Made by a program: the position numbers and the translations under genes
Shown: piece after piece, positions 1 to 64,000 of the stretch
Position numbering within the stretch: the first letter of the stretch is position 1
Layout: every line of letters begins with the position of its first letter
The notes under the pieces: model-generated
The model's input: the letters and a program-made list of their open reading frames with translations, nothing else
Databases searched by the model: none
Told to the model about the DNA's origin: nothing
Assembly: GCA_965153455.1 (NCBI GenBank)
Contig: OZ234493.1
Coordinates: 30,060,213 to 30,124,212, forward strand
Origin: Sphagnum compactum
Taxonomy: Eukaryota
Length of the DNA stretch: 64,000 nucleotides
Direction of reading: 5' to 3'

Positions 1-3000
1 CTGCAGGCTTTTGCTTGCAGGTGTCAGGTTGTGGGATAGTGAGTTCTCTCTTCTCTTTGTAAGAGGTTGACTAGGTGGTGCTGCTCGCTCCTGGCCAACA
101 GGCATCACCACTTTCCTGGGTTGCCCTGCTGCATTGAGTAACCTCTGAACAATCACACCTCCACCTGCAGGCACCTTGGATACAGCACCTGTGGCATTGC
201 GCAAGATGCCTGGATTATGAACTGATGTGATGCGATATGAAGATAGGCGCCTGATACTGTTGTTCAATGGAAGCCTGCTGTTGTAGGGAGAAGAGTGGAA
301 AATGCTCTTGGTAGAGAGGTAGGAGGAAGAAGGTTGACAAGCGGAGTTGATGGATAGGCCCCCAAGTGAAGTTTCAATATTCACTGCTTTTCCGGACCTT
401 TGTCCCCCCAACTGTGAGAAACGATCCTGTGCAGGGGTAGGCACAAAGAAAAGCCTTGATTCTCCCGCTCTGATGCTCCCAGGTCCTTCATCCTGGCAAG
501 CAATCCCAAAACACGTTTCACATAAGCAAACTGTGAACAGGCTAACGTAGTACAAAGACTAACTTGCAAATCTGGGGATCCAACCTGACAATGTTGCTGC
601 TGAAGATCAAAGTGATCGTAACATATGGTGCTTAGCCAACTTTGTATCCAAATGTCATATGTGCTGAGAGGTTATGTTGTTCTGTATGCGGGCTGAATGA
701 ATGGTCTTGGATTCAAAGGAAAAGCTTTCAGACCCTCTTGCAAAACTGCCCAGTTTTTTCTCTGAAGGATAGGAAACCTCCAAAAATGGCACCAACTACA
801 AGGAACATGCACCACCAAACAACTGGAACAATTAAATACTAATCATCTCATGTAAGAGCAAGGATGTAGCACCTCAGATGTTTCATCCCTCAAAGCTGAT
901 ATCTTCAACTGTTGTGGAGGTGACCTTGGAGTGGTGTGGTCTTGGAGCCTAGCTACTCCACCCTTCCAATTCTGACCAAAACCACTGGTCCCATGGATTT
1001 CCTGCCACTTGTAAACAGGGTAGTGAGACCAGGGCTCCATCATGGATCAGTTCTCTCCCTACTTCAATCTGAACACATGCTTGACAGAACTAACTACGGA
1101 GATTCAATTATTGGAAACTGGCATGCATGGTTGTTGAGTAGCATGTATTGTGATAACAATTGTTTGAATCAATTACAAACTCTTCCCCTGAAAGAGTTCT
1201 CCTTTGTGGTGTAAGCCTTGTTAAATCTCCCCAACTGACCACAAATCCAAATCATGTTAAACATGGTTATCTCCTTATCTGGTTCCATTTTGCTCATAAC
1301 TTTTCAGCCCCTTGGCTTGGATCATCATATTTTAGCTGTCTGCAATGGTGCACTTGTTCAAAGTAGCACTATGCTTATTGCTAGATATATCCAGTACCAG
1401 AAGCTGCCTTCTGTGAGGAATTCTCTCATAGGAAGACTGGCCAGAGAAGTTTTCTGTCATCACTCACCCTGCCTTGAGCATTATCTCTTCCAAGAACACG
1501 ATTTGCAGTGTACTTTTTGGATGCTAAAAGATTATTGTTTCCCTGTGTCCAAGCAGCTCCTCCAGCATTTGGTGTTGAAGATGGAGATGGTACCCCAGTC
1601 ACGCTTCCAGGCTGATTTGGCAATATGGGCACAACAGTGTCTTGCACTGACTTCGGAAAAACTTGACAGCTGTTCATGTTTCTTACTACCTTCTGATTCC
1701 GCATTGCATCACCCTGCACAAAAGAACCCTTCCAAATTCAGCCCTTGATTGAAGAGTAGATAACCAGGTGTGATTTTCTCCGAGAGTCCACAAAAAATGA
1801 GGTAGAGAGAAAGAGCTGCACAGAACAAAAAAATACATTATAGATTTCATCATCCATCACAAAACCAGCCTGCAGCAGCCAGTGGTAACCACAGTCCATC
1901 CTAACATGGCTTTTATAAGCTCCATAAATGTCCCGGGGGAGCTTAGATGGAGCACAAACTTATGTTGGCTTAGTTCAGCCAACTAAGACAGATGCTGGCA
2001 AGCAGAATTTCAGGTGTTTATGGCAGACAGAAGTTTATTGTCACCAGCTAAATTCTGGACCATGCTAAGAGTTACTGAATAGAGATCCCAAGGATAGAGA
2101 AGCTCAAATGGATTCCGATTTTCTCAAGCTTGAATAAGACTGAGGATAACAGTGGCATCCTTACTGCTTTCCACATGCGAACTTGAATATCTCGCAAAAA
2201 ATGCTGTTGGGGCCCAATCACACTGCCAGGCCTCACAATGCGCAAATAACCCAATGCCTATGCCCAAGATGTGATCCCCCAAGAAAGTCAAAAACATGTT
2301 TCAGTATTGCTGCTTCATGCTTAAAGTAGTTGAGTCCCTGCAATTGAATACATCATCAGTACACAGTTTCAACTGTAGTATCCCACTAGCAAGGATGCAG
2401 CACATGCACAGGTAGTGACAAAGAGAGAACAGATTTAGGAATAAAGTGAGGATCTTAGCATTCAATGATCAAATCAGACAGAAGACAAATGAGGACATAG
2501 ACAAGTGAGTTGCACCTCATTGCATGTAAACTTGTAGTGCTTCATGATGTAGCAGCCAATCAGCACACCAGTCCGGCCCAAACCTGCCTGCACATACCCA
2601 AAAAGTCTTCATCTGCTGCATTCAACCCCACTAATTGCCCTGTCTGATTTTATTAACAACTCACCCAAACAGCAACAGAAAAAAGGGATTCCTCTGGTGA
2701 AATACATGGAGAAGGGCCAAAATGGGAAGCTTGCAGTCATATACAATCATGTCAACAATTGCCAGAACAATTGAACAATTTTGAAGGCATTCATTAAAAA
2801 CAACATTGATGATGTTTAACAGATCTGACTAACCAATCACAAGTTTCTACAAACAGGATGCTAACCCAAGAAGGCAAAACTGTGGAGTACTTAAGTATGA
2901 TTACTTCCATGACCAAGAGACAGCTTACTTTACAGTGCACTGCTAATGCTCCAGAGGTACCCTCTACAATCTCAAGGAATCGCTTGACAATTCGCTCAGG

Positions 3001-6000
3001 TGGGCAGCTGCACAAGCAAGCAAAAAGACAAGCATCATTCATTAGAATTACACTCTAGTGCCAATTGAGATAAAAGGTCAAGAGAGTCGATCACAGGATT
3101 GGAGGTCAAAGACCTGTAGGACACTGATGTCACTATCCCTGACTTTCTGAACCCTCATCCAAGACTTGATCACACTAAATGTTGAAATCTGGGTCTGGAA
3201 AAATCACTTTAAATAACACCAGCATACCAGTCCGGACCAATTTGGGGAAAATCCTAGTTGCAAGAGAACAAATTGCAAACATGGATACAGTGTATGGAGA
3301 GCCATCAATGACAATTTGTGTGCCAAATCCCAACAAATGGAATCCAATCCTCTCAAGGTCAACTAATTGGAGAGAACAGTTTTAAGGCTATATACTTGTT
3401 CCTAACACATTTTAAGGCTACATAGGAGAAGCAACTGGAAGAGACCAAGTTGTTCGACATAATCTAAATGTGGGACTCCAATACTCAAGTCTGATTAAAT
3501 CCACATTCACAAGACCTACACACTTAACACTTCATGCCCATACAGATAGTTAAAGGAAAGAAAATTCAGTAAGAGGCATGAAAGGCTAATATAAAGAATT
3601 GACCTACAGGTTGCTAAGAGCAAAACATAAATATCTCTGCTCAAACATGCATTCTTTTCCCCACTTTTTCTCACAAGATTCCCACTGCATACCTAGCAGA
3701 GTTTCCAGATTTTATAGTGGATTCCATGAGCTAAAGCATTTTAGATAGTTTTCAGGTAATAGTTTCAGATCAGGGCATCATTAAACACCTGCTTTCTGGG
3801 CCTAGAAAACCCCTAGGCAAGTGAACACAGACCTGCCATCAGGAAAATATAAATCATAGTGGGAAAGACCATAATCGGTGAAGCGCCGTCTCTCATACAC
3901 TCTTCTATTGAGCCTTATGATGCCGCTGACTCCTATCTGCCACAAAACCAATAAAAAGAACAACTTTACCTTACTGAGATCTCACCCATTAAAAAGAACA
4001 CTGGACAATGTGAAATCTACACCAAGATTAAAGAGTAAAAAAATGGAGCAAGAAATACTTTGTCCACACCAAGACCTGAGACTACTCAGGAGAATAGCTC
4101 AGGTGATTTACACATCCACAGCCACATCAAAAGGGAAAAGAAAACAAACCTGCTGAAAATACTCCACATAATCTTCTGGTACCAAGGTCCTGTACCCATA
4201 GATCTGCAAAAACCATATGTGAGCAGGTTCAGGCTGTAGTATGCACCATGACAGAAATAATACAGGGACATTAATTAGGAAGAATGGCTGACACTGGCAG
4301 CACAAATGACAATAAAACTGACATCAGTGCTTTACAGAGCAAGCCAGACAAGTTTTCACAGTTTTTCAATGCTTGAAATGACAGGCATGGACATACAGGT
4401 TTAGTTTTGAACAAGAACCTCCAAGCGTCTTGCTGATGGTCCACTAAAAGCCACAAGCTTACCAGGAACCATCCAATTCAAGTCTCCATTTTTTACCTGC
4501 CAGGCATCCAATTGATTGATTGTCCATTTGCAAACCATTTGCACAAGGGCTCACAGGAGTGCCCATCAGTCTCAAGTATTATTGCTGGTGCTTCAAAAGA
4601 ACTCTGATCCTGGCACTAGTAAAGTATTGCAATGTAAGCTACTCAGACCTTCTTGTGGAAATCAGCATTACCAAAACTGTCAGTCATGAACTGGTGGACC
4701 TGTGACTTTCACCCTAAGAAAAAACACAATGATGCGTGTGCTTTCAAAGTACAAGGTAATAACCTGTTCAAAATACTCATACTCATCAAGACGGAAATTG
4801 TTGAAGTCAATCCAATCTAGCTTCTGAGCTTTAGATATTGCCTGACCACACAAAAAGCAGCAGCATAATTTGTATAAGGATTTAGGTATAGTAGGTCAGT
4901 ACAATAATGTGACAACTGCCCCCACACATGTGAGCAATTCAGGTTCAGGACCTTCAAGCTCCAGTACAGGAATGCACAGTATAAACCCCTCCTTTGGCCT
5001 CAAGTCTGTAACTTTTGAATAAGTGGGCATGTGCCTCATTTGCCCACTACTGGCACCAGCATAGATGCACATTAAAGCAAGTTGCAAGGAAAAACATGGT
5101 ACCTGGATGCAGTCATATACACTAAGGTGGTATGTGGAAATCCCACAAGTGGGATCCCGAAATGGCATAAATGGCTGGAATCTAGACAATGTTTCATATG
5201 CTGCTGCAGCCTCAACTCCACCAAATAGCACCAGGTAAGCTCCAACCTGCAACCAATAAAAGCTTATGCACCACATACCTAAATTGTCTTCCATGACCTT
5301 CTCAATCCATACCTTTGCTCTCTACAGATATAGTCCCATTTCTAGCACATAAAACATGGACATATCATGTAGGAGAGGGCATGAGAACTTGAAGCTATTT
5401 GAGGATGTAGAAAGGATTTTGGGGGAGTTCATGAAGAGACACCGAGCTAGAGGCATCACATACCAGAACTGCAGCATTTGATTTTTTCTTCGGCTCAGCA
5501 CTGCACCAGAAGAATACACATTGGTTCTGCTCATCTGCTTCCTGACCCCATTGAAACAAGTCAGGACCCACTTCATCTCAGGAGATGAAAGAATATTAAG
5601 TTGTAATTTCAGATTCCAGTAACTTCGTAGTTGTTACAAGATATCCACAGTAGCTTCCCTGACAGAGTTATCTAGTTTTGATCTGCATTTTAAGCTTCAG
5701 AGGTTCCCTTTGCATTAATGAGTGTGCCTTGATAAGCTAAGGCTGATGTTGACATAATTCTAACATAGAAAATAGTGAAAGATCTTCGAGAAAACTTACC
5801 TTAAGAAGTCCATGAAGTTTCCAACAGAATCGATACGTGCAGGCAAGGTTCAATGGTCCAAAGTCTGCAAAAAAAGGTTCATACACCTGCTTGGAATGAC
5901 CACCTCACAAAGTTAATCATAATTGCAGCAAACAGCACTGTTGAACACCCCTGCGGAAGCAAAGGCTCTAGAGATGCAGGTTTCTAAGAAAAATCACATA

Positions 6001-6724
6001 AGAGGATCACATTTGTCCTCTTTTGGATACTGCAATCCTTACTTTCTGGCTCTATCAGATGACATTCTCTTGACAAAACTATTGCAGGACATGAGGTTAC
6101 ACAATTGATCCTGTTGTACAAAATAGATATAATCCTGAACTGCTGAAGTAGATGGGTAGTGGAGTCGAGATACATAAAAGAAAGATCAATTGCGGATGCA
6201 AGAGCAAACATGACTACAAAACTTCTTCTGTGGATTGCAACAAGAGCAGGCTCTCATGAATGCCAAGCATGGCAATTGCCAGCTCCCTCCTGACGATTGG
6301 GTCTCCACTCATGACAAGGATAACTGACATAAAGGAGGCTGAAAAGTTGCTGGCTTTAAGACAATTTGCCACAAAAGGAGGATATTGATCATAGGAGACA
6401 TTGCAAAACTCCCTTCCCAAGCCTTAAGAGGCCGAAGAAGAATAGAGTTCTCTAAGTAGCATTGGGCATCCTCAAGAGATCAACTTCTCCTCAATCCAAG
6501 ATTGCACAAACCTCTTCCATGATTCTTAGACAAAATTCAGAAGACAAAAACATGATTGTGAAAGAAGCATTTACCAGTTCATTATCGATGTTGAAACCGG
6601 AGGCTGGCTTAGGGAGACGATGTACTATGGCAGAGTCTTCAGGACGATTCAGGGGAGCGAAATAGAGCTTGTCTTTCATGATCTCGCTCACGATCACTCC
6701 GCTTTTCTCCGGTCCCGTGCCCAT
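1..6724 (-). CDS. CDC14: CDC14-family dual-specificity protein phosphatase, multi-exon, 3' end beyond the window start
   Basis: GT-AG exons that keep frame: 6724-6575, 5886-5800, 5541-5464, 5246-5103, 4841-4764, 4496-4419, 4203-4150, 3936-3833, 3007-2929, 2587-2516, 2257-2165, 1713-~1468, less certain exon(s) near 870-1000, and 492-<1. The joined peptide has CDC14 motifs [45 protein letters not shown], catalytic VHCKAGLGRTG and [10 protein letters not shown]. Confidence 0.93.
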
Positions 6725-8272
6725 ACTACTTGCCCCTGGCTGATTAACCTATAAAGTTCCTTTGTGAAAACCCTTGACACGTTTTCCTATATGCTCCTTG
6801 AATGCTCCTCCGGCTTCTGTTGTTGTTGATGAGCCTGCTACAATTGCCTTATTGAAAAGCCTCTGCTACATAGCGCCTTCAAAGTGCTGCTACAAACAGA
6901 CACGACGTCCGCGATACATTTTGGCGTCGGCACCAGTTCTCAACGGCAGGCAAATCTGTGTTCATTTGTGCTCAACGGAGGCAATCCGTGATAATCCTGG
7001 TAAGACAGTAAGAAGAAGACGACCTAGAAAAGAATCAATCTCCAGTGCAATCTCCAGTGCGATTCTCTACTTCATGCCCTGATGTCGCAATACAAAGAGC
7101 CTTCACATAGTACTTACTGGCACAATAGGATCGACAGCAGTGATTTCGCTATGACGAATCTTCTTCTGTGGCCGTTGTCCACATTTGCAGCGTAACGCTT
7201 CAAAGAGTCATCCTTACCAGAAAGGAGGAGAACAGAGACCATCGCATCGCATCGCATCGTCTATAGATTCATTCAGAGTGTGGCCTCTTCCTGCGCAACA
7301 AAAGATGCACGATACGCAGATGCAAATCGGCCGCAATCTCGACAGTCCAAGATGCACAATATGCAGATGCAAATCGCCCGCAATCTCGACAGGACTGTCT
7401 ATTGCAAATGAGAGAAGCAACGAAGTCTGCCAAAACAAAAGGAAGGAATGCACGCACGCACGCACGCCTCTACATATTCAAGCACCTGGAGCTTCTTTGG
7501 GAACAGGAGCACACACACAGACGAAAATCAACCGCAATTCCTCCGGTATTATCCACCGCGGAGAAGGCTAGCAACAACATTATCCCTGAATCTTTGCCCC
7601 CAGCACACTTATATCTGTGTCAGAGCATTTCCAAAAAACCAGAACTCCACTTCCAAATGAACGCAGATAGACGATGAAACGTCATCTATCTTTGGCTTAC
7701 TTCTGTAGCGCTCCTTTCCCACAGGCCAAGCGTTGAACTCTGGTGCGGTGAAGAGAAGAATTCCAGTGCGAAACTTAGCAATTTCTTCATTTTCCTGGTT
7801 CATTAACACTCTTAATAGACGTTCTTCATCTTCTTAATAATTCTTCTCAGCACAACATTGATTGCCCTTCCGACTTGAGCAGTAGCAGCAGCAGCAGCAG
7901 TGCGGTGAATTTGACAACGACGACGAAGAAGAAGAAGAAAAAAAAAATTCACTACATTTTTGCTTGCTTGCAGAGGCAAGAAATGCGCCGAAAGAAACCA
8001 AAAAAATGCCTCCTCCGGTTAATTTCATCAAGCGAAGAAGAGGAACAATAGAATGATGCTCTTTTTCTCTATCTATCTCCTCCTACTTGTCTCTCGCGGC
8101 ACGTTGAGGAGAAATTTGCCATTTGATTTTCGCCTTTGTCTTTCTTTCCCCTTTGCGTCGGACAGACACGACATGTGGATACGAGTTCACAAGTGCGCTC
8201 CAGGCTCGCCTGCGTCTTCTCGTTGCCTTTCACAGTGTTCCTGCCTTTCACCTCTCACCACCAACTGCAGGC

Positions 8273-8604
8273 CTGTGTTTTTTCACTGGCGAAATCTCGC
8301 CAAAAAGAGAAATTAAAAACCCAAAAAAATTTCGAAAATGAAATATTTTTTTAAAGGTTTTCAAATCGCCAGAAGTAAGAGTCAAATAAAAATAAAATTA
8401 AAATAAAATAAAAATCGCCAGATAGGTACATTTCGTTTTCCAGTTTGTAGCCAATTATACAGAAGGATGATGATTAAAAGATTTGTGTTCATATTTGGTT
8501 TATAGCCAGATTTGACTAAAATCTTCATTAAGACGATCGCCAGATTTTCTGCATCTTGCTATGGATGGTCGCCACTGTTGCTCCTTCAAAAAAAAAAAAA
8601 CACT
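8273..8604. mobile_element. Short non-autonomous DNA element (MITE-like) with CAGTGTTTT-type ends
   Basis: Starts CTGTGTTTTT and ends AAAAACACTG, a near-inverted pair. Related sequence lies at ~26020-26110 (reverse) and ~51354-51650. No clear TSD. Confidence 0.5.
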
Positions 8605-8918
8605 GACCCTCTGACGCTACTTGGCTGACGGCTTTGCTTGTTGGCCGGGTGGGCGCTGAGAGGCCGTGGCTTTCGGCGTGTTCCAGCGGCGCTGCATGGC
8701 GGAAAATATGGGGGCACAATAATGGGCACCATTACTTGACACACTTTCAGTTCTGACGGCTTTTTATACAAAGTTTTTTTTAATATATTTATTTATTTAT
8801 TTATATAATGAATTTTATATTATAAATAAATTATGTTTTATATTATTTTGCTTTATATTTTAATAATTAATATATTATTTAAATAAATTATTGGGGTGGT
8901 GTGTGTGTGTGTGTTTTG

Positions 8919-9390
8919 CATATCCCAAAGGCCAAAATGACCCACGAAAAATATTATGGAACACATCCCAAAACTGATAATTTAAATTTTTGGCATGTCC
9001 CCAAAGGCCAAAATGACAATGAAAAAAAATGAAACACATCCTAAAACCAATTATTTAAATTTTGGACATGTTTCCGAAGGCCAAAATGACCAATGAAAAA
9101 AAATATATATATATGTCCCAAAACCAATAATTAAAATTTTAAGCATGTCCCCAAAGGCCAAAATGAACGATTGAAAAAAATGAAACACATCCCAAATTCA
9201 ATAATTTAAATTTTGGACATGTTCCCAAAGGCCAAAATGACCAATGAAATTTTTTTAAAAATACGTCCCAAAATCAATTATTTAAATTTTGGACATGTCC
9301 CCAAAAGCAAAAATGAAACACATCCCAAATTCAATAATTTAAATTTTGGACATGTCCAAGTACCAAAACAATTTTAAATAACACATCCAA
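8919..9390. repeat. Tandem array of ~75-bp units, about 6 copies
   Basis: CATGTCCCCAAAGGCCAAAATGAC...CACATCCCAAA...ATAATTTAAATTTTGGA recurs at ~8919, 8995, 9068, 9144, 9218 and 9294. Confidence 0.85.
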
Positions 9391-11949
9391 AAACTTTTAA
9401 ATTATTATTCATTATTCATCTATCAATAAAAAACATCAATATTTTTAGATTAATATATTACCATAAGATGTTGTCTTAGTAGACCTTAGTGGATTGTGTT
9501 CTTTTTGCAACTTTGCAAAATTGTAAGGTTGTTTAATTATAGGAGTTAAAAATTAAATGGGGCATGAATTAGGGCAATTTGCATCATGCTACACATGCCT
9601 AATTAAATGTAAGTTCTTCATTAGCATGAATTCATGCAAATGTCTATCATGTTGTCATTCATGATTATTTTGTAAGTTTTTAAATTCTTGTTCTTGGGTG
9701 TTTTTTTCTCAATTTTTCAATTTTGTATTTACTTAAATTTGACTTAATATATCATGCATTTTTGTAAGGTTTGCAGGAATATGCAATTGAAATGAGAATA
9801 TCAATAATATGTATTTACATTGTGTTTATGTTTTGATTTTAATAAATATTTTTTAAAAAAAATTCACTTGGTTTCAATTTTAACCAATAATATATATTTT
9901 CTAATGTTTTATCATATTCTTTATTTTCTTTCACAATTTTTTTTTGAAAATTTTGACATTTGTGAAAATAATATAATTAGTGTCAAACTGACCCAAGTAC
10001 TATGTCAATATTAGTTTTTTTTTTTTGGAAGGGTGGCAAAGACCATTTCATTTTTTTTATTGTTATTTAACTTTTGTTTGGTGAACTAGACACTTGTCTT
10101 GTGCAAAAACATTGCTCAATTTTGACAAGTACACTAGTCTTTTTGTAAAACAATTTTGTAAATTCAACAAGTATATTTGTCTTGTGCAAAAACTTTGTGC
10201 AATTTTGGCATATACATTTGTATTGTGCAAAACTTGGTTCAACTTTGGTAACTTTTGTTGAATGAATATTATACGAGAATTTGAGCTTTAATATTAGAAT
10301 TGTGAAGTCCTATTTCTCTCCAAAGAAAAGGAATAAGCATGTACTTGGGTATAAAATTTTTTAGTATTTGGGATGTCCTCAATTGTCGATATTTTTGGTT
10401 TATTTTGGGTGATTGGCCAATGAATAAGGCTCATCCCAAAAACAAATTGTGAACTTTTGATGCACAAATAATAAATAATTTACTATCCTTAAGAGGGTTT
10501 TAAATAGTGTTAGGTGGCTTTTGAAAAGTGACGTGATTGTAAGCTTGGTTTTCAATATGAAAAATAGGGAGTACCAAAATTAATGATGAGATCAAGATGA
10601 GAACAACCCCTTAGTTTTCACCCATGTGAGAACCAACCTTTCCATTTTCTTTAATCGAGATAAAAAAAGTCTCATGGCCTGTATTTTTCTTTCACCTTCA
10701 TGTTCTTCAACTTTATGAATCCATGTTTTATGTTAAATCGTGAGTTTTTAAAGTTGAGCAATTGAAGTTTTGTGCATTTTTTTGATTCATGAGGTTTGAG
10801 GTGTGAACTTTTTATGTTTGGATTCTATCGTCCATGAGTTTTGTTGCTTGTGAAAGTTTACGATTCAATGTTTGTGATTTTTTGTTCATGAACTTTGTTG
10901 ATGTTCATCATTGCTTAATGTTATTACTTTGTCATCTCCTATTGCTATTGCTTATCATTGTCGCTAGCTATTATTTTGCCATCAATTTTTGTTGTTACTT
11001 GCCATTGTCATCAATTATTATTGACATCAACGAACCTTCAAATACATGTGTTACACTTTATCCTTTGTTATTGTTACTATTTGTCATTGCCTCCTATTGT
11101 TATTTGTGTTACGTTGTTGTGTTAGATATTTCTTTTCCTCCCTCTTACTTTTTCTTTAAGGTATTTGAAATGTAAAACTTACTCGATACACAATTATTTC
11201 AACTAGCACCAAGAAAGTAAGATTTTTTTCTTTTTTTTTCATTTTTTAATTTCATTAATGTTCATTTTATAAAGCTACTTTTGTTTCTTTTTTAAGTTTT
11301 TTTTTTTTTGCCCTTGTTTTTTTCCTTCTGAAAAGCTTGGTTTGTTTTTCTTCTTACATGTCTTTTTTTTTCTTTTATTATATTTTTCTTTGGTTTTTTT
11401 CTTTTTAAAAGATTTTTTGGTATTTGTTTTCCTTTTAGAGATCCTAGTTTCTTTTTTTAATTCATTCTTTCATATTTTCACTTTTTTTTTCTCTCTTAGG
11501 GTGGAGAAAACAAGTTTTTTTTTTCTTTTTTTCTTTTGAGCAAGATTTGTACTTTGGACTATTCTCACATATACATACACTCAAAACACAAATTAATTTT
11601 GTAATTTTGCAAAATGGTGAAAGGAGAAAAACATAGGTATTTTACTTTGTAAATGTTCACAATTTGGTAGATCATCTTGCTTCTAACTATTTGTAGTATT
11701 TGGGTAAATCATAGAGCTATTTAATTTTTTTCTTTTTTCAACGGATGACATTCTCTTATGAAACTAAATATGAAATAATACTTTGAAAATGAAAATACAT
11801 GTGATGTTTTCATTAATGAGTTGTGATGGAAAATGAGCTTTTGTAAAAAATGTTTATAGAAAATTCAAGTCTTCAAACAAAATTAAGTATAAATCTTTTA
11901 AATGATGCAAAAATCATGAAAGAAAATCCATTAAAGTTGCATGTGCAAA

Positions 11950-12980
11950 GAAAATTTTTGACACCGCGCTATAAAACTACATTGTGTTGGGCATCTTACT
12001 ATGTCAAAACTAACAAAAATGTTGATTTAAAATCTCTTCAAATCATGCATTATATTTTTTGTTACAACAATCCATGTTTAATTTCAAACCCAAAAACTAA
12101 TTAAACAACTTGAAGAAATGGAGCAATTTTATACAATATAATAAATGAAATAACTACATTGAAAAAAAATGTTTTAAAAATTATTTTGTTCCTGCCAAAA
12201 CATTTGAGGAAAAAATGAACAATCTTATGAAAGAAGAAAAGGAAAGATGACTAGCAAAAAAGTTTATAGATTAGGTGATTATATTTCCATTTTTTTGTAT
12301 GAAAGGAACCTTTCAAGAAAAATGATGTGCAATAAAGTTGTTTTGGAGGATTTGGGGCTTCTAATTGTGAAAAATCAATTGGTTTTGTAGTTTGTGAAAA
12401 TTGTTACTTAAAGTGTTTTAGTAGCATTTGTGTCCAAATGTTGTTTTTCTTTGCAAAAAACAATCTTCACAACAAATGATACTCATGTTAATGGAAAAAA
12501 TAAACAATTATGTGTTTTGCCAACCTTGGTATAATGTGATTTTCTAATTGCAAGCTTTAACCTTAGATGTCAAAAGGTGCACATGATATTTTAACATTAG
12601 TGATCAATTTGTTGGGGCTAATTATTTGCCAAAACATACTTACCCTTGAATTTTTTGAAGCCATAAATACTATTGGACAAACTTTGGCTAAAGATTTGAT
12701 TGAGTTATTGAACTAATATGACTCGAAGAAGAAAATTATTGCCTATGTGAAGGATAATGAATTTAACCTAAATATTATGATTATCACACTAGAATCATTT
12801 GTAAGCTATGAAACATTAAGTTTGGGGGAAAGTTTTCAGGGAACTAATTTTGGGCATGCATTTTAAAAGCACGTCAATATAGTACAATGGATGATAAAAT
12901 TTACAAAGGTTTGATGAAATATGTGTTTATCAAATCTACCCAAGGGGATTTGAAAAAATGTATCATTTGGCCTAAAAAGG
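11950..12980 (+). pseudogene. Decayed hAT transposase, 5' part
   Basis: Broken frames give ASFNL*MSKGAHDILTLVI, IIAYVKDNEFNLN, GTNFGHAF and KCIIWPKK, collinear with the minus-strand hAT at 46765-51118. Many stops and frameshifts. Confidence 0.7.
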
Positions 12981-12987
12981 CATAGGC

Positions 12988-13774
12988 TGTTTGCATGTTA
13001 TGGTGGACCCAAATGTAATTAAAACTGGATGTACATAAAATACTAAAAGTACAACAACTTTCAATTCATTTATTTGAATTTTTTAAAAATTAGATTAAGT
13101 TGACATGGGCCTTAAAAATCAAATAAATCAATACAAATTTGAATATGAAATTGCTTCACATGTGTTTGTTTCTTTCAATGAATGTACACCAATTACATTA
13201 TAAAACTTGTGGGAAACACTTTATTTGGCAGCAGTATACCATTTTCTTACTAATTTAAAAACTCAACTTCAATTTCATGGATAAATAAAAATAACACCAA
13301 AAACATTTATATCCTCAATGGAAACATTTTACAACTTACAAACATCATAATCATCATCATTATTATAACATAATGTCCTACCAAAGGTTTAATTTAATTT
13401 GAATTTAAACTCCATAATTTTAAGTCAATTTGAAAAAACATTGATGGAAGATTGTTCTTTGTACATATATACATTAATGTATAATTTTTTTTTGAAATTT
13501 TCCAACTAAAAGAAGTACTTCTTAGTCCTTTTGTAAAAATAATGGTTATGTGACATGCAATTGCATGTTACAAATGTACTCCAAAGGACTATGACATCAT
13601 TCTTATTAACATTAATTTCACACCATAATGATAGATTAAAATGTGAACCACCTTTAATTACACCTTTTCACCATTGTTCCTTTTATTATCATGTTCCCAA
13701 AATTTTCAAATTTTGTTTGTACTAAAAATTGTAACATTGTGATAATTTTTTGGATCCACCATAACATGCAAACA
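12988..13774. mobile_element. AT-rich segment bounded by 26-bp inverted repeats (MITE-like)
   Basis: TGTTTGCATGTTATGGTGGACCCAAA (12988-13013) matches the reverse complement of 13749-13774 at 25/26. It begins where hAT similarity stops. Confidence 0.55.
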
Positions 13775-13907
13775 ATAGTGGAAGAGCGCATGTGTGAAAT
13801 ATGGTCTACCCCGAAAAAAAATATATACACCAATGAAGACAAGGTATCTCTTTATTTTCACAAAAAAACCTTTTGAAGTTCTTGCACAAAATATATTGGG
13901 CCTACCC

Positions 13908-14174
13908 TGTCATGGCCTAGGATATTTTGGGATACTTTTGGCAATGTCATGTCCTAGGATATTTTTGGATACTTTTGGCAATATCATGGCCTAGGATATT
14001 TTGGGATACTTTTGGCAATATCATGGCCTAGGATATTTTGGGACTAGTATGGCTCAGGGTTATAAAAGGAGATAGTCTGGGGAACAACCCTTTAGCAGAT
14101 CAACACCAGTTGATGGATCAATAAAGCTTGTCTTGTCTTGTAATTCTCCACTTGTTTGTAGTCGGTCCATAACA
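13908..14174 (+). repeat. 5' LTR
   Basis: U3 holds ~3.7 copies of a 37-bp unit TGTCATGGCCTAGGATATTTTGGGATACTTTTGGCAA. TATAAAA at 14061 and AATAAA at 14120. Confidence 0.97.
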
Positions 14175-14315
14175 GTTTGATCTGCTCCTTCTTCTTGTTT
14201 GTTTGTTTTGTTGTTTCAGTAAGTAGCTAGAGGTATATTGGAGTGAAACTTGGAAAGGTTCTAGAAGACTATAGGACGCTTCTACTCTCAAAGTTTCCAA
14301 AGAAAAGGATATGTT

Positions 14316-14658
14316 TTGAGAGAGATCCAAGCATCTGAAGTTTCAAGTGCAGATCTGGTTTTTTGGTCATATCTCCTTTGTGTAAGCTTTTTTGGGTCTG
14401 TAACTTTGTGATCTTATAGATCATATAGGAATATATGTGTGAGAGAAATTTCATGTCATTTGGACTTGTATTGAGAGAGATCCAAGCATCTGAAGTTTCA
14501 AGTGCAGATCTGGTTTTTTGGTCATATCTCCTTTGTTTAAGTTTCTTTCGGTCTGTAACTTTGTGATCTTATAGATCATATAAGAATATATGTGTGAGAG
14601 AAATTTCATGTCATTTGGACTTGTATTGAGAGAGATCCAAGCATCTGAAGTTTCAAGT
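14316..14658 (+). repeat. 155-bp direct repeats in the retrotransposon 5' leader (2 full copies and 1 partial)
   Basis: TTGAGAGAGATCCAAGCATCTGAAGTTTCAAGT starts at 14316, 14471 and 14626. Confidence 0.92.
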
Positions 14659-14696
14659 TTGAAGATTGAAAGCGCAAAAGTGTGAGAATTACCACC

Positions 14697-15671
14697 ATGG
14701 ACAACTCAGAATCCAACATCGATCTCACTCAAATCCTCGCCGCCCTTCAACACCTTCAACAAGAAAATGCCGTGCTTAGAGACTCGGTGACCCGCCTACA
14801 GAATCAGCCACCACCTCCTGCCCCAGTACTTCCTGCTCTTGCAATGGCCGCCCAAGAACCCAAGATCAGTCTGCCAGAAAAGTTTGATGGAACGCGCCTC
14901 AAATTTCGAGGCTTTGTCAGCCAGGTACGCCTGATCATGCAACTACACCCCCGTCGTTATTTTGATAACACCACTCGTGTAGGATTCGTTGGAACCCTAC
15001 TCACTGGGACAGCTGCAGCATGGTTTGCTCCCATCCTGGAAACATCATCCCCTCTTCTACAAGATTTCAACGCCTTTATGGCGGAATTTGAAGCAGTATT
15101 TGGGGACAGTGATAAGGCCAGGACTTCAGCCAACAAGCTGCGTCGCCTCCAGCAAGGGACACGTTCGGCCATCGTCTACGCTTCAGAATTCAGGCAGCTT
15201 GCCTGTGACGTCAATTGGGGAGAAGCTGCCTTGATTGATCAGTTTCGCTGTGGGCTTCGTGATGATGTTCAAGATCTTTTGTTGACACTCGCAGACCCTT
15301 CTTCCTTCAGTGAAGCCATCACCCAGGCAATTCGGTGCGATAATCGTCTGTTCGAACGTCGCCAGGAAAAGAAAGTCACCTCCAACGCCCAGCTTTGGAA
15401 CAGTCGGCCTATTACGCTCCCCTTAGTTCCCCAAACAACACCAGTTGCCCGACCTGCCTCTTTTGGACCTGCTCCGATGCAGATCGACACAGCTAAGTTT
15501 AAATCTTTGACAGAAGCCGAGAAACTTCGCCGAAGGACAAACAATCTATGTCTTTACTGTGGCAACCCAGGGCATATAGCTCGTCAATGCCCTCAAAAGC
15601 TTGTCAAACTTCAGGTACAAGCTGTGGAAACTCCCCAGGAGTTGGAAAACAAGAACATCCAGTCACAGTAG
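14697..15671 (+). CDS. gag: Retrotransposon Gag (PEG10/sushi-like capsid with a CCHC zinc knuckle)
   Basis: ATG in ACCACCATGG context. Motifs PEKFDG, LTGTAAAW, LQQGTRSAIVYASEF, PMQID and CLYCGNPGHIARQC. Uninterrupted ORF. Confidence 0.93.
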   Translation: MDNSESNIDLTQILAALQHLQQENAVLRDSVTRLQNQPPPPAPVLPALAMAAQEPKISLPEKFDGTRLKFRGFVSQVRLIMQLHPRRYFDNTTRVGFVGTLLTGTAAAWFAPILETSSPLLQDFNAFMAEFEAVFGDSDKARTSANKLRRLQQGTRSAIVYASEFRQLACDVNWGEAALIDQFRCGLRDDVQDLLLTLADPSSFSEAITQAIRCDNRLFERRQEKKVTSNAQLWNSRPITLPLVPQTTPVARPASFGPAPMQIDTAKFKSLTEAEKLRRRTNNLCLYCGNPGHIARQCPQKLVKLQVQAVETPQELENKNIQSQ

Positions 15672-18600
15672 GAGCCGTGCGACTGGATCTCACCCAACAC
15701 CACCTTTGCAAAGGCTCCTGTTCCGCTGTTGGTCCCAGTCCCAGTTTCACTCAGTATGTGGACATCATTCGTATTCCAGAAGACATACCACAAGTGTCAG
15801 CTTTGGTGGACTCCGGCGCCACCTCTTCTTTCATCGACCAAACATTTGTCATCCAACACAACATCCCTGTGGTCAAGAAGTCAACCCCTGTTCTGGTAGA
15901 GGTTATTGATGGGAGAACCATTGCTTCTGGTGCAATCACACACGAGACAACCCCTCTAGAACTCTGTATCGGCAAGCACACGGAGAAGATTGTTCTCAAC
16001 ATCATTTCCACCCCTCACCATCCCATCATCCTTGGTCTGCCTTGGCTAGAAGCACACAACCCTATCATTGATTGGCGATCTAGAACCCTCACCTTCAGCG
16101 CACAACGATGCACCTCTCAAGAACCCCACGCTCAGAAAAACAGTTTGTCCAGTCCTGCCAAGAACCCTATGGTCGAGAACCCAAAGAGGGTCGGAACCAA
16201 TTCCAGTTTTATCAAGTCTGTTATGTCAAATCCTGCAGTCAAGAACCCCCGATTGGTCAGAACGAAACCTTGTCCTGTCAAGAATCTTGTCAAGAATTCT
16301 GCCCAAAAAACCAACCATGTCCAGATCTTCGTTGATAGAGCTGTCCCTTTCTATCGGGCTGCTAAGAATCTTCAAGTCTTCGCCATCCATGTCAACCCAG
16401 CCAACACCACAAACCCCCAATCGGAACCAACACCTGTCAAACTTCCCAAGAAGTACAAGGACTTTGTTGATGTTTTTGAAAAGATTAATGCTGATCAGCT
16501 CCCCGCCATAGTCCATATGACTGCCCGATTGATCTAGAAGAAGGACAGTCACCACCCTTTGGTCCTATCTATGGCCTATCGGAACCGGAACTCCAAGCCC
16601 TGCGTGATTACCTTACTGAAAATCTTGCCAAGGGGTTCATTCAGCATTCCAAGTCTCCAGCCGGCGCCCCAATTTTGTTTGTCAAGAAGAAGGATGGCTC
16701 CCTTCGACTTTGTGTGGATTATCGTGGACTCAACAAGATAACCAAAAAGAATCGATATCCTTTGCCCTTGATTTCAGGTCTCCTAGATCGACTACGTACC
16801 GGGAAGATCTTCACCAAGCTTGACCTCCGTGGAGCCTACAACTTACTCAGGATTCGCCCTGGTGATGAATGGAAGACAGCTTTCCGCACACGCTATGGCC
16901 ACTTCGAATACACGGTCATGCCCTTCGGCCTCACCAATGCACCCGCAATCTTTCAGCATCTGATGAATGATATCTTCCGGGATTACATGGACGAATTTGT
17001 CGTGGTCTATTTGGATGACATTTTAATCTTTTCCAAGGACCAGGAAACCCACGACAAACATGTACGATTGGTGCTTGCGACGCTGCGGGAGCATGGCTTA
17101 TACGCCAAGTTGGAAAAATGTGAATTCGACAAATCTTCAGTGGCGTTCCTTAGCTACGTGATCTCTCCAGATGGCATTTTCATGGACAAGTCAAAGGTCG
17201 AGACCATCCAGTGTTGGGCTACTCCATCCTCGGTCAAGGACGTTCAACGCTTCCTAAGGTTTGCCAACTTCTATCGTCGGTTTATCAAAGGCTATTCCAA
17301 GATCACAACACCGTTAATAACCCTGACTTGCAAAGACAAGCCCTTCTCGTGGAATCCAACGGCCCAGGTTGCTTTTGATACTCTCAAGATGGCATTCACC
17401 TCTGCACCCATCCTGATACATCCCGATCCTACCAAGCCATTAATTGTGAAAACAGACGCTTCAGATTTTGCCTTGGGAGCTATTCTATCTCAATTTGGAA
17501 TAGATGGGTTGCTGCATCCAGTTGCTTTCTATTCACGGAAGTTAACCAGTGCCGAAATCAACTACCAGGTCTACGATAAGGAACTCCTGGCAATCATCAC
17601 GGCATTCGAGCAGTGGAGACCGTATCTTGCCGGAGCTCAACATCGAGTCCAAGTTCTGACAGATCACAAGAATCTCCTTTATTTCACAACTACTCGGACC
17701 TTAAATCGTCGCCAGGCACGCTGGTCTATCTTCCTAGCTGATTTCGACTTTGAGATTCAGTATCAACCCGGCACCCAGCAAGGGAAAGCTGACGCGCTAT
17801 CTCGTCGTTCAGAATATGAACTTCGAGCGGGGGATGAGGCTTACGGCCAGCAGAACCAGACTTTACTCAACCCCAAGCAATTTCGAGTTGCAGCAACAAT
17901 CAGCACCCTCCCAGACTCATACCTTGTCAGGGACATCAAGATAGCAACTGAGGAAGACACCTGGGCTACCAACATCAAGAAGGAACTCCAGGAACGACCA
18001 AGGAACCCAAATCGTGATGACTTGGATCAATTTGAGCAGCAAGACGGACTTCTCCTTCGAAATAACCTGATTTATGTACCCGAAGGACTTATACGCCTAA
18101 AAATCCTGAGGGAATGCCACGACAACACCCTGGCAAGTCACTTTGGAATGGCACGGACTCACGAACTAGTGTCAAGGACTTACTGGTGGCCCAAAATGAA
18201 CAAGATGCTACGGGAGTATGTCAAGTCTTGTGATACATGTGCTCGATCCAAGGCTCCCAGGCATCGCCCGTTTGGACTCCTACAGCCTCTGTCGATTCCT
18301 AGCCGACCTTGGGGATCTATTGCAATGGACTTCATCACGGACCTCCCTACTGTCAGAACCAAGAATTCAATACTGGTTGTGGTCGATCGACTCACCAAAA
18401 TGGCCCATTTCACCCCTTGTTCCAAGTCAATCACGGCAGAAGAGACAGCTCAGTTAATTCTGGACGGGATCGTCCGACTGCATGGACTCCCCGAAGAAAT
18501 TGTGTCCAACAGAGGTCCTCAGTTTGCATCCAAGTTCTGGCATCGTCTATTCGAGCTTCTTGGAGTTGACATTCGGCTATCTTTAGCTTTCCACCCTGAG

Positions 18601-19401
18601 ACAAATGGACAAACTGAACGGACAAACCAGACACTCGAGCAATACCTTCGCTGCACTGTGAACTACCAACAGGACGACTGGCTGGACCTACTATCTCAAG
18701 CAGAGTTTGTTTATAATAACACAACACATGCATCGACCGGGATCAGTCCATTCTTTGCCAATTACGGTTTTCATCCCAGGTTCAGCCTTGAAATTCCTGG
18801 AGACTTCGTAAACCCCTCGGCTGAAGAAAGGGCCACGAGGCTTGGACAGGTTCAACAGAACCTTATGGCAGAACTCAAGCTAACACAGGAGTGACAAAAG
18901 AAGCAAGCAGACCGCCGACGCAAGGACCATCCAAACTTCAAGGTTGGAGACAAGGTCTGGCTTCTCAGAAAGAACATTGCTACCACTCGCCCATGTGCCA
19001 AGTTGGATTACAAGCGCCTCCGACCTTTCAAAATCGCCAAATTGGTTGGTCTAGTGGCTTGCCAGTTGGAGCTTCCACCCCAGTTCAAAATCCACAATGT
19101 TTTCCATGTCTCCCTGCTTGAACCCTATCATGAAAACCCGATCCCAGAACGTCATCAAGAACCCCCAGCTCTAGTCGAAATTGAAGGCCAAGAAGAGTTT
19201 GAAGTTCAGGAGGTCTTGGACTCCAAGAAGATTCGTGGAAAGCTCCTGTACCTTGTCTTTTGGCGAGGTTATCCTCCTTCTGAAGCTACTTGGGAGCCTG
19301 CTGGAAACCTAGTTCATGCCCAAGACTTAGTTAATCGGTTTCACCAACGATATCCTAACAAACCGGCTCCATCTAGAAGATGTCCCTTGAGGAGAGGATA
19401 A
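15644..19401 (+). pseudogene. pol: Retrotransposon Pol (protease, RT, RNase H, integrase, chromodomain) with a frameshift and a nonsense codon
   Basis: Motifs ALVDSGAT (PR), LRLCVDYRGLN and VYLDDILIF (RT), TDASDFALG (RH), H-H-C-C zinc finger, IAMDFITDLP (IN), and EFEVQEVLD...YLVFWRGYPPSEATWEP (chromodomain). A 1-nt deletion lies near 16501-16507 and an in-frame TGA at 18892. Confidence 0.93.
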
Positions 19402-19668
19402 TGTCATGGCCTAGGATATTTTGGGATACTTTTGGCAATGTCATGTCCTAGGATATTTTGGGATACTTTTGGCAATATCATGGCCTAGGATATTTTGGGA
19501 TACTTTTGGCAATATCATGGCCTAGGATATTTTGGGACTAGTATGGCTCAGGGTTATAAAAGGAGATAGTCTAGGGAACAACCCTTTAGCAGATCAACAC
19601 CAGTTGATGGATCAATAAAGCTTGTCTTGTCTTGTAATTCTCCACTTGTTTGTAGTCGGTCCATAACA
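19402..19668 (+). repeat. 3' LTR
   Basis: 265/267 identical to the 5' LTR and followed by the TSD TACCC. Confidence 0.97.
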
Positions 19669-20514
19669 TACCCATCTTGATGTGGTACTGTTGGGAACCA
19701 CTTCACTGAAATCCAAAAAAAGGTGGACCTAGTCTAATTTAATTAAAGAAATTTAATGTTTTTAAATTTTCATTTTTATTGTTGATTTGCATCGTGTGGG
19801 TTTTTTGTTCCCCACCTATGTGTACACACTATGGAAAAATGGTTGACACTTACATAAGTTACACAATTTTGTGTTAAGAAATTTGTGTTCCTAAAATGTT
19901 CATGACATCATGTGTTCTTGAAATTTTTGACCCCTTATCATTAAGTGTCAAGTTGCACCATTGTGTGTGTGTGTGTGTGTGTGTACTATAATATTTAGGG
20001 TATGGCCCCAATTGTTGATTGAAATAAAAAAATGGGAATTACTACAAATTTGTAGAAATGAATGTAATGGTCCTTCAAAACCAAGCCTATTTTTAACCTT
20101 CAGAAATTGCTCAAAAATATATGATTGCTTCAATCCATTATTTATTAATCAAATAAAAAAGAGGACCATATTAGTCCCTATTGGAATTTTAAAGCCTTAA
20201 AAAAACTGAAAAAACGTATTCCTTTTGTGTTCATGAACAAAAGAACCTAAAGTGTTACTTTCTTGAAAAAAATTCCTTGAGCACTCATTTGGAATATTAA
20301 AATTTATGTTTTTGATATCTAGTTAAATTTAAAATTCCACATGACTTGGGTAATCTTTTGATATAAAATTTCAAGCAAAAAAATTTCTTTAAATGAGTCT
20401 AATCATGTTGTCCTGAAATTAAACGGGTTTAAGAAATTTGGGTTGTGACATTGCTAATGGTGTCACCCAAGGATGGGTTTGCCTTAATCTAACCTTTCGT
20501 TTTTGCCTTTATAT

Positions 20515-21360
20515 ATTTGCTAATAAAATTATCATTTTTTCAAAAGCTTTACAATTCAAGGAATTAGTTATAATAATTTTTTATAACAAAAAAATATTCC
20601 ATGATTACAAAAATGCCACCTCATTTGACATGGCAAATTTCCCAAATTATTGTTAATTAACTAATTTGGGCTTGTTGCTCTATTTGTGTTTTTGAACCAA
20701 TCTAAAGGTCATTGGTTGTTAAGTAATGCATTATTTTTTTCATATCCATGAGTGGGAAATTCAAAGATGAAATTGAAATTACAACTTCCTTTGATAACTT
20801 AATAAATGAAAATGCAAATGTTGTTATTGAATTAACATGTTTTGTTGCCAACATCAAAAATGAAATTGTTGGGGTTTTGGATTTTTTTTTCTCCCTTTTT
20901 AAGGATATATGGAAGAAAAACTCATAATATGTTTTCCTTCTTCATGTTGAACCTTAGATTTAAGAGTATTCATCTAATGTCCTCACTTATTGATTGTGAG
21001 TAAGGGAAGGTTATTATTGAGGAATATGATACATAGTCCTTATATTTTATGCTTCTAAAATTTCATCATCAATTGCACCCCTTGACTAAATTTGAAAATG
21101 GAATTGTTGACCAAGGAGTTGATGAAAATTACAACTTGGAAACTTTTGACATGATAGTTAGCACCAATGAAGTAGCAAAGGAACTTATGAATATAGAAAA
21201 TAATTTTCAAGTAGTGTCAAGTTGATGTCAAAAACATCAAATGTTTTCTTCAATGGTGGGAAAAATATGAAACTATGTTTTCTACAATTGGATTCCTTGC
21301 CCATCAAATATTGGGTATTATTGAATCACAAATTGAATTAGAAAAACATTATAGTTAGAA
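20515..21360 (+). pseudogene. Decayed hAT transposase, 3' part including the dimerisation domain
   Basis: FANKIIIFSKALQFKE, VLNQSKGHWLLS, and DVKNIKCFLQWWEKYETMFSTIGFLAHQILGIIESQIE (hAT C-terminal pattern). Confidence 0.75.
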
Positions 21361-22321
21361 TACTTATTAATATAAGGATATATTTTTTTCTATTAAATAA
21401 TGTAAACAAATTGATTTTTGTGAACAAAAACTATTAAAATGATCATGGTCCCCCTTTTGTTTGGTAAAGTTCATTGAGATCAATGTAAATTTAATAGAGG
21501 AATTTAAGCCTTTGACCAAATTATGGTCACTTTGCCAAATTTTGGTTAATTCAGTCCAAATTAGTTTACTTTTACATTTCCTCTCTAACGGTTTTGGCAA
21601 AAACATCTTTAGTTCACCAAACATTTCCACATCTTCAATTCCCAAAATAAACCTCGCTTGCTTGGTGATTGGCATTCTCTTCAGCTCGTGTTGGAAACAA
21701 ATTATTAGAGTCTTCAGTCTTGTATCCACCAATACCATGTTTTGTTGTAATTTTTTTATTGAACATTGTATAGCGCTTTCGCGTAATGGATTCAAACTAG
21801 AATTATATTTGGGAAATAATTGAGTAAAGCTCATTCGCCCAATTCCATTGATGTTACAAGTTCATTACATTTCACTTATAGCTTTTAATTTATTCACATA
21901 TTGAATTAAACCAAAGGCAATGGAACATTTATTATGAATGCAAATTAGTCTAGCTAAAATGTTTTATAAGATATGATAATAAAGTTGTCATTAGTGTAAA
22001 TGAACAAGTCCATTAAACTACAATTAATATAAAGATTAAATTTTCTAATCTCTTAAAAAATGATAGTGAAGTGATCCCCAATAATGTGGCTTGGTTTCTT
22101 TCTTGTATGTAGTTTATAAATATTTGGTTTTATTTTATACATGCATGTGTTTTCTATGTGGCAATTGAACTATGATGTTTTAAATAAAAATTTTGACTAC
22201 TTTTGAGATGAAAAATTTATGTACATTTGGGAAAGCCCATACTACTAGTCCATAAATTAGAATAACAATTCAATGGCACTTGTGTATTTCATTTTTACAA
22301 CCTTTTAGAAAAACACACACC

Positions 22322-22960
22322 AGAATTCAATTTTTAAACACAAGATCTTTATCACTTCATTTTGAAAATATTGAAACAAATCACAATTTGCAAACATCTC
22401 ATATTTTATGATTAAATGAGACAAGGGTCAAAATGCAACATTATACTTCACATCCACATGCAAACCATGCAAAATATACATCAATTGAAATTTTTGGAAG
22501 CCAAGGAACTATGTTATTATATGATAGAACTATTATATTTGATTCAAGTGAATCCATTACAAATTTTGGAACAAAATTATAGTTGGCACTTTTAAACAAA
22601 ACACTCATCGAGCAATTCACATCATTCCAATTTATAAGCCGCCATTTTTGTCATTAACGACATTTTTGTTCACCCTTCAATAACTTATATCAAAATTTTC
22701 CACCACTTTTCTCACAATTATTTTAGGTGATTTTAATGTTGATGTCATCAAAAAACAAACTTCATAAGCAACCCATTTATTTCAATTTATGAATGTGAAT
22801 AAAATGAAACTTCAATTTCAACAAAGTACCACAATATATGGTTCACAACTAAATCATATTTGACTAAATGTTCCGTGTGAACAATGCATATCAAGAACAA
22901 TTGAGGCCTTTTGGACAGATCACAAAACTATTGATTTTGCATTCAAATTACCTAACCATG
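22322..22960 (+). pseudogene. Decayed APE/EEP endonuclease domain, Helentron-like
   Basis: Motifs in the expected order: QFLNTRSLSLH, HIL*LNET, IPIYKPP, LGDFNVD, STTIYGSQLNHI, WTDHK. Confidence 0.62.
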
Positions 22961-23596
22961 TAACACGATTTCATTCTCCATGACGATTTTGCATCAATAT
23001 ATCATGAAAGGCAAAGCCATTACGCGATGAGCTACTTGTTTATTCCACTCTAATAAAACGTCACTATAGAGTTGTAATAAAGTTTTGCCATAGAGGCATA
23101 AACAAATATATACATTGGAAAAAACTCTCTTACCATTTTATTTGCATATTAGGTAAATCCCTTTCATGAAAGAATTGCCAAGATGAAGACTCCCTTCGGT
23201 CCATGCCTTGAATGAGCCTTTATTTTGATAATTCCCTCATTTGTAAACTTTACCTTACACAAAACACCAATGAAGTGGTATTCTTAATTTTGAAGGAATA
23301 AAAATGATAAAACAATTATCTCTTCCCATTGGCTTATGGAAGGCTCACCAATAAATTGCAAATAAATAGACATATAGTGAAACTCAACCTAAAACTCAAA
23401 AACCTACTAATAGGCAAATAACATTAAATTAAAAAATAAACCAAGTAAGCTCATGATCATGGTTACAAATGGAGCATAGTTTAGGAAAGCAAATTATATC
23501 ATTTTCTTGACCACAATATATAACAGTAAGGTTGGGGGTGGCAGATTATGGTATTTTCTTGGCCACATGATATGGCATAATCTTTCAATGATCTTA

Positions 23597-23883
23597 GGCA
23601 CCATTCAGACTTGGTGTGAAGAGAAAATGTTAAAAACCTTTAACAACGATCTAGCCATTGCAAAAACCTTCTAAAATCTAAGTTTTAGCCTAGATTTAAT
23701 GTTAATTAACATTCTTCCCTAACATCACTTTAACAACAATGCCACATAGACTTCCACATAAGTGCCATGTCATCATCATGTCACCCTCAATGCTAACTAA
23801 CATTGCATGTATGAATGCACCAAATTTTGAAAAAATCTTAACATTGACTTACCATTGAGCTACCACCAGGTCTGAATGGTGCC
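23597..23883. mobile_element. MITE, PIF/Harbinger-like
   Basis: TIR GGCACCATTCAGACTTGGTG versus CACCAGGTCTGAATGGTGCC (19/20). Flanks are TTA and TTC, an imperfect 3-bp TSD. Confidence 0.75.
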
Positions 23884-24289
23884 TTCGTTAGTAAGTAGAT
23901 CATCTAATGTAATGGTGATCAAAATGTATTTGTTGAATACGAGATTTTTTTATAAAAAATTGTTGAATTGGCCACCCCAGAACTTAATCTCCTGGAATGA
24001 CCTCGCCCTTGCTCATTATGTTGGGTATGTCACTTAACGCACCCTAAAGGGCTCGCTAGCACCTTATCAAACACAATGGACCAGGGCTTAACCATTCAAT
24101 GGTAGAAAACGGATGGAAATACTTGAAGAAGAGGATGGAAATCATTCAACCATTTTTACAAGCTTCATGTCCTAAGTTCTCTTCTCTCATCCACTTGGGA
24201 TGATGAAAAAAAAAGACTTGGTGCACTTTGCACATTGTTGGACCCATAAGCGTGGAACCATCCCTAAATGACAGCAACTCTTTCTTTTA

Positions 24290-24297
24290 CACGTGGC
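24290..24297 (+). promoter_or_regulatory. ABRE/G-box motif upstream of the membrane protein gene
   Basis: CACGTGGC about 270 bp upstream of ATG 24558. Motif match only. Confidence 0.35.
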
Positions 24298-24557
24298 AAG
24301 GAATCAGCTGCCAGGTGGCTCCTTGTCATCCCTCTTTCCCAGAGACCAACGCCCGTGCGCCTGTTTGCATAACTAGACACAAACACAGTCTCTCTCCAAC
24401 AATAACAACATCAAATTTCTTCATCAAATTTCTTCTTCTGTTTGTACCCAGAACAAAATTTCGGTAGTTTGGGTAAATTTTCGTAGTTGGGGTTGTTCTG
24501 AAGATCAAGATTCAAGGTCACTCACCACTGCTTTGTAATTTGGAGAGGAAGAGAACA

Positions 24558-26485
24558 ATGTCAGGAGCAACTTTGGCAGCTGGGCCAAGAGTCCCAAAGG
24601 CTGGCAAGGAAAGTCATGGAGGGAAGTTCACGGAGAGAGCTGGGGACACCGCAGGAATGGGAGGGGTGATGGGCTCGCTCAGAGTGGTGGAGCTACAGCT
24701 GGTAGCTTTCATAGTGGTGTTTTCAGCTAGTGGTCTAGTTCCAGTGGTGGATCTTCTCTTTCCAGTCTTCATATCGATCTATGCATTCCTACTCAACAGC
24801 ACGGTGTTCACCAGCTATGGCAAGCCAGAGGCACTGCAGGTCTTCAAAGGCAACAGACTTTTCCAGATGTACATAATCTTCGGAACCATCATAGGCTTGT
24901 TTTTGCCGCTAGCTTATGTACTGGGAGGTTTTGCGAGGGGTGATCAGACGGCAGTCAGAGCGGCAACACCGCATCTGTTTCTGCTGTCGTTCCAAGTGCT
25001 GAGCGAGAATTTAATCAGCGGACTCAGTATCTTTTCGCTGCCTGTGCGTGCTCTACTACCCATTCTGTACAGCATGAGGAGGCTCTTCTCTCTCAATGGA
25101 TGGATCACCTCCACTTTCTTCCTTGCAAAACTGCCCCCTAATCCCAATTTCCAGGTATGAATCATCCTTCTTCTTGGCCTCTATAGAATGTCTGTTCCCA
25201 CAAAGTCATAAAGTTTTCTTGAAATTCCCCGCGAGTTCTGTAAGTGCGCATGCACATACACTAAAAATCTGGGCGGAGGTTTATTCCGATCGACTGTCGG
25301 GGAGTTGTATTCCCAAACAGAACTCAAGAAGGAACAGAACTCCCAAACAGAACTCAAGAAGAAACAGAACACCGAGCAAGAGGGACCTTACACCTGGGAC
25401 CTTATACCTATGAGTAGGGGTAAGGTCTATTGCACTCTTATAGAGTAGGTGTAAGATCCCTCCTTTCTTTTCTAATAGGGGTATATGCCTGGTATATAGA
25501 CGGGTATGAGACTGATATTATCTCAAAGTCCCTATCTCAAGCTGGTACTGGTATTAAGCTGGTACCAGACTTAGGTCACACTGGACTGGTCTGGTATTTG
25601 ATACCAGTGTTCATGCCAGTACTGATACCCGTCTCTGGTACCCTATATACCCGACCAACAATGACAGTAATAATTACTGTGGGTTAGGAGGTAGGGAATG
25701 TCAGTGGTTTCTGGTTTGGTAAAGACTAAAGACACTTGACGGTTACTAGGTAGGTAGCTGGATGTGGATGGTTAGTAGTTTGTACATAGCTAACCACCAT
25801 GCGACTGGAATACAATGAAAAAGTGTTTCCTGTTCACACCTCATCCATCTTGCATGGTGGTTTGAGGCATGTCTCATCGCCACCTGGTGCAGACTTGGTT
25901 CACCACTTGGCTTTCTTTCTAAGTTTATAACCGTCCCAGGTGTCCCACGTGTCACTTTAGCAGCAAATGACTGGTCCTCTGGTGGCCAGTGAACACAATT
26001 GCCAAGTAGGTGTGCAGCAGGGTTTTTGTACTCAATTTTGTGATGTTGCCAAACTGGCGATCAACCACAAGAAGATTTTAGCTAAATTTGGCTATAGATT
26101 TACGTGAAATTTGGCTATCTTTGTGTGTGCTAGACATTATTTTCTTGGGCGAGGTTTTTTTTCATAGGGCAGCAGATGTGGGCAGGAACTAAAATATTTT
26201 CGTTGGGCATAATATTTGGGCAGGGACTAAAATCTTTTTTGTGTGTGACAATTTGTTGGGTAGGATGAAGCATGGATGTGGTTCGGACGGGCTTTGGCAG
26301 CTTCAAATGCAATCTATTACACCATAAACTTGTTTGCATTTCTAATTCCCATGTTTTTGCCCAGGGCATTTGAGCGCTACTTTGAAGAGAGAGATAGGCA
26401 CTTAGCCGAGCATCCTCCCAAGGACAAGCAAGCTAATCAACCTTTCCCTACCCCTTCTGCCCCTACAGACAAGAAAGAACACTAA
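24558..26485 (+). CDS. Uncharacterised plant multi-pass membrane protein (272 aa, 2 exons)
   Basis: Exons 24558-25154 and 26264-26485 joined by a phase-0 GT-AG intron. GGVMGSLRVVELQLVAFIVVFSASGLVP, LAYVLGGFARGD and FLIPMFLPRAFERY recall a conserved land-plant family (At5g52420-like, from memory). Confidence 0.88.
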
Positions 26486-29319
26486 AATCTGAATCCAGAA
26501 CTAAGAATCCTGATCCCAAATTGGGGTTAGAAGAAACACAGATAATGGATGAGAAACACAGATAGTGGATGGATGGATGGGGATGGATGGATGTTTTGTG
26601 CAGATATATTTCTTTGTGAAGGGTTTATCAAGTTGTCATCCTTGGGAGGATAGAGGGAAACTTTGGGATTACTGTACAAAGTGAAGCATTTTGGAGTGAA
26701 CACATTTTGGCTGAAGATTTGGCATTTGATGTCTCAAAATTACATATCATTGCTTATATCTTGTATTTTGTATGATTTAATTTTTGCTAAATTTCATGTT
26801 ACATGTCAAATTTGAAATTATGTGTCTATTGAATTTTGTTGAACTATGTCCATTGAATCTTTAGCAAAAGAGCTCAACAATCTTATTTTGAAATTGTTTT
26901 TGAAATTATCTATCGTCTAAATTGTAATTATATTCAGAAATATATGGTTTTTATTTGTAATTTGAAACTAAGATGATGATGATTTAGCTTTTTGGTTTTT
27001 AAAGCCTTTTTTTCCATATATTGAAGTGCATATGTTAATTGAACCTAGTTGGTAGCCATACAATAGTTGTAATATGCAATAATATCTTTTGTAAGTTTTA
27101 CAACGTTTGGTCTTTGGATCTCAATGTGTGCATTTGAATTCAATAGACATTATATTAGTAAAGATTATATATGTTAAAATTGTGATAAATCATTTGCATA
27201 TTTAAGTACAAATAATGTGCAAGAACCAATTTTTTTTTTCCATTTTTTTATTTCACAAAAGTGAAATTTTGATTTTAAAAATGTATTCAATTTTTTCTCT
27301 AAAAAGTAATTTCCCACAATAGCAAAATTCATCACAAAAAATCATTATTGACATAATTGTATTTGTAATATGTGGACAAGGTTGGAAGGTTAAACATGCA
27401 AGTAAACCATTGGAATGCATAAGCGATCAACCTTGTCTTTTAGAATACTTGTAGGTTACCACAACACCTTGCTCCACTTTGCATGTGTACCACATACATG
27501 CATGCAAATCGTGGCCTACATGCACAAATTTAAAAATAAACTCCTTCAACCTAAACATTAAACACTATTGATTGTTCAAACATATTCAAACCATGTATTT
27601 GAACAATCTCGTTAATGGGATTCAAATTCAATGGTAGGTGGGGGGCCCTTGGTGAGGAGAAGGCTCTATGTTGGGGAGTGCTTCGTGTTCCAAAACTATT
27701 GGTGGTGGGCCAATCAAATGGCTCCTTCTAAAATGAAAGAAAGAAAGACTAAACTAAACTAGTCAAACGAGTTCAATATGAACAAGAATTTACTAACAAA
27801 GTCCTTTAGATGGCATCGTAGTTGGGCTGGATTACTTGGGCCCAAGCTTAAATTGGGCTCAAACCCTAGAGAACAGCCATAGAAGGTGCATACGGAGAGA
27901 AGGAAAAATGGCCTTCCAAGGAGGAGCATGGCCTGCCTGCCGGCCTATAGGAATTGGCTTTGGGGATCCAAAAAAAATTCTAGTTCTGAAGCTCTCTGAA
28001 TGGAAATAGTAAAATTAACTAGTCTTTAACATCATCATCTAGTGCCGCTACTTTCTAGGAGTTAGGTGTGTGTGTCAATTTTACTTTTTATCTTCAAAAA
28101 AATGAATCTCCAAAACAATAAGAAACTCGACAGTTGAGAGGAGACGAAGTAGTAAGGGAACAACAGTTTGACAAAGGGGAGGATTGTAGGGATCGGAGCC
28201 ACATGTAATAGCAGATGAAAAAGAAAAAATTGGTGGAATTTTTTTCAATTAGGGTTAATTTTACTTTCCAGCCTTCACCCAATGTTTTGGTTTTTATTAG
28301 GGCTTTTGTTTCATTTTGAACTTGTGTTTGAATGTAACCCTTGGGATTTTAATGAGATTGACCACTGGATTGGAACATGTGGACATCAATATGTTAAAAA
28401 GAGCTTTGAACTTTTTGTAAGTTCTTTTCTCGAGGGTCTAAGTTCTCATGGAAGATGAAAAAGTAAAGTGGTTTCTTAAATGTGTGGGCTGAGAACTTGA
28501 AGATAAAGTTCCTGATTTAAGAGTTTGTCCCAAAAAAAGATTTTTTTTGTTTTTTTTATTCGATGTTGTACATAGTTATTGGAGTGGATTAGGATTTCTA
28601 TGAAGAGGGTATTTAGTATATCACAATTGCGTTTTTGAAAACTATTGCAAAATGTTACTTATCTTAGGCCCTCCAAGATTGGGAACAAAGAATGAAACCT
28701 ATAATGTTTTAACATTAGGATGTCTAAGTTGTGTTGAATCCAACACAATATTGATTGTTCCACTCGAACTTCTCGTGAAATTAAGGTTTGACTTTGGCAT
28801 AATGTTATAGCCAAGGACTCTCAAGCAATTTCCTATATTTATCCTTTTGATCCATTTAGTCTTCTATGGTTAGCTTTGTAGATTTAAGATTGCCCTATAA
28901 TAATAGGTAAGTTTTTAATAGGTGGGGCCTATGCTCCTATTATGCCTCTTTCCTCATGGGCACCAAACGTCCCATGTCTTTTAGTTCATCATGTCCCATC
29001 GAACCTTGTCCTTCCCATCACCCATTTGCTTTATCATGTGCCACCACATACCTAGTTTCCACCCTCATCTCCCATGTAGACCATGCACCTCCCATTGGTT
29101 CCCTTTCCCATTTTAACAAACCACACACCATCCATTAATTCCCCTTACCAACCCCCAACCCTTTTGTGTGAATGTGAAACCCTAATTCCACACTTTCCTA
29201 AACCCCCTTAATCATGCACATGTAAGACCTTTTCCCCTTTCCATTCTACCAGCCCCTCTAATTGCACATGATCAGACCCCCCAACCTACCTTCATTTCCT
29301 CAACACGTTTATAATTTCC

Positions 29320-32300
29320 ACCTAAAGTTTCTTGCCCCATTTGTTGGTGCCAATTTACCAATCGAAGGTTAATTTGTCATCAATGTTCTTGTCAAATACC
29401 CAATTCATCTAGTCCAAACCCCCATGACCATCTTGATTCAATACTTTCCTTTGTTTCCACCCTACTTACATTAGCTTGGACTTAGGTTTTGTTTTTATAT
29501 GTTTTCGGATCTTTTCATTTAGGCTTTCATCATCCTTGATTGTATAACAGCATCCTTGCCGTTCTATGACGTGATGTACAAGTGGTGTTTTGTTATCCAT
29601 TGGATGAACTAACATAAAACCCCTATGATGTGGCACTTGGCACTTATTCCTCTTATTACCCTATTGATGTTTTGCTTTACCCTTTTGTGACAGGGCAATG
29701 GGGCATAGGGAAACGTGGATTCGATTCAAGCACTTTCTAGCAAACGATTGGGAAAACTTGGATGAAGAGTTTTTTTTGTGAACTTAAATTTTGGCGACAA
29801 GTTCGAATTTAGTGTTTTCCCCAACATGATCCCCTAGCTCATAAATGTCTTCTTTGCAGTTTAGTTCTTAGATGTACAAGGGAATACTTTAGAGCAACCA
29901 ATAGCTTAGCACCATTTTCCTTTATAACCATGTCCTTTGACACCACTTCAGCTTTCACCACATTACACCTTGACTCAAAGGGCCACTTCCTGTTTTTCCT
30001 AAAAGACTACGAATTAGACCAAGATTTCGAACTTTCTTTTGATTATTTTAAACTACCATTCCAATGCATGCCCCATTTGTCGGCAAATGATATTTCTGGG
30101 ATGGTTTTTGAACACCTTCGAGATTGTTTTTACCCAAAAGATTCAGCTAGTGGATTCCCTCAATTATTTCAACTTTGTTATCATATTGTTAAAGGTCACA
30201 TTCCACCTCAAATTGCATGTGTCCTTGGCGCAACCCACCTTTTAGCCATGACCAAACCTTCAAGAAGAGTTTGTCCCATTGCAATGGGAAAGACACTATA
30301 TCAATTCATAAGTTGCACCTTATGCCTTCAATTTCGCGACACTTTTGCAACACATTTTTCCCCACACTAATTCGAAGTCGCAACTAAAAGCGGTTGTGAA
30401 ACAATAGTCCATTGCATAGGCACACCCTAGACCTTTACCTCGATTGGATTATTTTCCAGCTAGACGTGGTAAATGTTTTTAATTCGGTGTTAAGAGGGGT
30501 CATATTTCAAGAATTTCGTGAAGCAGGAGGAGACATCATGTAATTCATCCCCTTTGTTTGTGCATTTTATGCATTTTATGCATTTGAGTCTCCTCTATTT
30601 TACAACCATCGTAATTGTGAAGGTGATATTTTAGAAAGGGCACTATTTGCATCAACCCACTTTAGGGTTTTGAATTATACAATTAGTCATTTCCCTTCTT
30701 GTCTATTTCCATCCATTGTAGATGACGCTCACAACATAGGTCCCCCTTCTATTGTATCATTTGCATATGAACATTTCCAAATTGAACTTCGTGTAACAGG
30801 TTTTTTTATCCAACTTCATAAATGTATAGCATAATCACCCTAGAGCTTACCATCTAATTTCAACACCCCAGCTTAGTTTACCACCCCATCAGAAGGGATT
30901 AGAATTTTGGGAGTTCCATTGGGCACTTCATTATTCACATCATCCTTCATCAAAGATGCCATGTTAAAAGATGTTCGACATGTGGATCTTTTCCTTAAAA
31001 TGGGTGATGTTTAGGTAGCCTTTGGAATTTTAACTCATTGTTTCGTGCAACAACCTTCATATTTTTTACAATGTACACCTCCCTTGTCCACCTTCATAAA
31101 GTCCCTCACTTCTTTTGATTTTTCCTTCCTTTAAGTGTTTGGGCGCCTCTTAGGTCCAAGATCCTTTGACAACCCAGAAGGACCTTTAGCACATAAACAA
31201 GCTTCTCTCTTAATAACTTTCAATGGCATTGGGCTCATGTTAACGGCCACCATTGCCCAAGTAGCCTGTTTAAAGAATTGGGACCTTGTAGCTTCAATCA
31301 TAACTGTTAGGCTTATGGTTGATCAATGTCCTTTTGTTTTTGAAGCCTTAACATAAGTTGACAATAACACCTTCACTTTCCAGGAACACCTCAAGGCGGC
31401 ATGTGATTTCTTACTGCCCTTAATTTACATGTTTTCCTTCATTTGAATAACTCATCGGGCAGCAAATGATTTGATTTCAAAATTCCATTTTGAAGAGTTT
31501 GCACCATCATACCTTTTCCAACATACTTTCTGACGGGATATCTAAAACCCATTATGCCCAAATTCTATCATGTTCTGACTAGGGGCGAGTGTTTGGTTTA
31601 TAATTCAACCAATCTTCCCAAGCTTTTGACTAGCTTCCCAATCTTTTCCACAACGCTTCGAATATGACTTGGACTGCCCCATCCCTTAATTACAAGTATC
31701 CTTTTATGCATGTGCACACATCCCATTGACTTTATGGGTATCCACCTTTTACGTTGTGTTCATGGCAACGAGTGCACATGACCCATGATATAATTTGCAA
31801 CACCTTTGCTGCCATTTCGCGGGATGTTGATTTCCTCATGGGGTGAGAATAACTACATGTGCTTCCTTCAACATGTTCAATTTTTCCCAGTGATGAATCA
31901 AATTGTGCTCACCAAAGATGGCATTTCGCACCTTAGTCGATGTTGTCATTGTTGACCCAACACGAACATATTTACTTCCTCGATCTTGCACCACCCAAGG
32001 ATTTGTTGCTTCCGATTTGGCTCAAGCCAAAGAACGGAGCTATTGCGACCGACACCTTATTGATCAATTCCTCCCTTTAGTAGTGGAGGTGTTTGGATGT
32101 CTACATAAACATGTGGATGTGTTTTTACACAATTGTGCCAATGCCATTTGGAGTTTGAATGGACTAGAAGGCCTTCTTCTTTTTGTCTTGGCTACTTTTC
32201 TTTCGTAAAAAAAAATCAATCACATTGCAAAGGCTACAAGCATTCTCCATCTTAAGTCAGGCGGCAACCGTAGGCCTAGCTACTTCCTGACACCCCTTTA

Positions 32301-32330
32301 AAACACATCTCCCATTTCCACGACCGACTT
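29320..32330 (+). mobile_element. Decayed CRE-clade-like non-LTR retrotransposon (RT plus restriction-like endonuclease)
   Basis: N-terminal CPICWCQ...H zinc finger. RT motifs LLAMTKPSRRVCPIAMG, VATKSGCE, LDVVNVFNS, SIVDD and RILGVPLG. Zinc knuckle CMCTHPIDFMGIHLLRC. REL motifs DVVIVDP and FLPLVVEVFGCL. Many stops. Confidence 0.75.
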
Positions 32331-32689
32331 ATTGCGAACAATTGATTTTTGATATGAAAAAATACAACTGACCTACTATAAGCGGTTAGTTTTTGACATG
32401 GATAGGTTTTGACATTTAGTTTGAGCTAACTTGACATCATGTCTATCAAAAAGTTTTGCAAGGTTACATACAAACTAAATTGTAGATGCACCCAAGTCCC
32501 TAGCAAAAGGGTTGGTTATGTGAAGCTCAATCCAAAACTCTGAAACTTACTATTTGCTCAAAGGTTTCTTCTTCACACTTAAGCACAATCCTTTGGTAAC
32601 CACTTGTATTAACTACGTACGTTTGGATTAAAGACTGGATTGTTTGTGTGATTCATATTAATTAATGAATGGGTGCGGTCACACTTTGG

Positions 32690-33450
32690 TTCTTTGTTTT
32701 GAAGGAGTCACATTGATTGGCCCATCACCAATTTTTTTGGAACATTGGGCACTCCTCAAAAGAAGCATCTTTTTGGACCCCAATCGCAAAATAGAAACAA
32801 ATGTGCTCCCCTGTGACCTACCTTTTCAGTGTATGTACATGAGAGTTGAACTTTGGGCAAACCTTATGGGATAGAACTGAGTTGCTATTGGGAGCGTCTT
32901 GGGGAACAACTTGGGAATTTATTGAACATTTTGGGAACAAGTTTTTAAAAAAATCCTTTTCACCTAGAAAAGAAAATAATTGGACCCCTCATGTTAAGCC
33001 TTCTCATTGGCTACATGAACTTTAATTTTCAAAACTGTTTGTCACCATTTTTGGCCTGGGCTAGTGCCAGGGGCACAAGCTGGACTATGTTAGGGGGATG
33101 CATTCATAGGTTTTTTTTGGGGGGGTTTTGAAGGAGCCACTTTAATTGGCCTTATCACAGTTTCTTTAAAGCATTGGGTACTCCCCCAAAATAGAAGCGT
33201 AGAGGTGAGGTGCTTCCCTCTGGCCCACCTTTAGAGTCTATATACACGAAAATTCAACTTTGGCCAAAGCATATGAGATAAAAGTGTGGTACTATTGGGA
33301 ACATTTTGAGGAACACATTGGGAATAGCCCAAAAATAGCAATGAATCTCTCCCCTCCCCCGCCCAAAAAAAAACCCAAAAGAAAAAAATTAAATGGGTCC
33401 TTGTATGCATGTTAAGCCATCTCATTGACCGCATGAAAACATTATGATCC
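32690..33450 (+). repeat. Two tandem copies of a dispersed ~350-400-bp repeat
   Basis: TTGGCCCATCAC...CATTGGGCACTCC...AAAATAGAA...CTATTGGGA...AGCCTTCTCATTGG occurs twice. An inverted copy lies at ~52555-52940, with partials at ~27660-27760 and ~45500-45670. Confidence 0.75.
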
Positions 33451-33607
33451 AAAAACCGCAGCGTGAGTACCTACTAGGTACAACAATAAACTAAGGCATT
33501 CCAGCTAACTCCAGAAAATAATTTAAACCACCAATTCTAACAATCTCATTGGCCCCAAGCTTTTTTCTCACATTTTGAACTCAGAGACCCTGATTTATCT
33601 AGTCTAA

Positions 33608-33990
33608 GAGCGTCTCCAGCGGTGCTCAGTATGTGATCGTGCACAGTAGAATTGGATGAAGAAAACTGAAAATGTGCCGGTTTGGCTCAAGAAAATGGTT
33701 TTGGGTCGGCGTAATTACACAGTTTGCGGTGGCTGGTACAAGGCACAGCAACACTGCACATGGAGAAAAGAGTGTAATAAATATGATCTGACTGCTCAGT
33801 GTTTTTGAGTGTTTTTGATTGGCCCATCGTAATGATTGGTCCAAGTGGTTTGCTATCAATAGTCCCCCCACCTATTTGCTGTCCCAGTTTCACTTTTATG
33901 GGTGGGGTCGCAAAAAAGTAAATAACTAAACTTGGATGTGAAAAATATTTTTGCAGGGTCACGTTATAATGAGCAAGGCTGGAGTTACTC
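33608..33990. mobile_element. Tourist-like (PIF/Harbinger) MITE
   Basis: Ends GAGCGTCTCCAGC and GCTGGAGTTACTC with TAA on both sides. Homologous copies at 53434-53789 and ~52343-52545. Confidence 0.8.
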
Positions 33991-34217
33991 TAAGTAGTGG
34001 ATGTTTGTAATATTTAGAAAAAATTTAATGCATTAAAAAGATATCAACTTTCATCCATCTCCATGTTTGTAAACACACGTGCTCATGGTGTGAGGTACGG
34101 GGCGCCGGCAAAGGGAACCTTCTGGCTGAACAGGCGGTATACAGTCGACCCCCTGGTTCGAAGGGTCACATTTTCCACCCAGAACGAGCTCTGGAATCCG
34201 CACCCCCTTATGGGTAT

Positions 34218-34361
34218 CCAATCTTGACCGTCGGCTGCGAACATTGATCAATCTTCACCTCCGGCTACGAACATTGATCCAATCTTCACCGTCGGCTGTG
34301 ATCATTGATCCAATCTTTACCGTCGGCTGCGAACATTGATCCAATCTTCACCGTTGGCAGC
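34218..34361. repeat. 31-bp tandem array (~4.6 copies) upstream of the HESO1-like gene
   Basis: Unit CCAATCTTCACCGTCGGCTGCGAACATTGAT. Confidence 0.9.
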
Positions 34362-34891
34362 TTCGGAAACGAGGAAATCGTAAGAAGAGAGAGCAAAAGC
34401 CCCTGCACGGGTATATGGGAAGGAAGCGCGCTCCTTGCAAAACACTATCAAGGCAAGGCCAAAAGGAAAAGAAAAAGCATCAGCAGCGTGCACGCCAAGG
34501 AGGCGGAGCGATGGCGCTTCTTCCAGTGGTACTCGATCGTCTCTCTTCGCATTCTCTTCGCTCCTGTTTTACTCGTCTGAATGCTTTTTACAGAAATTGT
34601 GACTGCTGGGAAAAATATTTGAATTTTTTCCTTTAAAAATCTATTTTTGGAAGGTTTGTTATGTTGGAAACTGGTTCGTATTCAGGGAAAGTTTTGCAGA
34701 CGTTCTCGTGTTTACACAGAAGGAAGAAACAGTTTTTTTCCTTTTTTGGTTTTCTGAAGCTTAATGATTGTTGCAGGGAGTTAGGGTTGAGGTTTTGTGG
34801 ATTTTAGAAGGAAGAGGAAGAAGGCGGTGTGGAAGGTGGACGCTTACTTGAAGTATGGCATCACTGGGACTGGTGAGGGAGAAGCTGTGCA

Positions 34892-37800
34892 ATGGATGAT
34901 GTCACCGCGGCAGTGCGAATTCCGGGTGAGTGAGTGCTTTCTTTGTGTAATTTTTTCCAAGTTTTGCATACCTATCTGCGATTACATTCTCGTTTTGAAG
35001 CGCTAAATGTATGCAGACAGTGAGCAAAGCTTCTGAGACCGAGAAGAGAAGAGTTTCGGGGCAAAAAAAAGGGACAGTTTTAATGTTACAATTTTGAGAC
35101 TGGAATTGCCGAGAAATAGAAAGTGTCTTATTTAGTTCGTTGCACTGGGGATGGAAACTGGTCAAGGGTTGGAAACTTGAAAGTAGGGTCCTTCAGATTG
35201 TGTCTGGGTTTTGCAAGCTTTTTGCCTGAGTAGATATGTATATTCCAGTGAAAGTGAGAACAGGAGACAACGTTTTTTTGGGAACTTCGGTCAAGTTGAA
35301 AAACATGTCAAAATGCAGGAGGTGTTTTCTATTTCAAGTTATGCTGAAGCTTTATCTACTACAAGTCTCTCCATCCGCATATGTCTTAACACATGGATGG
35401 AGGGACTGAAAGTAAAGCATGCATCATTTGAGAGAAGGAATACAGTAATGAAACTCTGGGCAATGTTTTTTTGTGATTTGTTAAGCAGGTGATGAGGATG
35501 CTGGGTCTTCAAACAGGCCATTGCAGAGTAGTGATGAACTGGCTCAAGTAGTTTCTTGTGTTTCCAATCTCAAAGTGCATGAAGAGACTACAGAGAGGTT
35601 TTTTCTTCCTTCAGTAAGCAGACCTTCTCAAAGTAGAACTTGTTCAGATGGGATAGCAAAGAGTGGATACTTTCGTCCAAGTTTAGGAGGCAATATCAGC
35701 AATGCAGCCTTAAGAATCCATGAGGATACAGCGATCATTGCCTCAACGGATTCATCTCCTGCATCAAACATTAGTTTATCCACACAAATCCTGGGAAGCA
35801 TTTCAGCATCAATGATTGAGGACCTGGCAACTGAATCTCCTCCTGTGTTGCAAACTTTCCAAAGTGGCTCAGATTTTGCAACATTGAGTCGGCTTCCTAG
35901 GGCCACAGCAGACTCTTCGAGATCATGGAATCACACAAGGATAGGTCGGAGCAGCCATGGCAAGTCAAGGAGGCCAAGGTCAATGGATGGTCATTTTGAG
36001 GAGGCTGGATCTTCTTCAAGCAGCCATCTGCAGGGTATGTGGCTTCCCCCAGGAGAGGCAGTTGCTGGTATTGCCAAAACCTCCACATCACCATTGAAGG
36101 GGGATCCAAGTAAGTGCTGAGCCATTTGAAAAATTTGTGGCCCAATACCATTGGAGTTGTTGATGCAGTGGATTTACAGCACAAGGATTTACCTGTACAA
36201 CTGATGGTGTCAAATTGTAAACATGTGATGAAGTTGAGCATGTCTGCTTTGTATTCTTCCTGTGTAAGTGGCAGCAAATCCTGGAGCAGCCCACTCCCAG
36301 CATGTTGCTCAAGAGGCAGCTGAGATGGAGGCAAAATATCACAGTGTTTTCTTGGCTCCTGAGTGGAATGAGGATAGCATTCAGCCTCTGGAGTGGATGT
36401 TGAGAGATGTATATGGTGCTCTTCAGCCAACTGAAGAAGATTATTTCAGGAGGATTCATGTAATCCAGCGCCTCAGTAACCTTTTCCAGTCTCTTGAGGG
36501 TTGCAAAGGTATTGAAATGTACTCTAAGCTTGATATGTGAAGAATCTTGCTGAGTTGTGTACGTGCTTTTGACTGTGTACTTTGTTCTATCCCTTCTCAA
36601 TCAGGGTGGATGCTGCAAATGTATTCACAGGGGCAGATGTGATGCCTTTTGGTTCTTTTGAGTCCAACTTCTACACACCTTGGGGTGATTTGGACTTGTC
36701 CTTGGAGCTACCTGTTTTGGAGGATCAAGCCCCTGCTGTTCCAAAATCCAGAAAGGTGAAAATACTCCGGAGCATTGAGCGAGCATTACTAAAGTCAGGT
36801 ACGAGTGATCATCACATCTCAAGAAATTTCCTTCTGCCATATTGTTCTTGATGGTAATGTCCCTGACTTTTTACTTGTGTCATCAATCTACATGTTTGTG
36901 CATGATCTGTTCATAACCTTGTTCCCTACCAAAATATGATTGATTTTACAAAATGGTGGTATGCACAGGGGTAACTCGGAAGGTGCAACTGATAGGCCAT
37001 GCTCGTGTACCTCTTCTTATGTTTGTTGATGCTCAAGCAAACATTGCATGTGATGTGTCGGTTGATAATGGCAGCGCACTGTTCAAGTCACGTGTGCTGC
37101 GATGGATCACTGACATGGACCCAAGGTGCCGCTGCCTCATCTTTCTGGTGAGCTTCTCTTATGGTATCAATCAATCTGCAGGATCAGATCTTTACATCTG
37201 TAGGCATTTGCTTGTTGGTTCACTTCCATTTTGGAAACAGTGGCAACTTAATATGGTTTTGGTGCATAAATCCTTGATCTTGGACTCATGAAGCTAAGTT
37301 ACTTGTGGTTATTGCTGAGATGCAGATCAAATGCTGGGCTAAAGCACACTCCATCAACGATCCAAAGATGGGAACCTTGAACTCCTTCACCATATGTCTA
37401 CTTGTTGTCTTCCATCTCCAGGTTCTCACCTCTCAATTTGCACCTGTAAGCAAGGCAGCCTATGTAGTAATCTCTATCACTGTTTGTGATATCTGTAGCA
37501 CCCTGTATGGAAGAGCATGCCCTTTTGGCTAGCATGATATACAAGTCCATTCCTGCTTTACTTCAGGCTATGATGTCACTTTGATCTGAGTTGTTCTGTT
37601 TCGTTGTCCTCACAGACACTTGTTTGCTTGTGCCATCTGTGGCAATGGCTGCTGACCCTCACAGACACGAGCACCACCAATACTCCCCCCTTTCAAGGTC
37701 ATACTTGGTGATGGCAACTTGATGACAGCAGCAACAGGTTGGTGCAGTCAGATCTGGATTCATTTCTCTATTGATCATATACAGCAGCAATGTCACACAG

Positions 37801-39748
37801 CTGGTGTTACTCTGTTGCTAAACTGTACCCTCACAGGGCTAAGATGATTTTTCTCACAGGAAGAGCATCCAGAGAGTCATGGAAGCAATTGATGGATGCC
37901 TGCTTTGAAAGAATTCAAGCATACATTACAGACGGCTATGGAAAAGACAACACAAGCAGCCTCACGTATCTGTTTTTGTCCTTCTTTGGGCAGGTACATT
38001 TGTTGCACTTGCACATAAGACCTCCTCCCTAATGCAGTATTGTCACAGGGGACTAGATTACTGCAATCATGAGTAGTGGATATGGCATCGTGTACATCAT
38101 CTTGGGGTTCATCAGAAAACTCAAAATCCTAGATGTAAGGCAAAGGAGAGCTCAATTTAAGACCAGGGGTGTGAATGTAGTTTGCTTCTGTGAAAAACCT
38201 GTGGAGCAAAGGGTTGGCTGTGTCAACCTTCACAGGAGAATGGAGAGACAATGCATTGAAGAACAAATGTTATCCCATGATGGTGTGTCACTTCTCTTTC
38301 CTCTGTGAACTATGTATTTCTGTCACTCTGCAATCGGCTGGTTTCTAAAGCCTTCTTTGGAAAGCACCATTGGTCAATAATATGTAATATATAGTTTGCA
38401 GCTGGTTCTGTTGAATATAACGTCACCTGCATCTCTGAATGAATGGATTGTGCTGTGCTAAATGATTCTCTCAAATTTGGTAAATTTCTCACAGGTGGAG
38501 GATCCATTTGATCGGAGTGAGAATTGTGCAAGATCAGTGCAAGATTTCAGCCTGCCCATGATATGTGACACTTTTGTCCGGACTGCTGAGGCCTTATTGC
38601 ACCCACCTCATCGGACTAGTCTTGAAAGCTTACGGATTAACCTATTTTGCTGGCCGCCTGGTCACCAAAAACCAGGGGTTCATTTGCAACAGTTTCCTCC
38701 CTCTGGTTCCTTATTTTGGAAGTTCAGGGGGGAACAGCGGAAACCTTGGAAGTCAAAAGGGGAACAATATAATCAACAACAGAAGAACCAATCAAGGATA
38801 GAAAGTCAAAGGGGAAGGAGGGCTTCTTTTGAAGTAAAAGAGCTGCATGCTTCTTCCAGCTTGTTGCTGGACAGCACCTCTGAATTGATGTCAAAGGCAG
38901 AGGGAGGGAGGGAGTTGCCTGAAGCTGTAGATGACAATCACTGGCCTTCTCTTTCAGTTGTGGGTTATTCTGAGAGTGCTAATGCCATACTGATGCCAGA
39001 CCAAGTAGCTGGTATCTCACATGAAAGGGCAGGTATAGATGGGAAAGATGGAGAGCTTATTGTTGCTGAAGCACCTGTCAAAACAAGTGCAAAGTTCAAA
39101 CAGAAACCCCAAGGTAAGAAGAAAAGTGCAGACCAGTGGGCCAAATCTGCTGAACAATGGGTTAGTTCTCATAATTTGCAAACACTCACAATCTCTAGTG
39201 AGTCAGGTACTGCCTCAACACGTCTAGAAGAGCTGAGCACAGGGATACCAATTACATCTAAGGTCCTCAAGGTAGATGAATTGCAACAACAACAAGCAAC
39301 AGAGTTGTCAGAAAGTGGAACACTAGGTGAGGGGAGCAATCCATCCAATTCTGCAGGTGGCCTGCCATTGGAATCAAAACCTTCTGAGCTCCAAAGACCT
39401 TTCCAACAGAGGTCAGCACGACAACGGAGGTCAGAATCAAGCCAAAAGGGAAGAGCTGAATCTGGCCAGCCAAAGAAATTGAACAATCAGGTAGCAACTG
39501 CAGGTTACGGTGTGCAAGTATCCAGTGAACTGGGAGGGGAAGTGAACAGGGAAGGATATGAACATGCTGCCAAACCTAAACCAAGATGGAGACCTAGAAG
39601 AAACAAGCGAATGGACTCTGACGGTTTGGAGAGAAACATTCCTAGACCTCAAGATGGAGAAAGAAATCATAGAGCAGGTGACCCTGCAGGCAGGCAAAGT
39701 AACACAACTTGTGGTCACAATCAAATAACACAGTCAGGTTATAGCTAA
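34892..39748 (+). CDS. HESO1: HESO1-like terminal nucleotidyl(uridylyl)transferase with long N- and C-terminal low-complexity extensions
   Basis: Phase-consistent exons: 34892-34925, 35489-36109, 36275-36508, 36631-36798, 36969-37147, 37326-37421, 37665-37737, 37860-37993, 38181-38282, 38495-39748. Motifs PFGSFESNFYTPWGDLDLS, HARVPLL, CDVSVDN, KCWAKAHSINDPKMGTLNS and VEDPFDRSENCAR. The first two exons are less certain. Confidence 0.88.
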
Positions 39749-42700
39749 TTCTAGCTTATGAGTTTTTCTTCTACTTTGAGACTGCTATTGTGATTGCAAA
39801 TTACTTCTCCTGGATTCATTTGACTAATATCTATGCACTTCTGCTAGTCACAAAGACACAAAACAATGTACATTGAGCAGACTGCTGATTTGCTTGTAAC
39901 ATAAGTTTTTGTCGACTGTCCAATGGGATGTATACAGGGAGTGGAGTGTTAAATTGGACATTTGGAAACACTCTGAAAATGTTTTCTGTATCTATTAGAC
40001 TAGAGCAAAGTTCAAATGACACTGTTGGTTCATTGGCCAGAGTGAACCAACATTTGCCAGTGCAGCATGAGGAATGGATGGTGACTAAATCTTACCTATG
40101 TAGTAACCATCTACATACATCTATGTACATGGTAGCCACCTATTATCCTTCCTACTGATCTACAGACAGGACTAATGTTTTACAGGAGAGGTTATCAAAG
40201 TGAAACTTGACATCACCTCAGTTGCTCTTCATCCACAGGTCAGTCACAACAGGCGTTTGTGCACTGGTGGCTGTTTGTGCTCTGACTCAAGGTGATTTTG
40301 GGTGGGCTAGCTTAGATCCTACAAAGTTCTGGTTTGCTATTTGGGTTGGCAGTATAGTCCAGACCTGTCTGTTTTAAATTAGTATAGTCTTGGGTGACTA
40401 GGGAAGAGAGCTGATTGCTTCTTAGTCCTGATGTGGTTTTAGTTAGTGTAGTTTTGGGTAGCAGTGGAAGACAACACACAAACCACCTGTTGTCTCAATC
40501 CAATCTGGCACAACTCTGGGTGAGTTCTGAATTACAATTTGTGAACGGTTCTAATGTCCATTTTTTGTTTTGGGCTAAGCTTTAGGTTTAGGTGCAAAAA
40601 TATCTGGGAAGGGCAGTTCTGAAACCCTTTTCTCTCAAAACTCCAAAGTGGGGTTTACAAGTGCTCAACAGTGGCTGTTACAACTGTGCAAGGCAGGAGC
40701 ACCTACTGGATGGCAGTCAAATAGGACATGTTTTGAGCATGTCAACCCCACGTCCTACTTCACGGGACTACATCCAATTCTGGGATTTTTCTTTGACCTA
40801 ACTTCTACATTTTTGACAGGTCTCCTGCCACCAAGTCATATTTTTGAGCTTTTGGCTTCTGGACTTTGCCAAACAGTCCCACTTTCTACAGGTTTATGAC
40901 TTCTGTGTCAAGTTCATGTTCCACATCTTCTCTTCTTTAGAACCTTCTTTCTTGTGTGCATATAGTACATATGTACTTCTCCAAGGCAAAAAGATCACAT
41001 TTTTTGGACTGCCTGTTTTCTCTGTTTTTTCATATTGGGTATCGTTTGAAATTCTTATTTTATTCTGAGATGGCAATTTGGCAGGCACCCAGCATGAGGC
41101 CATTGACTTGGCTGAGCTTTGATTCCAAGGAAGACCTCAGAAGCACGGCAAGTGACAATGCCACCAGGTTAGGAATTCTGTGAGTTCTAAGACAATTTTG
41201 GCTTGAAAAGGTGTAGAAAATGTTTATTTTCACTGGGAGGCCTGTTTCTCACATATTTTTGAAGAAATTTGGCCCTTGGGCTTACACTAAAATAACTAGA
41301 GTCACTCATACATATCAAACATAGAAATCAACTGGAATATACTCTGGGAATGTGCCCAGTTTGTTCCACCCAGAAACATGTGAGCTAGGTAGGGTGAGAC
41401 ACAGTTCTCTCATTCCATCTGGTGCTAATTGGGTCTACAAGGCCCTGTTCGCAGAGCATAACTGGTGTTCCCCACTGTTGATTCACAATGATTCTTTTCA
41501 ACAAGTTCTATCAATTTTTCAACAAAAATATTGGGTTTTTGTTTTCCCTGGTGTAAATTCAACTACTTTTTCTTTTTTTAAGGCATTGCCAATTTTTGAT
41601 ATCACAAAATTGAGGGTGAAAACCTCGATCACTCCTGTGTTGCCCATCTTTGATTCACATCACTAATGCACCCCATGGCTGTCTATCAGTGTCACAAGTG
41701 GAACTGGCATGACCAAAAGTGGAACAAGCAGATGGGTCACTTGTCTCACATCTATGAAAAAGGTCCGAAACTCTTGAATAAGACACCAAAACTGGTTTAC
41801 TTAAAAGATAATATAAACTACAATGTTTACACTTTCATGGCAAGTCAAATTTTTGTGACCTAAATGCCAGGATTGCCAGAATTTTTCAACTTCTTTTTCC
41901 AGAGGTCAAGACTCTGCCAAAAACATAAGCACTTCTCCCCTTTTGGTATAGGGCTTGTTGTTATTGCTGTTACCTCACTGAGAATACTCTATGGGGGCAA
42001 TGAACATCATGTAAAACAGGGGACTCTTGTAATAAGTAATATGCTCGACAAGTCTCAATATACAGAATTTGATGATTCCTAGCCTTACTCAATGACGCAA
42101 GGAATAACTTATCAGCTTGTATAGCTTCCATGCAATTGATGAGTGGTTGTTGTAGGTTCCAGGGTCTCTGTAGAAATTTTCTGTCTATCAGCTGTGACCT
42201 AGTCAGTCAGAGGGGTGAAAAAGTGTAGGATATAGCGTGAGGTCAAAGGCTTATATTCCAGTAAAGCCCATCCCCACATGCTTTTACCAAGTAGTATAAA
42301 TACTTGCTCCAATTATATTGAAATACCTGCTCCAATTATTTTCTCTTTCTTTCCCCATTTTCTCAGTAGGTATCCTGGAAGAAAACAGATAGATAAAAAT
42401 GGGGGACGTTTCAAAGAAAATGGAACACCCACTGGACTGGGCATTCGATTTTCTCAAAACACTATAACAAACAGTGGAGGAAAGAGTAGGGTAGAACTGC
42501 CCATCACTGATTACTACCCTATCACCACCAATCACTTCTTTAGATCTTCATCATCTGTGCTTCATTTTGTGTGGTTTAAAATGTTATGGGAGCGCGACCT
42601 CAAGCTCTAAAAATCATTTTCGAAGTGCAAATGAAAAAAAGTAATGAATGAATAGCATGAAAAAAAAAAACCTTTCCAACTCACAAAACACTATGTCAGA

Positions 42701-44617
42701 TACGGTGCCCTTTGATCACACTTCAAATATCAGAGCAGGTCTGTATGTTTCGGTTGTAAATCAGAGCAGGTCTTTGGGGTTTTGGTTGTCACATACCGTA
42801 TTGGAGGTAATTTGGAGCTTTGAGCTTCCAAAGGTTCACTTCCATTTCACTAGAATTTGAATGACTCTTTAGGCAAAGGACTTAATTGGCATCTAACTAT
42901 GAGCTAAAGCTGTCTGTCAGTTCTGCCCCCTAGACCAGATAGGTTGTATTTGAAACTATAGAATAACTTGAAACTATTGGGTCAGCTTCAAGAGTTCAAG
43001 TTTGGCACAAATACTTTTGAGCTAACCTTTTTCTAGTCCAAGTGTGAGAATGCCCAATCCATGATTACAATAAAATGCAAGCAAATGGATGATACTCATT
43101 GAAAATGCAGAGTCGTCCAAGTTACTACTACTACACATAAATCCAGAGAAATGATTTAAAGTAAAAACTCTTCAATGCAACAAGATTTAAAATTATGAGA
43201 ATGATGAAATGTTTTTTTTTTGGTTGGAAGGCATAACTGCATGACTCCTTTTTCTAAACAAGTGTAAGAAGCATATACATATGAGGATTGGTGTATGCCA
43301 CTCCCATTTGTTTCAGTGCCATTCAAACCAGTCAAGCCAGTGCACCCTCATCAGGAGATCCACATGCCCAATAATTGATGCATTCGTTGGTGGGTTAGGG
43401 CACATGACTTGGAACTTTTTCCCGAATCCATATTCCTTCAACCGAAGCATTCCTTGGTGGGGTGGGATATGGAAATTTGCACTTGAGAGAGGCAGCAACA
43501 TTGAAAGTTGCTGTGTGTCCAAGGCAAGTCATTTGTGATTTGTTGGCTCTGCCCGCCCCAGATCAAAAAGATGTCAGTTGGGTTTAGGACTTCAAAAGAA
43601 CATTTTTGGCTTAAACTGGGAACCAATTTGTGGGTGATAGCTGGAGGAGACCCGGCTCTATTCTTTAAGCTTTCAAACCAAAGTTTGGGGTTGTAACAAT
43701 TGTTTGGGTAAAGCACTTAGAGAAAATTCTTAGAGTGTACCTTATATTATTCATGAATATCCTTCGTAAAAAATTAAATAAATAAATAAATACTTTGCCT
43801 ACACCTGAAGAGTGAGAGTGAATCTCACAACTATAAGTAAGCATAATTTCCTTTGCACTCTAAGGAGTAGGTGGAAGAACGCTCCCCCCTCCTACGTCTT
43901 GTGATCTACATATGTTTAGGTCCAAAATAACTTTAGTCATATCCTTTATGATAGATAACGCATTGGGTTAGGGATATTCTAAAAAGGTGGGGGTGAGACT
44001 TGACCCTCAGCTCTGTCATAGGTCATTCTTGTGAGAATGCCCCCCACCTTGGGATTTACCTCACACATATTGGTGTGATGGTTTGCAAAGTAGTATATAA
44101 TATTTAAATTTTTTTATGAATGATCCTTCAAAGATGGCACCACATGGGCCATGACTCCTTTTGGCTATCTAAGTCTTTAATTCTAGTGCCACAATTCATG
44201 TTATTCATGTTTTACAATCCTATTGTTTTGCTTTGAAACTTTTTTGGGGAACACATAACAAAAATTACCGTCAATTTTTTTCACCTTTGGTGCCATACTC
44301 ATATTAAGTGATTTTAACATGAATGTGTTTGTAAATGTTGAACACCAATCAAGTGCTTTAGAGAAATGAAACCTGAATTTCACCCAAAGTACACTAGTAT
44401 TTGGCACACAAAAACCATGCACCTGCACATTTACATAATAGCTTTGTAATTTATAAACATGCTTCTTCAAGTGCAAATATGGTCAAAAAATATTTTGAAT
44501 TTTGATGTGGGAAGTGTAATTGTACTTAGCTGCATTCAAGACCCTTGGGATGTTTAAGTGTTTCCTTGTTTCCCTTATACTCGCAAGGGAGATCTTGGTC
44601 TATAGGTGAGGCATGTA

Positions 44618-45025
44618 GTGCATTATGCGCAGGCCACAGTGAACCCACACCCACCAGCGCACCATCCACTGGATGCCTGTTATAACTCAGTTGTGGATGA
44701 ACCTCAACTGAGTTAATATTTGGTTTCACCTTGGTAACCAATATTGTGGGAAATAGGTCTCTCATATAGGTAAATAGGTAGGAAAATAGGCAACTAGTAG
44801 GTACATAGATGGTTTACACATAGTTAAGGGCTGTATTTACTTCTTACCTACTAACAACCCACTTGTGGTTGATTAGTAGGTAGGTTTTTTTAAAAACAAC
44901 TGAGCTAACCACCATGGTTAGCTAGGGAACTGAAACTCAACAGAAAATTGTTTCCTGATCACTTATCATTCATCCTTCATGGTGCACTGGTGGGTGCTGG
45001 TTCACCGTGGCCGTGAATTATGCAC
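44618..45025. mobile_element. MITE with ~45-bp imperfect TIRs
   Basis: Left end TGCATTATGCGCAGGCCACAGTGAACC...CACCCACCAGCGCACCAT, inverted at the right end as ATGGTGCACTGGTGGGTGCTGGTTCACCGTGGCCGTGAATTATGCA. Relatives at ~25740-25900, ~40050-40270 and ~51130-51830. Confidence 0.7.
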
Positions 45026-46764
45026 ATGTGGATCGTTTTTATTGTAATGAAAAGACTTGACCATTTTTGTTAATGTTAATAGAGTGGCAACGCTTTCATG
45101 TGGATGAGCTTGTTGTGAACACCTTGGTTGCAATGTCCTCTTTTTCTAAGATCCTTGTCTTTGTTATGCCTATGCGTCACATCCCCTCCTTTTTGGATGT
45201 TGTAATTTCCAATCTTGGCCAATTACCCAGGTGGACCTAGTTATTTGAGACCAGTTCCACTTTGGTTTTGGAACCATAAGTGGAATCGAGTGTAACCAAA
45301 AGTGGATCAAGGGGCTGTTGGTTATGGAATCAGATTGGAACCACCCCCAGTTATGGCATTGCAGGTAATTGGAACTGGACATAAGGTCCAATTCCAAGCT
45401 CATTTGAGAATCAAAATCAAATCAAGATTTTATCATGATTTTAAAAACAAATTGGTTATGGTTTTAAGGTTTAGTCCTCCCCTTCTCACCTGTATAGGTG
45501 GGCCAAAGGGTGAGCCAATCCATCTTTCAATAGAATCTTCTATTTTGGGGAGCCTCCAATAGTTTCAACTTTTTTTTGCAATGGGCCAATCAAATTGACT
45601 CATTGCCAAAAAAAGGAAAGAAAAAAAGTTGGACTTGTGGGGCACCCCCAACTAATTAACACGAAACAGAAATAAGTACCTTGGGGAGGTGAATAGGAGA
45701 GGGTGAATAAGTATTAGAGTCCCATTTTCAGTTGCCTACCTGAAAAAAAAGAGGGGGGTATAGGTATTTGTGCATCCTCTCCCTGCACACCAAGTAAACT
45801 GCCAGATTCCAAGCCTCAGATTCTGCATTGCAATCTGCTTGTCAAGCCCAATACCATGTTCCTGAACGACCCATTTGGGGCAAACCCCATATGGTCATTA
45901 GCTATATATCCTTTTAGGGTTTCCAATTGGCACAAGAAAGTCAAAACTAGAATAGATCACTTAAATCAGCTTATACATAACCCTAATCATCTAACCTTTC
46001 CCTTTGGCTGTCAGTGGGCATTTGTTGGCCTTGCCTTAGAGGGCAAGAAGGATATTGTGTTTAGATTCATTATAGAGTATAGTAGCTTAAGGGATTTTGG
46101 CCCCTATTTAATACATCTATTTTCATATGAGGATTTTTGAAAGATGATATTTTGGCTTGTGTTTGAAACTTGAGATTAGTTATTATAGAGTTATAATAAT
46201 ATCTTGAAGGATTTTGGTTTCTTTTACAGGATTTTTTTTTTAAAGAATGTATTGTTGCATGGTGAAATATTTAAATTTCCATTAATTCTTCTTTTTCCTT
46301 AAGATACTTTTTTAATGCAAATGGCAAGGCCACATCGTGACACACCCCTTGTTCACTTGGTCAAAGGGTAAAAGCCTACTTGCACTTGTATACCTATATG
46401 TGCATGTGTCTTCAAGTACTCATTGCCCATGTATGAGGAATGGTAACACTCCCATGGTTTGCTATATATGGGCGGTCATGAGTCTCGAGGCTACTAGAGA
46501 ATGTGTCCAAGGGGGTGGTGGGTTTTGCCTTGACTCGTCCCTATGGCTTGGCCTTACCCTAGTAGTGATTTGCGAGGAGGCCTCCTTTTGGCATGTTTCC
46601 TAGCACAAAGGTCTACATAAGCAAGTTGTAAATTAGCATTAGTTGGTTGTTATGTAGTGTAGATACATAGCAATGATAGCCAATTCTGCCATTTGACACA
46701 ACTTGAAAAATTTGTGGAATCAACAGGTATGGACTATGGATTTCCAACTCAATAGTGTATGAAC

Positions 46765-49700
46765 CAGTGTTGGCCAGATATGGCATTTTATTCCAGTCTA
46801 GAGGATATGCATAAGACATATTCTTTTTGAGAAATGAATAGAAAATATGCATCTGGATATTTCAAAAACTCTCTTATAAAATTGTAGATATGGTTATGCA
46901 CCCATTGAAATTGTTGATTCATTGCTAGTTATGCATTTGTCAATTTTTCAAATTTTGATAAATTGTAGATATGTATATCTGTTATATATAGTAAAGTTCA
47001 TATTATAATGTCATAGTTGGAAATCCTAATCCCTAATTTCGTACTTGGTAATCATTAACCTTAATTTCACTCTTGGAAATCAAGTAGCTTGTGGGAGAAT
47101 TGAACCCCAATTTTGTAAAGAACTTTGCCCACTACAACACAAGTTGCCTCCAAAAACACCCAATTCCACTCAGCCACCTAAGAAGTTGCTACACTTTGAT
47201 CAGCAACAAAATAGAATGCCCAAAAGCCCAAAGGACATAAGAAAGTTGCTGCAACTTGATCATCAACAACAAAAAGGCTCGAAACCTAACAAAATCAATA
47301 TGGAAGTTGATGTTGATGTTGTGATTTGATCAACAACAAACAAAGGGCCTAGAACCCAACAACATTAATATGGAAGTTGATGTTGATGTTGCAATTTGAT
47401 CAACAACAAAAACAAAAGGCCTAGAACCTAACAGCATCAACTATAACTTGATCAACAACAAAAATAGAAGGCTTAGAACTTAGAATCCTACAACATCAAC
47501 TACGATTTCATCAACAACAAAAATAGAAGGCCCAAAATTTTGCAACATCAACATGGACAAGAAACAACAAATAAAATAAATTCAAAGGAGCAACTAAAGG
47601 GGGAAAAAAACTTATTTAATCACTATCAACCAACAACTCTTCAAAATATTCAGATTTTTCAATAAACTCGTAACTTTCTTCAACTAAAACAACTTCAAAT
47701 TTGATATAATGTTTACATTTGTCATCCAATTCATGTGCAAATCATTTGGCCAATTTTTTACCACAATGATAATCCTATCAAGATTGGTCCACTTGTAAGC
47801 GGTAGCACCTCAAAGCTATCAAAACACCAGCAAGGTTAAACACCATTTTTGTCTCAATCTGAGAATTAAAAATCCCAAGGAAATGTTTGGCCAAGAAAAC
47901 AACATTTGGAAACTAACCCTCATGGATTTGCCACCAATGAATCCACACACATAGATGGTGGAATAGATAGCCTTTGAAATAAAGAAAGTTCTGCAATAAT
48001 AAATGCCCGTGAAGATTCCTCCATGGAAGCTCTAACACCGAACATGTTATTGTCCTCTTCTTCAATTTGAAAAGCAGGTTCATCACATGGTGCTACAACT
48101 ACCTCAACAATAGGATTCAATTGATAAAAAATAGTCATCAGAAGAAGGATGACTTCTTTCACATCATACTTAGTAGCAAGGTGGATTGCATTTTTGCGCC
48201 CCACAAAACTTTCCACAACCCGTAGAGATTTGAAATAAGGATCAAACATCACGGCCAACATAATGTGAACTTGATGGGAATCAAATGCCTTCAAAAATTC
48301 TAGAAAAGGTTTAAGTATTTTCACAACCTTCTTCTGCATGTTTTTTTCAATGTATGGAGTTCAACATCAAAATGGTCAAATGTTTCATTCCCATCAAGGG
48401 GATTTGATTTAGATTCCATAGCCATAATCAAATTGATTATAGTAGCTAAGGCATCATAATAACTAGTGGCCTTTAGATTGGTTCATCACACATGCTATCA
48501 ATTCAGGATTAAACAATTAGTGACAACTTCCGCAATGGCCTAGACCTGGGCCTTAAAAACTCTTTGTTGCAATGTTAGTGACTTCTGCTTCCCATAACAA
48601 GATGGCTTGTTTAAATTCCAAAGTTTCTTCAAACATTATAACTTTATTTGCAAACTTGGTTTTCACTAGAGTTTTCAACTTTTGGTGCCACATCCCACTC
48701 TCAATGTAGGCCTTTTCTCATTCCTATCTCCATTTCCATGACTTCCTTGTCCAAGTAATTATTTTTTGCAAACATGTTTGAGCATCTTTAACATTCACCA
48801 AAGTTAAACCCACTAAAACCTTATCATCATTTGTCGCATATTGACACGTTTTAGACATCAGATGTCCAAAGCAAGTACCTTCATAAACCTGCAAAAGCTT
48901 GAGCGGTTCACAATTAATGATTGATCATAATGTTGTAGCCATGGTTCCCAAGTTGTTGCCTTCATGTTTCACAAAAGCAATCACCCAGTGAATTAGTCCA
49001 AATTTTTCCAACAAAGATTGGAACTGCAAAGTCATGGCATTGCCACTAGTTATTTCATGCACTTCAAACAAATTATCAGTAGCATGCCTAGGTGTCCAAG
49101 CCTCATCTAAATAATTAATGACCAAAACAAATGTATTTATGCCACTTCTTGACATCTAGATATCAAAGCTAATAGACACAATAGTTGTTGATTCTAGATG
49201 TGGTAGAATATGTAATTCCATGGCCTTTGTGACCATCGTAGGAAGCACTCATTTCACAAGAGAAGAACGAAAAGGAAATACAACACAGGGACATTGGCAC
49301 AATATTAACCTTTTTAACTAAATGTTTTCAAAAGTTGAAAGAGGCATATAGCCTTTGCAGATGTACAACACAAGGTCTTCAATAGGATTTTGTTGTGCTT
49401 CATTAACATTCTTCTACGGGTTTGTTGACCCCAAAAAAGAAGTGATTGTAGAACTAGTCTCCCCAACCCTTTTTTTCCCATGCTATTGATTGTGATATGT
49501 TTCAAAAAGCTTAGCCACTACCCTTTCACTTAGTACAGATTTTCTTTTAGCAAGCAAATGAGGATGAACCTTCTCAACATGTGTTTTCATAGGAGTAATG
49601 CCATTAGTTTTCCCATGCTTGATGAGGCCATTTTATAACAGAATTAGATTGGTTTAGAACGTTGCCAAACGTTTGTTGGGATCGACATATGATGCATATC

Positions 49701-51118
49701 AACAACTATGGATTCAACATATCAACAAGCAAGTTATCATTTACATAAAAAACCTCTAGCAAATAAAAGTTCTACTATGTGGTTTCCACAACAAAGATTG
49801 TTGTTCCATAGCTTGAATATACACCTCATCAAAGGTAATTGGTAAGTCATTATCACATTGCTGTTGATGCACACTTTCCAAATTTGAAAAGTTGTGAGAT
49901 CGAGAAGGGATTGTGCTCACGTCAAAAATAACTTCCATCGACACTTTCAATGACACAAATTTTGTCTTTAACCATTGGAAAGTTCCAAATATCAAGAAGA
50001 TATTAAAATTAATTTTTTAAGCTTTAACTGAATATAGTTTCAGCCATGGTGTTTCAATTGAATTCAATGTTCAATCATAATGAATAGGGAGCTTCAAATA
50101 GTAAGAAAACACACCTGAGCACCAAACCCTAAACTCCACACTTCATGACCATGACATATTCAAATGAAAAATAATAACAAAAACAAAAACATTTTCAAAA
50201 TGTAATTGAAAGTCAAAAGTTCAAAGGTGATGAGCTGATACATGATGCAATTGACAGTTGAAGCACGAAGCAAAACTTACCAAAGGGGTTGAAAATACTT
50301 ACATTTCATGATATAGAACTTGTAGAACTTGACAAACCAACAATGGCTTTTGGATCGATGGCCAACACAAGAGCTTGTAAAAGTTTTCACGCAACAACAC
50401 CAACTCAAAGGAGTCAATGCAAGATTCTCCAACAACATTGATGCTAAAAGCCACAAGTGAGCAAGTGAGTTGATGCAGGAACTTGCAAGAACTTGCAAGA
50501 ACTCTTGAACAACACAAATGACTCAAAAGTTGAAAGCCAAAAGTAGAATATAGAATCCACTTGAACGAATTGATGTAGGAACTTGCAAAAACTTGCGGGA
50601 ACTTGTAAAAACTCTCAAGTGAAAAGGTCAACAACAATGGTGCAAAGTTCCTCCCACTCTTTGCAATGAGTGCTATGCCATATTCGCCGTTTCCTAAACC
50701 CTAAACCCTAGATATGCACAATGAAATACAAAATCTACCTGAATAAGTTGATGCACGAACTTGTGAGAACTTGCAAAAACTCTCGAGTGAAAAGCTCGAC
50801 AATGATGGTGCCAAGTTTCCCCCCCATTCTTTGTAATGACCAAGATGTCATATTTGCCATCCCCTAAACCCTAAACCCCGGATATGCATAGTGAAAATTC
50901 ATATCCGGAATCCCCAAATCCTTTGTTTCCAGATATGTATATCTCGAAACTAATTTTTCCAGATACGGATGCACATATACATATCTTTGAGGGGCTCCTC
51001 TGCCAGATATGCATAGAGACATTTGTTAGAAAAAAACAACTACTGGATATGACTCCATGCATATCCGGCCATTATGCATGTGCATATCTGGACTTTTCCA
51101 TATATCCGGCCAACACTG
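46765..51118 (-). mobile_element. Complete-ended hAT DNA transposon with a decayed transposase
   Basis: TIRs CAGTGTTGGCCAGATAT and ATATCCGGCCAACACTG (16/17). Perfect 8-bp TSD GTATGAAC at 46757-46764 and 51119-51126. Minus-strand transposase fragments: MSRSGINTFVLVINYL, IAFVKHEGNNL, FDSHQVHIMLAVMFDPYFKSL. Confidence 0.92.
47190..47570. repeat. Subterminal tandem repeats inside the hAT element
   Basis: Recurrent GATCAACAACAAAA...GGCCTAGAACC...CATCAA with variable unit length. Confidence 0.75.
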
Positions 51119-53433
51119 GTATGAACCTCTCTTGAGTTGAGTTTGGGTTTCACCTGGGTAACCTGTGTTGTGAAGGATGAAAATTACATGATGGGCTTTC
51201 TATGTATGTATGTATAATAATAGTTAGCTACTAGGTAAGTAGATGTAGGTACCTAGATTGCTAGTACAAAAGTAGGGCTAGTTGGGTTATTAGTAGGTAG
51301 GTAATGAAAACAGAAATCCAGGTAACCACTGAGGTTAGCCAGGGAATTCAAACCAGTGTTTTTATAAAAATTTCGCCAAATTTCAACCTGAAAAACACTA
51401 TTGCAACTGAGTTTCATGGGAAAAATGGCCCAAGTTTGCAAGATTTCAAAGAAAAACTAAAAATCCAAATCACCAGATTTTTGTGATAAGAAGTTCCAGT
51501 AGGTAGCCAAGAATATAGAATGATTCTGTTTTTCTTTTTTCTTTTTTCTTTTTTTTTAAAAAGCTTTCATATCTAGTATGTAGCCACATTTGAATAACTT
51601 TTTCTGGATGATTGCCAATTTTAACTCCATCACAAAATCCTTTAGAAAACCCCTTAGGGTTACTACTTACCTACTTACTAACAACCCACAAGCAGGTCGT
51701 TAGGAGGTAGGTAGTAAAGAAAAGCAACCCAGCTAACCACCATGGTTAGCTAGGGAACTGAAACCCAACAGAAAACTGTTTCCTGACCACTTACCATCCA
51801 TCCTTCATGGTGTGCTGGTGGGTGCTTTTTGGCTATTTGGTAAGTGAACTTTTGTGACTATCTGTAAAGCTAAGAGTGGAAAAACAAACACCTATTTACC
51901 CTAAACCCTAGTTACACATTAATTCATTATTTATGAATTTTCCAGAAATTCTGAAAAATAACTACCTGCCAAACTCTAGAGCATACTAGCTTCATTTTTT
52001 AGTATAGTGTCTAATTGTAAAATATTATTATTGTTAATGCCAAAGTTAAACGTCTAAAATATTATTATTATTATTATTATTATGCACCTTGTTGCCGAAC
52101 CAGCCCAGGTACTATGGTAGTAATTTTGAAAGTTTAGAAAGCCCAATTTGCAACTCAATTTTTACATATTTATGCCTGCCATGTGTGGGGGGGTATCAAA
52201 GGCCAGGAGGGTCCCTCTCTGGGTTGTAACTTGTAACGAATTTCCTAAACAATTGGGCCTCTCAACTTCCACCGCTTGTGAAACATTCACCCCTTAACTC
52301 TGGTAAAGTAATTAACGTTAGGCCATGTCCTTCTTCCTCTAGAGAAGAGTGTACTAAATATGATCTGACTGCTTTGCTCCTTGTTTCTGATTGGCCAAAC
52401 ATATTGATTGGTCCAGGTGGTTTACTATTAGTAGTTCCCACATAATTGCAGTCCCAATTTCAGTTTTATCGGTGGGGTTGCAAAAAAGTAAATAACTAAA
52501 GTTGGATGTGAGAAATTTTTTGGGTAAGCACTGGTGGCGATGCTCTTAGTCCCACAATTTGTGCCCCTGCCATTAGCCCAGACCAAAAAGGGTGACAAAC
52601 AGTTTTGGAAATAAAAGTTTCATACAGCCAATGAGAACGCTCAGCATGCACCCATGAGGGGTCCAGTTTTTTTCTTTAAGGGGGGGGGGGAGGGATTTTT
52701 CCGCTTTTTTCCTTGTTCCTGTCATGTTCTCATGGTGATCCCCAAGTTCGCAAGACGTTCCCAATAGTACCTCAGACTTATCTCAAAGTTCAACTCTCAT
52801 GAATGTAAGCTGAAAAGTTGGGCCATAGTGGAGGACATTTGTTTCTAATTTGCAATTTGGGGCCATTTGAGGTGCTTCTATTGTGGAGTGCCCAATGTTC
52901 CAAAACAATTGGTGATGGGCCAATCAATATGGCTCATTGCTCACAAAATAAAATCATTCCTTTACCTATTTAGTCCATCAAATGTTTGACTATTATATTG
53001 TTAGCTACCATCCACCCTTTATGGCACATACTAATTTCATTTGTGTTAAGCATTGGGAGACATTTCCTAAGAATATTTGGAAGACACCTTATATTCAACA
53101 TTTTGTTTTCTGAAAAATTTTGTTGCCTTTTTTTCTACCAAAATTTTGATATTTGTTGGGAAATTTTTGGTATCGGATTTTTTTAAATTCCTAGTGTAAA
53201 TTTGAGTTATTTTTCTCATTTAGGGGAAATGTTTTCTAATAATAAATGAAAAAAAAAACCTTTCTTTACGTCGATGAATATGCCTCCTAAATCACAAGGA
53301 ACGAACTTACACCTATTATTTAGGAGGGGCCAGAATCCTACAGCTACTTCTAGGTGTTAGGCCATTCCCATGTGATGTGTGTGTGTGTGTTTACCATTAT
53401 AATAAGGTTTTTCTTGTGCTTTACAATGGGTAA

Positions 53434-53789
53434 GAGCATCCCCACCAGTGCTCAGTATGTGACCCTGCACATTAAAATCAGAGGAAGAAATGTCAACATA
53501 TGCCGGTTTAGGAAAATGGTTTTGGCTAAGTATAATTGCAGAGTTTGCGGTAGTTGGTAAAAGGCAGTTCAAGGATGTGCGCTGCAGAAAAGAGTGTAAT
53601 AGCTACTACTCAGTGTTCCTGATTGGCCCCATCATAATGATTGGCCCAGGTGGTTTGCTATTAGTAGTCCCTCACCTATTTGCTATCCCAGTTTCAGTTT
53701 TATGAGTGGAGTTGCAAAAATATAAATAATTAAACTTGGATGTGAAAAATATTTTTTGAGGGTACTAAGCACCACCGTAGGAGTTGCTC
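53434..53789. mobile_element. Tourist-like MITE, homolog of 33608-33990
   Basis: TAA|GAGCATCCCCACC start and GGAGTTGCTC end. Internal blocks collinear with the 33.6-kb copy. Confidence 0.72.
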
Positions 53790-56700
53790 ACTTCGTAATT
53801 TATCGTTAAGTATAATATTAAGCTACTCAATTGAAAGAGTGAAGGAAAGAACAAATGCCTGCAGTCGATGAGAACATGATGCTTCGGTTTCCTTTTGGTA
53901 AATGGACAAAGTATAGGGGAAACAAAAAATTGTTATTGTGAGGTTCCTTCAAGGGCAACCTTTGAAAAGACCAAAAAGACCAGGGAAGAATGGCTATCTC
54001 TTGGAGGACACAGAGGGGTCAAGGGATCATCATGTGACTTGGTGACCTGCAAGACAAGCACATGCTCTCTTTCCAGGTTATTGGATTCTAATTTTAAAAC
54101 TTGCAATGGAAAAATAGCATTTGGTGGATTCTTTCTTCAGCTAGGCTAGAAGTGTTCATGGCTTTCCCACCACCAAATGGGGACCCCTAAAAGACTTAGT
54201 CCAATCATTTGGGAAATGCATGCCTACTATTTTCTACCATTAGGATTCTATGCCTTAGTGTTACCAGTATGCCCCCCAAGTGGGGCCAGGGTGAACTAGA
54301 GCACCCACATTGTTACCTTGGTCACCTTCCAAAGTGAGGCCTCTTAGTGAAGGTCTCACTAAACCAAAACCCTAAAAAATGTTTAGATTTGAACTCAAAG
54401 ACCCTGATTTAGTCTAAGCATGGGATATTTTGTATTTGTAATTATGTGGAAATCATTAAAATGGATTTTGAGATTTTTACCATAGTAAACAATTTTATGA
54501 TGTTACCAAAGTGACCATCACCCATACAAAGATTTAGTCAAATATAATATGTGCTATGGATATGTAATAGGTACCAAAGTGACCATCATACATAGGAAGA
54601 TTTAGCCAAAATATAATATGTGCCACAATAAACAACATATATTTTACATTGCTATGAATGAAACCACAAAGTTTACCTGCAAATGTGCCATGAGCCGAGG
54701 CTCTGGCCAACTGATTGCCATAGGAGAAAAACAAGTGTTGGGAACTTAGTTCTCACTTTATAGAACCTGGAACCAAGGGTAAAGGTAGGGTATGTATATC
54801 CTTGATCAATGGTTCCCAAAAGCAATGAACCAGTTCTGACCCTTGACCGAAGGTTCCAAAAAATTGTAGAAGGCTGGTATATTTTCTTCGGCTCTTGTCA
54901 CGATGGCCAAAGTTTTCAAACATATTTGACCCCCTACATCCCTGTCCAGTTGCCTTTGTTTTTAGTTGTCTTTCAGTTGTGTGGGGTTGTTGACCATGAA
55001 AACCACTTTGCTTATTTATGTGGTGTTTTTCCACGCATTTCATCCATCTCCTTGCACGACTTGCTTCATGATACTGGCGATGGGTTTAGGTCTTGGGTTA
55101 CTTGATTTCTCCTCTTAGGGTTCCCCCATTGTTTGTTTTTGCATTTTCGGGTGATGTTTTTTTGTTTGATCTTCAATCCTTTTGCTCTTGTTCCCTTGCC
55201 AGGTGTTTTTCATTTTTTCCAAATAAATAAATAATTAATTAACTTTGCTTAGCTTGCTGGATAGATCTTTCCAACAACAGCAAAGGCACATTCCAATTCC
55301 TCCGAAATTTTCAGCTAAGATTTAATTTTAATTTTAGTGAAGAAATCATTCAATATTCAAGAACTCCTACACCGCAAGTCCAAACGCCATGAAACCGAGC
55401 CAATGCACCCTTCCTCCTCGAGAGCTTTCCAAAGAGACCAAAAACACGATCTGAAGCATCCTGGTTCGGTGGATCTCATTGGTACAAACAGAACAAAACA
55501 AACTTCCTTCCTTCCTTCATAAATAGATGTCCCAGAACTGGTTGTTGTAGTACCTTGGCCACTTTGACACATGTTTGTCAAATCCTCAATTACTTTTGAG
55601 GATCCCATTTCGAAAAATGGTTTATTCTTAAATATTTCATCAGATTCTTTCCTTTCTTTCAGAAAAATATTTCTGAAAAAAATTATTTTGAAAATTTGAA
55701 AATTTCTGAAAATAATATAAGTAATGTTGAACTCACCCAGGTGCTACTTGTATCTCTCATCATGTGTGCTGGAGTATTCACCGCATGTATCCAAAATTTG
55801 TATTCCAAAATTTTTACTACCCTATTTTAGGTGGACACTCATGGCACTTCGCATTCTACGTTATATTGTAATACATGGGCGATTTTAGCATAAATTAAAT
55901 TAAATTTCATTTTATTATTTTTTTTGAAATTAGTCCTATTGTCTAAAATTTCAAAAATTTAGATTGCATGAATTTGGAATCAAACCTTGGCTTAGTACAA
56001 ACAAGCACATCAGTTGTGAATACACTAACGAATCTTAAATTTAAAAATAAATAAATTATTTGGCACTTGTGTGTCTAACCCACCCACCCACCCACGTACT
56101 ATGATAGTAACTAGGTCTAGTAACTAGGTTGAGCGGCATACATATAAAAGGCATGTAAATTTTGGAGATGAACTGACAAGTGTTCACCCGTCTTTCCTTC
56201 TGGGTGGTGGCGGTCACAAGCATACACCTCTTTCTTAAGTAGTGGGTCAATTGCGAGTGCAGCCCTCTTTACTTATGTACGGGTGGTGGTGGTGACAATT
56301 TTAGACCTCTTTCTTTGTAGGTGCTGGCAAATTGCAATATCCGCCCTCTTTCCTTGTGGGTGGTGGCTAACCACCACCCACGAGGGCCCAAAACTTGACC
56401 TTTGTGATTACTATTAGGGTATCGGCATCTCTTTATTTATATACTCAACTTACAACTTTCCATTGTAAATTGTCTTCGGGTTGTGATCATAGTCACTCAC
56501 CACTCTACTAGTCAAGCATTTAATCAACATACAAAGCTGTGAAAGTAGTCTGTTAAACTACAACCCATTATACATTTATCATTTTTGAAAAAAAATCTTT
56601 AGAAAGTTCCCAACAACAAGACAAACCCCCCTCAATGGAAAGGAAGCTTACATATTTTCAAAATAATCGCACTTTGGGATGAAATATCACGTTCTATTAT

Positions 56701-58129
56701 TATCTTGCTTTCATCAAAGTTTGGCAAGACAACAATTTCTGAGAGACAAATGACAACAAGGTAATGGAAAGAGACCCTAAGACACTTCTCATATTACCCC
56801 CCCCCCCCCCCCCCCCCCCCAAAGTAAAGGGCCCAAAGCTCAGTTCCTTGCTACACTTGCAAAGTAAGTTATTGATTGAGGCTTTGGGGTGGGGGGATGG
56901 GGGCATTCTTGGTCTTCTTCTCTCAGTTGAATTCTTCTCACTGACCAGGCTTGTAGGCCAAGAAAGAAAAAGTCACCAAAAGAAAAGAAAGGTAAGTTGG
57001 CCTCTTGCAAAATATCCACTCGGTACCCCAAAAAAAACACACACACACACACACAATGCATAATCGTGCACATCAAGGTAAGCACGCAAGCACCCATTCC
57101 ACAATCATGGATTTTTAGATTCTAGAAGTTCCCTCTCAATGAGGCTTTTTTGAGATGAAGGCTCAAATGAAGTAGTATTTCAATCCACAATATATTTGAA
57201 TTTTTAAAATTTTGAATAAATTAATTAATTGATCCTCAGCAAAAGATTCGGGAACAAGGAAGATACTTTCACTTCAAAGAGTGGCTTAGAATGAAAGCTT
57301 AATGTGAGAATTTTAATTGGTTTACGGTTGAACTTTAGGATGTATTTTATGATATATTTGTGTGACTTGTGCTGGTGGCGCAAGTGTAAACTTGTTACCC
57401 AACTAATTAAAATTGAATTTTGAAATTTTATGGAATTATCAATGACAAAGATCACTCAATATCTCTTGCACCTTAAGTTTTAAAACTACTAAATCCCTTC
57501 CATAATATCCTACTCATTGACCACTTTCCAAGAATACACAAATTATGGACCAATTTTTGTAAAACCTTTAGTTCTGGTTTTATCAAATTCTCAAAGACAA
57601 AATACAATTGTTAAATATTCAATAACTCTTGAGCTTTAGGTCTGAACAATATGAAACCACTTCAGTGTAGCCCTACTCATTCTCATTCAAGGCTTTCCGA
57701 AAACATCCCAATCGAAGGGGGAAGGGAGGAGAGGAGGGGGGGGTGGGTGCTGTGGTGCACTGAAATTACATGAAACAAGGGGCATGGCACACTGCAGCCT
57801 TGCCATTTACATTAAAAAGTATCTGAAGGCAAAAGAAAAATTATGGAACGTTCAGGAATGTTCTAATTTTCAACATGGGAATCTTCAATTAATGAATGAA
57901 TGAATTAATTAATTAATCAAGTATTCAACAAACATGTGTTGAAGGTGCCCCTTGACATTGAGAGGCCACATTGAGAGGCCAATTAATTAATACATAGCCT
58001 ACGAAAAGTTTTAAAATTAGGCCCTCCTCAAATTCTGCAGCATCTACTAAAAAAGAAGAAGGGGGAGTTTCCACGAAGTTGGAGACCCTGTATATTTCCA
58101 AGTTTCTGGAAAGGAATATGAAGTTAACT

Positions 58130-58700
58130 ACTCAAAACCTGCCATCTCTGTTATCACTAACTAGTTTACTAACCACTTTACTAACTACTATCCCTAGTAA
58201 GTTACCTGCAGTGTGCCTTTGCTAATTCCTTATACAACTGTACTGAACTACCCGGAACCTGCCTCTGTGCCATCACTAACTACTTTGCTAACCACTGTAC
58301 TAACTACGATGACTAGTGAGTTCCCCTCGCCTGGGTAATTCATTAACGACTCTACTACTTAAAACTACTTATGAATCACTAAGTACTTTACTAACCACTT
58401 TACTAACTGCCATGTGTGCCATCACTACCCACTTCACTAATTACCGTGACTAGTGTGAGTCACCTACTCCGCCTGCTAGCCTAATTCATAAAGCACCTTC
58501 ACTAAATTACTCAAAGCCTGCCATCTGTCTGGGTTATCAATAACTACTTTACTAACTACTTTACTAACTACAGTGAGTAGTAAGCTAACTACCCCCGCCT
58601 GCTAGCTTAATTCATAAACAACTTTACTAAATACTACACAAACCCTGCCATCTGTCTGTGTTTCTTACTAACTACTTTACTAACCACGTTCCTAACTACT
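58130..58700. repeat. Higher-order tandem repeat (~120-130-bp units made of TACTTTACTAAC subunits) upstream of PFK
   Basis: CCTGCCATCT(G) anchors near 58138, 58258, 58517 and 58644, each followed by (T)ACTAAC(T/C)AC runs. Confidence 0.8.
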
Positions 58701-59003
58701 TCTCCTCGGGAAGCTCACGGAATTGACTGAAGAAGAATAAGCGCGTTAAAGAAGGAAGGAAGAGCGAGCGTTGCAACCACAACGTGGCGATCCGACACAG
58801 TGCAGTCGTCGTTTGTGGTTGCAGCAGTTGTTTTAGGAGCGCATTTTAGAGCAGAATTTCGGCGTCATGTCCCGGTGCCGAGCGATCCAAGCAACCGCCA
58901 TATATTGCTGACGCATGCAGGGAGCTTGAAATCGTCTCGATCGGTGAAGTATTAAGTCCTTTATTTTTGCAAGAATCAGAGTGGTGTGGTGAATGTTTTT
59001 GCT

Positions 59004-62000
59004 ATGGCTTGTTTGAGTTCCTGCTTACTTCCAGAGCTTGTTGCTGCTGCTGCCGGCGGTTTGAGAGAACAAGATTGCAGGAGCGCGGCGGGAGCCTTGT
59101 CGTCATCGTCTTCGTCTTCAGAGACTGGTTTGAGAGCAATCAGAGGCCAAAATAAGAAGAATTCTCAGCTTAGGCTAAGCAGTAGCACATGGATTCGTGG
59201 CGATTCCTTCAAGAATGAGCGTCTGTCATGCGTAGTCGCTGCTGCTCCTCCTCCTCCTCCTCCTGGCATGATGGCTTTGTCCAAGAAACAGCTTAGGAAT
59301 GAGGTGCAGATGTGCGCCGCCACCTCCAAAAATAGCAAGGTTTCAACTGGCTCCGGTGGTGCGGTTTTAGAAGATGTGCCTCATCTCACCGACTGGCTGC
59401 CTGATCTTCCAGTTCGGTTCTTTTCCCTTCCCCCCTACACATCCTTTCTTCTCTCCCCTCGCACCCGGCCTCTTCACGAATTTTGCATTCCTATTGTATT
59501 CTTGTTTGTGGATCGGTTCTCAGACACACTTTCCGCGAAGGGGAACGGCGCTATCGATCCTTGCTGCTTTTCCAGTTTAACGATCCGTCTGTTATGATCT
59601 CAGCCTGCGTTTCCCTAGTTGATGATCATCGCAGTTGTGTTTGCATACGTCTTGGCGTCTTCTTTCCCTGTGACTAGTAGACCGCCTTACCTATTCGCCG
59701 CATCGTTGGAGAATTTTGCAGTTGTTGTGATTCGTGTAGAGATAGACATTGTAGTCATGTACACCATAGTAGAAATTCTGTTGTTTTGTTTCCATCTCCT
59801 GTCTGTTTCACTGCTTTGATTCTGGTTCTGCTGGACGGGGGAGACAACAACAACTTGGTTGAATTTTTACACAAGATTTAAGACTGATTCTTGCTGCTAT
59901 ATCGTCCTTGGATCTTGGCAGTATTGATATGTTTGATAGCTGGATCTCCATGGTTTATTTGATACAATAAAAATCACTGTGATGATGATCTGAACCCAAA
60001 TCATAATGGGGTGTCTGGTATTCCTCATGCAGGAAGGTGGCAGGGCTTTGAAATCTGCAATCAGGAAGATAGATGAAAAGTTCTCATACCTTCTTGGCCC
60101 TCAGCCGCCTTCCCTTCTTTCACCTGGCTTGATTAGATCTGCTCTGTGAAATGTGCAGACATATGCAAATCCTTTGAAGCACAACCCTGCCTACTCTGCT
60201 GTAAGGTGAGGCTGAAAATTGAACCAGTCCTGTCTTTTGCCATTTGCACAGCACCTTGCAGAAACTTAACATGCCAAGGCAAATGCCAATGTTTACAAAA
60301 AAATTATTAAAGCAAGTGCTAAGGAGATTTTTGGATTTTGTCCAAAAGATATTATGGACAGCATAGTTTGAGATTGAATGCCTGTGTTTTTGGGTATTCT
60401 TGAGAGTTGGTTTATTGACTTTTTTTTCCTTCACTGTGTTATTTGCTTCGACTTTTCTAAAAGGCTTGTGTGGTGGGTTGGCTTCTAATGCAGGCAATAT
60501 TTTGTCGAAAGCACAGATGTTGTTGCAAAAGATGTATGTCAACCTTATTCTTTCCTAATATGTGCTTGCAGATTTTAAAGCTGCTTTTTCTGGCCAATAG
60601 TCATCATCTTCATCATCATTTCATCCTTGTTAGTTTTCAGAGCTGTGATCTGTTAATAGAGTTATGGGAATATTGAACACTGGAGGAAGCAGCAGTAGAA
60701 GGCCAGTGTTGTTTGTTGCAAGGCTATACACTTTCATGTTTGTCAGAATGTTGCTTATTGGAGTCCTGTCTACAACAGGTGGTTGTCAACTTGAACACAG
60801 CAGGAGATGGTATTCACTTTCGACGAGCAGGACCCCGAGACAAGGTTCTCTCTCTGCCCCTGTCTTAGGGTAGGTTCCTACACTATATTGTTCAGAGAAG
60901 GAAAGCAGATCCACACCACTGCTTTCTGGGCACAAATGGAGCTTCTGCAAGAAGCTACAGTGCTTGCTCATAGCTTTTAGCTAGAAATTGTTGATTTCAG
61001 AATCTAAAGGTAGAATCTGGATGTGTGGAATAGTGAGCTGAGTTGACATCCATGGGAAGTTTTGCAATAGCTGTGTCTTGGGTAAGTCATCTCTCCTTCT
61101 GACTCTCCTACTGACAAACACTTGCAGATATATTTCCGTCCAGAAGAAGTGAAGGCATGCATTGTAACCTGTGGAGGCTTGTGTCCTGGTCTAAACACTG
61201 TCATTCGTGAGATAGTTTGTGGGCTTTGGACTCAGTATGGCGTTCGTGAAATCTATGGCATTCATGTGAGCAATATCCTCCACCTGAAGTCTTTTCAAAT
61301 CTGATGTAAGAATAACTTATTTGGATCAATGCAGGCATGACATGATTTGAGAGACTAAACATCTACACAATGTGAGATGTGAGCTCTGGAATTCAATACG
61401 TGTTCTCTTGTGGGTGATTTTGATAGATTTTTTACACATATTGTCCCACACTGGTGTGAGAGCTATACTGTGGTGTTTCTTTCTGAATTTTCCTATGTCC
61501 ATGATGGGTCATAACCAAGGCAACACATGGAGAAAGCAGCAATGAGTGATGTTTGGACCCTGTGCAGGGAGGCTACAGGGGTTTCTATTCACGGAACACT
61601 ACTGATTTGACCCCCAAGGTTGTGAATGATATTCACAAGCGGGGAGGAACTGTTTTGGGCACCTCTCGTGGTGGCCATGACACTTCTAAGATTGTTGACT
61701 CCATTCAAGACCGCGGTATCAACCAGGTGAGAAGCAGAACCTTGCTGTAAATCAACATACAGCAGTCATTTTCTCATTCCCAAGTTCAGTCATTTCTATG
61801 TTGCATTGCTGGTGGATACCTACAATCCAGCACTTTGGAGAAACTAACTAAGGATGTCTGTTCTGTCAATATGAAGGTCTACATAATTGGGGGTGATGGC
61901 ACTCAGAAAGGAGCAAATGTGATTCATGAGGCACGCAACTTTTCCCCTCCGTGTTGTGGTTTACTTTCAAGCTTTTGCTTTCAATTAAGTGGTTTAATCT

Positions 62001-64000
62001 TAATCAAGGTTGTTTGGGACACTTTGCATCCCAGCTTCATGAGCAGCTTAGCAATCTGTTTGGAAGTGCTTCTATAGCAAGGAGATATCATCATGAAGCT
62101 ACCAACAACCAGATTGAAATTTCATGTAGTTGTCCTGTGGCTGTTTCTGCACTCAGAAATTCTTCCATGTCAAGCATCTGAATGGAAAAACTCAGAAATT
62201 CATCACAAAACATTGGTGGGATATTTGGTGCATTTTTTCAAACTGCAGGAATGTAAGAAGAGGGGTCTAAAGGTGGTTGTTGCGGGTATTCCAAAGACAA
62301 TTGATAATGACATTGAAGTAAGTGGCACACACTTTTGCACACTCTAAGACTCAGCACTTAATGATTTTGGCTTTTGAGTTGGCAGAGATCTGTTTTAAGA
62401 TTCTAAATCCTGAGTCTTAAACATCATGTGCTTGAATTGTGGGGTATATTCATTTAGATTTGCTGCAGAATAATAAAGGACAGCTAATTTGATTAGGTGA
62501 TGGCACGATTTCAAACTGCTGAGAATTTGGAACATATGTCACCATTTCTTCAAGAATAGTAGACTGTTTTATATTGTATTTACAAAGTCCACACTGAATC
62601 AAGTGGAGAGATAGGTCAAGCTTGTACATGTTTCTGTGGAGTTTCTGTCTGCAATCACAGTCATCCTTTGAAGTGTGGATGCCAAGCATCTGTATGTGTG
62701 CAGGCCTCCATAGACTTTTGTACTGGATAACCCGACAATTCAAGAACATTTCTTGTCTGTGAAGCTCCACTCGTCATTCCTATTTCTCAATTTGGTTTTT
62801 GGCATGGGTTGAATGTTACAGATTATAGACAAGTCATTTGGGTTTGACACAGCAGTGGAAGAAGCTCAACGTGCGATCAATGCAGCACACGTTGAAGCAG
62901 AGAGCTTCCACAATGGTGTCGGCTTGGTAAAGCTTATGGGACGTTACAGTGGTGGGTGCCTTTCCTTAGTAGGAAATGCTTTTTCCTTGGTGAAAAGTCT
63001 GTGTGGTTTAAATGCTGGCACACTTTTGTAAAATGAACTGTAAGGGATTACTCCCTATTGTATCAATGCTAAGTGGGGAAAGTGTTTGGTGCAGGGTATA
63101 TTGCTATGCATGCCACTCTTGCTAGTCGTGATGTGGTATGTTTCACTCTCTCTCGTATGAATGTGGTTTGACTGTTCTATATCTCTTCTCCTGATTGCAG
63201 TACTGTCAGTTCTAATATTGTCCTACTAGATCTTCAAGCTTCTTTAGGATGATTTCCTCCCTCAGTTGTGCAGTGGACAACATGATTGTCTGGTCCTCCT
63301 AAGTTTTTGTCTATCCTGTCATATCCTCTTTTAGCCTGGATACACATTGGTTCTCTCTCTTTTCCTGTCTTCAAAGATCAATTGTTGCAAATAATGTGCA
63401 TATTGCAAAATAGTGAACACACTTTTCTTCCACCAACCTAGCAGATCTGTTTGGGAAATGGTCTGCCTTACATTCTTACCTTACTTGGGGACTTGGATTC
63501 CACGAGTGCAGGATTTATGCTTGATACCAGAAGTGCCATTTTACTTGGATGGACCTGGTGGGCTAAAAGAGTTTGCAAAGCAAAGGTTGCGTGAAAATGG
63601 ACACATGGTAATTGTGGTCGCAGAAGGTGCTGGCCAAGAGTTGATAGCAGAGACCATGGGTTCTTTGGACAAGCTCAGTGATGCCTCTGGAAATCGCTTG
63701 CTTCTTGATGTTGGTCTTTGGCTCTCCCAAAATCTGAAAGTATGTACACTTGACTGCCCAGTAATTTCTTTGCTAGCAAGTAAACTTTCACATCCATCAG
63801 TCATGGACAAAACAAATATTCATTAAATGCAAATGTAGCCTGTTTCATGCATATATTTACATTATCATTGTTGCAATATCAGGTTTTATCAGTTTTTGAC
63901 TTACTGATTTTGTCTTTTGCTGCAGAATCATTTTGTTAAGGAGTTTAAAGAGCCCCTCAACTTAAAGTACATAGGTAATATGAGCTGCTCAAATCTTCTG
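59004..64000 (+). CDS. PFK: ATP-dependent 6-phosphofructokinase, probably plastid-targeted, 3' end beyond the window
   Basis: Exons 59004-59411, 60159-60205, 60494-60533, 60779-60844, 61128-61265, 61568-61726, 61877-61930, 62249-62317, 62822-62951, 63095-63135, 63512-63739, 63926-63974. Motifs [45 protein letters not shown] and KLMGRYSG. Ser/Ala-rich N-terminus. Confidence 0.95.

Follow-up and report, generated by a model that had tools for sequence, protein, structure and literature searches.

Evidence that a Tcn1-type chromovirus of Sphagnum compactum probably primes reverse transcription with the 5' end of its own RNA

The chromovirus described here most probably primes reverse transcription with the first 10 nt of its own RNA, in the manner of Tf1. 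From the sequence evidence, we estimate the probability of this reading at about 0.92. The earlier note had proposed it, and the proposal is now supported by covariation of primer and primer-binding site (PBS), by a search that returned no fitting tRNA gene, and by an LTR–LTR junction that fixes the primer 3' end. The element lies at positions 13908–19668 of the window, i.e., the whole 64,000-nt stretch of DNA analyzed, with the following features:

13903–13907, + strand: left target-site duplication (TSD) TACCC, identical 5-mer at 19669–19673
13908–14174, + strand: 5' LTR, 267 bp, TG...CA, with U3 made of 37-bp tandem units
14061–14067, + strand: TATA box TATAAAA; 42 nt from its first base to the primer 3' end in three families
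14094–14103, + strand: predicted self-primer AGCAGATCAA, predicted RNA nt 1–10 counted from the putative transcription start
14099–14114, + strand: 6-bp hairpin overlapping the primer, transient only
14105–14119, + strand: R segment predicted to pair with the U5 end plus GT (14165–14176), lengthening the primer helix; second 'pretzel' duplex, weak statistics
14120–14125, + strand: AATAAA polyadenylation-like signal
14175–14176, + strand: GT separating LTR from PBS; to judge by the LTR–LTR junction, these two bases extend the right end of the linear cDNA
14177–14186, + strand: PBS TTGATCTGCT, without TGG
14307–14616, + strand: leader with two 155-bp tandem units, their number copy-dependent
14697–15671, + strand: gag (Retrotrans_gag, Ty3_capsid, zf-CCHC)
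15503–16537, + strand: protease frame, overlapping gag; frame break before the reverse transcriptase (RT) in the window copy
16495–18894, + strand: RT, RNase H and integrase; in-frame TGA at the end in the window copy
18895–19401, + strand: integrase C-terminus (SH3_Tf2-1) and chromodomain
19389–19398, + strand: polypurine tract, followed by T and then by the AA of the left cDNA end
19402–19668, + strand: 3' LTR
19669–19673, + strand: right TSD TACCC

The element is a Ty3/gypsy chromovirus of 5761 bp and of the Tcn1 type, which stands on the fungal/vertebrate Tf1/sushi side, here in a moss host. Its LTRs have TG...CA ends, measure 267 bp each and differ at 2 positions (0.7% divergence in the window copy), and the 5-bp TSD TACCC flanks them on both sides. 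Pfam domains comprise Gag with a zinc knuckle, protease, RT, RNase H, integrase, SH3_Tf2-1 and a chromodomain. They follow the order GAG-PROT-RT-RH-INT with the chromodomain C-terminal and gag overlapping pol. At the positions that we take to form the aromatic cage, the chromodomain translation has F, W and Y. In other copies the pol frame extends over 1299 codons; in the window copy it is broken before RT and stopped late in the integrase. The family is young and abundant, with 253 exact-pattern matches to the normal LTR junction in the genome. Among its copies, LTRs of 230, 267 or 304 bp occur, U3 (13908–14050 in the window copy) differing by 37-bp units, and LTR and ATG lie about 370 to 1144 nt apart, with increments of 155 nt. 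Unrelated to the element, the window also holds degenerate tandem arrays at 8923–9316 and 58145–58718 (units of about 75 bp and of 60–120 bp). Dispersed short repeats, possibly small DNA elements, are common to its distant parts (33605–33959, 52435–53763, 44866–44998, 51283–51826).

In RT-RNase H, the element is 67–68% identical to two fungal proteins, 57–61% to four vertebrate proteins and 45–48% to two seed-plant proteins. A midpoint-rooted tree of 21 rows, none of them a named Tcn1 element, groups it with fungi and vertebrates, apart from the seed-plant rows and from a second chromovirus family of the same genome (support 100/98). Sequencing runs containing the element sequence are labelled as moss or plant metagenomes, and the named Gag homologs come from Sphagnum. 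In agreement with the REXdb description of Tcn1, we found a 5-bp TSD, a size within 5.5–9.4 kb and a self-primer of at least 10 nt starting 0–5 nt past the LTR. The nearest solved relative in the PDB is Ty3, with nothing on priming.

Downstream of the 5' LTR, the sequence continues with GT and then with TTGATCTGCT (14177–14186), so that the TGG of a tRNA-type PBS is absent, as the earlier note had claimed. Its further observation also holds that this core is the exact reverse complement of AGCAGATCAA inside the LTR, and that the latter begins at 14094, 33 nt past the TATAAAA at 14061. The PBS thus starts 2 nt past the LTR and pairs over 10 nt. When the 20 nt after the LTR were compared with Markov-shuffled LTRs, a match of at least 10 nt arose in 4/5000 trials. 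Under a looser null of random window 267-mers with their next 20 nt, which takes in low-complexity DNA and the true site itself, it arose in 221/20000. In predicted folds, the primer–PBS helix has a pairing probability near 1 for any RNA start from 14088 to 14098. A contig that begins at 14097 was left unused as a sign of the transcription start, because contigs cannot show starts and the run is only guessed to be RNA.

The tRNA-primed plant chromoviruses (Tekay, Reina, Galadriel, CRM) are recognized by a PBS with TGG and complementarity to a tRNA 3' end, neither of which was seen here. In search of a tRNA gene with a suitable 3' end, a genome-wide pattern that joins a T-loop to the 3' end needed, and so covers tRNAs with a canonical T-loop, returned 13 sites, and none of the 13 is a tRNA gene. 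This pattern was used since a catalog of 69 distinct tRNA genes failed its positive control: the PBS of the second chromovirus family reached at best 8/12 in it, marking the catalog as incomplete. Within these 69 genes, the longest internal match to the PBS of the window element is 7–8 nt. The second family, whose TGG-type PBS is presumably of the tRNA-Met form, also served as a negative control and shows an LTR match of only 6 nt. It is itself young (L244, L097, L068–L080), with LTRs of 0.8–1.0 kb and a single frame spanning about 1505 codons; many chromodomain matches of its score lie on C17, C19 and C20.

The point at which minus-strand DNA begins can be read from the one LTR–LTR junction in the genome, CA-GT-AA-TG at G000:C12:9637603–9637627 (n = 1). 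Minus-strand DNA accordingly starts at GT, right where the PBS begins, which places the primer 3' end, CAA rather than CCA, opposite 14177. A mature tRNA would need a mismatch at its second-last base to end in CAA. This junction lies within an inverted tail of the element L242 (G000:C12:9637141–9643135), which ends in an inverted LTR with the TSD GGTAG.

Pairing of primer and PBS is maintained where the sequences change. From 150 loci we aligned 72 rows, duplicates and near-identical copies included; 13 loci without a Gag match, 24 with too little upstream DNA, 39 without a U5/PBS anchor and 2 without a primer anchor were dropped. The helix is perfect in 43 rows, 7 contain wobble pairs only, and 22, one of them misaligned, have at least one mismatch. 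These mismatches are mostly G>A or C>T, as decay after insertion would give. At window position 14184 in the PBS, G>A recurs in at least seven rows of other copies, in a CHG context, probably as methylation-driven decay. In subfamily B one pair is altered on both sides, from U-A to C-G: the 71 aligned rows show 59 T-A, 11 C-G and one T-G but no C-A, which we counted as a single event.

More distant relatives extend this picture, with one element each for families C and D. Family C (L066, RT 80% identical) has the 11-nt primer ACTCTCGTCAA and a matching PBS; 5/10 primer positions differ and every one is paired. Family D (L303, RT 70% identical), a eukaryotic-type contig within a bacterial bin, has the 12-nt primer CAGTCTCGACAA with a fully paired PBS, and its geometry was reproduced in 0/400 shuffles. 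Families A, C and D alike have a primer ending in CAA 42 nt past the TATA start and a PBS preceded by CA-GT. Their paired segments begin at TATA +33, +32 and +31, respectively, which leaves the transcription start uncertain by about 2 nt. Plant initiators follow a pyrimidine–purine step, and such a step lies at the primer start or within 1 nt of it in all three families. Pairing is hence kept across four primer sequences, from two subfamilies and two other families, as compensatory change would have it.

A de novo scan of 24 contaminant or viral contigs found complements at TATA +31/32 with an offset of 2 in L303 and L301 and at TATA +37 in L339; the remaining 21/24 had none or were off-geometry. 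L301 (43% identity) and L339 were set aside as support. In the genome, searches for diverged Gag/Pol and for Ty3_capsid returned almost only the family of the window element, and several diverged loci had no LTR pair inside the stretch examined. Viral contigs gave no match with Gag and two with Pol. The 44 Ty3/gypsy matches inside bacterial and archaeal genome bins (L303–L346) are probably eukaryotic contamination of these bins.

We next consider the RNA structures around the primer. The small hairpin that had been suggested to compete with primer pairing does exist at 14099–14114 (6 bp, −5.3 kcal/mol alone), but it is no competitor at equilibrium. Transcripts extending no further than 14180 give it a predicted probability of 0.65–1.0, and in those extended to 14183 this value has dropped to about 0; the hairpin is thus at most a transient co-transcriptional structure. 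We rejected it as a regulator, given its probability of about 0 with the PBS present and its weakening in subfamily B (−2.6 kcal/mol) without compensatory change. The R/U5 duplex has a probability of 0.97 in the predicted fold, and its comparison with shuffles is borderline (30/500 and 29/500; family C 73/500 with the 3' LTR). With the mutated 5' LTR of family C, 480/500 shuffles do as well. The U5/leader duplex, the third of the Tf1 'pretzel', is unsupported, with shuffles as good in 106/300 (A), 151/300 (B) and 247/300 (C), in a test that a short duplex could escape. The Tf1 primer has 11 nt. The window element differs from Tf1 in its 10-nt primer and in the lack of support for a U5/leader duplex within the three-duplex 'pretzel'.

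Taken as Tf1-type self-priming, the process might run as follows. Transcription would start about 32–33 nt past the TATA box, at 14094 or within 2 nt of it. RNA nt 1–10 would fold onto the PBS 83 nt away and displace the small hairpin, while R, in the predicted fold, would pair further with the U5 end. By analogy with Tf1, the element's own RT/RNase H would cut the RNA between 14103 and 14104; an RNase H domain is present according to Pfam. The new 3'-OH would then prime minus-strand DNA at the G-T just past the LTR, a start point shown by the single LTR–LTR junction. As in Tf1, the plus strand would presumably copy the primer into the PBS, by which primer and PBS could change together between families, as is seen.

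Other primers were weighed against this reading. The primer sequence might be the element's own but act in trans, derive from the 3' R copy or belong to a longer RNA started upstream. Four of the seven aberrant copies described below would fit this, as they carry an inverted U3 right after the PBS as if U3 had been attached to the primer. However, aberrant copies make up about 5%, set against the 253 normal junctions, and the fixed TATA-to-primer distance together with the pyrimidine–purine step in three families fits a 5'-terminal primer, so that we regard this alternative as very unlikely. We give even less credence to priming by a tRNA, a tRNA half or another small RNA of the host, with the LTR complement being only structural (packaging, dimerization, translation control). 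Internal tRNA fragments would find room genome-wide in the incompleteness of the 69-gene catalog, but its longest internal matches are short and none of the 13 pattern sites is a tRNA gene. Moreover, four different PBS sequences would call for as many host primers, and every one of these would need a counterpart in the LTR at a constant distance from the TATA box.

Seven elements of the family contain eight junctions in which U3 plus primer is joined directly to minus-strand U5, versus 253 normal ones. The loci concerned are:

G000:C1:15700343
G000:C2:20802305
G000:C2:20808111
G000:C6:1057282
G000:C10:9134440
G000:C10:12869089
G000:C12:9637448
G000:C14:876058

In L081, L240, L242 and L243, an inverted U3 follows the PBS and then a jump leads into the leader. 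The inverted U3 is 68 to several hundred nt long and in one copy runs through an LTR–LTR junction into the internal 3' end. In L065, L098 and L241, the 5' LTR doubles back on itself over 6, 20 and about 35 nt. L081 and L242 have an inverted U3 with a TSD as their right end, so that their formation predates integration. Simple inversion should also leave the reciprocal junction, which occurs 0 times (7:0, p = 0.016). Two control 10-nt inverted repeats, about equally conserved, gave one event and none, versus seven at primer/PBS (p = 0.003 if the three repeats were equal). The control event joins the inverted repeat of TATA region and leader in L282, an element with odd ends. In L282 (G000:C13:12833250–12839520), both ends are inverted, with the U5 end left and the U3 end right, in a T-run. 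In a misdirected first strand transfer, its minus-strand U5-R has jumped to an internal site that shares a 12-nt homology at R nt 8–19. This jump would fit a template already cut at nt 10/11, and homology alone could also explain it.

The aberrant copies seem to preserve traces of one of two processes, self-priming by U3-tailed primers or template switching. That about 5% of the family's genomic copies record self-priming, the minus strand having been primed by U3-carrying RNA cut at R nt 10/11, is a tentative reading that we hold to be somewhat doubtful. Such RNA might come from an upstream start, from read-through of a two-LTR junction or from the 3' R. Its tail would be copied after the PBS, sometimes yielding an inverted U3 end that integrase accepts. 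We give roughly even odds to RT template switching of nascent plus-strand DNA at the 10-nt inverted repeat or, in the three short cases, to local switching in host replication, in either case without RNA cleavage. This explanation concerns the aberrant copies only and is compatible with self-priming. Its odds follow from the control event, since the like junction found once at a control 10-nt repeat (L282) shows that RT switches templates at such repeats. In addition, the L081 tail stops exactly at the U3 start, as a plus strand primed at the polypurine tract would give. The excess of events at primer/PBS over both controls and the lack of the reciprocal junction speak against it, and the inverted-U3 ends with TSD rule out host-level switching for L081 and L242. 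The junctions may also be assembly artefacts. None was seen in 80 metagenome loci, of which only 23 had both anchors, with about one junction expected; against an artefact stand the TSDs, perfect over 5 bp in six of the seven copies and 4/5 in one.

Self-priming itself is not new, as the available text of Neumann et al. (2019, PMC6317226) already predicts it for this plant clade. According to this text, a tRNA PBS is missing from most moss and club-moss Tcn1 elements, and self-priming is predicted for 83% of 1500, the criterion being an LTR complement of at least 10 nt that starts 0–5 nt past the LTR. The window element agrees with these plant Tcn1 elements in moss host, chromodomain, gag overlapping pol, 5-bp TSD and missing tRNA PBS, and with 5761 bp it falls within their range of 5466–9444 bp. 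This text gives a blastn prediction, whereas TATA geometry, covariation, cDNA-end junction and aberrant copies come from the present analysis; its per-element table may already hold relatives. SM-Tcn1 of Selaginella is likewise a Tcn1-type element of a non-seed plant, of 5.7 kb and without a tRNA PBS. Its Gag has 323 aa, and no primer was found for it in the accessible part of the report (Novikova et al. 2010, PMC2864245). TAR-lineage elements (Houba, Osr-1) are also plant elements with an LTR-complementary PBS and predicted self-priming, but they are Ty1/copia without a chromodomain and form a separate lineage, as stated in the portion of PMC6317226 at hand.

The likeness extends to fungi and vertebrates. 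The elements Tf1/Tf2 of Schizosaccharomyces pombe, with Tosmo, Tcry1, Tj1 and sushi of the Tf1/sushi group, have a PBS complementary to the RNA 5' end and R/U5 pairing adjoining it (PMC10085805, PMC4600332, PMC5341516, PMC11042837). The window element resembles them in an RT related to fungal and vertebrate elements, in a PBS complementary to the predicted RNA 5' end and, in the predicted fold, in R/U5 pairing that is borderline against shuffles. For Tf2, a switch of the transcript 5' end between conditions has been described (PMC5341516). About half of Tf1 cDNA retains a PBS copy at its end, according to the available part of PMC11042837; in contrast, the one junction of the window family shows clean removal of this copy. 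In the literature searched, which was largely open access, the aberrant junction is unreported; if anything here is new, it may be these aberrant copies alone.

In plants, self-priming has so far stood on blastn prediction, and the literature searched yielded no experimental test of it in a plant. Being young and abundant, with covarying primers, the family is a good place to test this prediction in native tissue. If the aberrant copies are fossils of self-priming, then self-priming would not require a 5'-terminal primer. Provided that they record priming and not plain template switching, they would also give a sequence-only readout of the cut site; for any self-priming family, genome assemblies would then suffice to locate it.

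Follow-up and report, generated by a model that had tools for sequence, protein, structure and literature searches.

Introduction

Slippage of the ribosome back by one base (-1) is a known device by which retroviruses and their relatives make their enzymes. The closest described system to the one reported here is PEG10, a mammalian host gene domesticated from a sushi-type Ty3/gypsy element, in which the gag stop codon lies in loop 1 of a compact H-type pseudoknot (PMC13622457; PMC11299033). The heptamer G_GAA_AAC has been predicted as a slip site in the fusagraviruses FpV2 and FpV3, in papaya meleira virus and in dipteran toti-like viruses (PMC4881467; PMC3832450), and G_GA is treated as a natural variant of the X_XX part in a recoding review, where G_GA-type heptamers are given for dianthoviruses, insect-specific flaviviruses and mesoniviruses (PMC5009743).

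In plant elements a -1 signal has hardly been described before. As relayed by the same 2016 review (PMC5009743), a 2003 survey of LTR retrotransposons contained no plant element with pol at -1. In later work, overlapping gag and pol ORFs were reported for the Tcn1 clade of mosses and club mosses, with no description of the signal in the available text of these papers (PMC2864245; PMC6317226). According to a supplementary table (Neumann 2019, PMC6317226), the Tcn1 clade has a 5-bp target-site duplication and a length of ~5.5-9.4 kb, and the commonest arrangement among its plant members is GAG overlapping PROT-RT-RH-INT (149 elements, 60%). The element SM-Tcn1 of Selaginella moellendorffii was given as two ORFs, and neither 'frameshift' nor 'frame shift' occurs in the main text of that paper (Novikova et al. 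2010, PMC2864245). Our literature search found no description of such a frameshift signal in plant retrotransposons.

Here we analysed a gag-pol junction in the window (the whole 64-kb stretch of moss DNA under study), and it probably carries the -1 recoding signal of a Tcn1-like moss chromovirus, with frameshifting predicted from the sequence.

Structure of the element

The junction belongs to an insertion of 5761 bp, measured from LTR to LTR, with the following main features:

13908..14174, + strand: 5' LTR, 267 nt, TG...CA
14697..15671, + strand: gag ORF, 324 codons plus TAG (open frame 14670-15671)
15650..19401, + strand: pol as read after the predicted shift (protease, RT, RNase H, integrase, SH3, chromodomain)
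19402..19668, + strand: 3' LTR, with a purine-rich tract before it

The two LTRs were 99.25% identical when the 5' copy was compared with the 3' copy, and the insertion was flanked by a 5-bp target-site duplication, TACCC (13903-13907 and 19669-19673). Profile matches identified a Retrotrans_gag / Ty3_capsid / DUF4939 core and a CCHC zinc knuckle in Gag, and the same Gag protein from another source (P0006, 324 aa) was 97% identical. The integrase C-terminus consisted of a Tf2-1-like SH3 domain (PF24626) followed by a chromodomain (PF00385, E = 9e-15). The 5-bp duplication, the length of 5761 bp and the overlapping gag and pol ORFs are all features of the Tcn1-clade layout; the RT resembled the SM-Tcn1 translation in a comparison by eye, and both leaders start with GTTTGAT. 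Placed by its domains, its layout and this by-eye RT likeness, the element appears to be a complete Tcn1-like (Tf1/sushi group) Ty3/gypsy chromovirus insertion, and the surrounding genome is probably that of a Sphagnum. The window copy is a recent insertion, yet itself dead: its pol carries two private lesions, a one-base length difference near 16505 and an in-frame stop at 18892-18894.

The gag-pol junction

Codon phases were read directly from the sequence. Gag codons start at 0 mod 3 and those of the protease frame, which is open from 15503, at 2 mod 3; pol therefore lies in the -1 frame and overlaps gag by 169 nt. The parts of the predicted cassette were arranged around the gag stop as follows:

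15644-15650, + strand: candidate slip site G_GAA_AAC (GAA 15645-47 and AAC 15648-50 are gag codons)
15651-15656, + strand: spacer AAGAAC, 6 nt
15657-15664, + strand: stem 1, 5' arm ATCCAGTC, extendable by 15666-15667 past an A.C mismatch
15669-15671, + strand: gag stop TAG in the stem-1 loop, 18 nt past the heptamer
15670-15676, + strand: putative stem 2, 5' strand AGGAGCC, within the stem-1 loop
15681-15688, + strand: stem 1, 3' arm GACTGGAT, extendable by 15678-15679
15713-15719, + strand: putative stem 2, 3' strand GGCTCCT, 24 nt past stem 1

The two arms of stem 1 are exact reverse complements of each other and give a perfect 8-bp stem, and AGGAGCC is likewise the exact reverse complement of GGCTCCT, its first two bases being shared with the last bases of the TAG. 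The original prediction had placed pol at -1 to gag and overlapping its end, G_GAA_AAC in the gag register, a 6-nt spacer before these same arms, and the gag stop in the loop that pairs downstream, and this arrangement was borne out exactly, to the base. Past the A.C mismatch (15665/15680), stem 1 could be extended by C15666-G15679 and A15667-U15678, which leaves a 10-nt loop.

In the heptamer, the A-site part A_AAC is canonical, and the P-site part, G_GA, departs from the strict X_XXY_YYZ consensus. All 57 in-register heptamers of the 169-nt overlap were read, and none matched X_XXY_YYZ; an A or U triplet in the A site was found in four, among which only G_GAA_AAC is then followed by a stem at PRF distance. 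The description of its P-site codon as non-canonical holds insofar as the codon departs from the consensus, but G_GA is already a recognised natural variant and G_GAA_AAC has already been predicted in RNA viruses. Since re-pairing in the P site requires a G.U pair at the middle position, the efficiency of the shift may be low.

Comparison with known frameshift signals

The signal is not of a new kind; its architecture is that of PEG10 and the sushi group and its heptamer has already been predicted in viruses. Like PEG10/Edr, it lies where gag meets protease in an element of the Tf1/sushi lineage and has A_AAC as the A-site part of the heptamer. The H-type pseudoknot that published descriptions give for PEG10/Edr, whose loop 1 contains the gag stop, has a putative counterpart here, predicted from complementarity and partial covariation. 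The heptamers differ, being G_GGA_AAC in PEG10/Edr and G_GAA_AAC in the window and in 58 of 69 family loci, and PEG10 is a domesticated host gene whereas the signal in the window belongs to a mobile element of a moss. The dsRNA viruses mentioned above have the identical heptamer at the end of ORF1, with -1 entry into the polymerase ORF, and the sites are predicted there too; however, the heptamer stands directly before the stop codon, and its carriers are RNA viruses rather than retroelements. In the dianthoviruses, insect-specific flaviviruses and mesoniviruses, as in the moss element, re-pairing takes the P-site codon from GAN to GGA, but their downstream stimulators are others. The A-site part of their heptamers is UUU-type.

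Chance occurrence and predicted folding

To estimate the chance of such a motif, the 110 nt that follow the heptamer were shuffled 200,000 times with dinucleotides preserved. A perfect 8-bp stem located 5-8 nt downstream and closing a 6-20 nt loop was present in 217 shuffles, and only eight had in addition a 7-nt pairing between the loop and the downstream sequence. When both strands of the window were scanned (~127,760 positions), the combined motif occurred at 5 independent places, with the gag-pol site among them.

The energy of the structure was added up from its parts, with predicted values of -10.2 to -12.8 kcal/mol for stem 1 and about -15 kcal/mol for the stem-2 duplex, and the hairpin folded alone adopted the extended stem-1 form (-12.2 kcal/mol). 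Pseudoknot-free folding favoured a nested structure that contains stem 2 and lacks stem 1 (-20 kcal/mol, z = -2.0). This minimum-energy fold was rejected as the stimulator because its start lies 18 nt beyond the heptamer and stem 1, which covaries, has no place in it. An Rfam search of 15500-15850 gave no family above chance, the sole match having E = 2.1.

Conservation of the cassette

Same-family loci were collected from metagenomes: 78 matched over the 501-nt junction region (BLAST identity 87-97%), of which 71 cover the junction and 63 have both frame anchors. Among 69 loci the heptamer was unchanged in 58, stem 1 was fully paired in 47 and stem 2 in 52, and a stop was found at the gag-end position in 68. 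Most of the variants in the family are C>T and G>A transitions. Covariation across the family copies, which the original prediction had proposed as a check, turned out to be uninformative, as the values for the 69 loci did not rise above the shuffle controls (of 500 shuffles, 80 scored at least as high and 214 had at least as large a paired fraction). At the second pair of stem 2 (G15671-15718), the 60 distinct rows had G-C in 28 cases, G.U in 18, A-U in 4 and no pair in 10, and position 15718 was A in 9 of the 69 loci, which looks like an inherited variant. Conservation of the complete 7-bp stem 2 is therefore not strict.

Between families, stem 1 was compared in SM-Tcn1 and in three distant relatives (L001-L003), and the loop-to-downstream pairing in SM-Tcn1 and L001. 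SM-Tcn1, a single sequence taken from Additional file 3 of PMC2864245 and compared by eye, resembles the window element in its size of ~5.7 kb, a gag of 323-324 aa, pol at -1, a chromodomain and a T-rich leader starting with GTTTGAT. After its heptamer there is also a 6-nt spacer, UAG lies at +19..+21 in a 10-nt loop, and seven loop bases can pair downstream (AGGAGCU with AGCUCCU). It differs in having the canonical G_GGA_AAC in place of G_GAA_AAC, a stem 1 of 11 uninterrupted bp, and a stem 2 partner 33 nt past stem 1 (the third loop) as against 24 nt in the window. In this by-eye comparison, three of the eight stem-1 pairs showed compensatory double changes between the window and SM-Tcn1, namely A-U/G-C at +7, G-C/A-U at +12 and U-A/A-U at +13, and the last pair of stem 2 changed from C-G to U-A with complementarity kept.

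L001, whose pol is intact and 44% identical, has the same -1 offset as the window element. In its signal, a spacer of 6 nt separates G_GGA_AAA from a 13-bp stem, and the stop occupies +19..+21; the stability of the fold was equalled by only 2 of 200 shuffles, and AGAUCC in the loop has its complement, GGAUCU, 25 nt further downstream. L002 and L003 both have G_GGU_UUU in the gag register. In L002, a spacer of 5 nt leads to a 7-bp stem whose loop holds UAG; in L003 such a stem was seen in the centroid fold only and is absent from the minimum-energy fold. Canonical heptamers, a spacer of 5-6 nt and a stop within the stem loop or closing pair are thus found in these distant relatives. For sister families whose gag is 47-61% identical, tblastn against the collected loci and the window gave no matching DNA, nor did IMG/VR (gag alignment) or the GTDB genomes.

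At the protein level, 36 gag homologues were compared, drawn from the 120 matches listed of 280 found. In 27 of these 36, [E/G]-N is followed by exactly 6 residues at the gag end (E-N in 20 and G-N in 7), and in all seven G-N homologues an S precedes the pair on its N-terminal side. Taken together, the sequences of the relatives suggest that the position of the heptamer, the spacer and stem 1 have been conserved through compensatory changes. Stem 1 is well supported, and the stem 2 that would form the pseudoknot less firmly.

Alternative explanations

In one alternative, frameshifting occurs at G_GAA_AAC with the stem-1 hairpin as the sole stimulator and stem 2 is absent or irrelevant. All of the strong comparative support, from SM-Tcn1, sits on stem 1, and the second pair of stem 2 is mismatched in the 10 of 60 rows noted above. 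Moreover, the loop strand of stem 2 is bound in any case by the stop codon and by the conserved G-A-V peptide of the pol frame, so its conservation alone is no proof of pairing. However, SM-Tcn1 also has a 7-nt complement to its loop, which lies at a different distance within a linker of low conservation and includes a compensatory change; L001 has a 6-nt complement; and stem 2 was present in just 8 of the 217 shuffles that bore stem 1. We regard a stimulator made of the hairpin alone as rather unlikely, and stem 2 as a probable part of the signal.

It is very improbable that pol is reached in another way, either by slippage at G_ACA_AAC (15536) or T_CAA_AAG (15593) or by independent translation of pol, with the structure serving RNA packaging, dimerisation or stability. 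The overlap does contain these other heptamers with AAA in the A site, and the link of the shift to 15644 is read from sequence. But a stem at PRF distance is missing from the sites at 15536 and 15593, which lie before or inside the zinc knuckle, whereas in the relatives canonical heptamers occupy exactly the place that corresponds to 15644 and agree with the window in spacer and in distance to the stop, and the [E/G]-N six residues before the gag end recurs in most homologues compared.

The family copies also bear on the origin of the frame offset. Among the 63 copies with both frame anchors, 48 kept the -1 offset, and open gag-pol fusions, which the original prediction had named as evidence against it, numbered 0. 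In the 15 copies with other offsets, the gag frame was always terminated by a stop and never joined to the protease frame, the stop lying at or before 15669-71 in 12 of them. In contigs from three DNA runs (three organism labels) and one moss metatranscriptome, 15300-16700 contained a single indel row, at 16505, and the gag-pro junction contained none. Between 27 and 36% of the words sampled from the element were present in contigs of moss metatranscriptome runs. The -1 offset is a trait of the family, not a product of decay. That it arose in a dead copy of an ancestor with a single gag-pol ORF, with the pairings due to chance, is almost certainly wrong: the window copy has its two pol lesions and many family copies carry premature stops, but this reading is already contradicted by the family copies, by the -1 offset shared with intact L001 and annotated SM-Tcn1, and by a chance rate of 8 in 200,000 for the motif. 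The earlier claim of a functional -1 PRF signal is accordingly supported at the level of the family, for which the predictions made from sequence hold (frame offset, heptamer, spacer and stem 1), and does not extend to the window copy because of its two private lesions.

Proposed mechanism and implications

In the mechanism we propose, a ribosome that has come to G_GAA_AAC while translating gag would have tRNA-Glu in its P site, paired with GAA, and tRNA-Asn in its A site, paired with AAC, and would then meet, at the mRNA entry channel, a stable structure 6 nt downstream. One part of this structure would be stem 1, whose 8 bp can grow to 10 if one mismatch is allowed, and stem 2 would most likely be the other; the two would form an H-type pseudoknot whose first loop contains the gag stop. 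A minority of ribosomes would slip back one base, bringing the two tRNAs onto GGA and AAA. The middle position of the P site would then hold a G.U pair, and in the A site the first two positions would be kept. The shifted reading ...ELEN-QEHPVTVGAV... would lead into protease-RT-RNaseH-integrase-chromodomain, and unshifted ribosomes would end at UAG 15669-71 and release Gag, giving a Gag-rich Gag:Gag-Pol ratio. We infer slippage at this heptamer and its efficiency, as we do the formation of stem 2.

The window locus and SM-Tcn1 offer a concrete candidate -1 PRF cassette for land-plant retroelements, with a pseudoknot layout like that of mammalian PEG10 and, in the window, a heptamer off consensus at the P site. 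They could serve as a natural substrate for -1 frameshifting studies on plant ribosomes and as a marker in the debate on whether Tcn1 elements of plants were anciently retained or transferred from fungi; the understanding of the frameshifting mechanism itself is unchanged. A wider proposal, which we put forward tentatively as one possibility, is that the heptamer, the 6-nt spacer, the stem 1 enclosing UAG at +19..+21 and stem 2 are homologous throughout the Tf1/sushi lineage as a single RNA element of ancient origin, retained across mosses, lycophytes and the vertebrate sushi elements from which PEG10 arose, with G_GAA_AAC as the predominant slip site in moss lineages, for which the E-N found in 20 of the 27 motif-bearing gag homologues is cited. 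If this were true, plant ribosomes would be efficient at shifting even when the middle P-site pair is G.U.

In the leader of the window element, 10 nt at 14177-14186 are complementary to 14094-14103 of the LTR, ~30 nt past a TATA-like box, and are a candidate for self-priming in place of a tRNA primer-binding site.

Retrotransposon carrying the putative frameshift signal

A complete LTR retrotransposon was found in the window around a putative gag-pol frameshift cassette. The features of the element and of the cassette are as follows:

13908-14174 and 19402-19668: LTRs, 267 nt each, 99.25% identical, with TG...CA ends
Flanking both LTRs: 5-bp target-site duplication, TACCC
14697 (ATG) to 15669-15671 (TAG): gag ORF, 324 codons
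15644-15650: slip site G_GAA_AAC in gag register, followed by a 6-nt spacer
15657-15664 with 15681-15688: stem 1, ATCCAGTC with GACTGGAT, perfect pairing
15670-15676 with 15713-15719: predicted stem 2, AGGAGCC with GGCTCCT, perfect complementarity

The gag product has a retrotransposon gag/Ty3 capsid/DUF4939 core and a CCHC knuckle. The frame after gag encodes a retroviral aspartyl protease, followed by RT, RNase H, integrase, a Tf2-1-like SH3 domain and a chromodomain. In its size, 5-bp target-site duplication, chromodomain, overlapping gag/pol ORFs and T-rich leader, which begins with GTTTGAT, the element matches the plant Tcn1 clade of the Tf1/sushi group, as judged by comparing features with published descriptions (PMC6317226; PMC2864245). 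The leader start GTTTGAT is shared with SM-Tcn1, an element of Selaginella moellendorffii. The GC content is 39%. Part of the element is present in moss metatranscriptome runs, and two gag homologues carry the name Sphagnum magellanicum in their source; both observations point to a peat moss.

Ten bases of the leader (14177-14186, starting 2 nt past the 5' LTR) are complementary to 14094-14103, an LTR segment lying about 30 nt past a TATA-like box. Such complementarity would fit Tf1-type self-priming, which has been predicted for 83% of plant Tcn1 elements (PMC6317226). A leader segment of 155 nt between LTR and gag is tandemly duplicated (14307-14616, 95-97% identity), and repeats of about 74 nt occur inside the LTR. 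Only one further open frame in the window reaches 250 codons, 38462-39748 (+) with 428 codons, and it had no Pfam match.

Putative frameshift cassette and proposed mechanism

A -1 frameshift cassette with an H-type pseudoknot had been proposed here, and on direct reading of the sequence all coordinates of the original prediction were correct: the gag stop lies within the stem-1 loop, and the pol frame, open from 15503, is at -1 to gag and overlaps it. No canonical X_XXY_YYZ heptamer is present in the gag/pol overlap, and no Rfam family matched the cassette. In 200,000 dinucleotide-preserving shuffles, stem 1 at 5-8 nt spacing was obtained 217 times, with stem 2 also present in 8 of these; the two strands of the 64-kb window together contain the combined motif at 5 independent places. 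Stem 1 can be extended by two pairs beyond one A.C mismatch, which gives a 10-nt loop and -12.8 kcal/mol, and the stem-2 duplex amounts to about -15 kcal/mol. The best pseudoknot-free fold (-20 kcal/mol) includes stem 2 and shuts out stem 1.

Tandem -1 slippage on G_GAA_AAC is the best-supported reading of this arrangement. The tRNA-Asn would re-pair from AAC to AAA, and the tRNA-Glu from GAA to GGA, where its middle position would form a G.U pair; the slip would be stimulated by the structure starting 6 nt 3' of the heptamer. Unshifted ribosomes would terminate Gag at the UAG in the loop, and shifted ribosomes would read ...ELEN-QEHPVTVGAV... into protease. Frameshifting at this heptamer, driven by the downstream structure, is quite probable; given that, the stimulator would somewhat more plausibly be a pseudoknot than a hairpin alone. 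The frameshift efficiency and the resulting Gag:Gag-Pol ratio are quantities that we infer.

Relation to known frameshift signals

Programmed -1 frameshifting at gag-pol is textbook knowledge for retroviruses, as it is for many Ty3/gypsy elements of animals and fungi. The predicted architecture of the cassette is of the type of the sushi-derived PEG10, which uses GGGAAAC with a compact H-type pseudoknot and the gag stop in loop 1 (PMC13622457; PMC11299033), whereas the heptamer in the window is GGAAAAC. For the first three positions, the variant G_GA is listed as occurring naturally in dianthoviruses, insect flaviviruses and mesoniviruses (PMC5009743), and G_GAA_AAC itself has been predicted as a slip site in fusagraviruses, papaya meleira virus and dipteran toti-like viruses (PMC4881467; PMC3832450). 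For plants, the main text of Novikova 2010 (PMC2864245) gives two ORFs for SM-Tcn1 without using the word frameshift, and Neumann 2019 (PMC6317226) tabulates the overlapping arrangement GAG | PROT-RT-RH-INT as the one that prevails in Tcn1. Full-text searches found no description of a -1 frameshift signal in a plant LTR retrotransposon, which is no proof of absence since most subscription journals lie outside their coverage.

The -1 offset as a family state

Decay had to be considered as the origin of the offset because the window copy contains a further frame break, near 16505, as well as an in-frame stop at 18892-18894. Both pol lesions are private to this copy, despite its near-identical LTRs. 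The first is a one-base length difference that parts protease from RT, which share one frame in all 57 related loci covering the region; at the second, between the integrase core and the SH3 domain, all 13 related loci covering it have a sense codon. Among the differences listed between the window and contigs of three DNA runs and one RNA run, the single indel in 15300-16700 is at 16505, and absence of a difference from this contig comparison does not establish identity.

One metagenome scan yielded 80 family loci, of which 71 cover 15590-15740; identity in the junction region is 87-97% (all 78 loci matched). Both frame anchors were covered in 64 loci, one of which lost an anchor in alignment. 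For the remaining 63, the offset is -1 in 48, 1 in 11 and 0 in 4. The 15 changed offsets all arise via private indels, and in each of these copies the gag frame ends in a stop, unjoined to the protease frame (at or before 15669-15671 in 12 of 15). Intact copies with gag and pol in a single frame had been named as the finding that would speak against the prediction, and an open gag-pol fusion was found in 0 of the 63 loci. The -1 offset from gag to protease is thus the family state, unlike the two pol lesions.

Variation of the cassette within the family

Two of the 71 loci, L038 and L040, have a common 41-nt deletion (equivalent to 15683-15723) that takes out the 3' arms of both stems; they are a deletion-derivative lineage and were excluded from the counts below.

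Cassette features kept among 69 family loci
Heptamer unchanged: 58
Stem 1 fully paired: 47
Stem 2 fully paired: 52
Heptamer, stem 1 and stem 2 all kept: 34
Stop at the 15669 position: 68

Covariation across family copies, originally proposed as a check, was uninformative: 80 of 500 shuffles scored at least as high, and 214 of 500 had at least as large a paired fraction. The family variants are mostly C>T and G>A transitions. At position 15718, a synonymous site in pol and the partner of the G in UAG, 33 of the 69 loci have C, 27 have T and 9 have A. The A leaves a mismatch and was probably inherited, and variation at this position counts against a strictly kept stem 2.

A premature stop within the zinc knuckle, at the same codon (equivalent to 15585-15587), was seen in many related copies and may reflect recurrent C>T at a CHG site or common descent. 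In one sequencing run compared with the window (X8), C>T and G>A differences were strongly over-represented, at 82 and 66 places.

Comparison with distant relatives

Support for the putative cassette comes from comparison across families rather than within the family, a comparison of four sequences, one of them read by eye. The latter is the annotated sequence of SM-Tcn1 (supplement of PMC2864245), in whose own coordinates the corresponding features are:

595-1563 and 1473-5186: gag and pol, pol at -1
1539-1545: G_GGA_AAC in gag register, followed by a 6-nt spacer
1552-1562 with 1573-1583: stem 1, 11 bp, perfect
1564-1566: UAG within the 10-nt loop
1565-1571 with 1617-1623: loop AGGAGCU complementary to AGCUCCU, 33 nt past stem 1

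The UAG is at +19 to +21 from the heptamer, identical to the window, and the two elements align here without gaps in both frames. Of the eight stem-1 pairs that they share, three are changed on both sides yet paired (window/SM-Tcn1: +7 A-U/G-C, +12 G-C/A-U, +13 U-A/A-U), and at the last stem-2 pair the moss has C-G where Selaginella has U-A. One change of the two is synonymous at +7, at +12 and at this stem-2 pair, as RNA-level selection would predict; at +13 both changes alter an amino acid.

An intact IMG/VR element with a pol 44% identical (L001; gag 1185-2462, pol 2342-6190 at -1 in its own coordinates) has G_GGA_AAA, a 6-nt spacer, a 13-bp stem with one bulge and the stop at +19 to +21. 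A hexamer 25 nt downstream complements the 6-nt loop, and the fold of this element was matched in stability by only 2 of 200 shuffles. In two decayed relatives, L002 and L003 (pol 35-37% identical), the heptamer in gag register is G_GGU_UUU. In L002 it is followed by a 5-nt spacer and a 7-bp stem whose loop contains UAG; in L003 this stem is seen in the centroid fold only and is absent from the minimum-energy fold.

Furthermore, 36 gag homologues were fetched, chosen as near-full-length matches from 120 listed of 280 found. In 27 of the 36 the protein ends in [E/G]-N plus exactly six residues (E-N in 20, G-N in 7, the latter always preceded by S), so the slip-site dipeptide and the stop distance are kept across families of 47-61% gag identity. 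Judging from these protein sequences, the E of E-N would be encoded by GAA after a G. Of the others, 3 are truncated or one residue off and 6 have an ...LNE-type ending. A sister group of gag homologues (P0113, P0119, P0120, P0122, P0123 and P0125) ends seven residues later, in ...LSQL[ED][DE][VL]LNE, and since it is without the [E/G]-N-plus-six ending, its gag-pol junction may be organised differently.
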